DNA of 46,581 nt from Deltaproteobacteria bacterium (GTDB lineage Bacteria > Myxococcota_A > UBA796), in NCBI GenBank assembly GCA_002683315.1, contig NYTD01000284.1, forward strand, positions 1 through 46,581. Reading direction: 5' to 3'. The translations under genes and the position numbers were made by a program. This document shows positions 1 to 46,581 of this stretch, piece after piece. Numbering within the stretch: position 1 is the first letter of the stretch; every line of letters begins with the position of its first letter. A model generated the notes under the pieces. It worked only from the letters and a program-made list of their open reading frames with translations. It was not told the DNA's origin and made no database searches.

Positions 1-419
1 AAAAATATGGAACATCCATCAAAAATATCAAAAAATGGAACAATCTAAAAAAAGACACCATCTATGTCGGACAAAAACTAAAAGTTACTGCCACATCAAA
101 ATCCTCATCTTCCAAAACGTCTTCGCGTCCCAAAACATACACCATCAAAAAAGGGGACAACCTACAAAAAATAGCCACCCGATACCGAGTGAAAGTTTCT
201 GATCTGTTGCGCTGGAACAATCTAAAAAATGCCAACAAAATTTATGTTGGACAAAAATTAAAGCTATCTGGGACTGCTCCTGCAAAAACAGTGATCTATA
301 AAGTGCGTAAGGGAGACAACCTACAGAAAATAGCCAAAAAATATGGAACATCCATCAAAAATATCAAAAAATGGAACAATCTAAAAAAAGACACCATCTA
401 TGTCGGACAAAAACTAAAA
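1..419 (+). repeat. Perfect 83-bp direct repeat pair (1-83 and 337-419) inside the LysM gene
   Basis: Base-by-base comparison shows 1-83 identical to 337-419, with the first mismatch at 84 vs 420. The left copy is cut by the window edge, so the repeat may be longer. A more diverged middle LysM copy lies at about 133-270. Confidence 0.9.
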
Positions 420-431
420 ATCAAAAAGTAA
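1..431 (+). CDS. LysM-repeat peptidoglycan-binding protein, 5'-truncated by the window edge
   Basis: The frame is open from base 3 to TAA at 429-431; track ORF 189..431 is only its internal part. Translation gives three LysM-like modules (e.g. YTIKKGDNLQKIATRYRVKVSDLLRWNNLKNANKIYVGQKLKL and YKVRKGDNLQKIAKKYGTSIKNIKKWNNLKKDTIYVGQKLKI) joined by S/T/P/K-rich linkers. Confidence 0.85.
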   Translation, partial: KYGTSIKNIKKWNNLKKDTIYVGQKLKVTATSKSSSSKTSSRPKTYTIKKGDNLQKIATRYRVKVSDLLRWNNLKNANKIYVGQKLKLSGTAPAKTVIYKVRKGDNLQKIAKKYGTSIKNIKKWNNLKKDTIYVGQKLKIKK

Positions 432-434
432 GCG

Positions 435-1631
435 ATGCTCTCTTATGAAGAAGCGCTAAATAAAGCGCTCAAATACACTCTAAAACAAACGATTTCTACA
501 CGTTCACCTACACAAAGTTTGGGGCGATTTCTTGCAAGAAATATATATACAGAGCACCCTCTTCCATATTGGAATAATAGTGCTATGGATGGATATGCGA
601 TCCGACATGACGATCTAAAACAACATGCAAAACTTTCTATCATTGATGAGATCCCAGCTGGACACCAACCCCAAAAAGAGATCACGAAAGGTACATGTGC
701 TCGAATCTTTACAGGTGCCCCCATGCCCAATGGAGCAGATACCGTTGTGATTCAAGAGAATGTTGATCGACATCAAAATAATATTACCATTCATACCTCC
801 CCTCTCAAAGGTGCCAATGTCCGAAAGAAAGGAGAAGAATTCTCTGTTGGAGATTGCATAGCCACAACAGGAACTCCTGTTCGTGTAGGACTTATCGGAT
901 TGTTTCATGCATTGGGTGTTACATCCATACCGATATATGAGTCTCCTCGAATTGCCATCATCTCTACAGGGGATGAACTCGTGGACCGATCTCAACAACA
1001 GAATCTCCATCTGGGTCAAATATGGTCTTCAAACAATCACACACTAATCTCTGCGATAACGAGTGCTGGAGGTATACCCATTGATTGTGGTATCGCACGA
1101 GATAATCTTACGGATACCATTCAATCTTTTCAATACGCTTTGTCTCAAAATCCAGACCTCATTCTATCGACAGGAGGTGTGAGTGTCGGTGATCACGATC
1201 GCGTGCAAGAAGCACTCCTTAAGGTCGGTGGTTCACTTGATTTTTGGAAAGTCCGACTCAAGCCAGGTAAGCCTCTTGTTCTTGGAAATATCCAGCAAAC
1301 ACCGTTTTTTGGTCTACCTGGCAATCCTGTTTCCGCATTGGTTTCTTTTTGGCTATTTGTGTACCCAATAATCCGAAAAGCCATTGGAGCAAAAGAGATC
1401 TTTTTACAGTCTAAAACGGTAACCCTAAGTGAAGATATCTATAAGCGTCATTCTCGAGCAGAGTTCGTGCGGGTCAAACTAAGTCCTGATGGTCGATATG
1501 CTCAAAAAACAGGTAATCAAAGCTCTGCATGGCTATCAAGTGTCGCACAAGCTGATGCCCTTGTACATATTCCGGCCAATGAACGTGGATTTTCCAAGGG
1601 CTCCTCTGTTGCGGTACTGCTTCTTCCATGA
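435..1631 (+). CDS. moeA: Molybdopterin molybdenumtransferase MoeA
   Basis: 398 aa with MoeA hallmarks: NSAMDGYA, TGAPMPNGADTVVIQE, STGDEL, STGGVSVGDHD, KPGKPLV, GLPGNPVS. The stop overlaps the mobA start (ATGA). Confidence 0.92.
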   Translation: MLSYEEALNKALKYTLKQTISTRSPTQSLGRFLARNIYTEHPLPYWNNSAMDGYAIRHDDLKQHAKLSIIDEIPAGHQPQKEITKGTCARIFTGAPMPNGADTVVIQENVDRHQNNITIHTSPLKGANVRKKGEEFSVGDCIATTGTPVRVGLIGLFHALGVTSIPIYESPRIAIISTGDELVDRSQQQNLHLGQIWSSNNHTLISAITSAGGIPIDCGIARDNLTDTIQSFQYALSQNPDLILSTGGVSVGDHDRVQEALLKVGGSLDFWKVRLKPGKPLVLGNIQQTPFFGLPGNPVSALVSFWLFVYPIIRKAIGAKEIFLQSKTVTLSEDIYKRHSRAEFVRVKLSPDGRYAQKTGNQSSAWLSSVAQADALVHIPANERGFSKGSSVAVLLLP

Positions 1632-2134
1632 ATGGATATATTCTCATCGGTGGACGAAGCCTACGAATGGGTTCAGACAAAGCACAGTTGAGGATCGATG
1701 GAAAAAATCTATGCCATATTATCATGGAAAAACTCAAGCTATCCGGATGTGAAGAGGTTTTCTTGGTTGGGAAACACAGTATTCCTATTTCGATACCACA
1801 AATCATCGAGTCTTGGCCAGATCATCATCCACTGTACGGGGTACACACGGCACTTAACCACTGTTCTGGTGAACTCTGCATCATTACACCTTGCGATATA
1901 CCTTTTGTTTCCATCGCAACCTATCGAAGATTGATTTCTAAATCAATCACTACTGTACTTGCTACAGCTTCGACAAAGCAACCTCTGCTTGGTATTTTTT
2001 CTACATCAAAAAGAGAAGAGGCTCTCTCCTATGCACAACAACATCGAAGTGTTATGAGTTTTGTAGAAAACGAAGCATATATCGTTATTCCGAGCGACGA
2101 GTTGCACAATATAAACCACCCAGATGATCTATGA
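1628..2134 (+). CDS. mobA: Molybdenum cofactor guanylyltransferase MobA (short form)
   Basis: 168 aa. N-terminal GYILIGGRSLRMGSDKAQL matches the GGxSxRMGxDKA motif; PCDIPF motif present; ATGA overlap with moeA. Confidence 0.85.
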   Translation: MNGYILIGGRSLRMGSDKAQLRIDGKNLCHIIMEKLKLSGCEEVFLVGKHSIPISIPQIIESWPDHHPLYGVHTALNHCSGELCIITPCDIPFVSIATYRRLISKSITTVLATASTKQPLLGIFSTSKREEALSYAQQHRSVMSFVENEAYIVIPSDELHNINHPDDL

Positions 2135-2141
2135 GGCTTTC

Positions 2142-3131
2142 ATGACCACCGTTAATATTATCCACCATACCACAGTTAATCTGGATCAAATACAAACGAT
2201 CCTCGCACAAGGAAAGATCACAATCAATCAGATATCACAAGGGAACCCTCTAGAGATAACTGACGGGGATCATCCATGTATTCATCTTCTTTCCGATTCA
2301 AGAGGACTGTCCATTCAAGAGGAGAACAGCCTTACACAACAGCTTACCCATCGATTTATCGGCGCTGAGACAGCCATTACAGCACAATCAATATTTTCAA
2401 GTATTCTCATCGGAATGAGCAACCAAACCCTACATATCTTTATCCCCAATCAAAAAACAATCCTCGGAAATCTATCTTTTGTCTTGTCTCAATTCCATCC
2501 CATTCAATCTGAAGAATCTACACATGACATCTCACAAGCACAGGTCAAAGAGGAACCTCAAGAATCCGGTATTCATGTATCACAAACCCATATATCTCCA
2601 CCAGTCCCTACTTCTTCCCCTCGCGGATGGCAAGAAGTTATCAAGAGTCTCGGTGGCACACTTGATACAGATTCATGGACAGGAATTACTCCAGAATTAA
2701 AAAAACCTGCACCTGTACGAAATATTTTAGAGCAAGCCGGCAAACGGGCGATTGTTCGATTTGAAAATAAAAAAGAATACACAGTATATGGCTATCCCAA
2801 TCTATCTCAATCCAATGCAAAAGTTCTTTTGATTGGAGCCGATGGAGGCAATATCGAAATAATAGCACTTCACCGAAGCCCACAAAAAGTAGGCATTGTA
2901 TCAACACATGGATGCGGGTGGCTGCCTCAAAAGTCTCTAACAGAACTCAGTAAAGAAATTACAAACAGACCTCCTCCAAAAACAGATGCAACAGTGTTTG
3001 CCATAGACAGCCGATCGTTGTATTATGAGAGCGCGGGAACCATCTTCCACTGGGATGGAAAAAAAGAGAGGAATTTTGGAAACCCAAATCAAGCTCTTTC
3101 ATCACTCTTATTACAATGGTCTCAGCAATAA
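2142..3131 (+). CDS. Hypothetical two-domain protein embedded in the Moco operon
   Basis: Long ORF with no motif I recognise and a P/S/Q-rich linker in the middle (SQTHISPPVPTSSPRGW). ATG 2142 is preferred over ATG 2124 because GAGG lies 6 nt upstream and it avoids overlapping the mobA stop. Confidence 0.6.
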   Translation: MTTVNIIHHTTVNLDQIQTILAQGKITINQISQGNPLEITDGDHPCIHLLSDSRGLSIQEENSLTQQLTHRFIGAETAITAQSIFSSILIGMSNQTLHIFIPNQKTILGNLSFVLSQFHPIQSEESTHDISQAQVKEEPQESGIHVSQTHISPPVPTSSPRGWQEVIKSLGGTLDTDSWTGITPELKKPAPVRNILEQAGKRAIVRFENKKEYTVYGYPNLSQSNAKVLLIGADGGNIEIIALHRSPQKVGIVSTHGCGWLPQKSLTELSKEITNRPPPKTDATVFAIDSRSLYYESAGTIFHWDGKKERNFGNPNQALSSLLLQWSQQ

Positions 3132-3150
3132 CCCGTTCCCAATAAATCCT

Positions 3151-4242
3151 ATGTCTAAAAATGAAGCCATGGCCATCATTGAACCTGCTGCAAGCCGTGT
3201 ACGAGATCCAAAATCAGGCAGAAGCATTTGGATGGCAAAAATTATTCAAAAGTCCTCTATTGTTGAGGAGCAACTATCAGTGACCCTTGCTTTGGCCGAA
3301 CACACCGAAGAAGAACAACAACGTATTGTAGAAGCCTTTCGGATGCAATTGGGCAACATAGGATGGACTGGCTCAGTTGATATCTCTATAGAAAAGTCGA
3401 ACAATATAAAGACTCCACCTCCTCCTAAAGATCCGGTTCGTGGTATGAGTGGACCAGGAATGGGTGCACATGGAGGACCTATTAAAAAGCTCCCTATCCC
3501 AGGGATTAAACATATTGTTGCTGTAGCAAGTGGAAAAGGTGGTGTAGGAAAATCTACCATTGCGACCAATCTTGCAATCGCTCTACAACGTCAAGGACGA
3601 ACCATCGGACTCATGGATGCAGACGTATATGGACCAAGCTTACCCACCATGATGCGCGTCACAGGTAAACCCATTGCCAATGAACAAAACCAAATCATCC
3701 CGAAAGAAGCATACAACATCAAGTGTATGTCTATGGGATTTATGGTGGAAGATGAAGAACCTATCATTTGGCGTGGCCCAATGGTCATGGGTGTAATCAA
3801 ACAGTTTTTTCAAAATGTTGCATGGGGAGAACTTGATATCTTAATTGTCGATCTTCCTCCGGGCACGGGGGATGCACAACTAACCATGATCCAAGCTGTT
3901 CCCATCAGTGGCGCAGTAATTGTTACCACTCCACAAAAAATTGCTGTTATTGATGCCGTGCGAGGAGTTGAAATGTTCCGAAAACTTGATGTGCCTCTAC
4001 TTGGAATTGTAGAAAACATGTCCCACATCGATGTGGGGGGTATACGAGCATATCCATTTGGAAAAGGCGGAGGAGAGAATACAGCAGCACAATATGCTAC
4101 ACCACTACTTGCCCAAGTTCCTATCGATGAAGGCATTCGGCTCGGGGGAGATATGGGGCTTCCATCCGCTCTATCTTCCGATCCCATCGCCAATCCATTT
4201 TTAGATATTGCACGTCAAATCGATGAGATGCTCTTCTCATGA
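3151..4242 (+). CDS. apbC: Mrp/ApbC/NBP35-family Fe-S cluster carrier ATPase (DUF59-like N-domain + ParA-type P-loop)
   Basis: Deviant Walker A ASGKGGVGKSTIATNLA; DADVYGPS; LPPGTGD; CxxC-free Mrp-like C-terminus. The N-terminal segment resembles DUF59 (RVRDPKSGRSIWMAKII..LSVTLAL). ATG 3151 is chosen because it follows the upstream gene's stop at 3131; the track start 3025 would overlap that gene by 107 nt. Confidence 0.88.
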   Translation: MSKNEAMAIIEPAASRVRDPKSGRSIWMAKIIQKSSIVEEQLSVTLALAEHTEEEQQRIVEAFRMQLGNIGWTGSVDISIEKSNNIKTPPPPKDPVRGMSGPGMGAHGGPIKKLPIPGIKHIVAVASGKGGVGKSTIATNLAIALQRQGRTIGLMDADVYGPSLPTMMRVTGKPIANEQNQIIPKEAYNIKCMSMGFMVEDEEPIIWRGPMVMGVIKQFFQNVAWGELDILIVDLPPGTGDAQLTMIQAVPISGAVIVTTPQKIAVIDAVRGVEMFRKLDVPLLGIVENMSHIDVGGIRAYPFGKGGGENTAAQYATPLLAQVPIDEGIRLGGDMGLPSALSSDPIANPFLDIARQIDEMLFS

Positions 4243-5210
4243 ATCTTCTCGACTCTTTTGGTCGCAAGCATACTTATCTTCGCATCAGCGTCACAGATCG
4301 ATGTAATTTTCGATGTGTATACTGCCTTCCTGAACATGGAGTCAAATGGACTTCGAAGTCCGATATCCTAAGCTATGAAGAAATCGCTCATATCGTCCAT
4401 GTTTTCGCCCAACTCGGAATTCAAAAACTCCGACTAACAGGAGGAGAGCCCACAATGCGGGCTGATATATGTACACTTGTTGCAAGTCTTTGTCAGATCC
4501 AAGGAGTTCGAGAAGTCAATATGACAACCAATGGCTATACACTTCCCAAAATGGCGCAACCACTGTATGACGCTGGCTTGCGAAAACTGAATATATCTCT
4601 TGATACGCTGGATAAAGAGCTCTTTCATAAGATGAGCAGAGGATTTTCAATCGGTCCTGTCCTAGATGGAATAGAAAAAGCTCTTTCTCTTGGATTTGTA
4701 CTAAAAATTAATGCCGTAATGCTGAAAGGAATAAATGAACAATCCATTCTCCCACTTCTTGACTTCTGTGCTTTGCGAAATATTGAGCTCCGATTTATTG
4801 AGTATATGCCCTTTGATGTGCGATGGCATCAATGTGTTACCAGTACAGAAATTCAGACATACATCTCAAAAAGATATACGCTCTCTCCACTATCTTCTGA
4901 TTCTTTAAGTGGTCCCTCCCAAACCTACTGGGTCTCAGAAAAAAAGATGAAGGTTGGGTTTATTTCGCCCTTGTCGAATCGATTTTGTTCTTCGTGTAAT
5001 CGTCTTCGACTTAGCTGTAAAGGAGAACTTCGAACCTGCCTTGCACATGAAGAAGCACCTTCACTAGGGGCTCTTTTGCGGAATAATGCAACAGATAGAG
5101 AAATTAAATATCAAATTCAAAAACAAGTTCTCGGAAAAAAAGAAGGGCATTTTTGTGAAGTAGAATCTGGAACCCCTTTTCAGGGTGTTATGACTCAAAT
5201 CGGAGGCTAA
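4239..5210 (+). CDS. moaA: GTP 3',8-cyclase MoaA (radical SAM)
   Basis: CNFRCVYC radical-SAM cluster motif near the N-terminus, second C-terminal Cys cluster (CSSCNRLRLSCKGELRTC), terminal GG, ATGA overlap with apbC. Confidence 0.93.
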   Translation: MNLLDSFGRKHTYLRISVTDRCNFRCVYCLPEHGVKWTSKSDILSYEEIAHIVHVFAQLGIQKLRLTGGEPTMRADICTLVASLCQIQGVREVNMTTNGYTLPKMAQPLYDAGLRKLNISLDTLDKELFHKMSRGFSIGPVLDGIEKALSLGFVLKINAVMLKGINEQSILPLLDFCALRNIELRFIEYMPFDVRWHQCVTSTEIQTYISKRYTLSPLSSDSLSGPSQTYWVSEKKMKVGFISPLSNRFCSSCNRLRLSCKGELRTCLAHEEAPSLGALLRNNATDREIKYQIQKQVLGKKEGHFCEVESGTPFQGVMTQIGG

Positions 5211-5212
5211 CA

Positions 5213-6709
5213 ATGCCCGCTCTTTCCATCATCTTCAGTAGTATCCTTTTTGGAGTTCTTACCATTCAATCTTGGAATGGTACCCTTGGGTTTAGCAGTA
5301 TTTTTCTGCTTCCACTCGCCATCCTTTTCTTTGTGTATGGAAAAAAAAGACTACATCCTCATCAAGCTTTACTCGCAAAAAGGCTAACATTTTTTGCAAA
5401 ACTACTCATGACCATCGTTGGTGTTATGGCCTTACTGCGACATCCCATCGATACAGACGTACATACAGTACAAGAGGGTAATGCAGAAATTTATCTCCAT
5501 GCAAAAGCATCAAAAGATATCACTGTCACACTCTACAATCAAACAGACACTTCCACTCCCATTGCCATGGCAATCAAAAAAGGGAACACTACGACTATCA
5601 TCACACCCAAAACAAAAGATAACAAACCACTCGTAGATGGAATATATCGCGTTTCAATTGTTGGAGATGATGTTCGACCTGTCTCTCGACTTCCCATATA
5701 TCAAGCCATTTCACAATACATAGACCAAGTAGATCGCAAGACATTTATCCTCTTTGCTTTATGTGCAATGCTTATCAAATTTTTTGGTGTCATGAGTAGT
5801 GCATATGCGTGGCATTTATTATTACGTGGTCAAGGCATTATACAGCCATATTTTCAGGCGACACTGACAGCATTTTTAATTGGACGTTTTATTGGAACAT
5901 TCCTTCCAAGTACCATTGGATTAGATGGATATACATTCTATGAAGCCGCTCGATACTCAAATGAAAAAACACGTGTTGCCGTTGCCAAAGTACTGGAAAA
6001 ATTTGTAGGGATCACCGGCCTATTTTTGGGAATGGTTGTCACTCTCCCATTTGGCTACCAAGTGATTGTAGATGTTGCTGAAAAAATAGGACGTCCAGAT
6101 TCCGCAAGTGCACTTGCTGGCGGTATCGCTGTTATTGCTGGAGGAATATCTAGTGTCGTCATCATTGGACTGATCAAACCAGGATTACTACGTCTCTTCA
6201 CACAAAAGACAGCTCATCTCCTACCACAGAAGATATCCTCCATCATCACTTCCTTTTCAGATGCTGTTTTTGCATATGAAGGAAAACTCTCACTTATTCT
6301 TCAAATCCTTTTTGCAAAATTCCTTACACATTTTACAACTGCTGTTGTTTACTTTTTTACCGCTCTTGCTATTGGAGCGATCGCTGTTGGCATGAACGAT
6401 TTTTGGCCTATTGTCTTTGGTTCCAACATTCAAATATTAGCCACCATACTCTCTCCAACCATCGCTGGAGAAGGAGCAAGAGAAGCCTTTCAAGCCCTTC
6501 TACTGGAAAAAAGATTAGGAGGAATTCCACAAGCCGTTTTATCAGGTGCATTAGGTTTTGTAGCCGCAGAAGCAGCCACCATGTGGGGCGGAGCTTTCTG
6601 GTGGACAAGAAAGGATACATGGAGACCAAGTTTTATGGTGGTAGATGGGACACAAGTCGATTATTCTTGGTTAGAGAACACCACTGATGTCTCCGGAGAA
6701 ACATCATGA
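5213..6709 (+). CDS. Polytopic membrane protein with flippase-like (LPG-synthase TM / UPF0104-type) domain and an inserted beta-rich extracytoplasmic domain
   Basis: 498 aa with GGAGG 6 nt upstream of the ATG. Three N-terminal TM helices, then a roughly 100-aa hydrophilic beta-like segment (DITVTLYNQTDTSTPIAMAIKKGNTTTIITPK..DGIYRVSIVGDD), then multiple TM helices with FIGRFIGTFLPSTIGLDGYTFYEAARY, reminiscent of the MprF-type TM domain. Confidence 0.6.
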   Translation: MPALSIIFSSILFGVLTIQSWNGTLGFSSIFLLPLAILFFVYGKKRLHPHQALLAKRLTFFAKLLMTIVGVMALLRHPIDTDVHTVQEGNAEIYLHAKASKDITVTLYNQTDTSTPIAMAIKKGNTTTIITPKTKDNKPLVDGIYRVSIVGDDVRPVSRLPIYQAISQYIDQVDRKTFILFALCAMLIKFFGVMSSAYAWHLLLRGQGIIQPYFQATLTAFLIGRFIGTFLPSTIGLDGYTFYEAARYSNEKTRVAVAKVLEKFVGITGLFLGMVVTLPFGYQVIVDVAEKIGRPDSASALAGGIAVIAGGISSVVIIGLIKPGLLRLFTQKTAHLLPQKISSIITSFSDAVFAYEGKLSLILQILFAKFLTHFTTAVVYFFTALAIGAIAVGMNDFWPIVFGSNIQILATILSPTIAGEGAREAFQALLLEKRLGGIPQAVLSGALGFVAAEAATMWGGAFWWTRKDTWRPSFMVVDGTQVDYSWLENTTDVSGETS

Positions 6710-7545
6710 TCACTTTTCTTTTATCACTCACCTATGCTGATACGCTTGATGATATCCGACTCACATCAATGTCGGATTGGGATGGCCGTCCATATACGAG
6801 CTCTTCTTCCCAATTTACAGCCTATGAACAAGTTGTAAAACAACTAGGAGCGGCAATAACAACCCCGATTATACCTGCCAATACACTTGGAGTTTGGGGT
6901 TTTGAATTTGGAATACATCAAAGTTTTTCATTTATTGACACACAGAAAAGCTTAGATAACCGTCCTTCTGCATGGGCTTTATTGACACCAGATGAAGATC
7001 TTTTCCCAATTTTGGTTCACCCCAAAGTCATTGCAAGAAAGGGGCTTCCACTATCTGCTGAATTAGAGATCTCCATGGGATATATCTTTCTTTCTCGGCA
7101 AGGAACATTTGGAGGAGCTCTACGTGTAGCTCCTATCGAAGGATATCATATTGCTCCAGACGTAGCCTTTCAAATCGGATATCAAACCTATATTTCCAAT
7201 CCAGAACTTTCACTGGGTACATTCGACACTTCTATGGTAGTCAGCAAAAGGTTTGGACTCAGCTACCTCACACGTCTAACGACAGCACATGCCGTTCCTT
7301 TCTTTTCCATAGGAACAGCAACCATAAATACTGCTCCCAAAATATCAAAAGAACAGCAAGAAAATCTCAATGTTATGCCTTTATCTGGATTCTCTGGCAG
7401 CCCATATTTCAGCGAAGGACTTAGCAATCTCTTTATAAACTCGGGCTTGCGACTAGAAAATCAAGAATATTCTTTTCAGATTGACTATCGATATACATTC
7501 AACACATTGAGTACATTTTCTATGGCTATGGTCTGGCACTACTAG
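6706..7545 (+). CDS. Putative outer-membrane beta-barrel protein
   Basis: ATGA overlap with the upstream membrane protein; short signal-like N-terminus (MITFLLSLTYA/DT); alternating hydrophobic beta-strand pattern; C-terminal aromatic residue (..MVWHY) typical of BAM substrates. Confidence 0.5.
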   Translation: MITFLLSLTYADTLDDIRLTSMSDWDGRPYTSSSSQFTAYEQVVKQLGAAITTPIIPANTLGVWGFEFGIHQSFSFIDTQKSLDNRPSAWALLTPDEDLFPILVHPKVIARKGLPLSAELEISMGYIFLSRQGTFGGALRVAPIEGYHIAPDVAFQIGYQTYISNPELSLGTFDTSMVVSKRFGLSYLTRLTTAHAVPFFSIGTATINTAPKISKEQQENLNVMPLSGFSGSPYFSEGLSNLFINSGLRLENQEYSFQIDYRYTFNTLSTFSMAMVWHY

Positions 7546-8606
7546 TACATACGACGACGGTATACAGCTGCAAGAATCTCAGCAACAGCACCATAAAACT
7601 CCGGCGGAATCATCTGTCCAACCGTGCTTTTAAAGTATAGAGCTCGAGCCAAAGGAGGATTTTCCACAACCATAATCTTATTTTGCTGTGCAATCTCCCG
7701 TATGCGAAATGCCATAAAATCAAGACCTTTTGCCAAAACGATCGGTGCTTCTGCTTCATCTCTTCTATATCGAATTGCAACAGCAAAATGAGTTGGATTT
7801 GTAAGGATTAAATCTGCTTCAGGTACTTTTTTTAGATTTCCCATCGCAATATCATACTGACGCTGTCTTCTCTTACTTTTAAATAAAGGATCGCCTTCTG
7901 TTTGTTTCATTTCATCTTTTACTTCTTGATGAGTCATCATCATCTGCTGCTGGGTTTGGTACCACTGATATGAATAATCGATCAAAAAGACCAAAATTCC
8001 GACGATCATCGCACGAATGAAAATAGTCGTAGCCAACTCTGTCACTTTCATGATCTGCTCTTCTGGAGAAGCATGAATTAACGAAGGAAGCATCGCAACT
8101 TCTTCTCCTATTCCCATCCAAACCAACCAACCCAATAAAACCAGCTTGAGAATTCCTTTTAAAAGCTCAACCAAAGGCTGCGCTGAAAAAAACTTTTTCT
8201 TAATCCCATCAATAGGATTCAATGTCTCCCATTGAAACTTAATCGGTTCCTTTGGAATAATAAACCTTGATTGAATCAACCCTGCGACCACCAAAAACAT
8301 CCATATAGAACACAACATCGGTAAAACAATCGCTGCAATTGTGTATAAAGCATTCAACAGCAATCCCCATGCATCTGTTATCGTAAATGCATTTTGATCC
8401 AGAGTTCCATATAAACGCTGCGTAAATCGAACAACCTGATTCCCAATAAAAGACTGGAAAGCCAATAGATATCCAATACCGATGGCAAGTGTTACAACAC
8501 CATACAAATCTTGGGATTTGGGTACATTTCCCTTCTCGCGAAACTCCTGTTGGCGCTTCGCGGTGGGTTCATGGGTTTTTTCACCACCTTCATCATCTGC
8601 CATCAA
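7542..8606 (-). CDS. flhB: Flagellar export apparatus switch protein FlhB
   Basis: N-terminal EKTHEPTAKRQQEFREKGNVPKSQDL, four TM segments, NPTHFAVAI autocleavage motif. Confidence 0.95.
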   Translation of the reverse strand: MMADDEGGEKTHEPTAKRQQEFREKGNVPKSQDLYGVVTLAIGIGYLLAFQSFIGNQVVRFTQRLYGTLDQNAFTITDAWGLLLNALYTIAAIVLPMLCSIWMFLVVAGLIQSRFIIPKEPIKFQWETLNPIDGIKKKFFSAQPLVELLKGILKLVLLGWLVWMGIGEEVAMLPSLIHASPEEQIMKVTELATTIFIRAMIVGILVFLIDYSYQWYQTQQQMMMTHQEVKDEMKQTEGDPLFKSKRRQRQYDIAMGNLKKVPEADLILTNPTHFAVAIRYRRDEAEAPIVLAKGLDFMAFRIREIAQQNKIMVVENPPLARALYFKSTVGQMIPPEFYGAVAEILAAVYRRRMY

Positions 8607-9370
8607 CCACTCCGTACTGCTTCAACCAAAATACGAACCTGCATCAATGCCTGCATACAATAATCCAGTACAGTAGTAAACAAAGAAGGAAGCAACAATG
8701 TAAAAAGAACCATTCCCCCTATTAAAGAAACCAAAAAACCTACACTGAAAAAAACATTCATATTTGGGGCTAGCCGCGAAAGCATCGCCAAAAAGAAATT
8801 GTTTAGAAATACAAATGCGATAATCGGCCCAGAAATTCGAATACTTATATCAACCAAAACAGATGAAAAATCAACCCAAACAGCCATTCCTGCAAAAAGA
8901 TTTCCCATATTACCAGGGGGTATTTGATCAAAAGACTCAGCAAGAAGATAAATCATTTGCAAATGAATATCTGCACCCAAAAAAACAGCAATAGCAAGAA
9001 GAACTGAAAATGTTCCTATTGGTCCTTGTGATGTTGACATAGACGGATTGAATTGCTTGGCCGCTGCTTGACCAATCTGTGTAGAAATAAGCTCTGTACC
9101 CATCGATAAACCTGCAAAGATTAGGTTCACCAACCACCCCATCATAAACCCAAGTAAAAACTCCTGAATGGAGTGAAGTGTGAGTACAACAAGCCCAGGT
9201 TGAAAAGGATTCATCGCGATGGTTGGAACCAAAATTGTAGTCATAGCTATAATCATGATCACACGAACCATATTGGGCATGGTTCTCATACTCAATCCAG
9301 GCATCGCAATAATGAGACCTGAAATTCTCCCCAAAACCATGGCGCCAATATATAGATGAGTCAAGAACAT
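8603..9370 (-). CDS. fliR: Flagellar export apparatus protein FliR
   Basis: 255-aa polytopic membrane protein between fliQ and flhB, with a 4-nt overlap with flhB. Typical FliR length and hydrophobicity. Confidence 0.88.
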   Translation of the reverse strand: MFLTHLYIGAMVLGRISGLIIAMPGLSMRTMPNMVRVIMIIAMTTILVPTIAMNPFQPGLVVLTLHSIQEFLLGFMMGWLVNLIFAGLSMGTELISTQIGQAAAKQFNPSMSTSQGPIGTFSVLLAIAVFLGADIHLQMIYLLAESFDQIPPGNMGNLFAGMAVWVDFSSVLVDISIRISGPIIAFVFLNNFFLAMLSRLAPNMNVFFSVGFLVSLIGGMVLFTLLLPSLFTTVLDYCMQALMQVRILVEAVRSG

Positions 9371-9376
9371 TGGAAT

Positions 9377-9646
9377 TTACTTTGTTACTTGCTCAATCGA
9401 TGTAAAACATAATGTCCCATATGCGACCATTTGCTCAAGCATCCATGATCCCAATATAGCCATCACCAAAAATACAGCAATAATCTTAGGTACAAAAACA
9501 ACTGTCATCTCTTGAACTTGTGTGACAGCCTGCAATAAGCTGATAATAATCCCCACAACCAAGGCTGCCATAAGTACAGGACCACAGATCATACCAATTG
9601 TAAGCATCGCATTTTGTCCCAAGTATACCGCTTCACCAATATCCAT
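9377..9646 (-). CDS. fliQ: Flagellar export apparatus protein FliQ
   Basis: 89 aa, two TM helices, position between fliP and fliR. Confidence 0.9.
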   Translation of the reverse strand: MDIGEAVYLGQNAMLTIGMICGPVLMAALVVGIIISLLQAVTQVQEMTVVFVPKIIAVFLVMAILGSWMLEQMVAYGTLCFTSIEQVTK

Positions 9647-9647
9647 A

Positions 9648-10412
9648 TCAAATCCCGTAGAAACTTGCAGCCATCATACTGATCAACAATGACCACCCAT
9701 CCATCAATACGAAAAGCAAAATTTTGAGTGGAAGAGATAATACAACAGGAGGAAGTACCATCATACCCATACCCAGTAAAATATTGGCCACAACAACATC
9801 AATCACCAAGAAAGGTAAATAAATCTTAACACCAATAATAAACGCCGTCTTTAACTCAGATAAAATAAAAGCACTAACTACAGAAGCATGACCTATTTCT
9901 GAGATAGTCTCTGGAGGAGGACCTTCTTGTAAACTAAGAATTAATTTTAGATCTTCTTGACGCGTATTCGATATCATAAAATCGCGCATCGGCGCCATAA
10001 ATGCTTCCAATGCTGGAAGTACTTCCATATCACCATTCAGAAAAGGCGTAATTGCTGTATCATATACTTCATTAAGTGTAGGCTGCATGAGCATCATGGA
10101 CAAAAATAATGATAAACCAACCAACACTTGATTGGGAGGAGATTGCTGAAGCCCGACAGCTTGACGCAACATCGACAAGACAATAATAAATCTCGTAAAT
10201 GGTGTCATACCCAAAACCAATGCGGGCAAAAATGATAGCGCTGTAAGAATAACCAAAATGCGAACAGTAGAAGAAATAGGAACATCTCGCAATTCTTCAG
10301 CCATTTGAACGGCAACATCTCCCGCATCTTGCGCCAATACAGGAAGAGACCAAAACAGTCCCATCAACATAAACACAGTAAACGGTAGAATTCTACTTAC
10401 GTAATACTTCAT
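9648..10412 (-). CDS. fliP: Flagellar export apparatus protein FliP
   Basis: 254 aa, cleavable signal peptide (..SLPVLAQDAG), FliP-like conserved stretches (LTALSFLPALVLGMTPFTRFIIVLSMLRQAVG; FIIGVKIYLPFLVIDVVVANILLGMGMMVLPP). Confidence 0.95.
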   Translation of the reverse strand: MKYYVSRILPFTVFMLMGLFWSLPVLAQDAGDVAVQMAEELRDVPISSTVRILVILTALSFLPALVLGMTPFTRFIIVLSMLRQAVGLQQSPPNQVLVGLSLFLSMMLMQPTLNEVYDTAITPFLNGDMEVLPALEAFMAPMRDFMISNTRQEDLKLILSLQEGPPPETISEIGHASVVSAFILSELKTAFIIGVKIYLPFLVIDVVVANILLGMGMMVLPPVVLSLPLKILLFVLMDGWSLLISMMAASFYGI

Positions 10413-11139
10413 GAAATCCTTCCGCCCAACGATCTCGCTTTTCTAAAGAATCCTTACGATCATCTGATGTTTTCGTTTTGGTTTCACGCATACGTAAAAT
10501 TTGCTCAACCAAAGCTTCTTTTTCCTCTTCTTCTTCAGAATCCTCCATCACCGGAGTTACTGTACCTTTTATCTCTTTTGGCAAAACCTCTTCGAACTTA
10601 GAAACTTGATTTTGACGAACTTGTGGATTACCAAGTTCTGGAAAAGGTAAAGGTGCACTCAAATCTGCAAGAAATTGTGGAGATCCTTTACTATGCATTC
10701 CGAGTAGAAAAACACGAGGATTGTCTTCTGCATCTTTTACTTCAACGACAGTTATCGAACCTTCATGACCAAAAAATGATCGAGAATGAACTTTGATACT
10801 ACCGATAGTCTTTTTCTGTTTACCGATAAACAAACGTAACGCCCCCAATAAGAGCGCTGCGAAAAGGACCCCCCACCACCAAGGGGCACTGAGTTCTGGA
10901 AAAGCTTGTGGACGTATTTTTTGCAGTTCTGGTTTGGCGTGCTCTTCTATCTGAGCCTCAAGTCCTGCCGGCAAATCAACAGATGGTTGTGGAGCCTTTG
11001 TTTGTAAAGGAAGAGAGATGTCCTCTTCTTTATCTTCATTGCCTTCATCACGATCCAACAAATAATGGATCACTTTTTGATCTGCAATGGGTACCTCTGC
11101 AGGTTCTTCAGCCCACAATAGTCCCACAAAAAAGATCAT
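10393..11139 (-). CDS. fliO: FliO-like protein, about twice the usual length, with acidic extensions
   Basis: Occupies the fliO/fliZ slot between fliN and fliP (ATGA overlap with fliN, 20-nt overlap with fliP). Single central TM (WWWGVLFAALLLGALRLFIG), followed by a FliO-like beta segment (ITVVEVKDAEDNPRVFLLGMHSKGSPQFL). Confidence 0.55.
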   Translation of the reverse strand: MIFFVGLLWAEEPAEVPIADQKVIHYLLDRDEGNEDKEEDISLPLQTKAPQPSVDLPAGLEAQIEEHAKPELQKIRPQAFPELSAPWWWGVLFAALLLGALRLFIGKQKKTIGSIKVHSRSFFGHEGSITVVEVKDAEDNPRVFLLGMHSKGSPQFLADLSAPLPFPELGNPQVRQNQVSKFEEVLPKEIKGTVTPVMEDSEEEEEKEALVEQILRMRETKTKTSDDRKDSLEKRDRWAEGFHEVLRK

Positions 11140-11408
11140 TCATTTCCTCTTCCAGGCATTTCTGTAATTCGTAAACCAACTTTACCTTCAACCATTACCA
11201 GTTCACCACGAGCGAGAAGCTTATCCCCAACTCGAACATCCAAAAGTGCATCAACAGGCTGATCAAGATTAATTACCTCGCCCTGTTTTAAAGAAGCGAC
11301 TTCTCGTATCAGCATTGTTTTTCTTCCTAATTCAACAACAACTTCGACAGGAATACCGAGCAAGAAGTTTTCAGAGTCACTTTTGGGAGTATTTGATTGA
11401 CCAGACAT
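11136..11408 (-). CDS. fliN: Flagellar motor switch protein FliN (SpoA domain only)
   Basis: 90 aa; IPVEVVVELGRKTMLIREVASLKQGEVINLDQPVDALLDVRVGDKLLARGELVMVEGKVGLRITE matches the FliN/SpoA C-terminal domain. Confidence 0.93.
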   Translation of the reverse strand: MSGQSNTPKSDSENFLLGIPVEVVVELGRKTMLIREVASLKQGEVINLDQPVDALLDVRVGDKLLARGELVMVEGKVGLRITEMPGRGNE

Positions 11409-11480
11409 GAATCTACCTTTGTATCTACTTTCAAAGCCTTATATAATGCATCACACGTATTTAGGCCACTACTAAGATGT

Positions 11481-12362
11481 TTATGAATTATCATCAACAG
11501 ATTTTTCTATTCGAACAGCACGAAATCCTGAGACTTCCCCAAACTCTCCGTAGAATTTCACTTGATTATTAACACGCAACGAAACCTCTAGAGACTCGGA
11601 TAGAGGAATAAAATCCCCGATCATCATATTTCGTAATTCCGCATAGGAAATCGTAAAACTATCTAATTGAGCAACAATATCTACAGGCAATTGAAAAACC
11701 CTTGTATTTTTAAACTCATCTTCTTCACTTTCAGTACCTGAAGAATTTCTATTCGCCTTTAATCCAAAGACCATCTCAAAAAGATTAACAGGCAAAATAA
11801 TTGATAACAAACCATATGGCTGAGCCAACGGTCCAACATCAATCATAGCTACAAAAACATCAGTACCTCGCTCTTGTGGAGCCCAATTGGGTTCTGTAAT
11901 CGATGGTTCTGTTGTATGAAACTCTATTTTTTTGGTTCCTGGTAAAAAACTTTTCAAATCGTTACATATCTCTTTGGTTAACCGCTGAATAAACATTCGT
12001 GTGCAGTGAGGCAAAGTCCGAGATTGTATCTGAGGATCGTAAATTTCTCCTTTGGCCCCATAGCCCTTATCCATCAAACGAGAAATAAGACCATATTGCA
12101 ACATGATACAACCACTATCATGAAGACTTGGAGATGAAACAATAGAGTATACTACACCATCACGAAACTCGGGGTTTTGTAGCGTATCCTGTAGTGTTGT
12201 TGAATCAACTGCAGCCACACGAACAGGAATATCTGATGCTGAGCGATTAACCTGCCGAGAACGAAGTCGCTCTGCTACTTGTAAAAAAAACCGTTCAACA
12301 TAAGGAAGAATATCTTCGCTTTTCTTATTCCTATGACGACCAGAGGCAATCTCTGAAATCAT
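11481..12362 (-). CDS. fliM: Flagellar motor switch protein FliM, N-terminally short (no CheY-binding peptide)
   Basis: 293 aa in the fliL-fliM-fliN slot, with a C-terminal SpoA-like segment (LPVDIVAQLDSFTISYAELRNMMIGDFIPL). The start is fixed by SD AAGGAGAG (12366-12373), which overlaps the fliL stop. Confidence 0.8.
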   Translation of the reverse strand: MISEIASGRHRNKKSEDILPYVERFFLQVAERLRSRQVNRSASDIPVRVAAVDSTTLQDTLQNPEFRDGVVYSIVSSPSLHDSGCIMLQYGLISRLMDKGYGAKGEIYDPQIQSRTLPHCTRMFIQRLTKEICNDLKSFLPGTKKIEFHTTEPSITEPNWAPQERGTDVFVAMIDVGPLAQPYGLLSIILPVNLFEMVFGLKANRNSSGTESEEDEFKNTRVFQLPVDIVAQLDSFTISYAELRNMMIGDFIPLSESLEVSLRVNNQVKFYGEFGEVSGFRAVRIEKSVDDNS

Positions 12363-12371
12363 ATTCTCTCC

Positions 12372-12881
12372 TTACTGTACATCAAATTTGGTAAAGTACA
12401 ATGCATTGATCACAAAGTTTGACTCTTTGGTTTTATACTTTTTGTTTATATTGCCTAAGATAACTTCCAAAACATCTTCTTTCTTACTTCGCCCTTCAAG
12501 ATCACCTTTTTCGTAACTGGACATATGCATAATTAACTCATGTTGAATCTTTGGAAGACTTCGTATAAGGGCATCTTTGGATTTTTTCTCTTTTGGGATC
12601 TCAGCAACAAGACGAAAGACGAGTTTCGATCCACCGTCCAAAGTTACACTATCATCAAAAATCTGCTCTATCTCCACCTGAGGAGCTTTGGGGTTATCCA
12701 TAGCTTCTGACTTTTCTGCTGTTTCTACTGTGTCTGTAGAAGATGGTTGTGCCGACGAATCAAAGACACCCATAGCAAATAAGACACCTCCTCCCAATAG
12801 AAGAGTCACTAAGGCAGTTCCAATAATAATAAGTATTACGTTTGGTCCCTTTTCTTCTGTCTCATCTTTTTCATCGGCCAT
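12372..12881 (-). CDS. fliL: Flagellar basal-body-associated protein FliL
   Basis: Single N-terminal TM (VILIIIGTALVTLLLGGGVLFAMG), periplasmic FliL-like C-domain, position after motB. ATG 12881 is preferred because GGAGG lies 6 nt upstream; track start 12905 lacks an SD. Confidence 0.8.
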   Translation of the reverse strand: MADEKDETEEKGPNVILIIIGTALVTLLLGGGVLFAMGVFDSSAQPSSTDTVETAEKSEAMDNPKAPQVEIEQIFDDSVTLDGGSKLVFRLVAEIPKEKKSKDALIRSLPKIQHELIMHMSSYEKGDLEGRSKKEDVLEVILGNINKKYKTKESNFVINALYFTKFDVQ

Positions 12882-13647
12882 ATTTGCCTCCAGAATTCTC
12901 TTCAAGTTTTTTTATTGCGTTCATTGCATCAATACTCTCACCACGTATAACAATTTCTACGCGTCGATTCAACTCATTTGCGCCTGAAGATACAGATGCT
13001 GGTGTAAACTCCCCCATCGCTCTCGCTGTGACTCTATCTCCTTGTATAAATTGCTCTCCTTCATTCTCAAGATCTCGATAACTTCGAAGCTTATTGACTA
13101 CAGCAACTGCTCTATCTCCACTTATTTCCCAATTTTTTTCTTCGTCTGTTCCATCTGAATCGGCATGACCCTCAACAACAATATTTACATTACGCCCTCT
13201 GAGCTCCGTGGCTATCTCACGTAGAATATCAAAGTACGCAGGATCTATTTTCGCCGAACCTGGAGCAAACATACCATTTTGACCAAAAATCAACCGGATT
13301 TCGGTTTTCTTATTGGTCATTTTTATCATATGCTTTGCATTTTGTGCTGCAATGACATCTCGCAGCTGGGCGATCAAAGAATGGGAAGATTCTTTCGAAG
13401 CCTCTTTAAAATCACTATTTTTAGATGACTTTGCGTGAACATGTTCTGTACGATGCTGTCCACCAGAACTAAAGGCTGCTTGCATAGAATTTAATGCGGC
13501 ATCAACTTTCCCTGGATCAAGAAAGTTTGCCATGGATAATTCCATAACAAAGAAACAAAGGAGAAGAGTTACCATATCTGAGTAGGTGACCATCCATAAT
13601 GGTGCACCTTCTTCACACTCTTCACACTTGCAATCCCCTTCAGCCAT
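12871..13647 (-). CDS. motB: Flagellar stator protein MotB
   Basis: WMVTYSDMVTLLLCFFV plug/TM region with the conserved Asp; C-terminal OmpA-like domain (VEGHADSDG..NWEISGDRA..NRRVEIVI). TAATG overlap with motA. Confidence 0.93.
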   Translation of the reverse strand: MAEGDCKCEECEEGAPLWMVTYSDMVTLLLCFFVMELSMANFLDPGKVDAALNSMQAAFSSGGQHRTEHVHAKSSKNSDFKEASKESSHSLIAQLRDVIAAQNAKHMIKMTNKKTEIRLIFGQNGMFAPGSAKIDPAYFDILREIATELRGRNVNIVVEGHADSDGTDEEKNWEISGDRAVAVVNKLRSYRDLENEGEQFIQGDRVTARAMGEFTPASVSSGANELNRRVEIVIRGESIDAMNAIKKLEENSGGKYGR

Positions 13648-14426
13648 TATCCACCCTCTTTGTTGACACGAGCAGTTGGTGCAAGACGCGCATTAAGCTT
13701 ATTCATAATAATTTGAACACTATCACGTGCCAGAATAGAGAGAATCCCTCTCGCTATAAGTTGCTTCTCTGCGACTTCTTCTTTGCTTCTGGATTCAAGC
13801 TTTTTAGCCATAGGAATCGCATAACAGTTTGCAATCATCGAACCATATAGCGTAGTGATAAGGGCAATTGACATAGAAGGACCAATGGCTGTTGGGTCAC
13901 TCATATCTTTGAGCATCTTTACCAAACCAATCAATGTTCCAATCATACCAAACGCTGGAGCCAACATTCCCAATGTATGATACATGTCTGCTCCCTCTTT
14001 ATGACGCTCTTCTACCTTGTCGATCTCCGTCATCAATACTTCTTCAATCATTTTAGGGTCTCGACCGTCTAAAACGTTTTGCAAACCATTACGAAAAAAA
14101 GGATCTTCCAGATTGGGAATAAAATCTTCTAATGATAGCGTTCCTTGTCTTCGAGCTCGACGCGCCATATCTTGCAATAACTCCATCAAACGTTGAGGAT
14201 CTCTTTTGGTGTATGTCATTGCGTTACGGGTAACAGCAACAAAGTTTTTCATCTGATCCACAGGAAAACACACCACCATAGCAGTAATTGTACCACCAAG
14301 TACAATCCCCAAAGATGGTATGTCGATGAATGAGTTAATGTCTGAGACACTATTACTCATAATCGACATACAAATGGCCGCAAAACATAAAATAAGACCA
14401 AGTATCGTTCCTAGATCCATGAACAC
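13647..14426 (-). CDS. motA: Flagellar stator protein MotA
   Basis: 259 aa, MotA/TolQ/ExbB channel signature (APAFGMIGTLIGLV; ALITTLYGSMIANCYAIPMA). Confidence 0.93.
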   Translation of the reverse strand: MFMDLGTILGLILCFAAICMSIMSNSVSDINSFIDIPSLGIVLGGTITAMVVCFPVDQMKNFVAVTRNAMTYTKRDPQRLMELLQDMARRARRQGTLSLEDFIPNLEDPFFRNGLQNVLDGRDPKMIEEVLMTEIDKVEERHKEGADMYHTLGMLAPAFGMIGTLIGLVKMLKDMSDPTAIGPSMSIALITTLYGSMIANCYAIPMAKKLESRSKEEVAEKQLIARGILSILARDSVQIIMNKLNARLAPTARVNKEGG

Positions 14427-14470
14427 CTCCGTTTTGTCCTCTTCACGAAACGGAAGAGTATGGCAAAATG

Positions 14471-14493
14471 ATTAGATCAAAGTTTGATCTAAT
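14471..14493. repeat. Perfect 23-bp palindrome in the flgE-motA spacer
   Basis: attagatcaaa-g-tttgatctaat: the two 11-nt arms are exact reverse complements. A second hairpin (ctcttc-N8-gaagag, about 14437-14456) lies between it and the motA SD. Confidence 0.85.
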
Positions 14494-14507
14494 CCTCTGG
14501 ATTCATT

Positions 14508-15839
14508 TTATACGAGGTTAACGAGTTCCCGAAGGAGTTCGTTTGTCGCACTCAAAACTCTAGAGTTTGCTTGATAACTTCTTTGTGCTGTAATCATACT
14601 GACAAATTCATCTTCGATGTCCACATTAGAAGCTTCCAATGAAGAGCCGAAGATGTCACCACGACCACCTTGATTAGCTACACCGAATGATGGCTCTCCA
14701 GGAATACGAGTCGCACGGTAAACATTACCACCAACACGCTCGAGGCCATTCGTTGAATCAAAAATTGCTACTGTAACTTGTCCGACAACAATATCTTGAC
14801 CATTATCATATACACCACGAACGGTTCCATCTGTTTGGATCTGGATACTTGTCAAGTGACCAACACTATATCCATCTTGATCAATACTTGTCACAGTGGA
14901 TGAAGAAGCAAGCTGGCTCAAGTCACCATCGACAGCATTACCAGATGAATCCAAGCCCAGTAGGAAATTGAAATCCATATCATCTGCACCTTCAAAGTTC
15001 CAAGGACTGATTGCTGATGTATTTGTCTGTGCAAAGTTGGTCAAAGATCCATCTGTATCAAACGTCAAATCAATGGAAGCAACTTTAAATGCTGATCCTT
15101 CCGTGAGAGTTGTACCAGAACTCTGATCGTATACATCACCACCATCTGTTACGACATATGCAGTCCAAGTATTAATCCCTGTTTTTTCGTATGCCATTGT
15201 AAACTCATGACGATCACCAAGCGTATCATACACAACAACAGAAGAGGAAAAATCTGCCGCTGCTGTAACTTCAGCTATTGTCTCTGTGGAGCCATTCAAA
15301 GACATACTTGCAACAGGAGTTGTTGAGTAATCAGCATCAGCATCCAAATTGGCTGTCATTGTAATGTTCTCTGTTGATTTTGAGCTAATATCTCCCAACT
15401 TTACTCGGATATCTCCAAGAGAAGGCTGGATTGCTCCATCAATTGCAGTATACCCCTGAAGACGCATAGCACCGGGACTAACGACATATCCATCATTATC
15501 GAGATAAAACTCTCCGTTTCGGGTATAGTAGTTCGCTCCATCTTCCGCAACAGAGAAAAATCCGTTCCCACTAATCGCAAGATGAAGATTGTTATTGCTA
15601 ATTTGGATCGCACCTTGAGAAAACTCGCTGGTTGTCTTTCCAATATATGCACCAGTACCAATTGAAATTGGACCATGAACATAACTTACATCTACAGGAA
15701 AAGAGTCAGCAAAACTTGCATGACCTCTCTTGAAACCGATGGTATTAACATTTGCGATATTATCACCGATCACACTCATCGCTGTACTGGCGACCAAAAG
15801 ACCAGAACTGGAGGTTCTTAGGTTACTGAAAAGGGACAT
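14508..15839 (-). CDS. flgE: Flagellar hook protein FlgE
   Basis: N-terminal SGLLVASTAMSVIGDNIANVNTIGFK and C-terminal ITAQRSYQANSRVLSATNELLRELVNL rod/hook family motifs; 443 aa. Confidence 0.95.
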   Translation of the reverse strand: MSLFSNLRTSSSGLLVASTAMSVIGDNIANVNTIGFKRGHASFADSFPVDVSYVHGPISIGTGAYIGKTTSEFSQGAIQISNNNLHLAISGNGFFSVAEDGANYYTRNGEFYLDNDGYVVSPGAMRLQGYTAIDGAIQPSLGDIRVKLGDISSKSTENITMTANLDADADYSTTPVASMSLNGSTETIAEVTAAADFSSSVVVYDTLGDRHEFTMAYEKTGINTWTAYVVTDGGDVYDQSSGTTLTEGSAFKVASIDLTFDTDGSLTNFAQTNTSAISPWNFEGADDMDFNFLLGLDSSGNAVDGDLSQLASSSTVTSIDQDGYSVGHLTSIQIQTDGTVRGVYDNGQDIVVGQVTVAIFDSTNGLERVGGNVYRATRIPGEPSFGVANQGGRGDIFGSSLEASNVDIEDEFVSMITAQRSYQANSRVLSATNELLRELVNLV

Positions 15840-15877
15840 TTTATTCTCCTATGTAAGATTAATTTAGATTAGCGTAT

Positions 15878-16555
15878 CTACTCTGCACTTTCAACACGTA
15901 AAATAAGGCTAAGATCAAATTCAAGATCATTTATGCTTGGCATTGGAACACCATCGGTGAAAGACATACCATCTATTGTTCCGACCATTAGTTCGGTAAT
16001 TGCTATGCTTTCGCCATCTGGACTTTGACCATCAAGGACAAATCGATAGGTTCCTTCAGGAGCAAAAACTCCGTTAACATCTTTACCATCCCACTCAACA
16101 AAACCTTCACCTTGTTTGAGCGCACCAACTGAACCTGCATAGACAACAGAACCATCTTGATCATAAATGGTAATATTCGATGTGGATGTCGCTGCTTCTG
16201 CATCATAATGCAACTTGACACTTCCTTCACCATCATAATTAAATGTGTCTCCAACATATACCACATCCTTACCCAAAAGCTGGGTCATAGATGTGTTATT
16301 CACAGAATTCATGGCCATATAAAGAGCATCAAAATTATCGTTAAGATTCAGGAGTTGCTCTACTTGTGTAAATTGAGATAGCTGAGCAATAAATTCTTCA
16401 TTCGATTGAGGATTCAAAGGATCTTGATTTTCCATTTGTGCTACCAGAAGCTTCAAAAAAGCATCTTTACCAAGATTTGTCTTATCTCCCGGTTGAACAA
16501 ACTCTGGACCTTCTGTTTCCTGTAAAAAGGAAACACCATCAAGTGAAACTGACAT
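15878..16555 (-). CDS. flgD: Flagellar hook capping/assembly protein FlgD
   Basis: LGKDAFLKLLVAQMENQDPLNP motif plus a C-terminal Ig-like FlgD domain (..EWDGKDVNGVFAPEGTYRF..). Confidence 0.93.
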   Translation of the reverse strand: MSVSLDGVSFLQETEGPEFVQPGDKTNLGKDAFLKLLVAQMENQDPLNPQSNEEFIAQLSQFTQVEQLLNLNDNFDALYMAMNSVNNTSMTQLLGKDVVYVGDTFNYDGEGSVKLHYDAEAATSTSNITIYDQDGSVVYAGSVGALKQGEGFVEWDGKDVNGVFAPEGTYRFVLDGQSPDGESIAITELMVGTIDGMSFTDGVPMPSINDLEFDLSLILRVESAE

Positions 16556-16563
16556 ATTTTCTC

Positions 16564-18027
16564 CTAAACGCGCTTATCTACTATGTAATCAGAATTTATC
16601 GTTTCAACATCTTCTGTTTCAATGTCGTCAAATCCAATATCATCCATACCACCAAAACCAGTATGATCTTCTTCTTCGTCTTGACTACGCAGCTCATATG
16701 AACCAAGTTGTAAGCCTAGATCTTGCAATGATTCTTGAACATCTTGTCCAAGATAATGTAAATCACTCATCGCCTCTGATGGAACAACTGCTCGAACATG
16801 CACCATAGCTTCTTTTTGAGCAATCTCAAGTTGAATGATACCCGCAGGATCCTTCACCTGAATCTCTAACTTTTGCAGAATCTTTGTATGAAATTCTGGC
16901 TCAAAATCTTCTGCTAACTCTTTTGCTTCTTTTAAAAGTTTTGCAAAACTCTGCTCTAGTTTTCGCTTTGGCATTTTCAATTCTTCTTTTGTAGAATTTT
17001 TTTCCAATAAAGAACTAGCTTGCGTTCCTTCTGAACGCATTACACCAGAGACAGATCTCGTTGATTTTTCTGTTCCTAAAACACCACCAGATTGGACCCC
17101 AGAAGGATTCAGAGGTTCTTTTTGGATTTGCATCTCTTCTGGAATATGAAGAGACTCATCTTGTCCTTTTGAAAACTTCGGGGTCACTATTTCTTTTTCT
17201 ACATATCGAACAAAGCGAACTTTTGGATCTTCCTCTATTTCTACTTCCTTCGATAAAGAGGTATCTGTAGCAAAGACTTCCAACTGACGTGGGGCCTGCT
17301 TCGAATCTTCTAGATTCTTCGAAAAGTCTTGAGAAGGAGTTTTTCGCTTTACATTTTTTACAGTAGGCACAAAATTCGGAAGCGCTGGAATAGCTTCTGC
17401 TGCCTGCACTGGAACCTGCTCAGGATTTGACTTGACTATGCCTTCATTCAAAGGAGAGACCACAACTTTTGGCAAAATTTGCGTTATAACTTCAGGTACA
17501 TCTTCTATGAATGGTACTTCTATCTTAATCGGCATCTCTGCTTTGGGCACTGGAGTATATTGAGGCAAAGGCTGTGACTCTTCAATATCTGCAACAGGAA
17601 CTTGTGTCTCTTGTGGAACCAACACTGCAGAAGTAATCTGGTCTTCTACCGAGATTGATGCAAGAGTTGGAACTGGAGTACTCAAGACGTTTGTTGGAAC
17701 CAGAGCAGGAGCGATCAAAGCTTCCACATCTTCACTCTCTTCAAGAATCACTGCATGGTTCTCTATTGGCTCTTCAGCCCCCTTTACGATATCTTGCGAA
17801 ACATCTTCTTCCAACGTTTTCTGAACTTGTATTGGATTCTCTGAAGGTTGAATCACTTCTTCTTGAAATGGAACAACAAAAGCATCGTTGTCTGTTTGAT
17901 TCATCGCTTCATTTTGTGTTAGAACATCCATCATAGACGCAAATCCTCCATTTTGGATCGATGTGCGCTGAGATTTTTGATCCATCCCTTGCTGAGGGAT
18001 TGGATATGAATATGTATCGATAGACAT
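16564..18027 (-). CDS. fliK: Hook-length control protein FliK-like
   Basis: 487 aa. P/E/V/Q-rich low-complexity body and a C-terminal Flg_hook-like segment (LEIQVKDPAGIIQLEIAQKEAMVHVRAVVPSEAM..LQDLGLQLGSYELRS); position upstream of flgD. Confidence 0.72.
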   Translation of the reverse strand: MSIDTYSYPIPQQGMDQKSQRTSIQNGGFASMMDVLTQNEAMNQTDNDAFVVPFQEEVIQPSENPIQVQKTLEEDVSQDIVKGAEEPIENHAVILEESEDVEALIAPALVPTNVLSTPVPTLASISVEDQITSAVLVPQETQVPVADIEESQPLPQYTPVPKAEMPIKIEVPFIEDVPEVITQILPKVVVSPLNEGIVKSNPEQVPVQAAEAIPALPNFVPTVKNVKRKTPSQDFSKNLEDSKQAPRQLEVFATDTSLSKEVEIEEDPKVRFVRYVEKEIVTPKFSKGQDESLHIPEEMQIQKEPLNPSGVQSGGVLGTEKSTRSVSGVMRSEGTQASSLLEKNSTKEELKMPKRKLEQSFAKLLKEAKELAEDFEPEFHTKILQKLEIQVKDPAGIIQLEIAQKEAMVHVRAVVPSEAMSDLHYLGQDVQESLQDLGLQLGSYELRSQDEEEDHTGFGGMDDIGFDDIETEDVETINSDYIVDKRV

Positions 18028-18032
18028 ATGCT

Positions 18033-18605
18033 TTACTTTTCCTTGGTAGGTTCTTCACCCTTTTTGATCGGATGCTGCGCAAGTCTCTCGGTCAGATAAG
18101 CAGCCTTATCAGCATTCATTGCCGCAAGAATCTTTCCCGACTTCGCTGCACTCATCTCCTCAAGAACAAGTACAGAAACATCGTCATCTGTTTTTTCAAG
18201 GATCGCTGCAGCCTGTTTAGCACGAACCTTTTCAAAACGAGCAACAATCGCTTTGACTTTTTCTTTCTTTTTCCCATCCATCTCTTTCATTTTTTCATCA
18301 AGTTCATCACGTATCTCTCTGAGGTCGTCGATCTGATCCTGAAGATTTTTTTTCGCTTCACGGATATTTTTTTCTTTGTTGAGTATATCCTTTTCTCTTC
18401 GAATAAGAGCTTGTTGTCGGGCACTAAGTAGTGAAGAGGTGGACTCCAAACAGTCTGCGAATTCCTTCTCTTCTTTTTCTTCTTTGTTCTCGGTATTGGT
18501 TGTTTGTGCCACCGCTTGTGCCAAAACAGCAAAGAGAACTCCGACGAAAAACATCCCCGCAAACTTTGCATATGTCCACAGTTGAACTCTTCGTTCTATA
18601 TTCAT
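18033..18605 (-). CDS. FlbB/YlxF-like flagellar protein (N-terminal TM, coiled coil, MgtE_N-like C-domain)
   Basis: TM FAGMFFVGVLFAVLAQAVA, K/E-rich coiled coil, then AAAILEKTDDDVSVLVLEEMSAAKSGKILAAMNADKAAYLTERL, which resembles the MgtE intracellular N domain. Sits between fliJ and fliK, as ylxF (Bacillus) and flbB (Borrelia) do. ATG 18605 is preferred: ATGA overlap with the fliJ stop and GAAGAGG upstream. Confidence 0.6.
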   Translation of the reverse strand: MNIERRVQLWTYAKFAGMFFVGVLFAVLAQAVAQTTNTENKEEKEEKEFADCLESTSSLLSARQQALIRREKDILNKEKNIREAKKNLQDQIDDLREIRDELDEKMKEMDGKKKEKVKAIVARFEKVRAKQAAAILEKTDDDVSVLVLEEMSAAKSGKILAAMNADKAAYLTERLAQHPIKKGEEPTKEK

Positions 18606-19018
18606 CTGCCTCTTCCCCATCGCATGATCGCTACTTCATCATTGATACGATCTACTTGCTTTTTATAACTCTTTTTCTCTTTTTCTTCCAGTGTTTCAAT
18701 TACTCTTGACATTACTTTGCTTTCTATTTGAGCCTCAATCATTTCCTTTCTACGTTCTTCTGCTACAGTAGACGCCTCTTGAAGTTCTTGTTCTGTCTTC
18801 TGTATATCGATATGCCTTTGCATATTCAGGTAATCTTGCAAGACTCGCATCCCCATACTTTCAACTTGAACCTGACGTTCTTCTTCTAGTCTACGATGCT
18901 TTTCTCGTACTTGCGTCTCTTTCTCTCTTCTGGTTTGCTCGGCTTGTGCATATTGAAGAGCCTTTTCTCTCTTCTCTTGATCTCTTAACTTTTGCAATGT
19001 TGTATAGACTGTTCTCAT
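18602..19018 (-). CDS. fliJ: Flagellar export chaperone/stalk protein FliJ
   Basis: 138-aa all-coiled-coil R/E/K/Q-rich protein directly after fliI in transcription order; GAGG upstream of the ATG. Confidence 0.65.
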   Translation of the reverse strand: MRTVYTTLQKLRDQEKREKALQYAQAEQTRREKETQVREKHRRLEEERQVQVESMGMRVLQDYLNMQRHIDIQKTEQELQEASTVAEERRKEMIEAQIESKVMSRVIETLEEKEKKSYKKQVDRINDEVAIMRWGRGR

Positions 19019-19039
19019 AATATATGAACCTCATTTTCT

Positions 19040-19070
19040 ATTATAGCTAGCAATCACATCTTTGTGTCAA
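19040..19070 (-). promoter_or_regulatory. Candidate sigma70-type promoter upstream of fliJ (TTGACA-N19-TATAAT)
   Basis: On the minus strand, the -35 TTGACA (19065-19070) and -10 TATAAT (19040-19045) are both perfect consensus hexamers. The spacer is 19 nt (long). The element lies in the 124-nt fliI-fliJ gap, about 20 nt upstream of the fliJ ATG. Confidence 0.4.
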
Positions 19071-19142
19071 ATTCTTAGGATATATTTCTATGGAGACTCT
19101 TGTAAAAGAACAGAGTATTGTTTCTGTAAAGGCATGAAAAAA

Positions 19143-20477
19143 CTACACTCGCGTACGTACTTTTTTCTGTTTGGCTGTGATTCCTTCATATAGCAGTTGC
19201 ATCAATTTTTTCATCTCTTCAAACGACGTCTTATCCTCACGGTCCTGCTGTAAAAAAGCATCGATCTGAGGTTTAAACTGTATGCTTAAATCCACAAGAG
19301 CATCACTTCCCTTCTTATATGCCCCCAAACGAATCAATTCTTCATTCTCTTGATACACTGCGAGGATCTTTCGCATCTCTTGTGCCCATGATAGCTGCTC
19401 TCTACTCGCTGTTTCAGACATGGTTCGTGATAAACTTTCCAAAACATCAATCGGAGGATAGTGCCCATAGCTGACAAGGCGTCGAGACAAAACAATATGA
19501 CCATCCACGATACTTCGAACAGTGTCTCCAATCGGATCGTTAATATCATCCCCTTCTATCAAAACTGTACTTACAGATGTAATACTTCCACCATTCTCAC
19601 CCATTCCACCTCGCTCAAGTAAGCGAGGTAATAGTGTAAAAACAGACGGTGGATACCCTTTACTTGTTGGGGGCTCCCCTGCAGCCAGTCCAAGTTGTCT
19701 TTGCGCCATCGCCAAACGAGTTAAGGAATCTGTCATCATGAGAACGCGCTTTCCTTGATCTCGAAAATATTCAGCAATGGATGTAGCGGCTTGTACTCCC
19801 TTGATCTGCAGTGCTGGACTCACATCAGATGTAGATACAACGACAACAGATTTCGATAGTCCCTCAGCAAGATCCCGCTCCATGAATTCACGAACCTCAC
19901 GCCCACGCTCTCCTACCAATGCAATAACGTTTACATCTGCTTTTGCATGACGTGCCAGCATTCCCATTAGAGTACTTTTACCAACTCCAGAACCAGCCAT
20001 AATACTAATACGCTGTCCTTCCCCCAAAGATAAAAGACCATCGATTGCTCGAACACCTGTTGGAAGAGTCGCTTCTATTAGTTGTCTTTGTAAAGGATTG
20101 GGAGCGCTTGCGTACAAAGAACGAACTTCATTACAAATTGGCTGGGGTTTACCATCAAGTGCGCGACCAAGAGGATCTATGGCTCTCCCCAAAAGAGCTT
20201 CACCAACAGGAACATTTATCTGTTGTGATAAATATTCTACAGTATCACCTTTACGTAATACAGGAATTTTATCCAATGGCATTAAAAGAGCAATCTGTTC
20301 TCGGAAACCAATAACCTCACAAATAGAACCATGAATATGTGCAAGAGAACCACATGACACCTTTGGAGAACTCGCTTCTATTAATTCTCCAATCACCTTA
20401 AGGACAACACCACAAACCGTTCTTCCAGAAACCAATCGTGCTTGATGACTCAAAGATTCCAACCCCAGAACACTCAC
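19143..20477 (-). CDS. fliI: Flagellum-specific ATPase FliI
   Basis: Walker A GSGVGKSTL, Walker B VLMMTDSLTR, F1/T3SS ATPase body. GTG 20477 is preferred: AAGGAGA lies 5 nt upstream and GTGA overlaps the fliH stop. The track's TTG 20495 is less likely. Confidence 0.95.
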   Translation of the reverse strand: MSVLGLESLSHQARLVSGRTVCGVVLKVIGELIEASSPKVSCGSLAHIHGSICEVIGFREQIALLMPLDKIPVLRKGDTVEYLSQQINVPVGEALLGRAIDPLGRALDGKPQPICNEVRSLYASAPNPLQRQLIEATLPTGVRAIDGLLSLGEGQRISIMAGSGVGKSTLMGMLARHAKADVNVIALVGERGREVREFMERDLAEGLSKSVVVVSTSDVSPALQIKGVQAATSIAEYFRDQGKRVLMMTDSLTRLAMAQRQLGLAAGEPPTSKGYPPSVFTLLPRLLERGGMGENGGSITSVSTVLIEGDDINDPIGDTVRSIVDGHIVLSRRLVSYGHYPPIDVLESLSRTMSETASREQLSWAQEMRKILAVYQENEELIRLGAYKKGSDALVDLSIQFKPQIDAFLQQDREDKTSFEEMKKLMQLLYEGITAKQKKVRTRV

Positions 20478-21073
20478 TCTTTCTCCTTGACCCAATTTTC
20501 CAGTAATTCAAAGAATGATTGAAAAACAGGATCAAGCTCCGTCTTCCAAAAGACTTGTTCATGTGAAAAACGCACACCAAGTTGAAGATCTTCTTTTGTC
20601 GATATAGTCCATCCTGACCGACCGGAAAGCAACTTTTCCGTTAGTTCTAAGAATTCAGGTGAAACCTCAACATGAATATTTTTTTTGTCACTTAGCTCCA
20701 TGATCGCTTGCGAAATCATATCGTGTACTGCTACCTGATGAAAATTTGGATCTTGAATAAGTTGCTGTAAAAAAGAAGTCCAAATGGAATATATATGCTC
20801 GCGAACTTCACTTTTCCACACCGAAAGTTGATCTTCACAAATCGATACAATCCTTTGAAAATCTTCTCTCTCTTTATCCCAAATTAGTTTTTCTTGCTCG
20901 TGATGTTGTTGTTGTTCGGACAATTGTGCTAATAGACGCTCATTTTCTTGTATTGAGTCCTTGTATAAGGTCTCGTAGTCTACTTCGGGTTCACTTGGAG
21001 GAGGAGCTTCTTTTTTGGATTGAACACTATGTTGTATCATCGAAGAAAAAGATACAAACGTCGATTTTTTCAT
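20474..21073 (-). CDS. fliH: Flagellar export ATPase regulator FliH
   Basis: 199 aa between fliG and fliI, with a central charged helix and a C-terminal FliH-like segment (IHVEVSPEFLELTEKLL..GWTISTKEDLQLGVRFSHEQ..). Confidence 0.7.
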   Translation of the reverse strand: MKKSTFVSFSSMIQHSVQSKKEAPPPSEPEVDYETLYKDSIQENERLLAQLSEQQQHHEQEKLIWDKEREDFQRIVSICEDQLSVWKSEVREHIYSIWTSFLQQLIQDPNFHQVAVHDMISQAIMELSDKKNIHVEVSPEFLELTEKLLSGRSGWTISTKEDLQLGVRFSHEQVFWKTELDPVFQSFFELLENWVKEKE

Positions 21074-21103
21074 TGTTTCTCCAGCAGCTCAACAAAGCAG
21101 TGA

Positions 21104-22099
21104 TTATCCTTCTCGACCATAACCCAATCCTGGAATATGTTCTTCATCTGCACGTTTCATCACAGCCGCAATGAGATCCAGCTGAGCTTTTTCTACTTCA
21201 TCTTTGGCAATACGCATACCTATATTTTCACGGATTTCATCACGCATTTTACTGGAAAATATACCCATAAAATGATCAACAAGCGCATCATCAGCACCAT
21301 TTAATGCTGTTGTAATCAACTCTTGTCCCAAATCTTCTTTAAAAGTAACCAAAATTTCAACTGGAACACGTATGAGATCGTCAATCTTAACCATGTTCTT
21401 ACGAAGATTTTCTGACAAGTCTGGTTCTTCATCTTCAACAGCATCGAGGATAGGTCTTCTATCTTCATCTCTCATCTTGGCCAAAATTCGAGCTGTATTT
21501 TCCAAACCACCTACTTCTACATAATCATCTACAGCACCCAAAGCCTCTCGTATCGCATTCATTACATCATCTGCCAGATCTCCCGGAATTTGACGTAAAC
21601 GCGACATACGAATCGTTACATCTCCTTGCCGATGAGGATCCATAAACTTTAAAATTTGAGCAGCATTTATGGGTCCCATAAGAGCCAATGCTACGGCTTG
21701 AACTTGCGGCTGCTCTTCTTTTAATAAAGCGGCTACCGCACCCGGTTGGCGATTACCAATAAATATCTCAAAGTCTTTGTTTACTCTTCGAGAAATCAGT
21801 GGCATGATATCCGTACGACGATCATCATCAAGTAGATCAGGTAAAACCGATTGAACAAAATCTGGACCGGAATGATGAAATAAGGAAGTTCCATGAAGAT
21901 CTTCAATGAAATCACGAACGACAGACTCTATCTTCGATTTCGAAGGTCTATCGAGTTCCGCCATCGCGATTCCAACACGCTGAACTTCTTCTTTACTCAA
22001 CATTCGAAGCATTTGTGCGGCAACTTCCTTACGAAGAAACATTAGAAGTATGGCTGCTTTCTGTACCCCTGTGAGACTTTGACTCTGTTCTTCTGACAT
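21104..22099 (-). CDS. fliG: Flagellar motor switch protein FliG
   Basis: 331 aa. N-terminal LTGVQKAAILLMFL, armadillo-like repeats, charged C-terminal torque helix region (..EVEKAQLDLIAAVMKRADEE). Confidence 0.93.
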   Translation of the reverse strand: MSEEQSQSLTGVQKAAILLMFLRKEVAAQMLRMLSKEEVQRVGIAMAELDRPSKSKIESVVRDFIEDLHGTSLFHHSGPDFVQSVLPDLLDDDRRTDIMPLISRRVNKDFEIFIGNRQPGAVAALLKEEQPQVQAVALALMGPINAAQILKFMDPHRQGDVTIRMSRLRQIPGDLADDVMNAIREALGAVDDYVEVGGLENTARILAKMRDEDRRPILDAVEDEEPDLSENLRKNMVKIDDLIRVPVEILVTFKEDLGQELITTALNGADDALVDHFMGIFSSKMRDEIRENIGMRIAKDEVEKAQLDLIAAVMKRADEEHIPGLGYGREG

Positions 22100-22119
22100 T
22101 TATATACCTTCTTGAAGAT

Positions 22120-23676
22120 TTAGCTTGACCGAATCCAACGTTTTATTACTTCTGCAGACGGATGCTCAAATCTTTCTACAAGATTGTTCAATTCATTTTT
22201 GTCAGCTGTTGTGAAATCACGAGCAAGAAGTTGTAATCTATCCAGATCACCTTCGTTTGCAGTATTGTCTATCTGACGTCTTCTCTCTGTGTCTTTCCTA
22301 TTTTGATCTTGTTGCATAGAGGATGTGATGGACTGTACAAATGGACGAATAATTCCAATATACATGATCAATAATCCCAAAATCATGACAATGACATACC
22401 TCCATTCATTTATCCAAGAGACACCTTCCGAAGAAACTTCTTGAACATCTTGTGAAAGACCTGCAAATGGTACGAAAGAGACTTTTACATCATCACGCTC
22501 ATCCTTAAACCCTACTGTATTTTTTGCCGCTTTTTCTATATCTTCGCGCAATGTGTCAAGACTATTATCTTGCGAGGTTTTTATCAGTTCATTTGCTGTT
22601 GCCAAATCGATCAAAATAGCCACAGATATCCTTTTAATAGAACCAGCCGGCTTCACTTCTCGTTCGTTAACTCGCGTATAATCGTAATTTGTTGAAGACT
22701 GAAACTTATTCTCACCATTTCCCTCTTCTGCAGGTGGAGCTTGTTCTGGAAGATTGGTCTCTGCACCAGGAATTCCTTGTGGATTCGCTTCTTTACTCGA
22801 GGCCTCATTCAATCGTTCAGATATTGTCACTTGTGTATCTGGAAGTAGTTGTGTTGAATTTTTTTCGACAGCTTCTGTATTCAATTCTACATTTACAGTC
22901 GTAGAGATTTGCTGTGTCGATCCAATTACCAATCCAAGAAGATTCATCAACTTCTTTCGATACTGAGACTCATATTTGTATTTCAATTCAAAAATAGAAC
23001 TACTACCACCATTCATTACATCTTCTTCGTTCTCTTCTTCCCCTGATAGTAATTTTCCAGAATCATCAACGAGAACAACATCTTTTGGAGACAACCCCTT
23101 TACGGCACCAGCGACAAGATGTGTGATACCTCTCACTTGTAGAGGAGAAAGCATTGAACCGGGATCAAGTTGGACTGTAACACTCGCAGATCCTTTGCTA
23201 TTTCTATTCATAAATGGAGAATCTTCTGGCTCTACAATATGAACACGACATGCAGTGACTTCATCCAAAGCATTAATGGTACGCGTTAATTCTCCTTGCA
23301 ACAAGTTCATGTATACCCAGCGTTCGTGCTGTGGAGATGAACCGAGCTCAATACTTCCCAATGCCTCCATGCCAGAAATACTACCGGAACCTGTAGAAAT
23401 AATACGTGCTTTTCCAACATTTATATGAGATGTTTCTATTGCCGTGCCATCTGAAGAAATCTTATGATCAATACCCGCATCATCGAGTGCACTGGAAGCT
23501 GCTCGAACACGAGAGAGATCCGAAGATCGCAACACTGTAGTGTAATTGTCTGAGCCTGCCCATACGATAACACCAATCATCAAACCAAAAACCAGCATAA
23601 AAAAGACAGCTAGCGAGGTTTTTTGCCCACTATTTAGATTGTCGATAGACTCTTTTAACTGTTCGGTTAGACTCAC
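22120..23676 (-). CDS. fliF: Flagellar MS-ring protein FliF
   Basis: 518 aa, GTG start with AGGAA upstream. Two TM helices (near residue 25 and near residue 430) flank a large periplasmic region; the C-terminal tail binds FliG in characterised homologues. Confidence 0.92.
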   Translation of the reverse strand: MSLTEQLKESIDNLNSGQKTSLAVFFMLVFGLMIGVIVWAGSDNYTTVLRSSDLSRVRAASSALDDAGIDHKISSDGTAIETSHINVGKARIISTGSGSISGMEALGSIELGSSPQHERWVYMNLLQGELTRTINALDEVTACRVHIVEPEDSPFMNRNSKGSASVTVQLDPGSMLSPLQVRGITHLVAGAVKGLSPKDVVLVDDSGKLLSGEEENEEDVMNGGSSSIFELKYKYESQYRKKLMNLLGLVIGSTQQISTTVNVELNTEAVEKNSTQLLPDTQVTISERLNEASSKEANPQGIPGAETNLPEQAPPAEEGNGENKFQSSTNYDYTRVNEREVKPAGSIKRISVAILIDLATANELIKTSQDNSLDTLREDIEKAAKNTVGFKDERDDVKVSFVPFAGLSQDVQEVSSEGVSWINEWRYVIVMILGLLIMYIGIIRPFVQSITSSMQQDQNRKDTERRRQIDNTANEGDLDRLQLLARDFTTADKNELNNLVERFEHPSAEVIKRWIRSS

Positions 23677-23745
23677 GGAAGTTTCCTAAATTATTTCGAA
23701 TAATGCTATTTATCTAGGTTTTGGCGTTTTGAAAAGGGAGAAGAT

Positions 23746-24072
23746 TTAAATACTCATATTTATTATCTTTTGATACCCTTCTAGTAATTTATCTCGAATA
23801 GATACTGCAAACCGAAGAGTTACATCTGCCTCTTGCAAAGCAATCATTGTACCATGGATGTCCACATCCTCTCCACTCGCCAAACGCTCAAGTTTGAGGT
23901 CGGCAACACGTTGAGAATCATCAATATGTTGGATCGCATCTGTTAACCGCTTCTGGACTGGGGTAGACTCCATTTTGGTTTGAAATGACGCCTCTCCTTT
24001 CGGAGCCTGAACCCTACGAACCGTTGAAGGAGAATATAGAGATGTAAGATTAGAAGTATTGGGAATCTTCAT
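23746..24072 (-). CDS. fliE: Flagellar hook-basal body protein FliE
   Basis: 108 aa; C-terminal IHGTMIALQEADVTLRFAVSIRDKLLEGYQKIINMSI matches the FliE signature. Confidence 0.9.
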   Translation of the reverse strand: MKIPNTSNLTSLYSPSTVRRVQAPKGEASFQTKMESTPVQKRLTDAIQHIDDSQRVADLKLERLASGEDVDIHGTMIALQEADVTLRFAVSIRDKLLEGYQKIINMSI

Positions 24073-24491
24073 TTAACTATCTCCAACGCTAAATTGGCAA
24101 GCTGATATGTTGTTTCCACGGCAGAAGTATTCGCTTCATAACTCCTCGATGTTGTCATCATATCAACCATCTCATACAAAATATCTACATTGGGATATCG
24201 TACATATCCTTCTTCATCCGCATCCGGATGAGCAGGATCAAACACCTGTCGAAAATCTGCTTGACTCTTTTTTATATCAACGACTTCTACCCGGGCCATA
24301 TTTCTATCGACTTGACTTCCAAAAGGATCATGTGTAATCGCCTTAAAAACAGGCATTTTTCGACGGTAAGGTTCTCCTTCTTGTGTAGAAGTACTACGCG
24401 CATTGGCTATATTGGATGAAATAGCCTGCAAGCGGACTCGCTGAGCACTCATACCACTTGCGGAAATGCGTAATGTATCCAAAATATTCAT
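24069..24491 (-). CDS. flgC: Flagellar proximal rod protein FlgC
   Basis: ISASGMSAQRVRLQAISSNIANARST N-terminus and SRSYEANTSAVETTYQLANLALEI C-terminus. Confidence 0.95.
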   Translation of the reverse strand: MNILDTLRISASGMSAQRVRLQAISSNIANARSTSTQEGEPYRRKMPVFKAITHDPFGSQVDRNMARVEVVDIKKSQADFRQVFDPAHPDADEEGYVRYPNVDILYEMVDMMTTSRSYEANTSAVETTYQLANLALEIVK

Positions 24492-24899
24492 CTATCCCTT
24501 CCCATTACTTGCTATAAAGCGAATCATTCCCATTCGCTTACTGATTCCTTTTGTCACAGTTCGAAACATCATTGCATTTGACTTTAATCGAACCATCTCT
24601 CTTTCTAATGAAACTGAGTTTCCATCTATTACCCAAGGAGCAGGCTCTTGTTCATAAATTTCAGGCTCTTGAGTTGTACCACTAAGTCCGGAAAAGTGTC
24701 GATGATCTGTTTTTTTCATCGCTTCATCATTGGTACCCACTGCATCTTTCAATAGCTCATCAAAACGTATTGAGCGAGCTTTGAAAAAAGGAGTATCTAC
24801 ATTGGCTATATTACTGGTTGTAAGTGAATGTTGCTTTTGACGTAAGTCCAAAACAGAATTCAAACCAGTATGAAGCCTATCGAATAATAGATCTTTCAT
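24492..24899 (-). CDS. flgB: Flagellar proximal rod protein FlgB
   Basis: 135 aa; LDLRQKQHSLTTSNIANVDTPFFKA rod-family N-terminal motif; AGGGGG SD upstream. Confidence 0.92.
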   Translation of the reverse strand: MKDLLFDRLHTGLNSVLDLRQKQHSLTTSNIANVDTPFFKARSIRFDELLKDAVGTNDEAMKKTDHRHFSGLSGTTQEPEIYEQEPAPWVIDGNSVSLEREMVRLKSNAMMFRTVTKGISKRMGMIRFIASNGKG

Positions 24900-24928
24900 A
24901 CTTTACCCCCTTTTTAAAACTACCACGA

Positions 24929-24957
24929 TATATAGTGAGTTGAATGGAAAAAATCAA
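24929..24957 (-). promoter_or_regulatory. Candidate sigma70-type promoter for the flgB operon (TTGATT-N17-TATATA)
   Basis: Minus strand: -35 TTGATT (24952-24957), 17-nt spacer, -10 TATATA (24929-24934), about 30 nt upstream of the flgB ATG in the 90-nt spacer. In an AT-rich context a chance match is possible. Confidence 0.35.
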
Positions 24958-24989
24958 ACATTTTCACATCTCTGCCATCAAGAGTATCC

Positions 24990-27206
24990 TTACTTACTTT
25001 GTGATTTCCATTTTTCATACTCTGTTGTAAAATCATCATTATCTTTCTTTTCGCGCAATAATTTATTCCATAAGAATTCTTCTTCTTCAGACCCTGGAAG
25101 AATTTCAAAATTACGACCATCATATTTAGACATCAGATAGTTCATTCTCGCTTCCTCTTCGGGTGTGACTCCCTTCTGAATCTTTGCATAGTCTAAATAT
25201 GCTGTTGCATCTGTAACTTTACTGTTTTCTGCCGCACAATGAGCGAAACCGTACATGTGCGCTATAGAAAAGACAGCATCAATTTCGGGCTGAGATAAGA
25301 TTGCGGGGGTCACCTCACGTACAAATTGATCACACTTTTCTTGTTGCGAAAAAACGACCCCCAATAAGTATCGAGCTTGGGTTCGAAACTGACGAGAGGC
25401 TTTCACCTTACGTAATATCTTTTCAGCATCTTCATAACGCTCATCATCTATCAACAGTTCTGCTCGTAAAATTTCTATTTCATTCTTTGTCTTTGCCGAG
25501 AGATTGTCCGTTGATATTAGCGCAAGTGTTGCCAAACCTTCTCTTCGACCATTTCGAGTCTGCTTATATAATTTGGCTGTGGTAATAAAACTTTTTGCTT
25601 CTTCTTCTTCTGTAAAGAAAGGCTGTTGTTGTGGTCGAAGTTTACGCGTTAAGAAAATGGCTTCTTCCTCAAAGCCAAAATTCATATATGCATCAATGAC
25701 ATGCTGAAAGACTTGTGGATCCAAAGCATAATCCAACATATCATCAAACCAAATTTCTTCATGAAGCTCTATAATTCCTCCCCAATCTTCTTTCTCTTGC
25801 AAGTCAATCACTTCTAAGTAGTATAGAGCCCATAAATTTGAGCCAGCATCAGACAAACGCGCCTGCTCAAATTCAAGAATAAACTTTTTCCACGCTTTCA
25901 TTGCATAGGTAGGAGCACTCAACATTGTATGAATTTGCGCGATCAAATACATTGCTTCGGCTCTGGCCTCTTCTTCTGATGCCAGATTATTGGCTACTCG
26001 ATACAGAAATGGAATGGTATGAGGCCACTTTGCATGAACATTAACTTCTTCGTTTAGAATAGCCAAAATATGACGCATCATCGATAATTCTTGTGGAACA
26101 CTTCTCCAAACTTTTTTGGCTTCATCCATACGATCATCAACATAAAGAGCATCACCATAACGGAGAGCTACACGCGTATCTTTTTCTGGCTCGTCTAAAA
26201 ATACACCTCTATCGTATAAGTCTGAGAGCAACTCCAAACTTTCACGATAATAGCCACTCATTTGAAAAAGTTCTGCTGCCAATAAAAGATGGTTCGGCTC
26301 TGCAGTCATAGCTCGTAATGTCTGTGCCAACTTCTTTCTACTCGGATACCCAGTTTCATGACTCAAATATGCGAGAGCCCCTAAGGTTTGTAAATCACTT
26401 CCACCATATGAATATGCACTTTGAACACCTTTTTGATAGGTTCCCCATTCTCTTTTACGTAAAGAGAGGTGTGTGTCTACAATTGCACGACAACGAGGAG
26501 AAGTACTCCCAATTCTATCTTGGTGTTTTTCAAAATAATAATCCGCTTCGAAAAATAATTCTTCCTGATAATACTTCCACCCAAGAGCATACAGAGCATC
26601 TCCCCACTCTGTAAACATCGCTTCTGATTTCATTAGATTATAATAAGCTTTTAATTCAGCTATTGATTTCTCCCTCAGCGAATCTTTGGGTGAACATAAC
26701 GAAAAAAATTGATTGTCGAACTGCAGTGGAAGAGACATCGCTCCTCCATGGAGGAATAAGATCTTCATATCTGGAGGATAGATCTGATCTTGTTCTTCTT
26801 CTGTCGCCGTCAGAAACTCTTCAACACTATATGGAGAATCGTATGAAACATATTCTATTCCTCGATCCTCTAGGACCCAGATATCCATGTATCCATTACT
26901 AATGGTGACATCCAAAGTATAAATATCCAAATAAAAGAAGATTCGTAGAACCCAAGAATCTTCATCCAATCGGACTGGAACCAATCTTTGAATCTTATCT
27001 GTATAGATCGACCTGTATTTTTCTTCGAATTTACACTTGGGGCATTTGTGTATCACAACTTCTGACATTTTTGGTTGAATCTTTTGAAGGACATGTACAT
27101 AAGAACCTTCTTTGACTGGCAATCGCAGTTCAGCCGTCACAGGCTCTTGCGCTTGAACCAGTCCAAACCAAAAAAAAATCGTAATAAGTAAAGTTGACAT
27201 TGTCAC
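24990..27206 (-). CDS. Secreted 738-aa protein: beta-rich N-domain + long TPR-like helical repeat region (flagellar-cluster associated)
   Basis: Signal peptide MTMSTLLITIFFWFGLVQA/QEP; roughly 120-aa beta-like N-domain; the rest is helical with TPR-like periodicity (W/Y/A/L repeats, e.g. GDALYALGWKYYQEELFFEADYYFEKH). The start is 2 nt after the upstream OMP gene's stop. Confidence 0.7.
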   Translation of the reverse strand: MTMSTLLITIFFWFGLVQAQEPVTAELRLPVKEGSYVHVLQKIQPKMSEVVIHKCPKCKFEEKYRSIYTDKIQRLVPVRLDEDSWVLRIFFYLDIYTLDVTISNGYMDIWVLEDRGIEYVSYDSPYSVEEFLTATEEEQDQIYPPDMKILFLHGGAMSLPLQFDNQFFSLCSPKDSLREKSIAELKAYYNLMKSEAMFTEWGDALYALGWKYYQEELFFEADYYFEKHQDRIGSTSPRCRAIVDTHLSLRKREWGTYQKGVQSAYSYGGSDLQTLGALAYLSHETGYPSRKKLAQTLRAMTAEPNHLLLAAELFQMSGYYRESLELLSDLYDRGVFLDEPEKDTRVALRYGDALYVDDRMDEAKKVWRSVPQELSMMRHILAILNEEVNVHAKWPHTIPFLYRVANNLASEEEARAEAMYLIAQIHTMLSAPTYAMKAWKKFILEFEQARLSDAGSNLWALYYLEVIDLQEKEDWGGIIELHEEIWFDDMLDYALDPQVFQHVIDAYMNFGFEEEAIFLTRKLRPQQQPFFTEEEEAKSFITTAKLYKQTRNGRREGLATLALISTDNLSAKTKNEIEILRAELLIDDERYEDAEKILRKVKASRQFRTQARYLLGVVFSQQEKCDQFVREVTPAILSQPEIDAVFSIAHMYGFAHCAAENSKVTDATAYLDYAKIQKGVTPEEEARMNYLMSKYDGRNFEILPGSEEEEFLWNKLLREKKDNDDFTTEYEKWKSQSK

Positions 27207-27208
27207 AC

Positions 27209-27838
27209 CTAAAACCGAGTATTCAAACCCACACCTAATCTCAAGGCGGACAGATTAAATCCTTCACCAGCACCAAAACCAAAGATTTGATGAAACCTTT
27301 GTCCAATGTGAACTTCTACATCCATCTGTTTGGGACCCATTTGAACACTCGGATGCTGTTGCTTTTGAACAAGATTTGTTTTTATACGAAAACCACTACG
27401 AAAATCCATTCCTATTTTGGTTCCTGCAATCGTTGTAGAAGGAGATGTTTCCAAAAAATGCACCATTGATAACCCAATACCAATAAAAGGCTCCACACGT
27501 TCATTTCCAAATAGGACGTTGGCATGTAAGACTGTAGGGATAATCTGTAGGTTTGATTTGTTATTGTTTCCAGATAAATCGATCAGCCCAATCTGAGCTC
27601 CTACAGAAAAATGTTGGTGAAAACGATAACGTAACGAAAGATCAACAAAAACTTCAGATGCCTTGTACACTTCAATAATTGAAGGGTCGGACCAAAATTC
27701 TCCGACTAATCCCACCATTATTCGAGTTTCTTGGGTATCAAACCCAGACATACCCCATTTTGAAGAAACTTCAGGCTCTTGAGAAAAAGCAGTAGAGGCT
27801 GTAAAAATAAGAAAATTAAGCATTTCGATCAAAACCAA
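27209..27838 (-). CDS. Small outer-membrane beta-barrel protein (OmpW/OmpX-size)
   Basis: About 209 aa, hydrophobic signal-like N-terminus (alternative ATG at 27823), alternating beta-strand pattern, C-terminal ..GVGLNTRF with terminal Phe. Confidence 0.6.
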   Translation of the reverse strand: MVLIEMLNFLIFTASTAFSQEPEVSSKWGMSGFDTQETRIMVGLVGEFWSDPSIIEVYKASEVFVDLSLRYRFHQHFSVGAQIGLIDLSGNNNKSNLQIIPTVLHANVLFGNERVEPFIGIGLSMVHFLETSPSTTIAGTKIGMDFRSGFRIKTNLVQKQQHPSVQMGPKQMDVEVHIGQRFHQIFGFGAGEGFNLSALRLGVGLNTRF

Positions 27839-28133
27839 TTATGGGTCGTTTTTTAGAGAAGGAGCTGTATGCTGACTTTGCTTTTTTAAGCTTTGGAAGA
27901 TTCTCTCCTTCTTTTAACAAGTTACGAAGTCTCTTTCGAATCTCTTGCTCAATAAAGTCAACACAAACTTTGGCTCTTTGTGCAATTTCTGGATTTAACC
28001 ACTGTTTTCCATCATATAAATTCTGAATAAGACTATCAAAATATACTGCATCAATATCACCATCTACAATACAAGAATCCTTCATTCGTTCCAAAGATTC
28101 TATGGTTTGCACAAGTTTTTTGTGTGATAACAC
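27816..28133 (-). CDS. Hypothetical small helical protein (possible FliT/chaperone-like, unproven)
   Basis: 105 aa, predicted helical with a basic tail. The start overlaps the fliS stop by 1 nt. It occupies the position that fliT has after fliS in enterobacterial fliDST. Confidence 0.45.
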   Translation of the reverse strand: MLSHKKLVQTIESLERMKDSCIVDGDIDAVYFDSLIQNLYDGKQWLNPEIAQRAKVCVDFIEQEIRKRLRNLLKEGENLPKLKKAKSAYSSFSKKRPIIGFDRNA

Positions 28134-28504
28134 TAGGGCTCCTGAGGAGAGAAAGCCTCTTTGAAGCCATCATATATACTTTGAGCAACTTCTATCGCCT
28201 TTTCAAGACGATCAGCATCCCCTTCAAATCCAGAACGAGAAATTTCTCGAATAATCCATAAATATAGACCATGTAAATTCTCTGTAAGCTCGCCCCCCTC
28301 ATCATGATCGAGGCAGGCTAGTAATTCTGAAAAAATCTTTCTTGATAGCTGCATTGGATGGACCGCAGATCTTTTATCTTCTGCCTGCAAATAGCCATGA
28401 GCTTCCCACAGGCTCACAATCGATTTTTCAAAAAGACGAAGAACAAGTTCTTCATTCGAGGAGACACTTACACTGTGTTCTTTATATGTCTTAATGCCCT
28501 TCAT
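28133..28504 (-). CDS. fliS: Flagellin-specific chaperone FliS
   Basis: 123 aa; FliS-like four-helix pattern (LVLRLFEKSIVSLWEAH.. KIFSELLACLDHDEGGELTENLHGLYLWIIREI). Confidence 0.88.
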   Translation of the reverse strand: MKGIKTYKEHSVSVSSNEELVLRLFEKSIVSLWEAHGYLQAEDKRSAVHPMQLSRKIFSELLACLDHDEGGELTENLHGLYLWIIREISRSGFEGDADRLEKAIEVAQSIYDGFKEAFSPQEP

Positions 28505-28525
28505 TTTTTGCTCCCGCTCTTCTTT

Positions 28526-28555
28526 TTTATACTCTGTTTAGAGAGTTCTCGTCAA
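28526..28555 (-). promoter_or_regulatory. Candidate sigma70-type promoter upstream of fliS (TTGACG-N18-TATAAA)
   Basis: Minus strand: -35 TTGACG (28550-28555), 18-nt spacer, -10 TATAAA (28526-28531), within the 61-nt fliD-fliS spacer. Confidence 0.3.
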
Positions 28556-28565
28556 GTCCGAGAGA

Positions 28566-30038
28566 TCATGATGTTGCCTTTGGAGCAAAATAAGCACCAA
28601 GGAAACTCGAAGCAGTTTGTGCATTTCCTGCTATTTTTTCCATAGCGGTGAATTGATTATACAAACGATTCTCATACGCTGTTATTCTTTTCTCCCATCG
28701 AGTTACTTGCTTTTGTAGAGCTTTTATCTGATTTGTGGTATTCGTTTGAATCGTTGCTATTGTACCTGTACTTGATGTAGTATACGTTGTTACCAGTGCT
28801 TCCATTGCGGATGAAAAGCTTAGGTCACTTGATTGATCAGCAAACATAGCTTCGATGTCAAGCTGCTGACTGAGTAATGCTGTTTTAAAATTCGCTTCTG
28901 TGAAAACAAGCTTTCCTGTGGAAGAGTTAAACGTAACTCCCATCTTGGATAATGCGTTTATCGGTGAAATAATATTTCCGCTACTATCTGTATTATTTCG
29001 TGAAGTTTCGTTCATTGTGGTTCCATTTGCATTTTCGAAACTTGCATCATCATACACCTTGGATACAGCAGAACGAAGCTGATTTACCATATTACGAACA
29101 TTGGAATCACCAAGAAAAATCCCTTTGGCACCCGTTGTTGCATTATACGTATTATTCGCCTTATAAAAGTCGATAATGTTGTTGTATGCGCTGGTAAAAG
29201 TTTGGATCTTCTCTGAAACACTTGAAATATCCAAAGAAACAGCTACATCTTGTGCTGCAACACCTGCATCTTCTTGATCGCCGAGAGCTGTAATTGTTAG
29301 TCCTGAAACCGCATCGGTAAAGACATTTGTCGCAGATTCTACAGCAACGGAATTAATCGTTGCTTCTGCATTTTGTCCTGTCACACGGGTTACTGATGTA
29401 CCTGTTGTGTTTAACGACGTTCCAGATGTACCTGTAGCAGTGTAATTCAATGAAAAAGTAAAATCTTTTCCTGTCTTTTCTGATAATACAACCAACCGGT
29501 ATGGATTGGTTGAAGCACCTGTGTTTAACACATAAGAAGTAATTCCTGATTTCGCATTGAGTGCGGATGCAAGTGTAGATAAATTATTGTTATCTGCACC
29601 GGAACTAATCGTCATGGTAAAATCACTAAATCCTGCACTTGAATTAAAATTAACTTTAAATGTTCCATCCTTGATTGTTGCTACGCTTGAGGAAACAGTA
29701 TTGAGAATGTGCATATCAGACTTTGCCATCTGTGTAATTTGAACAGAGTATGAACCGGCAATCGCACTACCGGTTGTTGAAGCAGAAAAATAACTGGAAG
29801 CAGCACTAGGGATGGCTGTAGAAAAAGAACGAAAGTTGGAAACTTTCTGAATATCAGTAAGCGACGTTTTTACTGAAGTCATTAGAGTATTTAAAGTGCT
29901 ATACGCAGCATTCTTCGTATTAAGCTGAGATATCTTTGTTTCGAGAAGGGTTTTTGGTTGCGCGGCCGCTTTGGATAACTCTTGTATAAGAGCCGTTGTA
30001 GACAAACCTGAAATAACTCCATCTGTTCGAATCGCCAT
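28566..30038 (-). CDS. fliD: Flagellar filament cap protein FliD
   Basis: 490 aa. N-terminal GLSTTALIQELSKAAAQPKTLLETKISQLNTKNAAYSTLNTLM and C-terminal ..RITAYENRLYNQFTAMEKIAG FliD motifs; S/T/N-rich centre. Confidence 0.92.
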   Translation of the reverse strand: MAIRTDGVISGLSTTALIQELSKAAAQPKTLLETKISQLNTKNAAYSTLNTLMTSVKTSLTDIQKVSNFRSFSTAIPSAASSYFSASTTGSAIAGSYSVQITQMAKSDMHILNTVSSSVATIKDGTFKVNFNSSAGFSDFTMTISSGADNNNLSTLASALNAKSGITSYVLNTGASTNPYRLVVLSEKTGKDFTFSLNYTATGTSGTSLNTTGTSVTRVTGQNAEATINSVAVESATNVFTDAVSGLTITALGDQEDAGVAAQDVAVSLDISSVSEKIQTFTSAYNNIIDFYKANNTYNATTGAKGIFLGDSNVRNMVNQLRSAVSKVYDDASFENANGTTMNETSRNNTDSSGNIISPINALSKMGVTFNSSTGKLVFTEANFKTALLSQQLDIEAMFADQSSDLSFSSAMEALVTTYTTSSTGTIATIQTNTTNQIKALQKQVTRWEKRITAYENRLYNQFTAMEKIAGNAQTASSFLGAYFAPKATS

Positions 30039-30073
30039 AAGACACCTTCCCTATAAAAATGATAAACGTAAAA

Positions 30074-30114
30074 TTAAAAAAACTGGCCTATCCGTATATA
30101 CGGAAGACCAGTTT
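30074..30114 (-). terminator. Rho-independent terminator after fliC
   Basis: Minus-strand RNA AAACUGGUCUUCCGUAUAUACGGAUAGGCCAGUUUUUUUAAUUUU: a stem of about 14 bp (one bulge, one G-U pair) around the palindromic core ccgtatatacgg, followed by a U7 tract. It begins 13 nt after the fliC stop. Confidence 0.8.
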
Positions 30115-30126
30115 ATTTCCAAAGAC

Positions 30127-30966
30127 TTAGCTGAGGAGAGAAATGATGGACTGAGGAATTGCTTTCGCTTGTCCAAGAGCCGCAACACCAGCTTGTTGCA
30201 TGATCTGGTAACGAGTCATGTTCGCTGATTCAGTTGCATAGTCAACATCAAGAATCTGTGATGAAGAGTTTGCAAGATTTTGTGAGTAGTTGCTTGCTTC
30301 GTTCAATGTGCTTTCCAAACGATTTTGGAATGCACCAAGAGTAGAACGTGAACTGTTTACTGACTTGAGTGCTGTATCGATAATATTGATCGCTGTTACA
30401 GACTGAGCAAGAGTAGTAATACCATCAGAAGATATGGAGGAAATTCCCAAAGAACCCCAAGTAGCAGCAACAGAAGCAAGATTAAGAAGAATCTTGTTGT
30501 CAGCATTCTTGTGAATACCTACTTGAAGAGCAAAACCTGTTGTGGATGAGTTCAAAACCTTTGTACGGTTGAAGTTCGCAACAGAAGCAATACGCTTGAT
30601 TTCGTTTGCAAGAGTAGTGAATTCTTTTGAGATCTCTGAACGGTCACCAGAGTTATAAGTCTGGTTGGATCCTTGAACAGCAAGTTCACGCATACGAACA
30701 AGAATGTTGTATACTTCGTTCAATCCACCTTCTGCAGTTTGAATGAGAGAGATACCATCGTTTGCATTTCTCATTGCTTGCTTGAGAGATGTGTTGTCAG
30801 ATGTTTGACGAGTTGCAACAGAAAGTCCTGCAGCGTCATCAGAGGCGCTGTTTACACGAAGACCACTAGAGATCTTGGCCAAAGAACCTGTCAATTTGTT
30901 TTGAGTGCGGTTGAGTGTCTTGATAGAGTTCAACGCTGCCATATTATTTCGTACTGTTAATGCCAT
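30127..30966 (-). CDS. fliC: Flagellin (short, D0/D1-only size)
   Basis: 279 aa. N-terminal MALTVRNNMAALNS..SSGLRVNSASDDAAGLSVA and C-terminal ..TRYQIMQQAGVAALGQAKAIPQSIISLL flagellin motifs; GGAGG SD upstream. Confidence 0.96.
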   Translation of the reverse strand: MALTVRNNMAALNSIKTLNRTQNKLTGSLAKISSGLRVNSASDDAAGLSVATRQTSDNTSLKQAMRNANDGISLIQTAEGGLNEVYNILVRMRELAVQGSNQTYNSGDRSEISKEFTTLANEIKRIASVANFNRTKVLNSSTTGFALQVGIHKNADNKILLNLASVAATWGSLGISSISSDGITTLAQSVTAINIIDTALKSVNSSRSTLGAFQNRLESTLNEASNYSQNLANSSSQILDVDYATESANMTRYQIMQQAGVAALGQAKAIPQSIISLLS

Positions 30967-31123
30967 GATAAGCCTCCGAAAAAGGATAAAAATTGTTAGC
31001 TCTGAATTTGTCGGATTATCGTGTGATTTTTTTTATAGGATATTGAATAATATTTTTATTTTATTTTTTTTTTGAATTTTTTAAAATAAGAAATCTTCAT
31101 AAAACCAATACAGTACGACACAA

Positions 31124-31144
31124 AAGGAATCTTTTGTATTCCTT
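31124..31144 (-). terminator. Weak candidate terminator after the small membrane-protein gene
   Basis: 7-bp stem aaggaat/attcctt with a 7-nt loop. On the minus strand it is followed by UUUUGUGU. Confidence 0.3.
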
Positions 31145-31187
31145 GAAGTTTTTAGAATTCCTATCTTTGTAAAGATCATGTCTGTGT

Positions 31188-31436
31188 TTAGACTCTAAAA
31201 ATATTAATGTATAAAACGATCGTTTGAATACCAGAACCTAACATTCCTACAACAATTCCGGTTCGTCCCATCCACAAACCAGAGTCCTGTTTCTTTTTTC
31301 TTTTCTGAATAAGCCCGTATATTCCAACAACTACAGCCAAAGGACCAAGTATAATCCCTGCTACAGGGAGAACAGAAAAAACTCCCATATAGTAAGAACA
31401 CAAAATCCAGCCATTCGGTGGGTCTTGTTTTGACAT
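31188..31436 (-). CDS. Small two-TM membrane protein (DUF4190-like)
   Basis: ATG 31436 with AAGGAG 6 nt upstream gives an 82-aa protein MSKQDPPNGW.. with two hydrophobic helices separated by a KRKKKQ loop. The track's longer 118-aa version adds an AT-rich, SD-less extension. Confidence 0.6.
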   Translation of the reverse strand: MSKQDPPNGWILCSYYMGVFSVLPVAGIILGPLAVVVGIYGLIQKRKKKQDSGLWMGRTGIVVGMLGSGIQTIVLYINIFRV

Positions 31437-31488
31437 GGAAGCTCCTTGATTTATTATAATAAAATATATGTACTCTCTAATTGGCTTC

Positions 31489-31517
31489 TTGACTGGAGAT
31501 ACTGGTTTGACTATATT
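31489..31517 (+). promoter_or_regulatory. Candidate sigma70-type promoter (TTGACT-N17-TATATT) for the sORF-methyltransferase-rSAM unit
   Basis: -35 TTGACT (31489-31494), exact 17-nt spacer, -10 TATATT (31512-31517), about 55 nt upstream of the sORF ATG. Confidence 0.45.
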
Positions 31518-31574
31518 TATATAGGAAAGAATTATTCTTTTCAAATAACAAATCCTTTTAATTTGGAGAGCATC

Positions 31575-31622
31575 ATGCGCTGGCGTCCTTCTCCTCGCCC
31601 AAAGCCGACACCAACTCGCTAA
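31575..31622 (+). CDS. Unannotated 15-codon sORF encoding MRWRPSPRPKPTPTR
   Basis: ATG 31575 is preceded by GGAGAG (31565-31570, 4-nt spacer); TAA at 31620-31622. It forms a GC-rich island in an AT-rich spacer, 16 nt upstream of a methyltransferase ATG that has no SD of its own. It falls below the track's length cutoff. Confidence 0.35.
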   Translation: MRWRPSPRPKPTPTR

Positions 31623-31638
31623 TATTGTATCTAATATA

Positions 31639-32568
31639 ATGTCTTTGCGATTTGCTTCGGCTTTTGGTTTGCAAACCCCACCTCTACCAAAAGGTCCTCC
31701 ATATCTATGTCTGGATCTAATTGACTGGGTGGGGTTTCCTTTTTGGTTAGAACCATATGATTCTCGATTGATCGATATTCATCATGGAGAACCTGCTCCC
31801 ACTCCTCCTCTTGAAAATTTAGAGGGAATGATTCGATATTGGGAAGAGCATCCTGAATGGATGGACATGCTCAACCCACAATCACCTGTTTTTGAAGACA
31901 AACAAATAGAATCTGCACTCTATCTAGATTTTTGGGGTAATCATGTTCCTGTTGAGAAAAAAGTTCTTGATATAGGTGGAGGAGTAGGCAGGATTACCCA
32001 AATATTACTCCAAAAAAATTGTTCTATTGATCTTGTGGATCCAGATCTACGTAGTCTATGGAGAGCTGTTTCTATGGCTGCGGGTGGGCCTGGATCATTA
32101 GACGTGCATTGGAGTACAGGAGAACATATGCCAGATCTTGGTGTATTTGATTGTGCAGTTGCATGTGAAGTTCTCAATTACGTAGAAGATCCACAAAAAA
32201 TAGTAGATCGCATATATACCAGCCTCAAACCAGGAGGAACTCTACTCATAAGCTTGGAAGCAAGATGGGGTTGGGCTATGTCTTCTGATGTAGCTGCTGG
32301 AAGTATAGAGTCTTTCTTTACAGATGGAATCGTTCATGTCCCACATGATCGTTGGATTCGAACATACACAAGAGAAGATGTTATAAAATTACTGTATCGT
32401 TTTTCTTCTATACAACTTCAACCAAGTCACTATGCTTTTTCTGGTCCTTTTGAGATGGCAACAGGCTTGCTTCCTCTAGAAAAAGCGATAAAGATAGAAA
32501 GGCGGTTTCGCAATCATCCCATTGCCTGCAAGTTAAATAGAGCTTGGATGGTCATTGCACACAAATAG
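31639..32568 (+). CDS. Class I SAM-dependent methyltransferase
   Basis: Motif I VLDIGGGVGRIT, acidic loop DLVDPD, post-I/II ACEVLNYVEDP and LKPGGTLLIS. The 110-aa N-terminal extension is Pro-rich. Confidence 0.85.
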   Translation: MSLRFASAFGLQTPPLPKGPPYLCLDLIDWVGFPFWLEPYDSRLIDIHHGEPAPTPPLENLEGMIRYWEEHPEWMDMLNPQSPVFEDKQIESALYLDFWGNHVPVEKKVLDIGGGVGRITQILLQKNCSIDLVDPDLRSLWRAVSMAAGGPGSLDVHWSTGEHMPDLGVFDCAVACEVLNYVEDPQKIVDRIYTSLKPGGTLLISLEARWGWAMSSDVAAGSIESFFTDGIVHVPHDRWIRTYTREDVIKLLYRFSSIQLQPSHYAFSGPFEMATGLLPLEKAIKIERRFRNHPIACKLNRAWMVIAHK

Positions 32569-32576
32569 GAGCAAAG

Positions 32577-34106
32577 ATGCGTGTTCTTTTGGTTCAACCA
32601 CCACGATGCTATTGGCCATATACATCCGAAGGAGATAATTTTCTCTTGCAGCAAGCACTTCCTGCACTGGCGGCAGTTGCACAACAACGTGGGGATGACA
32701 TAAAAGTCATAGACTGTATGCCACTACATGTAGGATGGAGAACGCTATACGATGAAGTCAAAGCATTTCGTCCTCATGTTATTGGATGTGGTGAAAACCA
32801 TGCATTGTACGCATCCGAAGCTCTTCGTTTTTTTCAACTATGTCGAGAAGCTGCACCAGAAGCGATCAACGTAGCGGGAGGCGGTCACTTCTCCAATCTG
32901 GCCCATCGATATACAAGCAATCCAAACATTGATGTCATATGTATCGGTGAAGGAGAAATCACATTTCATAAGATATTGGAGGCTGTTGAATCAGGAAATC
33001 CTGATTGGCATTCCATTAATGGATTGGCTTTTGACGAGGGGGGCTCCATGGTTCGAACCCAGCCTGCATCCTTAGTCAAAGACCTAGACACCCTTCCTAT
33101 TCCAGCCTATAATCTCATGCCCATGCACCTGTATGGAAAGAGTCGATATTTATTCTCTCCAGGAGGCTCTACTCTTCATCACTCTCGAGGATGTACGTCC
33201 AAATGTAGTTTTTGTGCATGGTGGACCACCATGGCCGACCGAAAAATAGATAGCGATGGGAACGTAAAACTTTCCCCAAGATGGCGATCAAAATCAGTCG
33301 ATCGCATGATGGAAGAAATTGAGATCCTATATTACAAATATGGTAAACGTTCATATGTTTGGGTTGATGAAAGTTGGAATATCGATCCAAAATTTAATTA
33401 TGAATTTTCCCAACGAATGATTCGATCTGGAATGAAAACAAAGTGGATGACGTTTATGAGAGCGGACTGCTTGGTTCGCGATCACAACAAGGGAATTTTG
33501 GCTGATCAGATAAAAGCAGGATTACGACATATTCTTATCGGAGTGGAACGCGCAGAAGATGATAATTTAAAAGGCCTCGATAAACGTTTCTATACCGGAG
33601 GAGTCGCCGAACAAGCGATTCAGATCATGAAAACCCATCATCCGGAAGTATTTATTCAGTGTACATTTATTGTTGGCGTAAAAAATGAAGATCAGGACAC
33701 TCTAAAATTACAAGTAGAACTCGCCAAGAAAATCGACGTTGATTTTCCTGCATTTCATCCGATCACTCCTGTTCCCGGAACACCGATTTATGATGATGCC
33801 ATAAAAAATGGACACATCACAGAAGAAGATTTTGACGATTTTGACTGGATGACACCAGTCCTAAATTCCGATTACCTAACAAAAGATCAAATTGCAGACG
33901 AACTGTATCGCATGAACAAACTGTTTGTGAACAGCAAATGGTTATTCCGCGGATTGTTCTCAAAAGATGATTACAAAAGAGATATGTATATCTGGTTTTC
34001 AAAAGTATCTCTCAAGCAATTTGGCCAAGCTGTGAAGCAACGCATTAATCCTCTTGATGTCTCTCATTATCAAGCCTTGGTCAAACCAGACTGGTATGAC
34101 CACTAA
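32577..34106 (+). CDS. B12-binding-domain radical SAM enzyme (COG1032-type)
   Basis: N-terminal Rossmann-like B12-binding region (RVLLVQPP.. DIKVIDCM.. VIGCGE..), radical-SAM cluster RGCTSKCSFC (CX3CX2C), downstream GLRHILIGVERA. ATG 32577 is preferred because AGGAG lies upstream, overlapping the methyltransferase stop. Confidence 0.88.
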   Translation: MRVLLVQPPRCYWPYTSEGDNFLLQQALPALAAVAQQRGDDIKVIDCMPLHVGWRTLYDEVKAFRPHVIGCGENHALYASEALRFFQLCREAAPEAINVAGGGHFSNLAHRYTSNPNIDVICIGEGEITFHKILEAVESGNPDWHSINGLAFDEGGSMVRTQPASLVKDLDTLPIPAYNLMPMHLYGKSRYLFSPGGSTLHHSRGCTSKCSFCAWWTTMADRKIDSDGNVKLSPRWRSKSVDRMMEEIEILYYKYGKRSYVWVDESWNIDPKFNYEFSQRMIRSGMKTKWMTFMRADCLVRDHNKGILADQIKAGLRHILIGVERAEDDNLKGLDKRFYTGGVAEQAIQIMKTHHPEVFIQCTFIVGVKNEDQDTLKLQVELAKKIDVDFPAFHPITPVPGTPIYDDAIKNGHITEEDFDDFDWMTPVLNSDYLTKDQIADELYRMNKLFVNSKWLFRGLFSKDDYKRDMYIWFSKVSLKQFGQAVKQRINPLDVSHYQALVKPDWYDH

Positions 34107-34117
34107 ACAAGAAGTCA

Positions 34118-34170
34118 TGAATTTGTTATGTAACAAAATGTAGTACATTCGTAACAAATTCACGTTTTTT
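34118..34170 (+). terminator. Rho-independent terminator after the first rSAM gene
   Basis: Arms tgaatttgtta (34118-34128) and taacaaattca (34152-34162) are exact reverse complements, with an inner aatgta/tacatt pairing. The hairpin is followed by cg + T6 (34165-34170) and starts 12 nt after the stop. Confidence 0.65.
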
Positions 34171-34260
34171 GTGATTCCTTTCGTTCAAAGTGACACAAAT
34201 TCTTCTTTCTCGGTTAAAGGGATAGCGAAACATCTAGATATTTGAATCATCGGAGTCACA

Positions 34261-36030
34261 ATGTCTGTTTATATCCTACTCAGCTTTATTTTATTAGGGG
34301 CCTGTGATGCCCCAAAAGACAAATCTACTACAACAAAAGAAAATATTCCGTCCTTGAAAGAAGCTTCCCAAAAGATTGATCAACCCAAAGAAACGTCCAA
34401 GTCTATTTCTAGAGCAATATTATCTCAAGACAAAATCGATTTCTATAAAAAAGAATTCCCCAACGCCGTAGGTTTTAACAAACGAGATATCCCTGCAGAT
34501 TTCCTTTCTGAAATAGATAAAAGCAATAGCTCATACTACGAGGTTCTCGACCAAAACAATACCGTTATCGGCTATCTTCGTGACTTTATGGGCCCTGTCA
34601 CCAGCGAGGAAAATTGTGCTTGTAATCCATTGTCATTGACACTCGCATACAACACAGATTTTTCGCTAAAAAATCTTATCTCTGTTGCTCCCCTGCAAAA
34701 ATATGGGCATGAAGCACTCACAGAAGAAGAACATAAAAAGATGGTCTCCATTGTACAAAATCCAAGTCCAGATCTTCTTTCTCTACAAGCACCACAAGAC
34801 ATGATCGATGGTTCTACTGGAGCAACGAGTCTTACATATAAAGATAAAGTTGTAGACAAAGCTGGTTATTCTTCTTGGCGGCTTGCACGTTTATCCATGG
34901 AAACTGCTCAGATTTTACAAGGTGCACCAATACAACGAGACATGGACCGATTGCAGAAAAAAATGCAAGGAGCCGACACACCCAAAATCCAAAGAGAGAG
35001 ACTTGTAGAATTTATTCCGACAGCAGAGAGCGACTATCTCAAGCAGCGAGCCATATTCATTCTTTCAGAACTCTATTTACAAGGCTTGAGTATTGGTGAA
35101 AAAACAGATTCACAAGTTGAGTCCATTATCTTAAATGCCAATCTGGGAGCCATGCAAGAGGCTGAGCTTCTCATAAACCTCTGTCTTGCATTTGTGGAAC
35201 AAAAAGCAGCACCAGATTTTGTCTCAAAATGTATAAAAAAATTAGATTCCAATCCCCAAAAGGAAGGTTTTTCCGCGCAAATAGCACTACTAAAAGGGAT
35301 GGAACTATTCGAAAAAGGAAAAGGAAAAGAAGCCATACCTCTTCTGGAAAAAGGCCTTGCAGTTGGATCTATTTCTCCAGAATTAAGACAAAAGATGGCC
35401 TTGGTTTATAAAGAGCTCAATGAAACCAAGAAATCTTGTGCACAGCTAGAAGAAATATATGTGGAAGCGCCCAAATGGCCCAATCTAGAATCGATGTTGC
35501 AAGAGTGCGGTGACACAAAGAAAATCACGAAAAAACTCGACTCTAAAAGAAAGAAAAAGTTACTATCCAGTCGATTAGATGCTCCCCAAAAAGCCTCAAT
35601 TATGAGCCTAAAAGATGAAGAAGGGAAACAAAAATCGATCGATCTAAGCTCTACTGGGAACAAAACAGTCATCGTATTTTTTGCCACATGGTGTCCACAC
35701 TGTCAAAAAGAAATGCCAAGACTGGTTGAGTTTTACAACACGTTACAGCTATCACCTCAAAAGAATGAGATTGAACTTTTGGCAATCCGAGCCTCAACAG
35801 CGAGAGAAACCCAAAGTTTCGCTGATTTCAAAAAGCAGTATGGAATTCCATTTCCTATTATGACAGATGAAGGAATCGCATTTGAGAGTTTTGCTTCGAA
35901 GCAAGGAGTTAGCCCAGGATTTCCGATGATGGCGATCGCAAATGCAAAAGGAGAAGTTGTGTACTTTCTTTCCCATGGAGATCACAACGACACATCAAAA
36001 GAACTCTTCTGGCTGTTGGAATCCTTATAA
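34261..36030 (+). CDS. Lipoprotein with FMN-bind-like domain (DxxTGAT flavinylation motif), helical middle region and C-terminal TlpA/ResA-type thioredoxin domain
   Basis: Lipobox LLGAC (Cys15). IDGSTGATS at 34807-34827 resembles the ApbE flavinylation motif of RnfG/NqrC/NosR FMN_bind domains. C-terminal VIVFFATWCPHCQKEMP (WCPHC at 35689-35703) and the TlpA-like ..GFPMMAIANAKGEVV. Confidence 0.7.
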   Translation: MSVYILLSFILLGACDAPKDKSTTTKENIPSLKEASQKIDQPKETSKSISRAILSQDKIDFYKKEFPNAVGFNKRDIPADFLSEIDKSNSSYYEVLDQNNTVIGYLRDFMGPVTSEENCACNPLSLTLAYNTDFSLKNLISVAPLQKYGHEALTEEEHKKMVSIVQNPSPDLLSLQAPQDMIDGSTGATSLTYKDKVVDKAGYSSWRLARLSMETAQILQGAPIQRDMDRLQKKMQGADTPKIQRERLVEFIPTAESDYLKQRAIFILSELYLQGLSIGEKTDSQVESIILNANLGAMQEAELLINLCLAFVEQKAAPDFVSKCIKKLDSNPQKEGFSAQIALLKGMELFEKGKGKEAIPLLEKGLAVGSISPELRQKMALVYKELNETKKSCAQLEEIYVEAPKWPNLESMLQECGDTKKITKKLDSKRKKKLLSSRLDAPQKASIMSLKDEEGKQKSIDLSSTGNKTVIVFFATWCPHCQKEMPRLVEFYNTLQLSPQKNEIELLAIRASTARETQSFADFKKQYGIPFPIMTDEGIAFESFASKQGVSPGFPMMAIANAKGEVVYFLSHGDHNDTSKELFWLLESL

Positions 36031-36142
36031 ATATCGTATCGATATCAATGTGATATCAAAATTTTCGTCATCACGCGAGATTTGGCATAGATACACCATC
36101 ACATACCTGATATGAAGCATCGAAACTATTTTTGGAGAATAT

Positions 36143-37003
36143 ATGTTTATGAAAAATAAAAATGATTTTTGGCCAGTAGTTGTCACATTTTTGGTTTTCG
36201 GCCTACAGTTCTCTGCTCTTTTTCTCCCTCTTTTATGGTCGTTCCTGGCATCTTTAATTGTTTTGTATGCCTGTGGAACCACTGCTGCATTTCAACATCA
36301 TCACGGTCACTGTTCTGTGTTCAAAAAAAAGAGACTAAACCAAATTTTGGATAGTGCTATGAGTTTTCAGTCTGGTATTACTCCCTATGCATGGATTCTC
36401 CATCATAATATCGGACATCATGGGAACTATATGAATCAGTATCCTCAACAACAAGAAGAGAAGATAGATGCTTCCAATTGGACCAGAGAAGATGGTTCTG
36501 TCATGGGTAGATGGGAATATGTTTGGTATAACCGTGTTCGAATGCACGAACGATGTGCAAAAGTCGGAAAGAAGGCGCGTAAGATCTTTACAAAATATGT
36601 TTTATTTCGCAGAATCCATTTCGCTCTCGTTGCTATTTTTCTCAGTTTGGGGCTTTTTGTTGGTGGATGGATGGGGTTACTCTCGGCAATCATTCACTTT
36701 GTAGTAATTCCACAAATGATGGTTCTCTTTGTCTTCGAAACAACCTACGACCACCATTCTGGGTTATTTACCGATAACAAACATGAAGCATCGCGAAATA
36801 TATTGGGGACTTTTTACAATACGGCTCGATTAAACTTGGGATACCATACCGCACACCATATAAAACCAGGTTTGCACTGGTCTGAACTACCAGAATACCA
36901 TGCATCTATAGAATCCAATATCCCAGAGGATCTTATTGACAGCGACTATAATTTTTTCAGCGCGATGGGAAAAACTATGTTTGCTACAAAAGCGTCAAAA
37001 TAA
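36143..37003 (+). CDS. Membrane fatty-acid desaturase/hydroxylase-family di-iron protein
   Basis: Three His boxes (FQHHHGH, LHHNIGHH, YHTAHH) interleaved with about 4 TM helices; 286 aa; GGAGA upstream of the ATG. Confidence 0.8.
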   Translation: MFMKNKNDFWPVVVTFLVFGLQFSALFLPLLWSFLASLIVLYACGTTAAFQHHHGHCSVFKKKRLNQILDSAMSFQSGITPYAWILHHNIGHHGNYMNQYPQQQEEKIDASNWTREDGSVMGRWEYVWYNRVRMHERCAKVGKKARKIFTKYVLFRRIHFALVAIFLSLGLFVGGWMGLLSAIIHFVVIPQMMVLFVFETTYDHHSGLFTDNKHEASRNILGTFYNTARLNLGYHTAHHIKPGLHWSELPEYHASIESNIPEDLIDSDYNFFSAMGKTMFATKASK

Positions 37004-37026
37004 CGTTTTGTATACGAAACAATCTT

Positions 37027-38505
37027 TTATACTGTAGCCCATTTTCCAATTCCCACTTTCGGGACAGCTCTACGAATTGTAGATTTAATGATTTCACCAA
37101 GTACTTGTGCGCCACCGGCCATTTCAAGTAACTCGGCACGTCCTTCCGACTTAGAAAGTTTGCGACGAATTAGGTCTGGGCGCAGATAGAACTTCATATA
37201 CGCTTTGGTTCGATATGCTCGAAGCTGCTCTGCAGAAAAAGTCTCTGTCTCAAGCTGTGGAATCGCACCACCACCATCAATGGTATACTGCTTCCAAAAA
37301 TCTCCATCCACATAGCCTCTTTCTTGTGCAACACGGTATAAATCTGTTGCTGGCAGTGCTGTTGCCACCGAAAATGAAGCCCAATCTAACCCCAATCCAG
37401 AAGCAAAATCAATCATGTCTTCTACATCTTGTGGAGCTGCATCGTAATATCCAACCATGAAGTATCCTCGTGTGTCGACTCCCTCTTCACGGCAAATTCG
37501 AAATGCTTCAATGGTTTGTTCTCTGGTGATCTGTTTATTCATAATTTTCAACACACGATCAGTTCCCGCTTCTACCCCCATATGAATAGATCGCAGACCT
37601 GCGCGCTTCAAAAGACGAACAATCTCTCGGTCTACAGTATCGACACGAGCTCGGATATTAAACTTTACTTTTAAATTTCTGCGTAATATCTCTTCAGAGA
37701 AATTACGCATTCGTTTTTTGCCGATTGTGAAGGTCTCATCAAAAAATACAATCTCCCTGATTCCATAGTTGTCAACCAAATACTCCATCTCATCTACAAC
37801 CAGCTTTACATCTCGAAACCGCAACTTCTCAGAATATACCTGTGAACAATAGCCACAATGCCATGGACAACCTCTCGTTGTCACCATCGTTGCGAAAGGG
37901 CGAAGAAGTGTAAGGCAATGATAATCACCAAGAGGCATCAAATCCCATGCAGTCATCGGATACTTGTTGATATCACGACTCAAAGGTCTTGGAGGATTCT
38001 TAATAACATCTCCATTAGACAATCGAGCCACTGTTCCTTGTATGTCTGTCCATTCAGACCCTGACTCTATTCGGTCACAAATTTCAAGCAGTGTGTCTTC
38101 TCCATCTCCAACAACTGCGAGATCAAAACACTCCCAAGATAACGATTCTTCTGCATAAATGCTGAGCTGTGGTCCCCCTACAACAATCAGGGTCTCTGGA
38201 GATGTCGCGCGAACCATTTGTGCTATTTCAATGACAGCGGGCCATCCCAATGTCTTTGCTGTCAATGCAACAATGTGTGGATCATAGTCTCGTACACGAC
38301 TTGCAGCATCTTTGGGGTACATGTTCTCTACATGTAAATCCACCAAGTCGACATCATAGCCATTTTGACGAATCCAAGCAGCAAGGGTTCCCAAAGCAAG
38401 AGACGGAAAAATACCGAGCTTCTCTGCCGCTTTCTTAGATAGAGGCTGCTGATCGGCAGCTTCATGATACTTGATGAACATGACACGGGTATTTTTTTTC
38501 GACAT
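37027..38505 (-). CDS. B12-binding-domain radical SAM enzyme (second copy, COG1032-type)
   Basis: N-terminal B12-binding-like region (RVMFIKY.. YDVDLVDLH.. IVALTAKT..), TTRGCPWHCGYC (CX3CX2C), GLRSIHMGVEAG. ATG 38505 is preferred because GAGGA lies upstream; the track start 38556 adds a hydrophobic SD-less extension. Confidence 0.88.
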   Translation of the reverse strand: MSKKNTRVMFIKYHEAADQQPLSKKAAEKLGIFPSLALGTLAAWIRQNGYDVDLVDLHVENMYPKDAASRVRDYDPHIVALTAKTLGWPAVIEIAQMVRATSPETLIVVGGPQLSIYAEESLSWECFDLAVVGDGEDTLLEICDRIESGSEWTDIQGTVARLSNGDVIKNPPRPLSRDINKYPMTAWDLMPLGDYHCLTLLRPFATMVTTRGCPWHCGYCSQVYSEKLRFRDVKLVVDEMEYLVDNYGIREIVFFDETFTIGKKRMRNFSEEILRRNLKVKFNIRARVDTVDREIVRLLKRAGLRSIHMGVEAGTDRVLKIMNKQITREQTIEAFRICREEGVDTRGYFMVGYYDAAPQDVEDMIDFASGLGLDWASFSVATALPATDLYRVAQERGYVDGDFWKQYTIDGGGAIPQLETETFSAEQLRAYRTKAYMKFYLRPDLIRRKLSKSEGRAELLEMAGGAQVLGEIIKSTIRRAVPKVGIGKWATV

Positions 38506-38670
38506 ATAGATCCTCATAGAACAAAAGAATTTTATCACAATGTAACCAAATGTCAAAAGCCATTTGTACTGATATAGAACTACTTTTGTATGTTTTTTGG
38601 GTCGTATTGACTTTTTCTACCAAACGGAATAGATTTTTTTGAATTTTGGCGTTTCTTTTGAGGGTCTTCT

Positions 38671-40620
38671 ATGTTCAAAAACCTATTAAAAAGCAGTGTA
38701 ACCATTGCACTAATGGTCATCACAGTTGTACTGTTGTCCATCACCATCGCAATGCTCAACAACACTGAGCACAATCTAATTAAAGATAACAAATTATTGA
38801 AGTCTCGATTGGAAAAAGCTGAACTTGCTGCAGCTGGTGCACAAAATACAAGCCGTGATTCTGAAATCAAAGGGCCAAATGCAAAGTATGCCCTTGCTTT
38901 CACCGACCCACAAAATCTACTCAGTATCGATCCCGTGGAATGGATTCCTGAAAACGCCACCAAAGGCGGTATGCTAAAAAGCTACTTGGGCTCTGATCCA
39001 AAAGGACTAAATTTTCTCACGCAAAATGGTTCAGATGTAAGCGCGCTGCAAGGATACATAGGAATTAGTCTTGTAGGTCGCCACAAAGAAGACACATCCA
39101 AATACAGGCCGGAACTCGCCTATCATATGGCACGTACAGAAGACTTCCTCACCTACACATTTCGTATACGCGACGATATCTTTTGGCACAAGCCTACACT
39201 CGACGAAACCAATCCTCAATACAAATGGCTTTTCGAAGGAAATACTTGTAGAGATGGACATTTTATCAATGAGCGTTGTCGCGTAACTGCGCACGACATT
39301 GTGTATATGATGGACATGATGATGAATAATCAGGTTGCAGGAGCTGCTCCCGGTCGTTCATACTATTCCAACCTCAAAGAATATAAAGCAATCGACGACT
39401 TCACATTTCGAGTATCCTTCTCTAAGAAAACGCAGACACAAGATCGAATGGTTCGAGGAATATTCCCCATGCCTGAGTTTTTGTATGCATACGATGAAGA
39501 TGGGGAACGATACGATGACTCCATTGCAGGAACCAAATTCGAGGCGCACTGGTATGATCCAAACACCATTGGTGCAGGTCCTTATCGATTTATATCCTTT
39601 GACCCAAGTGTAAAAATTGAATTAGAACGAGATCCTCGATACCCACTTGGTGGAAACGCATACAGCAAAATACTCTTTCAAATTGTCAACGAAGATCTCC
39701 AACGCGTACGAAAGTTCAAGAACGAAGAATTGCACTACACTGGTCTATCTCCTTCTCAATATCGCACGGAGGTTCTGGAAGCAGATGAAAAATCTCCGTT
39801 CAAAAACGGAACCTTTGGATCTGGAGAATTTTGGTCTCATACCTACTTTTACATCGGTTGGAACAACCAATCCCCATTATTTTCAGACAAACGTGTTCGA
39901 AATGCTATGAGTCATGCTTTTAATGCTGATCTACTCCTTGAAGAAGTCATGATGGGACTTGGGAAACGGTGTACGGGCCCAATGCCCGCATTTTTACCTC
40001 AGTACGACCAAACCCTTCCTCCTATTCCTTTCGATCTAGAAAAGGCCAAAAATCTTCTTGAAGAATCAGGATGGATAGACAATGATGGAAATGGTATCCG
40101 CGAAAAGGTTATCGAAGGAACCAAAACAGAATTTGAATTTAGTCTGACCATTTACGGCTCTTCGAAAGAGTACAAAACCATTGGCGATATCTACAAAGAA
40201 GACTTGGCCAAAATTGGTGTTAAAATGAATGTTCAACCACAAGAGTGGTCCAACCTCCTCAAAAAAGTTGATTCGAAAGAGTTTGATGCTGTCACACTGG
40301 CATGGGTATCCAGTCCAGATGTAGACTTTCGTCAGATATGGCACTCAAGCGAAGCTGACAAGCCGCAATCCTCCAACTACATCTCATTTCGAAGTAAAGC
40401 GGCAGACAAGATTATTGAAGAACTCGAAGAAGAATTCGATGTCGAAAAGCGTCATGCGCTCGCAAAGCAGTTTCACAAGCTTATCTATGATGAGCAACCC
40501 TATACGTTCTTCTATACACGTCAAAATAAGTACTACTGGAATAAAGAACTTGAAAACGTGAAAGCACAGCTCACACGACCTTACCTTAATGCACGCGCTT
40601 GGTATTTAAAGGGAGAATAG
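38671..40620 (+). CDS. ABC transporter substrate-binding protein, family 5 (peptide/Opp/Yej type), membrane-anchored
   Basis: 649 aa; N-terminal uncleaved-looking TM anchor (VTIALMVITVVLLSITIAML) plus a coiled segment. The size and body are typical of SBP_bac_5, and it sits adjacent to OppB/OppC-type permeases; GAGGG SD upstream. Confidence 0.75.
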   Translation: MFKNLLKSSVTIALMVITVVLLSITIAMLNNTEHNLIKDNKLLKSRLEKAELAAAGAQNTSRDSEIKGPNAKYALAFTDPQNLLSIDPVEWIPENATKGGMLKSYLGSDPKGLNFLTQNGSDVSALQGYIGISLVGRHKEDTSKYRPELAYHMARTEDFLTYTFRIRDDIFWHKPTLDETNPQYKWLFEGNTCRDGHFINERCRVTAHDIVYMMDMMMNNQVAGAAPGRSYYSNLKEYKAIDDFTFRVSFSKKTQTQDRMVRGIFPMPEFLYAYDEDGERYDDSIAGTKFEAHWYDPNTIGAGPYRFISFDPSVKIELERDPRYPLGGNAYSKILFQIVNEDLQRVRKFKNEELHYTGLSPSQYRTEVLEADEKSPFKNGTFGSGEFWSHTYFYIGWNNQSPLFSDKRVRNAMSHAFNADLLLEEVMMGLGKRCTGPMPAFLPQYDQTLPPIPFDLEKAKNLLEESGWIDNDGNGIREKVIEGTKTEFEFSLTIYGSSKEYKTIGDIYKEDLAKIGVKMNVQPQEWSNLLKKVDSKEFDAVTLAWVSSPDVDFRQIWHSSEADKPQSSNYISFRSKAADKIIEELEEEFDVEKRHALAKQFHKLIYDEQPYTFFYTRQNKYYWNKELENVKAQLTRPYLNARAWYLKGE

Positions 40621-40623
40621 AGC

Positions 40624-42105
40624 ATGCTGTTTTATATTATCAAACGGATGTTGCTCATTATTCCAACGTTCCTCGCCATATCTCTTATCGTCTTTGCGAT
40701 CGTAAACTTTGCACCGGGAAATCCTGGAGGCAGACAAATAGGATCTGAAGGAGGGCAACAGGCCAATACAGGAGAGCAAAGAGAATCGTATCGAATATTT
40801 AAAGAACAATTCAATCTCGACAAACCCGTTATTCTAAATTTTCGATACAATCTGACAAAAGACGAGGTTGTCGATGTTTTGGCCAAAGTGCTTAATCCTG
40901 TAATTGAGATAGATGGGAAAGAAGAGAAAGAATATGGACTTGGAGAGCAAATCGAAAGCCAAGAATATCTAGAAAATCTAGGAAGATATGCAGTCCCTTC
41001 TTTGATGGAGATCCTAAACACACATCCGGAAGTAGAATACAGAGCATTAGCCAGTCAACGATTAACCATTAATGCACGACAAAGATTACAAGGTGAGTTT
41101 CGCAAGGATCTGACCAAAGCACAGCGAGAAACCAATAAAAAGATTTCAGATGAAACAGCAAGCTTCAAAGGCCAATACTTTCTTGCTTTATCTCCAGAAG
41201 ATGCAGAAGATGCAGAATCCAAGACCGAAGAAGAAGTCAAAGAGTTTTGGAATCCATGGTACGAACAGAACAAAACAGACTGGGAGTATTCTACTGGAGA
41301 CATCTTCTCCATAACCTTTACCGACACACGATTTGCAAAATACTGGTATAACCTATCTCAGCTAAATTTTGGGGTCTCTCACCGTGACAAACGTCCTGTT
41401 CTAGAAACGGTTCTCAGCAAGCTCAAGTACTCACTCACCCTTGCCGTAACATCCGTTTTTCTGGCCTACCTTATTTCACTTCCTCTTGGGATATGGTCCG
41501 CTGTGAATCACAATAGCAAGGCAGATCGAGCTGTAACAGTGGTGTTGTTCATGCTGTATTCTTTGCCTTCTTTCTTTGTTGGGGTTGTACTTCTAAATCT
41601 TCTCACTGTGGAATATAGAATATTTCCCACGGCAGGTTTTGAAAGCCTAAATGCAAGTGAAATGACAACACTTGAATATATAAAAGATGTCATGTGGCAT
41701 GTTTTCTTGCCTATTTGTTGTATGACATATGCATCCTTAGCTGCGTTGTCTCGATATGCCAAAACGGGTCTATTGGATATTATCAATGCTGACTTTATAC
41801 GTACCGCACGTGCAAAAGGTCTTCCAGAAAGTGTTGTCATTATCAAACATGCTGCCCGAAATGGAATGATTCCCATCTTGACACTCATCGCAACACTACT
41901 TCCAGTTCTCATCGGTGGCTCTATTGTAATAGAACAGATCTTCGGAATCCCCGGTATGGGACGTTATGGATTCGAAGCGATTCTTACTCGAGACTATAAT
42001 GTTGTCATGGCCATATTACTTATCTCAAGCCTACTCACCCTCATCGGCATGCTTATCAGTGACATACTGTATGCAATTGTCGACCCACGTATTACTTTTG
42101 ACTAG
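40624..42105 (+). CDS. OppB/DppB/YejB-type ABC permease with a large (about 170 aa) extracytoplasmic insertion
   Basis: N-terminal IIKRMLLIIPTFLAISLIVFAIVNFAPGNP and the EAA loop FIRTARAKGLPESVVIIKHAARNGMIPILT are classic. 493 aa compared with the usual 310 or so. Confidence 0.9.
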   Translation: MLFYIIKRMLLIIPTFLAISLIVFAIVNFAPGNPGGRQIGSEGGQQANTGEQRESYRIFKEQFNLDKPVILNFRYNLTKDEVVDVLAKVLNPVIEIDGKEEKEYGLGEQIESQEYLENLGRYAVPSLMEILNTHPEVEYRALASQRLTINARQRLQGEFRKDLTKAQRETNKKISDETASFKGQYFLALSPEDAEDAESKTEEEVKEFWNPWYEQNKTDWEYSTGDIFSITFTDTRFAKYWYNLSQLNFGVSHRDKRPVLETVLSKLKYSLTLAVTSVFLAYLISLPLGIWSAVNHNSKADRAVTVVLFMLYSLPSFFVGVVLLNLLTVEYRIFPTAGFESLNASEMTTLEYIKDVMWHVFLPICCMTYASLAALSRYAKTGLLDIINADFIRTARAKGLPESVVIIKHAARNGMIPILTLIATLLPVLIGGSIVIEQIFGIPGMGRYGFEAILTRDYNVVMAILLISSLLTLIGMLISDILYAIVDPRITFD

Positions 42106-42113
42106 AGGCCTCC

Positions 42114-43352
42114 ATGTCTGAATCGAACAAAAAGATTGTACAAGAAAGCGATGACCTGACATATGGAGATATCGTTTGGGGACAGTTCAAGAAAAATAAC
42201 CTCGCGATGTTTGCCTTGTATGGCCTGAGTATTCTTATTTTTATCGCTGTATTTTGTCCTATACTGGCTTCTGATCGACCTTTTATTTGGGTAGAGAACG
42301 GTCAAACCAGCTACCCTTGGTTCACCTCGCTTTTTGACCGAAATTATTACGAAAACTCTGTCGATATATTCTTCAATCTTGCTATGGTGCTCAGCATTCC
42401 TTTAACAATTATTTGGGTTGTTGTTGCTCGAGTTATTAGAACAAAACATTCTGAAAAAAGAGCATACAGAAAAGTCTTATACCGTTTTAATATAGGACTT
42501 TTTGCGGCTTTTATTGCACTATTTCTGGGTATTAGCACCCAAAAATATGAAGAGCCATACAAACAATACTATGAAGAATACACCCAAGCCAAAGAGGACA
42601 ACCAAAAAGATATCTCGGCAGTATTTACTCCCATTCCATATGGGTATCGGAAAACTGGATTCAAATCTCTTGACGGCATATCTGGAGAACATTGGCTCGG
42701 TGTAGATCAATCCACACGCGATGTTGCTGTACGGATGCTTTATGGAACAAGAATAGCGCTATCTATCGGAATCATAGCTGTATCCATTTATGTAACCATC
42801 GGAGTTATAATCGGTTCTACGGCTGGATTTTTTGGGGGCTGGACCGATATTTTGATCGTACGCTTTATCGAAATCTTCATGTCTATTCCAAGTCTTTTTG
42901 TGATCTTAGCTCTCCTTGCTTTTGTGGAAAAACCATCGATTTTCCACATCATGGCAGTAATCGGATGCCTACGCTGGACCGGTGTTGCTCGACTTACACG
43001 CGGTGAATTTCTCCGATTGAGAAATCTTGATTTTGTAAGTTCTGCCATCGCACTTGGCTTCTCGACAAGAAGAATTATTTTCCAACATGTCCTACCCAAT
43101 GCCCTAGGACCGGTTTTGGTCAATGCCACCTTTGGTGTTGCTGCCGCCATCCTCACAGAAAGTACGCTTTCTTTTCTCGGCTTGGGTGATGTATCTGTTC
43201 CTTCATGGGGTCAAACTTTGAATGAAGGATATAGTACAGGGGCTTGGCACCTTATTTTGGCACCTGGATTTGCTATCTTTTTCACCGTCTCTTTACTCAA
43301 TCTCGTTGGAGAAGGATTCCGAGACGCTCTTGATCCAAAAATGAGGAAGTAG
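42114..43352 (+). CDS. OppC/DppC/YejE-type ABC permease with extra N-terminal TM segments
   Basis: EHWLGVDQSTRDVAVRMLYGTRIALSIG and FVSSAIALGFSTRRIIFQHVLPNALGPVLV motifs. 412 aa compared with the usual 300 or so. Confidence 0.9.
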   Translation: MSESNKKIVQESDDLTYGDIVWGQFKKNNLAMFALYGLSILIFIAVFCPILASDRPFIWVENGQTSYPWFTSLFDRNYYENSVDIFFNLAMVLSIPLTIIWVVVARVIRTKHSEKRAYRKVLYRFNIGLFAAFIALFLGISTQKYEEPYKQYYEEYTQAKEDNQKDISAVFTPIPYGYRKTGFKSLDGISGEHWLGVDQSTRDVAVRMLYGTRIALSIGIIAVSIYVTIGVIIGSTAGFFGGWTDILIVRFIEIFMSIPSLFVILALLAFVEKPSIFHIMAVIGCLRWTGVARLTRGEFLRLRNLDFVSSAIALGFSTRRIIFQHVLPNALGPVLVNATFGVAAAILTESTLSFLGLGDVSVPSWGQTLNEGYSTGAWHLILAPGFAIFFTVSLLNLVGEGFRDALDPKMRK

Positions 43353-43411
43353 CACGAGAAATACTCATAAAAGGATATCTCTCATTTGAATACAAATTGT
43401 CTATCAAAATA

Positions 43412-45280
43412 TTATTGTTTTGACTGTGCTGCAATACGTTGTTGTTGGCGAAGATCTATTTGCTCAATACCATCTCTTGGTATTGAGCTGATGAGTCGTT
43501 TGGTATACTCTTCCTTTGGATTCGCATAAATTGACTCGCTTGGACCATACTCCACAAACTTACCGCCGTTCATTACTGCCATCATATCACTCATGAACTT
43601 CACGACAGATAGATCATGACTAATAAAAATATACGTCAAACCGAATTCGAGTTGCAGATCTTTGAGTAGGTTCAACACTTGGGCCTGTACAGAGACATCC
43701 AATGCAGAAACGGATTCATCACAAATGATGAGATCTGGTTTTACCGCCAAAGAACGAGCAATACAGATCCGCTGTCTTTGACCACCAGAAAACTCATGAG
43801 GATAACGATTTAGGTATTGTTTTCCAGGAAGCCCTACCTTTTCCAGAAGGTCCAACACCATATTGCGTCGTTCTCCATACGAACTTCCAAGCCCATGAAC
43901 GTCCATAGGCTCCATAATGGTACCTTCAATCGTCTTTCGAGGATTCAAAGACCCGTATGGATCTTGAAAAATAATCTGGAACTTTTTGCGATAGGAACGA
44001 AGTTTGCTTTGGCTCATCGTCGTAATATCAACCCCATCAAAAACTACTTTGCCTCCGGTTGGATCTATAAGTCTCATAATTGCTCGGCCTGTTGTCGTTT
44101 TTCCACAACCAGATTCACCGACAAGTCCAAGAGTCTGACCTTTGTATATATCAAAAGACACTCCATCTACAGCTCGAACATGATCGACCACAGAGCCAAA
44201 AAGTCCTTTCTTGATTGGAAAATGCATATGCAAATCATGAACACTCAAAAGAGGTTTTTCATCTTCCGGTACAAACATTGTCCCTTCACGATAGTCTTCT
44301 TTATTTCCTGAGAATCCAAGCTCTGCCAATTTGGGTAAAGAATACAAATATCGTTCTCTCCCTTCTTTCGCCATGTTCTCAAGCCATCCTTCTTCCAAAA
44401 CTTTTTCCTGTACGGTATAGCTACCATCTTCGTGATAAATCGTATCCATAAAGTCAGGAACGGTCGGAAGTCTTTTATCTGTGCTATCAAGTTTTGGTCT
44501 ACAAGCCAAAAGCCCCTTTGTATAGGGGTGCTGACAATTCATAAAAATGCTTTTTACATCACCATACTCCACGAGTTTTCCTCGATACATCACCGCTACT
44601 TCATCCGCAATTTCTGCGATCACACCCAAGTCATGAGTGATAAAGATCATTCCCATATTTCGCTCATCACGTAATTTCCTCATGAGATCTAAGATCTGAG
44701 CTTGGATGGTCACATCCAGAGCAGTGGTTGGTTCATCTGCGATTAAGAGTTTGGGATTACAAGAAAGTGCCATCGCAATCATTACTCGTTGCTTTTGACC
44801 ACCAGACATTTCATGTGGATACATATGAATTCTTTCTTCAGGATTCGGGATTCCTACTTCTCGAAACAATTCGATTGTTTGAGTTTTGGCCTCTTCTTCT
44901 GTGACATCTTGATGTAGCAAAATCGCTTCCATCACCTGATTTCCAGTAGTGTAAACCGGATTTAATGACGTCATAGGCTCTTGAAATATCATAGATATTT
45001 CGGCACCTCGAATTTTTCTCATATCTGCATCAGTCGCATCGACCAAATCTTGACCTGCAAATATGACTTTAGATCCCTTTTCAATGCGTGCTGTTCTGGG
45101 AGGTAAAAGACGCATAACCGTGAGACTTGTTACTGATTTTCCAGAACCAGATTCACCTACAATCCCTAACGTTTGACCGGGCATGACCTGAACATTTAAA
45201 TTATCAACTGCTTTCATCACACCGATATCAGTATGGAAATATGTTCTCAAAGAGTCTAATTTGAGGATTGGATCTGTCAT
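43412..45280 (-). CDS. Fused double ABC ATPase (OppD-OppF fusion, YejF-like)
   Basis: Two complete cassettes: GESGSGKS / MSGGQKQR / [12 protein letters not shown] and GESGCGKT / FSGGQRQR / [15 protein letters not shown] 45280 is preferred because GGGAG lies upstream. Confidence 0.95.
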
Positions 45281-45518
45281 TTTTACTCCCACATCTAATT
45301 GCTTTATATCGAAAATGGTATGTTTCATGAATCTTTTATTCTATTTCGATCAATCAGATACACATATTCATATATCTCTTGAAACAAAAAACAACAAGGC
45401 AAGACCTGCATTTGAAAATAGAGCAATGCAACAAAATCGCGTCAATTGGTGACTGAATATACACAATGTCAAAATACCCAGATATTCTACTCAAAAGTAT
45501 ATATTTTAGGAGAATACT

Positions 45519-45893
45519 ATGTTTACAATTGCTTTGTCATTTTTATTTGCATGTGGAGAGAAGTCCACTGATACTGCTGTTTCAACAGAAACGACCGATA
45601 CTGCGGAAGAGTCTGCTGAGGAAACAGAGGTTTCTTATCCTGGAAGCGAAGAATCTGAAGGAATCGGAGAAATGGGTGGATATCTATCATCCTATTGCAC
45701 TGAATATGCTCTTCGTTGTGGTGTCTATAGCTCTGAAGAGTACTGTGTAGATGAAATGAGCTCTTGGTTCAACAACACATGCGTCATCGTTGATACAGAT
45801 GCATTGGACACATGCATGACATGGCTTTCCGAGCTATCTTGTGAAGAGACTGGCTGGATTGACGAGTGCAGTAATTTCTACAGCTGCGACTAA
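45519..45893 (+). CDS. Small acidic Cys-rich lipoprotein, hypothetical
   Basis: TAGGAGA SD upstream; signal + lipobox-like SFLFAC; E/T/S-rich linker; C-terminal domain with 8 Cys. Confidence 0.6.
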   Translation: MFTIALSFLFACGEKSTDTAVSTETTDTAEESAEETEVSYPGSEESEGIGEMGGYLSSYCTEYALRCGVYSSEEYCVDEMSSWFNNTCVIVDTDALDTCMTWLSELSCEETGWIDECSNFYSCD

Positions 45894-46581
45894 GGCTCCG
45901 ATACAGACTTCAATATGATCTGTACAACATCATGATGTTCATATTGTTGTGCAAGGGAAAGTGCTGTCTTTCCCCATTTATCTTTTTGTGATATTGGAGC
46001 ACCACTCTGACACAACCACTCAACAAGCCTTATCTGCGCATATCTTGCTGCCAGATGAAGAGGAGTTCGTCCATCTTCATCACAGATGTCAAGAGGCATT
46101 TTTGCTAGACTGAGGTTGTGAATCATTCCACAATCTCCTTTTTTTGATGCTCTTTTCATTAATTCCTGCAGTTGAACCTGCTCCATAATCGCGCCTTTTT
46201 CCACCAATAACGAGACGATTTTGCCAAACGAGTTGGCAATGGCTTCTCCAAGAGGACCTGTCCCCCATCGATCCAACACATTGGGATCCGCGCCTTGTGA
46301 CAATAAGAATTGTACTGTGTTCAATTGACCTTCTGCAGAGGCAATGTGCAATGGTGTTCTTCCATCATAATCTCCTTGTTCCAAAGAAAAGCCGCTTTGA
46401 ATCAACCTCTCCAAAGCTTCAATATCTCCTCTTGCTGCCGCAGAACAAGCCAAAACAGGAAAGACACTTTGAGCGATAGCTTCGGAAACACCCAGTTCTT
46501 CTCCTTGCATTAAGACCTTCGTGACCGTATCTACAAACTTTTGCTCTTGAAACGAAAATCGATGCTTGTCTGCAGGTTCGG
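45890..46581 (-). CDS. Ankyrin-repeat protein, 5' end beyond the window
   Basis: Ankyrin consensus repeats (DYDGRTPLHIASAEGQLNTVQFLLSQGADPN; DEDGRTPLHLAARYAQIRLVEWLCQSGAPIS; KWGKTALSLAQQYEHHDVVQIIL). The frame stays open upstream of the track's ATG 46510 through 46581 (..EPADKHRFSFQEQKFVDTVTKVL-M..), so the gene probably starts outside the window. Confidence 0.8.
   Translation of the reverse strand, partial: EPADKHRFSFQEQKFVDTVTKVLMQGEELGVSEAIAQSVFPVLACSAAARGDIEALERLIQSGFSLEQGDYDGRTPLHIASAEGQLNTVQFLLSQGADPNVLDRWGTGPLGEAIANSFGKIVSLLVEKGAIMEQVQLQELMKRASKKGDCGMIHNLSLAKMPLDICDEDGRTPLHLAARYAQIRLVEWLCQSGAPISQKDKWGKTALSLAQQYEHHDVVQIILKSVSEP

Follow-up and report, generated by a model that had tools for sequence, protein, structure and literature searches.

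A probable PflA-like TPR protein and a dedicated outer-membrane beta-barrel encoded among the flagellar genes of a marine Myxococcota-type bacterium

Overview

Three genes lying between fliS and flgB in an uncultured marine Myxococcota-type bacterium encode a secreted TPR protein of 738 aa, an outer-membrane beta-barrel (OMP209) and a small protein of about 100 aa (orf105). The reading that we favour, with moderate confidence, is that the TPR protein is a periplasmic spoke of the PflA class, the barrel its outer-membrane partner, and orf105 a FliT-like chaperone or regulator. The TPR protein adds to an already described kind, and what is new is its integral barrel partner. A preliminary description of this DNA had proposed an undescribed flagellar structure; this does not stand for the TPR kind, because PflA-like TPR proteins have already been proposed elsewhere, and it does stand for the integral 8-stranded barrel.

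Motor embellishments account for the torque gain of flagella and for stator retention, and their parts lists have so far come from a handful of pathogens. Myxococcota are commonly regarded as a gliding, non-flagellated phylum. The present case adds free-living marine bacteria of the Myxococcota type, with a PflA-like spoke protein that is well supported, and lends weight to the recently claimed antiquity and wide occurrence of the E-ring-plus-spoke module.

Gene organisation of the locus

The window, meaning the whole stretch of DNA analysed, is contig NYTD01000284.1 (46,581 nucleotides) from the metagenome-assembled genome (MAG) of a Deltaproteobacteria bacterium (GCA_002683315.1), which is 59% complete. 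The features that define the locus are the following:

28133..28504, minus strand: fliS, flagellin export chaperone, which anchors the trio upstream (Pfam FliS 5.7e-21; TIGR00208 5.6e-16)
27816..28133, minus strand: orf105, small, cytoplasmic and without a signal peptide, in the FliT position (alignment A5 and HMM)
27209..27838, minus strand: OMP209, predicted secreted 8-stranded outer-membrane beta-barrel (AF2, Foldseek, alignment A4)
24990..27206, minus strand: TPR gene, 738 aa from GTG
24900..24989, minus strand: spacer of 90 nt between the TPR gene and flgB, without a terminator-like hairpin
24492..24899, minus strand: flgB, which opens the flgB-flgC-fliE-fliF-fliG-fliH-fliI-fliJ... block (TIGR01396 5.6e-24)

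When coordinates were rechecked on the sequence, the minus-strand order fliS, orf105, OMP209, TPR gene, flgB was recovered, with every part and spacing that had been claimed downstream of fliS. The GTG start of orf105 overlaps the TAG of fliS by 1 nt. From its TTG start OMP209 has 209 aa and overlaps orf105 by 23 nt; an alternative ATG at 27823, the start chosen by gene callers in close homologues, gives 204 aa and an 8-nt overlap (ATGCTTAA). The GTG of the TPR gene lies 2 nt past the OMP stop, and an ATG two codons on gives a protein of 736 aa, as in P0001. Scans for sigma-70 promoters and terminators gave counts no different from shuffled sequence, and no convincing sigma-54 box was seen by eye in the 90-nt spacer. 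With about 45 independent loci in the identical order, the arrangement is not due to chance.

Marine metatranscriptome contigs with at least 99% identity reach similar depths over the TPR gene and over flgB-fliF, and one of them (24907-25322) spans the 3' end of the TPR gene and most of the 90-nt spacer. No contig of the main metatranscriptome crossed OMP209 or orf105.

Distribution and synteny

The phylum was sampled with 401 genomes, 60 of them in the order of the window (the UBA796 lineage) and about 340 outside it. The order fliD-fliS-(about 100 aa)-OMP-TPR-flgB is present in the loci of all 20 relatives, with the OMP spotted by hand in two f7 loci; it is compatible with 19/19 further genome-contig loci, several of them truncated where the contig stops, and is found again in 4 public contigs whose genes had been called independently. 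The position of the trio is kept across seven families at 17-30% identity. Within the order, the TPR protein occurs in 39/40 fliF-positive and 0/20 fliF-negative genomes (Fisher p=5e-15, with genomes counted without phylogenetic correction). Synteny and this co-occurrence strongly support the proposed tie of the trio to flagella. Among the 401 genomes and about 100 protein clusters, no intact homologue of the trio turned up in a genome without flagella or at a distance from flagellar genes.

The TPR family, 142 clusters at E<1e-30, is confined to the one order; outside it, a divergent TPR protein is encoded upstream of flgB without a barrel. Matches to the OMP profile occur in 36 of the 401 genomes, all within the order, and adjoin the TPR gene in every case except G177. 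In G177, TPR-flgB lies 35 kb from the barrel gene, which has kept its place with fliD-fliS-orf105, so the barrel and TPR pair is separable. One flagellated genome, G272, has neither the TPR protein nor the barrel. The phylum gives a comparative series, the TPR protein alone outside the order and the TPR protein with a dedicated barrel within it, that would illustrate a scaffold acquiring an outer-membrane partner. An extra 180-aa ORF in the loci of family f2 was considered as a PilZ protein and rejected, having no Pfam match.

Structure of the TPR protein

The AF2 model of the TPR protein (pLDDT 87.1, pTM 0.71) divides it into four parts:

27147..27206, minus strand: predicted signal peptide, residues 1-20, cleavage after VQA (sequence; pLDDT <50 at residues 1-21; Ax-A before and QE after the cleavage site conserved in alignment A1)
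26868..27128, minus strand: N-terminal beta-sandwich, residues 27-113 (AF2 strands)
26685..26867, minus strand: linker, residues 114-174, without regular secondary structure (AF2; alignments A1 and A3)
24993..26684, minus strand: TPR-like alpha-superhelix, residues 175-738, 33 helices in about 16 hairpins (AF2, pLDDT mostly 85-96)

The model bears out the beta-rich N-domain and TPR-like repeats that had been claimed for a secreted protein of 738 aa. Predicted strands of the N-domain cover residues 27-30, 36-39, 47-53, 72-79, 85-91, 96-103 and 106-113. The linker carries the conserved motif PP...FL.G.A.S, in which G154 is invariant in the 19 sequences of A1 and conserved at 90% or more in A3. 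With a predicted cleavable N-terminal signal peptide followed by folded domains, and with no transmembrane (TM) anchor, the protein is by prediction periplasmic. C625 is invariant and C657 at least 90% conserved in a 60-sequence alignment (A6), which is consistent with a periplasmic TPR protein. The N-domain of PflA has been proposed to derive from the AMIN domain; when the first 160-275 residues of 9 members of the TPR family were compared with Pfam, neither AMIN nor any other family matched at E<=5. A T9 run is located at 27170-27178, inside the part of the gene that codes for the signal peptide.

Comparison with PflA and related spoke proteins

In a Foldseek search of the PDB, chain 9hmf_K ranked top of 350,542 chains (E=1.7e-9, 806 alignment columns). 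Its length of 773 agrees with a PflA model that starts at residue 16, and on this basis we assign it to PflA of the Campylobacter jejuni motor scaffold; the PflB model in PDB 9HMF starts at residue 113. The entry's other long TPR chain, 9hmf_L, is probably PflB and ranks 7th. Generic TPR proteins come next after 9hmf_K at 3e-7 or worse, with LbcA-type scaffolds among the top matches. The TM-scores against 9hmf_K are only 0.32/0.31 with an rmsd of 36 A, and such low values, together with promiscuous matching among TPR solenoids, mean that homology with PflA is not separated from convergence. By sequence, the PflA chain was not found at E<=10 among all PDB sequences, using phmmer and profiles of 19 and 60 sequences, the larger drawn from a search of 1.84 billion proteins; sequence and profile searches with the TPR family returned only generic or designed TPR proteins. 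No sequence bridge from the TPR protein to PflA came out of these single-sequence and profile searches. The parallel with PflA that had been suggested, with no sequence identity visible by eye, thus holds in both respects: the AF2 domain plan is the same and PflA is the top structural match, and profiles find no similarity.

In PflA, a beta-sandwich at the N-terminus is joined by an unstructured linker to 16 TPRs (PMC12222027), and the literature describes the protein as not conserved at the sequence level. Single TPR proteins encoded near flagellar genes have been put forward as potential PflA homologues in about 52% of flagellated species, among them CC_2058 of Caulobacter, MotK/MotC of alpha-proteobacteria and FlcB/FlcA of spirochaetes, and are proposed to partner the FlgY E-ring (bioRxiv 10.1101/2025.02.19.638559; PMC13023049). 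The TPR protein resembles PflA of C. jejuni and Helicobacter pylori in being a predicted Sec-exported periplasmic protein of about 740-790 aa with a beta-sandwich, a linker and about 16 TPR hairpins, encoded among flagellar genes and accompanied in its genome by a FlgY-type E-ring protein, MotAB and FliL. It differs in that no sequence similarity is detectable, in that the host is a Myxococcota-type marine bacterium and not a member of the Campylobacterota, and in that its gene heads the flgB operon, with a dedicated outer-membrane barrel neighbour not described for PflA. PflB, PflC, PflD and the cage genes were not identified here, and a PflB-like gene was not systematically sought. As with the proposed PflA homologues, there is one periplasmic multi-TPR protein in the flagellar cluster, co-occurring with an MgtE_N (FlgY/FlbB/MotE) protein; the partners OMP209 and orf105 are absent from that proposal. 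The mid-protein TM-plus-beta-pair that defines PflB in the same literature is lacking from the AF2 model.

Two further features of the window bear on a spoke role:

12871..14426, minus strand: motA and motB (Pfam MotA_ExbB 2.1e-33; MotB_plug 1.8e-14 and OmpA 7.5e-14)
18033..18620, minus strand: MgtE_N-domain protein, FlgY/FlbB/YlxF-type E-ring homologue, between fliJ and fliK (Pfam MgtE_N 1.2e-5)

In known systems, PflA-type scaffolds position the MotAB stator. PflA (paralysed flagellum protein A) is a radial spoke there whose N-domain and linker bind a rim protein of the PflB type, and cells that lose it have paralysed flagella. FliL, MotAB and the FlgY-type MgtE_N protein are all encoded in the operon with the trio. 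The MgtE_N protein is conserved in the loci of relatives, and its position agrees with the flgY synteny described in PMC13023049. On the favoured reading, the TPR protein would be exported by the Sec pathway and then act as a motor scaffold (spoke) in the periplasm, where the FlgY/FlbB-type MgtE_N protein would be the inner partner of this PflA-like spoke. The beta-sandwich and the conserved linker may grip a peripheral partner, and MotAB stator units would in this way be held in place.

The outer-membrane barrel

AF2 modelled OMP209 with 8 antiparallel strands (pLDDT 85.4). Its Foldseek matches are OmpA-TM, Ail, NspA, OmpX and OmpW at E 8e-8 to 1e-5, the first four at 8e-8 to 2e-6 with target-normalised TM-scores (TMt) of 0.66-0.74. 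We therefore predict with confidence that it is an 8-stranded barrel of the OmpA-TM/OmpX/Ail type, in agreement with the small beta-barrel that had been claimed from the sequence. In alignment A4 the signal peptide of the family ends in AxA followed by Q-E, and the C-terminal residue is F, L or Y. Pfam OMP_b-brl scored 16.6 bits, under its cut-off of 28.7, and NCBIfam gave no match; some homologues carry a precomputed PF13505 match. Like OmpA-TM, OmpX, Ail, NspA and OmpW, OMP209 combines eight antiparallel strands with a signal peptide and an aromatic residue at the C-terminus. Conserved loops L1 and L4 and a Gly-rich FGxGxGF segment set OMP209 apart from these small barrels, as does the restriction of its family to flagellar operons, and unlike OmpA it has no C-terminal peptidoglycan domain.

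FlgP, FlgQ, FlgO and FlgT, of the Campylobacter basal disk and the Vibrio H-ring, are likewise lineage-specific accessories on the outer-membrane side with genes among flagellar genes. They are lipoproteins or soluble SHS2-type folds and not integral barrels (PMC12222027; bioRxiv 10.64898/2025.12.02.691832), whereas OMP209 has no fold similarity to them and no lipobox Cys after its signal peptide; an analogy with FlgO/FlgP/FlgQ is thus ruled out by fold. A lipid A enzyme like PagL or PagP was also rejected, since those folds are outside the top 50 Foldseek matches and A4 has no evident invariant Ser/His pair. A role as an L-ring substitute is ruled out by the presence of FlgH and FlgI, which are ordinary in 10/10 relatives and absent solely from the window's own incomplete MAG.

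Under the favoured reading, the scaffold gene would have gained a dedicated integral barrel neighbour in one order, and the barrel may partner or anchor the scaffold's accessory structure on the outer-membrane side. A stronger version makes the barrel a stoichiometric motor subunit, tied directly or via the beta-sandwich and linker to the inner E-ring/spoke network, and so the first integral outer-membrane beta-barrel component of the bacterial flagellar motor. We regard this as possible and rather doubtful; the barrel has short loops and a small periplasmic mass, and contact with a spoke close to the inner membrane is hard to picture. If the barrel is structural, it represents a new class of flagellar component, and if it is a motor subunit, an envelope-spanning stator cage would have evolved in this order in a way unlike the lipoprotein disks of Campylobacter and Vibrio.

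Alternative explanations

The TPR protein and the barrel could be flagellar and yet serve as an assembly helper that spans the periplasm, similar to pilotin/secretin or AlgK/AlgE systems, instead of as a stator scaffold. They would then aid penetration of the outer membrane, formation of the L/P rings or remodelling of the sheath/outer membrane, and might leave the finished motor. Pairs of a TPR protein and an outer-membrane barrel are a common theme of envelope assembly, generic TPR scaffolds such as LbcA also rank high in Foldseek, and in G177, where the block splits, the barrel gene goes with the late genes fliD-fliS. C. jejuni FlgQ offers a precedent, being required for disk assembly yet unseen in the structure (PMC12222027). 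We nevertheless consider this explanation unlikely. The best full-length structural match, N-terminal beta-sandwich included, is to PflA, which is a resident scaffold; an 8-stranded barrel has no export pore; the ordinary FlgH and FlgI of the relatives also count against it; and outside the order the TPR gene still heads the early flgB operon with no barrel present.

The likeness to PflA could also be convergent, the TPR protein being a lineage-specific periplasmic adaptor with a different task in the motor, such as a stator or peptidoglycan tether like MotX/T-ring or the FlcA collar, and the barrel an unrelated envelope protein that shares the operon. The missing sequence link to PflA and the low TM-scores fit this, as does the separability of the barrel and TPR pair in G177 and G290, but domain order and size fit PflA specifically, and the barrel family is found only in flagellated members of the order, nearly always adjoining the TPR gene. 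We hold this explanation to be improbable, and it largely merges with the favoured reading because the literature places MotK, MotC, FlcB and PflA in one structural class. It is hardly credible that all three are passengers serving the envelope or housekeeping, without a part in the flagellum: no curated family in Pfam or NCBIfam gives the trio a flagellar role and all database names are 'hypothetical protein', but the confinement of the TPR protein to fliF-positive genomes of the order, the translationally coupled junctions and a position conserved among such divergent families all speak against it.

The orf105 family

The third gene had been included in the proposed accessory structure, and here the preliminary description calls for a qualification: orf105 lacks a signal peptide and its gene occupies the FliT slot, which favours a cytoplasmic role. 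Judged from these features, it is more likely an export chaperone or regulator than a periplasmic structural part, and as a FliT-like protein it would complete a unit of the fliD-fliS-fliT type. FliT, the FliD chaperone encoded by the last gene of such units, is similarly a cytoplasmic protein of about 100 aa whose gene directly follows fliS. At profile level, Pfam FliT reaches only 2/19 members of the orf105 family with weak matches (best E 0.033) and leaves orf105 of the window unmatched, and the orf105 profile returned only noise from the PDB. The family's 19-member alignment (A5) covers the order without large gaps, and its HMM picks up the family in further loci. The C-terminal tail is conserved, basic and Tyr-containing (R-A-L-K-G-Y-x-x-L-R-x5-Q-R-L-x-R-R-A), and its Tyr is reminiscent of the FlhA-binding Tyr of FliT and FlgN.

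Gene organization of the flagellar locus

The three genes under study, encoding orf105, a β-barrel outer membrane protein (OMP) and a 738-aa TPR protein, lie between fliS and flgB. The relevant features of the window are as follows.

30127-30966, minus strand, flagellin
28566-30038, minus strand, fliD
28133-28504, minus strand, fliS (confirmed by Pfam and NCBIfam)
27816-28133, minus strand, orf105
27209-27838, minus strand, 209-aa ORF (OMP, barrel)
24990-27206, minus strand, 738-aa ORF (TPR protein)
24492-24899, minus strand, flgB (confirmed by Pfam and NCBIfam)
18033-18620, MgtE_N protein (FlgY-type)

The genes flgC, fliE, fliF and fliG come next after flgB, and the remaining block in the window comprises fliH-like, fliI, fliJ, the MgtE_N protein gene, fliK-like, flgD, flgE, motA, motB, fliL, fliM, fliP, fliR and flhB. 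The genes at the FliH, FliK and FliN/FliO positions (20474-21073, 16564-18027 and 10393-11139) have no Pfam match at E<=0.001; in this lineage the three have diverged strongly.

The trio is tightly coupled to the flagellar operon. The GTG start of orf105 and the TAG stop of fliS have one base in common; the OMP gene may start at a TTG, overlapping orf105 by 23 nt, or at an ATG inside ATGCTTAA, the start that gene prediction gave for close homologues, with an 8-nt overlap and a product of 204 aa. The GTG of the TPR gene stands 2 nt past the OMP stop, and a 90-nt spacer with no terminator-like hairpin separates it from flgB. The preliminary description, which had reported the 1-nt and 23-nt overlaps, the 2-nt spacing and flgB 90 nt on, is confirmed as an observation in these junctions and as a whole.

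Marine metatranscriptome contigs of >=99% identity cover fliF, flgC-flgB, two parts of the TPR gene, fliS-fliD and flagellin, the last being the deepest; one TPR contig takes in the 3' end of the gene together with 83 nt of the 90-nt spacer. No contig in that run corresponds to the barrel or orf105, and the barrel is covered by a contig of 95-99% identity in a second library of RNA type. As a sign of expression, the presence of contigs is weak, and DNA carry-over is possible.

Conservation and co-occurrence with flagella

The host is an uncultured marine bacterium, known from a MAG that is 59% complete and includes the window as one contig. UBA796 ranks as a class of Myxococcota in PMC11937823, where its MAGs were seen to express flagellin in seawater. 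The order fliD-fliS-(~100 aa)-OMP-TPR-flgB-flgC-fliE-fliF-fliG is kept in 20/20 loci of relatives from seven families, the barrel having been located by hand in two loci of family f7. The same layout was found in 19 genome-contig loci as far as the contigs reach (several are end-cut), in further members of the taxonomic order, and in long public contigs whose genes were called independently, where flgI-flgJ-x-x-flgK-flgL-flagellin lies upstream of the block. FlgH and FlgI are present in 10/10 relatives, so the lineage has ordinary L- and P-rings.

Co-occurrence profiling, proposed in the preliminary description, used 401 genomes of the phylum, 60 of them in the order, and tied the TPR protein to flagellar loci. 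Within the order the association with flagella is exclusive: a full-length homologue occurs in 39 of the 40 fliF-positive genomes and in none of the 20 fliF-negative ones (Fisher p=5e-15, kinship among genomes ignored). In the lone exception, genome G272, flgB is not preceded by a TPR gene. The barrel profile matched 36/401 genomes, all in the order, and the barrel adjoins the TPR gene in 35 of these; three apparent misses have divergent copies. The block can be broken at either junction: in genome G177 the barrel lies with fliD-fliS-orf105, 35 kb from TPR-flgB, and in G290 the TPR gene, OMP, orf105, fliS and fliD are together, separate from flgB.

Outside the order (in the same class and in one genome of another class), a divergent TPR protein of 790-880 aa (HMM E 1e-9 to 1e-34) is encoded directly upstream of flgB. 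Because of this, a PflA-like gene heading the flgB operon probably predates the order. Neither the barrel nor an orf105-like gene was found at the flgB-upstream loci of flagellated genomes outside the order. In two of the loci with the divergent protein (L049-L055; genomes G309, G235, G149, G398 and G068), a ~460-aa gene, guessed to encode an NtrC-type response regulator, lies ahead of the TPR gene.

In the sample, fliF occurs in 173/401 genomes, far above expectation given the phylum's reputation for gliding motility. Genus g30 (genomes of 9.1-9.4 Mb) includes G177, with fliF, the TPR protein and the barrel (loci L056 and L061), and G205, with none of the three; from gene content, this contrast implies that the entire flagellar system was probably lost or gained recently in this genus.

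The TPR protein and its resemblance to PflA

A word-seeded search returned 6 clusters of the TPR family, and a search of 1.84 billion representatives yielded 142 clusters at E<1e-30, nearly all of 700-760 aa; judged by these searches, the family is small and sharply bounded. Curated libraries (Pfam, NCBIfam) gave weak sub-threshold TPR matches in residues 530-670 only, and no Pfam family, AMIN included, matched the N-domain. The AlphaFold2 model, built from a 20-sequence alignment, is confident (pLDDT 87.1, pTM 0.71) and predicts a disordered signal peptide (residues 1-21), a seven-stranded beta-sandwich (27-113), a 60-residue linker with no regular structure and a conserved PP..FL.G.A.S motif, and 33 helices forming about 16 hairpins (175-737). 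Across 60 diverse homologues C625 is invariant and C657 is conserved in >=90%, a pattern that would fit an oxidising periplasmic location. The coding strand has nine consecutive T (27170-27178) within the signal-peptide codons (ATT TTT TTT TGG), a tract that could be slippage-prone.

The preliminary description had likened this protein to PflA, the motor-scaffold protein of Campylobacter jejuni and Helicobacter pylori, and had proposed a Foldseek comparison. Run against 350,542 PDB chains, Foldseek ranked 9hmf_K first (E 1.7e-9, 806 aligned columns), and the analogy is supported in substance. Entry 9hmf is the structure of the periplasmic scaffold from the flagellar motor of C. jejuni; its model of PflA starts at residue 16 and that of PflB covers only residues 113 to 820. 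With 773 residues, chain K is assigned to PflA because the other scaffold proteins are all shorter. Generic TPR scaffolds (Ctr9, LbcA, IFT-A) followed at E 3e-7 or worse, and 9hmf_L, probably PflB, ranked 7th. TM-scores to 9hmf_K are low (about 0.3), as expected of long flexible solenoids, and sequence profiles of 19 and 60 family members did not find PflA in the PDB. In C. jejuni, PflA binds PflB through its N-domain and linker, and its helical part makes up radial spokes (PMC12222027), so the sandwich-linker-hairpin layout follows the same domain plan. As modelled, the TPR protein resembles PflA in architecture and fold; this likeness does not by itself establish common descent.

TPR proteins encoded near flagellar genes, found in about 52% of flagellated species, have been proposed as PflA homologues partnering an ancient FlgY E-ring (bioRxiv 10.1101/2025.02.19.638559; PMC13023049), and the TPR protein is therefore a well-supported addition to a described group. 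The term "undescribed", applied earlier to the whole trio, holds only for the barrel partner, which is the new element, and not for the TPR protein.

The barrel and the possible role of the pair

The AF2 model of the barrel, built from a 17-sequence alignment, has eight long strands (pLDDT 85.4). Its best Foldseek matches are the OmpA transmembrane domain, Ail, NspA, OmpX, the OprF N-domain and OmpW (E 8e-8 to 1e-5; target-normalised TM-score 0.6-0.75). Like the TPR protein, it carries an export signal: the family has a signal peptide ending in AxA|Q(E/D), a C-terminal F/L/Y and conserved segments such as MDVE..GRRQHQAFGxGxGFD, with no lipobox cysteine in the alignment. In some genera (loci L038:5246-6001 (UBA796), L037 and L044) the periplasmic N-terminal extension contains a long lysine-rich insert (KKKSTKSKKAKKAKKVKKAKKPKAKKEKPKK), absent in the window's copy. 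Among known flagellar accessories on the outer-membrane side, FlgP, FlgQ, FlgO and FlgT are either lipoproteins or proteins of soluble fold (PMC12222027; bioRxiv 10.64898/2025.12.02.691832), whereas the barrel is an integral 8-stranded protein dedicated to the flagellar operon; as no such barrel is among these accessories, it is a new lead.

By analogy with C. jejuni and H. pylori, the TPR superhelix would form radial spokes between a FlgY-type E-ring (the MgtE_N protein, 18033-18620) and the stator ring, its beta-sandwich and linker holding a peripheral partner. On this reading, the order-specific barrel may be the outer-membrane partner or anchor of the accessory structure. The main rival explanation is that the TPR-barrel pair acts as an assembly aid and is not a resident scaffold.

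The orf105 family

BLAST found one homologue only of orf105, but in every relative the 350 nt that separate fliS from the barrel gene contain an ORF of ~100 aa. Nineteen such ORFs align end to end, with a basic C-terminal tail, (R/K)-A-L-K-G-Y-x-x-L-R-x5-Q-R-L-x-R-R-A, and no signal peptide. The sole recurrent match is Pfam FliT, which is weak (2/19 members, best E 0.033). Its place behind fliD-fliS and the Tyr conserved in the C-terminal tail are reminiscent of FliT and FlgN, which is a lead only, and orf105 may be a FliT-like cytoplasmic chaperone or regulator.

Within the order, family f2 has an extra conserved ORF of ~180 aa between the orf105-like and barrel genes, in three loci of relatives.

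L022:11051-11593, minus strand, f2 extra ORF
L023:6224-6955, plus strand, f2 extra ORF
L024:5949-6485, plus strand, f2 extra ORF

A guess that it is a PilZ protein found no support (no Pfam match at E<=0.1). It has MxQxxRYFR at its start and an RRERRR-rich stretch at its end.

Follow-up and report, generated by a model that had tools for sequence, protein, structure and literature searches.

The stretch of DNA analyzed here (46,581 nucleotides, hereafter the window) carries a 15-codon open reading frame (sORF) at the head of an operon for a methyltransferase and a B12-binding radical SAM enzyme (rSAM), and an almost invariant Pro/Arg-rich peptide of this kind is encoded beside the same methyltransferase, usually together with the B12-rSAM, in the genomes of well over 100 uncultured bacteria of Myxococcota type. 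The comparative pattern indicates that the sORF is a real, translated, and independently selected micro-gene. Its product is most likely, at somewhat better than even confidence, a dedicated substrate of the two adjacent enzymes: a leaderless RiPP-like micro-precursor recognized through its core.

The sORF and Its Operon

The features of the locus are collected in Table 1. The sORF, its peptide with the (X-Pro)5 pattern, and its GGAGAG Shine-Dalgarno (SD) sequence are all as the initial annotation had given them, and so is the G+C-rich island that the gene forms (60% G+C vs. 28% in the upstream intergenic stretch and 12.5% in the 16-nt spacer). The product, MRWRPSPRPKPTPTR, consists of five X-Pro pairs, with the conserved core WRPSPRPKP at residues 3-11. 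Gene callers missed the sORF, and judged by the window alone it is statistically unremarkable: 21 ATG ORFs of 10-30 codons there have GGAG or GAGG 4-14 nt upstream. Among the window's ATG ORFs of 8-45 codons, however, it alone reaches 30% proline. The case for its reality is made by the comparative data presented below, since the window alone proves nothing. The promoter-like element proposed upstream is present (10 of 12 positions in a consensus scan), but such sites occur in the window no more often than in shuffles (12 found vs. 9.7 expected); its support comes not from the scan score but from the conservation of both hexamers in five diverged sequences (the window, L120, L163, L068, and L077), all of which keep TCTTGACT...CTATATT between differing flanks.

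Table 1. Features of the sORF-methyltransferase-rSAM operon in the window
Feature	Coordinates	Strand	Details
Promoter-like element	31489..31517	+	-35 TTGACT 31489-31494, 17-nt spacer, -10 TATATT 31512-31517
Shine-Dalgarno sequence of the sORF	31565..31570	+	GGAGAG, 4 nt 5' of ATG 31575
sORF	31575..31622	+	15 codons plus TAA (31620-31622); product MRWRPSPRPKPTPTR
Predicted long-range helix	31597..31668	+	31597-31608 paired with 31657-31668; encloses sORF stop, spacer, and methyltransferase AUG
A+T-rich spacer	31623..31638	+	16 nt, without SD; junction for translational coupling or re-initiation
Class I SAM-dependent methyltransferase	31639..32568	+	309 aa; Pfam Methyltransf_23/12/11/25
B12-binding radical SAM enzyme (class B)	32577..34106	+	509 aa; Pfam B12-binding PF02310 and Radical_SAM PF04055
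Intrinsic terminator	34118..34170	+	hairpin and T6; closes the three-gene unit; -19.8 kcal/mol, z = -3.9

As noted earlier, the methyltransferase ATG follows the sORF stop by 16 nt and has no purine-rich SD; the MSL... N-terminus is conserved in 27 homologues, and the start at 31639 is therefore right. The family, for which 182 homologues were found, has a proline-rich, family-specific N-terminal segment of about 100 residues and is strongly acidic (median net charge -19; the peptide has a pI of 12). The AF2 model of the window protein (pLDDT 90.5) and PDB sequence searches match CmoM, ToxA, and BamL, with the tRNA methyltransferase CmoM as the best predicted fold match. The second enzyme combines both features of class B radical SAM proteins, an N-terminal B12-binding Rossmann domain and a CxxxCxxC core (here GCTSKCSFC). 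Its start had been placed across the methyltransferase stop; the real one, ATG 32577, lies 8 nt past the TAG at 32566-32568 and yields the 509 aa that gene callers report on contigs with an identical methyltransferase, the TTG at 32544 being a mechanical artefact, and it is the AGGAG at 32567-32571 that overlaps the stop. The hairpin and T6 terminator that had been described at the end of the unit stands, and none of 200 shuffles folds as well.

No NCBIfam model scores the rSAM above its cut-off (BchE scores best, 182 bits vs. 481), and the enzyme matches no bottromycin-type family model; its nearest profiles are BchE, HpnJ, and HpnR, and its closest folds, as predicted by Foldseek, are AprD4, TsrM, CysS, MgmA, TokK, and OxsB. 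Its homologue search returned, among the matches listed, in-family proteins only, at no less than 63% identity, and so provides no informative outgroup. Since PDB sequence, AlphaFold model, and Foldseek matches are all generic to the class, the substrate cannot be inferred from either enzyme. A second B12-rSAM in the window (37027-38556) was considered as a part of the system and set aside, since the two rSAMs share 27% identity and the second shows no conservation alongside the module. In PADLOC, the methyltransferase gives only a generic methyltransferase-domain match to mad2 and the rSAM gives none, with no match to a defence system.

Conservation and Linkage of the Peptide

The initial annotation had proposed looking for the sORF beside orthologous methyltransferases, with conservation of the peptide rather than the DNA as the sign of a gene and its loss from comparable loci as the sign against one. 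Among the 56 genome loci with upstream sequence that were reached starting from the methyltransferase, 49 carry the core W-R-P-S-P-R-P-K-P beside it, conserved as peptide and not as DNA, and seven have no detectable sORF. In the opposite direction, a peptide-pattern search of metagenomes gave 85 credible sORFs, 72 of them with the methyltransferase in the same locus; the other 13 comprise six that lie too near a contig end to judge and seven true orphans, with no enzyme gene within the available sequence (at least 1.5 kb on each side). The neighbors of the orphans encode Ig-like, VWA, and GDSL proteins and are uninformative. The linkage of sORF and methyltransferase is thus tight and reciprocal, holds in either orientation, and usually extends to the rSAM, which lies directly downstream of the methyltransferase at 89 of 133 loci; at 17 of the 133 there is no adjacent rSAM despite room for one. 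The relatives are labeled Myxococcota or Oligoflexia, and the lineages found to carry the module are represented only by metagenome-assembled genomes.

Across 58 distinct single-core peptides, the tryptophan, the first core arginine, and four prolines never vary, and 55 of the 58 have only M and one variable residue ahead of the invariant core; total length ranges from 12 to 23 aa. The 27-nt core occurs in 46 distinct DNA versions, in which each of the four Pro codons appears and Ser is encoded by TCN as well as by AGC, with a mean pairwise difference of 0.051 at codon positions 1 and 2 and of 0.617 at position 3, and the antisense frame shows no conservation. Free variation at third codon positions indicates selection at the level of the peptide. 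Genomes that span 40-75% G+C all retain the ATG, SD, and stop, with GGAG or GGAGG 5-8 nt before the ATG in nearly all 49 genome-locus sORFs, in both orientations. Tandem versions also exist: six loci encode three successive copies of WRPSPRPKPGPK[AS] and one protein has two, with the units differing at synonymous sites inside a single gene.

Standard resources miss this gene almost entirely. A 41-aa triple-core query retrieved only two entries with the motif among 5.8 billion non-redundant proteins, which makes this a conserved gene invisible to standard annotation, and peptide variants of 21-23 aa matched nothing in Pfam or NCBIfam at E values up to 10. Rfam returned no family at gathering score for the whole window or for 16 related loci; an upstream GxGxGRGxGRQ element, considered as an RNA motif, proved to be the antisense strand of an inverted sORF. 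A literature search with the motif string gave zero matches, keyword searches found no description of a peptide-methyltransferase-rSAM system, and a review of B12-rSAM enzymes makes no mention of it.

Orientation, Terminators, and Translational Coupling

The sORF and the enzymes lie on opposite strands at 18 of the 49 genome loci and 20 of the 72 metagenome loci. In this arrangement some 100-130 nt separate the sORF from the methyltransferase start, every copy retains an SD of its own, and the sORF faces the 3' end of lpxC, with no gene beyond its stop that it could regulate. At the other 31 genome loci it is upstream and co-directional, often with a hairpin in between. In both orientations, a hairpin and T-run follows the stop within 110 nt in 48 of 124 sORFs, compared with 19 of 620 control windows, and 29 of 49 downstream regions fold with z < -2; in most lineages, then, the sORF carries its own terminator, whichever way it faces. 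The distance from its stop to the methyltransferase start ranges from 0 to about 190 nt. The usual context of the module is ruvC-ruvA-ruvB-(DUF192)-lpxC; that of the window adjoins flagellar genes and not lpxC, and since the context changes while sORF and enzymes stay together, the module moves as a unit. Around it, the related loci lack a conserved protease or exporter and likewise a conserved immunity gene or signal peptide, and no other genes were found to be conserved with it. The Opp-type ABC transporter near the window's module, which had been offered in support of a peptide product, is not conserved near the module at other loci and was rejected as a part of the system.

The low-GC lineage to which the window belongs is organized differently. 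Here the sORF stop is followed within 0-18 nt by the start of a methyltransferase gene that lacks an SD, with spacings among the low-GC relatives from a TAATG overlap (L099) up to 18 nt (the higher-GC relative L017 has 0 nt), so that methyltransferase translation probably depends on that of the sORF. In such a scheme the sORF terminator would have been lost in this lineage and the sORF fused to the operon, whereupon translation of the SD-less methyltransferase would have become coupled. The predicted fold of 31524-31670 has a z of -5.1, and the 4-5 closest relatives retain its long-range helix, in which L163 and L068 show one compensatory change, from G-C to A-U; this amounts to modest, lineage-specific evidence for the predicted structure.

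Candidate Function of the Peptide

The initial annotation had read the sORF either as the precursor or core peptide for the methyltransferase and rSAM or as an EF-P-sensitive stalling leader. The former fits everything found here, including the conserved peptide, its linkage, and the tandem cores, whereas the analogy drawn to bottromycin and polytheonamide holds for the enzyme classes only. Both enzymes would recognize the peptide core directly and methylate it, with the never-substituted Trp, the first Arg, and the prolines as candidate sites, and the product may act on a conserved cellular target, as suggested by the near-invariant core, the ruvCAB-lpxC housekeeping neighborhood, and the lack of a conserved protease or exporter. 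Charge complementarity between the peptide (pI 12) and the methyltransferase family (median -19) and the twofold and threefold tandem cores speak for such a substrate. On the other side stand the missing leader or follower, RRE-type domain (none detected with Pfam and NCBIfam), and conserved protease or exporter, a core invariance that is unusual for RiPPs, the rSAM-less loci (17 of 133), the seven enzyme-less sORFs, the seven sORF-less methyltransferase loci, and two enzymes that can be placed only in generic classes. Measured against the definition of a RiPP, the locus has a ribosomally encoded precursor gene, with conserved ATG, SD, and stop under apparent purifying selection, and clustered genes for candidate tailoring enzymes, and at 12-23 aa its peptides have no removable leader or follower. 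We also consider a more specific and rather unlikely version, in which a lineage-wide, C-methylated housekeeping micropeptide, rather than a secondary metabolite, binds a universally conserved intracellular machine (such as DnaK, a release factor, or the ribosomal exit tunnel) and tunes the cell's own physiology, with methyl groups added by the B12-rSAM and the methyltransferase setting its affinity.

The suspicion that the sORF is not a gene but a frame open by chance, or else an accidentally open element conserved as RNA or DNA, carries negligible weight: although the window holds 21 comparable SD-preceded ORFs by chance and gene callers are silent, that view is already refuted by the codon-position pattern and by the ATG, SD, and stop conserved across 40-75% G+C, and it meets neither an Rfam match nor anything in viral contigs beyond out-of-frame chance matches of the same DNA pattern, none with an M-x-W start. 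A cis-acting leader that gates expression of both enzymes by arrest or attenuation, whether EF-P-sensitive or not, would explain the 31 of 49 upstream, co-directional sORFs with their frequent intervening hairpin, the strong amino-acid conservation typical of arrest peptides, and, in the window lineage, an SD-less methyltransferase whose AUG sits in a predicted helix, which would be opened as the sORF is translated. It is nevertheless very improbable. Copies on the opposite strand (18 of 49 and 20 of 72) with the same SD and terminator, the orphans, and the twofold and threefold tandem cores exclude it as the general function, and the variable stop-to-methyltransferase distance also speaks against it. 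EF-P dependence requires diprolyl or triprolyl motifs, and consecutive prolines are absent from the window peptide and most homologues, a minority of which have PP after the core (...KPPGNK, ...KPPKK). What survives of the stalling proposal is the probable coupling of the two genes in the window's low-GC lineage.

The strongest competitor is a tentative possibility in which the peptide is a partner and not a substrate, either a functional cationic small protein (ribosome-, nucleic-acid-, or envelope-binding) or a regulator or activator of the enzymes, which themselves would act on a lipid, a small molecule, or RNA. The generic enzyme classes, the predicted CmoM fold of the methyltransferase, the BchE, HpnJ, and HpnR profiles nearest the rSAM, the usual proximity of lpxC, the loci with sORF and methyltransferase but no adjacent rSAM, and the absence of leader, protease, and exporter would all sit well with it. 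The peptide is, however, linked to the methyltransferase and not to lpxC, the window's module having left lpxC and kept its sORF; tandem multi-core genes and an acidic methyltransferase suit a substrate better; and a proline-rich peptide of 15 residues lacks the fold that an enzyme subunit would need. As a special case of the RiPP-like reading, the modified peptide could be a weapon, an exported antibiotic of predatory Myxococcota-type bacteria resembling the proline-rich antimicrobial peptides (PrAMPs), which would agree with the labels of the relatives and with a composition of 33-35% Pro and 33-35% Arg+Lys, including an RP-SPRP motif as in drosocin. We think this improbable: the likeness is compositional only (alignment z at most 2.3 vs. 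shuffles), and homology to PrAMPs was rejected on that ground; no exporter, immunity gene, or signal peptide is conserved; and the core is invariant and set in housekeeping synteny, whereas weapons usually diversify.

If the peptide is a substrate, it represents an undescribed RiPP-like family with a leaderless precursor of 12-23 residues, an invariant 9-residue core, and tandem versions, which has no partners beyond one class I methyltransferase and one class B radical SAM enzyme and lies in a housekeeping neighborhood. It would offer a minimal, tractable candidate substrate for the B12-rSAM enzymes, which are hard to assign and to assay, and it raises the question of what role a near-invariant cationic polyproline-type peptide plays inside the cell. 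Should the housekeeping-micropeptide version hold, the peptide would be the first of its type to be endogenous to bacteria, a counterpart of the proline-rich peptides of animals, and would define a RiPP class that lacks leaders, includes multi-core precursors, and relies on the core alone for recognition.

Comparison with Known Systems

Leader peptides such as TnaC, SecM, SpeFL, ErmCL, and those of trp and his are by definition cis-acting, co-directional, and directly upstream of the gene they regulate. The sORF resembles them as a short conserved ORF and, in the window lineage, in that its translation probably controls the next start codon; it differs in being inverted at about a third of the loci and in its own terminator, lone copies, and tandem repeats. 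Animal PrAMPs (drosocin, apidaecin, oncocin, and Bac7) are secreted, cut from prepropeptides, and, as extended peptides, of a type to bind the ribosomal exit tunnel or DnaK. With these the peptide shares a length of 15-20 aa, about one-third proline, about one-third basic residues, and PRP-type motifs, a compositional likeness in a bacterial product that has no signal or pro-region and is linked to putative methylating enzymes.

Closer parallels are found among the RiPPs. Known targets of B12-rSAM enzymes include proline in bottromycin, arginine C5 in MCR (Mmp10), and tryptophan C2 (TsrM). The bottromycin pathway of Streptomyces pairs B12-rSAM C-methyltransferases, one acting on proline, with a class I O-methyltransferase and has a precursor without an N-terminal leader, much as here; it also has a follower of about 35 residues, YcaO enzymes, hydrolases, a P450, and an exporter, whereas the present module consists of one methyltransferase and one B12-rSAM with none of these. 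The proteusin/polytheonamide type is set apart by its long nitrile-hydratase-like leader and its radical SAM epimerase; the sORF product has no leader, and no further genes were found to be conserved around the module. In the clavusporins (mpc, Streptomyces), class B rSAM enzymes C-methylate peptide residues, including proline, at unactivated carbons, and the system is widespread in one phylum with a physiological and not an antibiotic role (PMC10849626). In the clavusporin pathway the 39-residue precursor includes a leader as well as an acidic follower, methylation is leader-dependent, and the partners are a DUF5825 protein, an S9 peptidase, and a transporter (PMC10849626). Both systems pair a short ribosomal peptide with a class B rSAM, with methylation inferred in the present case, but the clavusporin core is hydrophobic and variable where ours is cationic and invariant, and the constant partner here is a class I methyltransferase, in a conserved module that has no leader, DUF5825 protein, peptidase, or transporter. 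The biarylitides and myxarylin have the smallest known RiPP precursors, encoded by leaderless genes of a few codons that callers miss and recognized directly through the core; the biarylitide precursor has 5 residues (MxYxH) and is cross-linked by a cytochrome P450 that makes the biaryl bond (PMC12951456). The module described here has a methyltransferase and a B12-rSAM in place of the P450. We know of no tandem-core biarylitide genes. The two systems have in common a leaderless micro-gene with a conserved core motif that gene callers overlook.

A Conserved Peptide Gene Linked to the Methyltransferase

The 15-codon sORF that precedes the class I methyltransferase and B12-radical-SAM (rSAM) genes in the window is almost certainly a real micro-gene functionally tied to these enzymes. 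The methyltransferase has 182 homologues, all with generic annotation only, and a one-genome-per-species scan yielded 58 methyltransferase loci, every one from a metagenome-assembled genome and labeled Myxococcota, Deltaproteobacteria or Oligoflexia, some of these being evident mislabels. The true methyltransferase start was located at each locus and the flanks were then translated: of the 56 loci with upstream sequence (the window counted), 49 have a peptide M-x-W-R-P-S-P-R-P-K-P-... adjoining the methyltransferase, across genomes spanning 39% to 75% G+C and methyltransferase identities down to ~45%. The W, R and four prolines of its core, WRPSPRPKP, are unchanged throughout the loci, in 46 distinct DNA versions of the 27-nt core that use all four proline codons and encode serine by both TCN and AGC; mean pairwise difference in the core is 0.051 at codon positions 1 and 2 versus 0.617 at position 3. 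GGAG or GGAGG lies 5-8 nt 5' of the sORF ATG almost everywhere among the genome loci, and Rfam gave no match. Together, these comparisons show that purifying selection is acting on the translated peptide rather than on a DNA or RNA element, thus confirming the conservation of peptide, and not only of DNA, beside orthologous enzymes for which the initial annotation had proposed a search.

The same association is recovered from the peptide side. The back-translated pattern ATG NNN TGG CGN CCN WSN CCN CGN CCN MRN CC matched 119 metagenome contigs, 85 of which hold credible sORFs, i.e., short, with a Shine-Dalgarno (SD) sequence in front and with the right motif; the other 34 fall out of frame or in long GC-rich ORFs, as does every match in viral contigs. 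The methyltransferase is found in the same locus for 72 of the 85, seven have no enzyme gene in locus sequence that extends 1.5 kb or more to either side, and the remaining six are too near a contig end for linkage to be judged. Found from both the enzyme and the peptide side, the sORF-methyltransferase linkage is therefore reciprocal. The rSAM gene lies directly 3' of the methyltransferase in 89 of 133 loci and is absent, though there is room for one, in 17; mean identity is 71% for the rSAM versus 51% for the methyltransferase, and the peptide core is conserved above either.

Several related loci depart from this arrangement. Orphan sORFs encode MNWRPSPRPRPLPK[RH]PR (L072:2461, L113:7638, L156:2108, L159:2171, L172:5169) or MKWRPSPRPKPGNK (L078:2091, L171:6953), with Ig-like, VWA and GDSL proteins as neighbors. 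The sORF and methyltransferase occur without an adjacent rSAM in L018, L019, L023 and L058, which are exactly those with a longer extension before the Trp (MINAPQW..., MVRTPHW..., MNKLSNRGW...), and also in L131, L098, L116, L064 and L051. In L023 the gene for a 506-aa thioredoxin-domain protein follows the methyltransferase.

The usual context is ruvC-ruvA-ruvB-(DUF192)-lpxC-sORF-methyltransferase-rSAM, and the loci compared share no protease, exporter, immunity gene or further tailoring gene alongside the module. The window's three genes have relocated beside flagellar genes and are still together; because the module left lpxC yet stayed intact, the linkage is among the three genes and not to lpxC.

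The window alone, by contrast, gives no more than chance, and the case for the sORF consequently rests on comparison: besides the sORF, 21 ATG ORFs of 10-30 codons in the window have an SD in front, and promoter-like hexamers are no commoner there than in shuffles, although only the sORF, of all its short ATG ORFs, reaches 30% proline.

Probable Local Translational Coupling and a Self-Contained Micro-Gene

In the window's low-GC relatives (L120, L163, L068, L077, L099, L001) the sORF has no terminator and the methyltransferase no SD, with the sORF stop and methyltransferase start anywhere between overlapping (TAATG) and 18 nt apart; conserved -35 and -10 hexamers 5' of the sORF imply one transcript in this lineage. 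The predicted fold of the 5' region is unusually stable (z = -5.1) and includes a helix between codons 8-12 of the sORF and codons 7-10 of the methyltransferase, with the methyltransferase AUG inside. The closest relatives preserve this helix, and one compensatory change (G-C to A-U) occurs within it. Ribosomes finishing the sORF would open this helix and then re-initiate at the methyltransferase; the modeled helix, though thinly supported, fits translational coupling. The coupled translation or reinitiation first suggested for the window agrees with its low-GC lineage (no SD, short gap, helix) but is not why the peptide exists: coupling is a local arrangement.

A cis-acting role as the general function, whether as a leader or an arrest peptide, is excluded on several grounds, and with it, at the same level, the proposal that this proline-rich sORF is an EF-P-sensitive stalling leader gating the enzymes. 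The sORF lies on the strand opposite to the enzymes in 18 of 49 genome and 20 of 72 metagenome loci; there the two genes are divergent, with ~100-130 nt from one ATG to the other, and the sORF heads toward the lpxC 3' end, with nothing downstream for it to regulate. It often has its own terminator: a hairpin and T-run follow the stop in 48 of 124 sORFs, in both orientations and mostly 16-35 nt downstream, versus 3% of control windows. The stop-to-start spacing to the methyltransferase varies from 0 to ~190 nt across loci. Six loci encode tandem cores, MN(WRPSPRPKPGPK[AS])x3 (L061, L097, L100, L124, L129, L139; the L097 copy at ~5420, minus strand), and the database protein P0121 is a 2x core version; in these carriers, which are high-GC relatives, 13-residue units WRPSPRPKPGPK[AS] run head-to-tail in one sORF, with synonymous differences among the units of the same gene, and selection therefore maintains each copy. 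Multi-core loci carry a promoter-like TTGAC...GATA element 5' of the SD. Furthermore, EF-P dependence requires consecutive prolines, whereas the window peptide has none and, like most of its homologues, alternates X-Pro. Together, these features mark the sORF as a self-contained micro-gene. The methyltransferases beside tandem-core sORFs lack the first ~55 residues of the window enzyme.

A Putative Substrate for the Enzyme Pair

The initial annotation alternatively cast the peptide as a RiPP-like precursor for the enzyme pair. Its premise of a real peptide gene linked to the enzymes stands, and we judge it reasonably probable that the peptide is the methylation substrate of the methyltransferase and rSAM. 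Such a role is the most likely one because a strongly cationic, foldless 15-residue peptide accompanies an rSAM and a methyltransferase whose family is strongly acidic (median net charge -19), in either orientation and also in tandem. Without a leader, the enzymes would have to recognize the core itself, and direct recognition would explain the core's invariance, as with the leaderless biarylitides. Within the core, Ser can be replaced by Thr or Ala, the second Arg by Ala (seen once) and Lys by Arg, Gln or Thr; no substitution occurs at the Trp, first Arg or prolines in the homologous peptides compared, which makes these residues candidate modification or recognition sites. All three residue types have a precedent among B12-rSAM enzymes, which methylate proline in bottromycin and include Mmp10, acting on arginine C5, and TsrM, acting on tryptophan C2. 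In the clavusporins, too, proline is methylated by a B12-rSAM enzyme (PMC10849626). Sequence and fold place both module enzymes in generic classes only. Position 2 almost always holds a large residue (N, R, Q, K, E, H or I), next to which the initiator Met would probably stay in place under the methionine-aminopeptidase rule. The invariant core, the housekeeping neighborhood and the missing exporter hint at a conserved target inside the cell and not at a weapon that diversifies.

Membership in the bottromycin, proteusin or clavusporin families was rejected, since the defining features of each are missing: leader/follower, YcaO, NHLP leader, DUF5825, peptidase and transporter were sought at the loci and are absent. 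Methylation chemistry of the clavusporin/bottromycin type would serve the peptide, whose nearest counterpart in way of working is the leaderless micro-precursor of the biarylitides; animal proline-rich antimicrobial peptides resemble it in composition only. Pfam, NCBIfam, Rfam and PADLOC searches gave no record of the system, no description was found in the literature searched, and a search through 5.8 billion non-redundant protein sequences turned up only two entries with the motif.

The Window Locus

Features of the module and its flanks in the window
Feature	Position	Strand	Remarks
FliD	28566-30038	-	beyond DUF4190 gene
Flagellin	30127-30966	-	beyond DUF4190 gene
DUF4190 small membrane protein	start ATG 31437	-	gene 5' of sORF; AAGGAG before start; start read from sequence
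sORF Shine-Dalgarno GGAGAG	4 nt before ATG 31575	+	read from sequence
sORF	31575-31622	+	ATG CGC TGG CGT CCT TCT CCT CGC CCA AAG CCG ACA CCA ACT CGC TAA = MRWRPSPRPKPTPTR
Class I SAM methyltransferase, 309 aa	31639-32568	+	start 16 nt past sORF stop, no Shine-Dalgarno
B12-binding radical SAM enzyme, 509 aa	32577-34106	+	start 8 nt past methyltransferase stop; AGGAG overlapping stop codon
Hairpin + T6	34118-34170	+	end of three-gene unit; fold analysis
589-aa protein, C-terminal AhpC/TSA-redoxin (thioredoxin-like) domain	34261-36030	+	directly 3' of module terminator
Fatty-acid desaturase	36143-37003	+	adjoins second B12-binding radical SAM gene
Second B12-binding radical SAM	37027-38556	-	27% identical to module rSAM
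Opp/Nik-type ABC importer	38671-43352	+	SBP_bac_5 protein + two permeases with long N-terminal extensions

G+C content is 60% in the sORF, 28% in the intergenic stretch 5' of it and 12.5% in the 3' spacer. The methyltransferase N-terminus MSL... is common to 27 homologues. The rSAM start had been placed overlapping the methyltransferase stop; a TTG at 32544, inside the methyltransferase gene, comes from a mechanical ORF list only, and the conserved 509-aa product and AGGAG instead establish ATG 32577 as the real start. Contigs encoding an identical methyltransferase are metagenome assemblies, one record being named marine metagenome, and on none of them is the sORF called as a gene: annotation systematically misses it. 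In three such loci (L178-L180) the DUF4190 and methyltransferase gene calls are separated by a gap of ~200 nt.

The peptide ABC transporter that the initial annotation connected with the peptide has no counterpart near the module in other loci, and the second B12-rSAM and desaturase, which may be a lipid-modifying pair, are likewise not conserved with the module there. The 589-aa protein recalls the thioredoxin-domain gene of L023, although BLAST clustering kept the two apart. Flagellin and FliD (28566-30966) are present although the window's closest relatives carry the label Myxococcota, to our knowledge a phylum not usually flagellated; window G+C, ~40%, is far under the 57-75% of most relatives. 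Lastly, folding predictions pair the sORF SD (GGAGA) with the sORF's own Ser-Pro codons (UCUCC; 31565-31594), with no covariation seen for this pairing, which could be self-occlusion or mere composition, CCN-rich coding sequence being inherently anti-SD-like.
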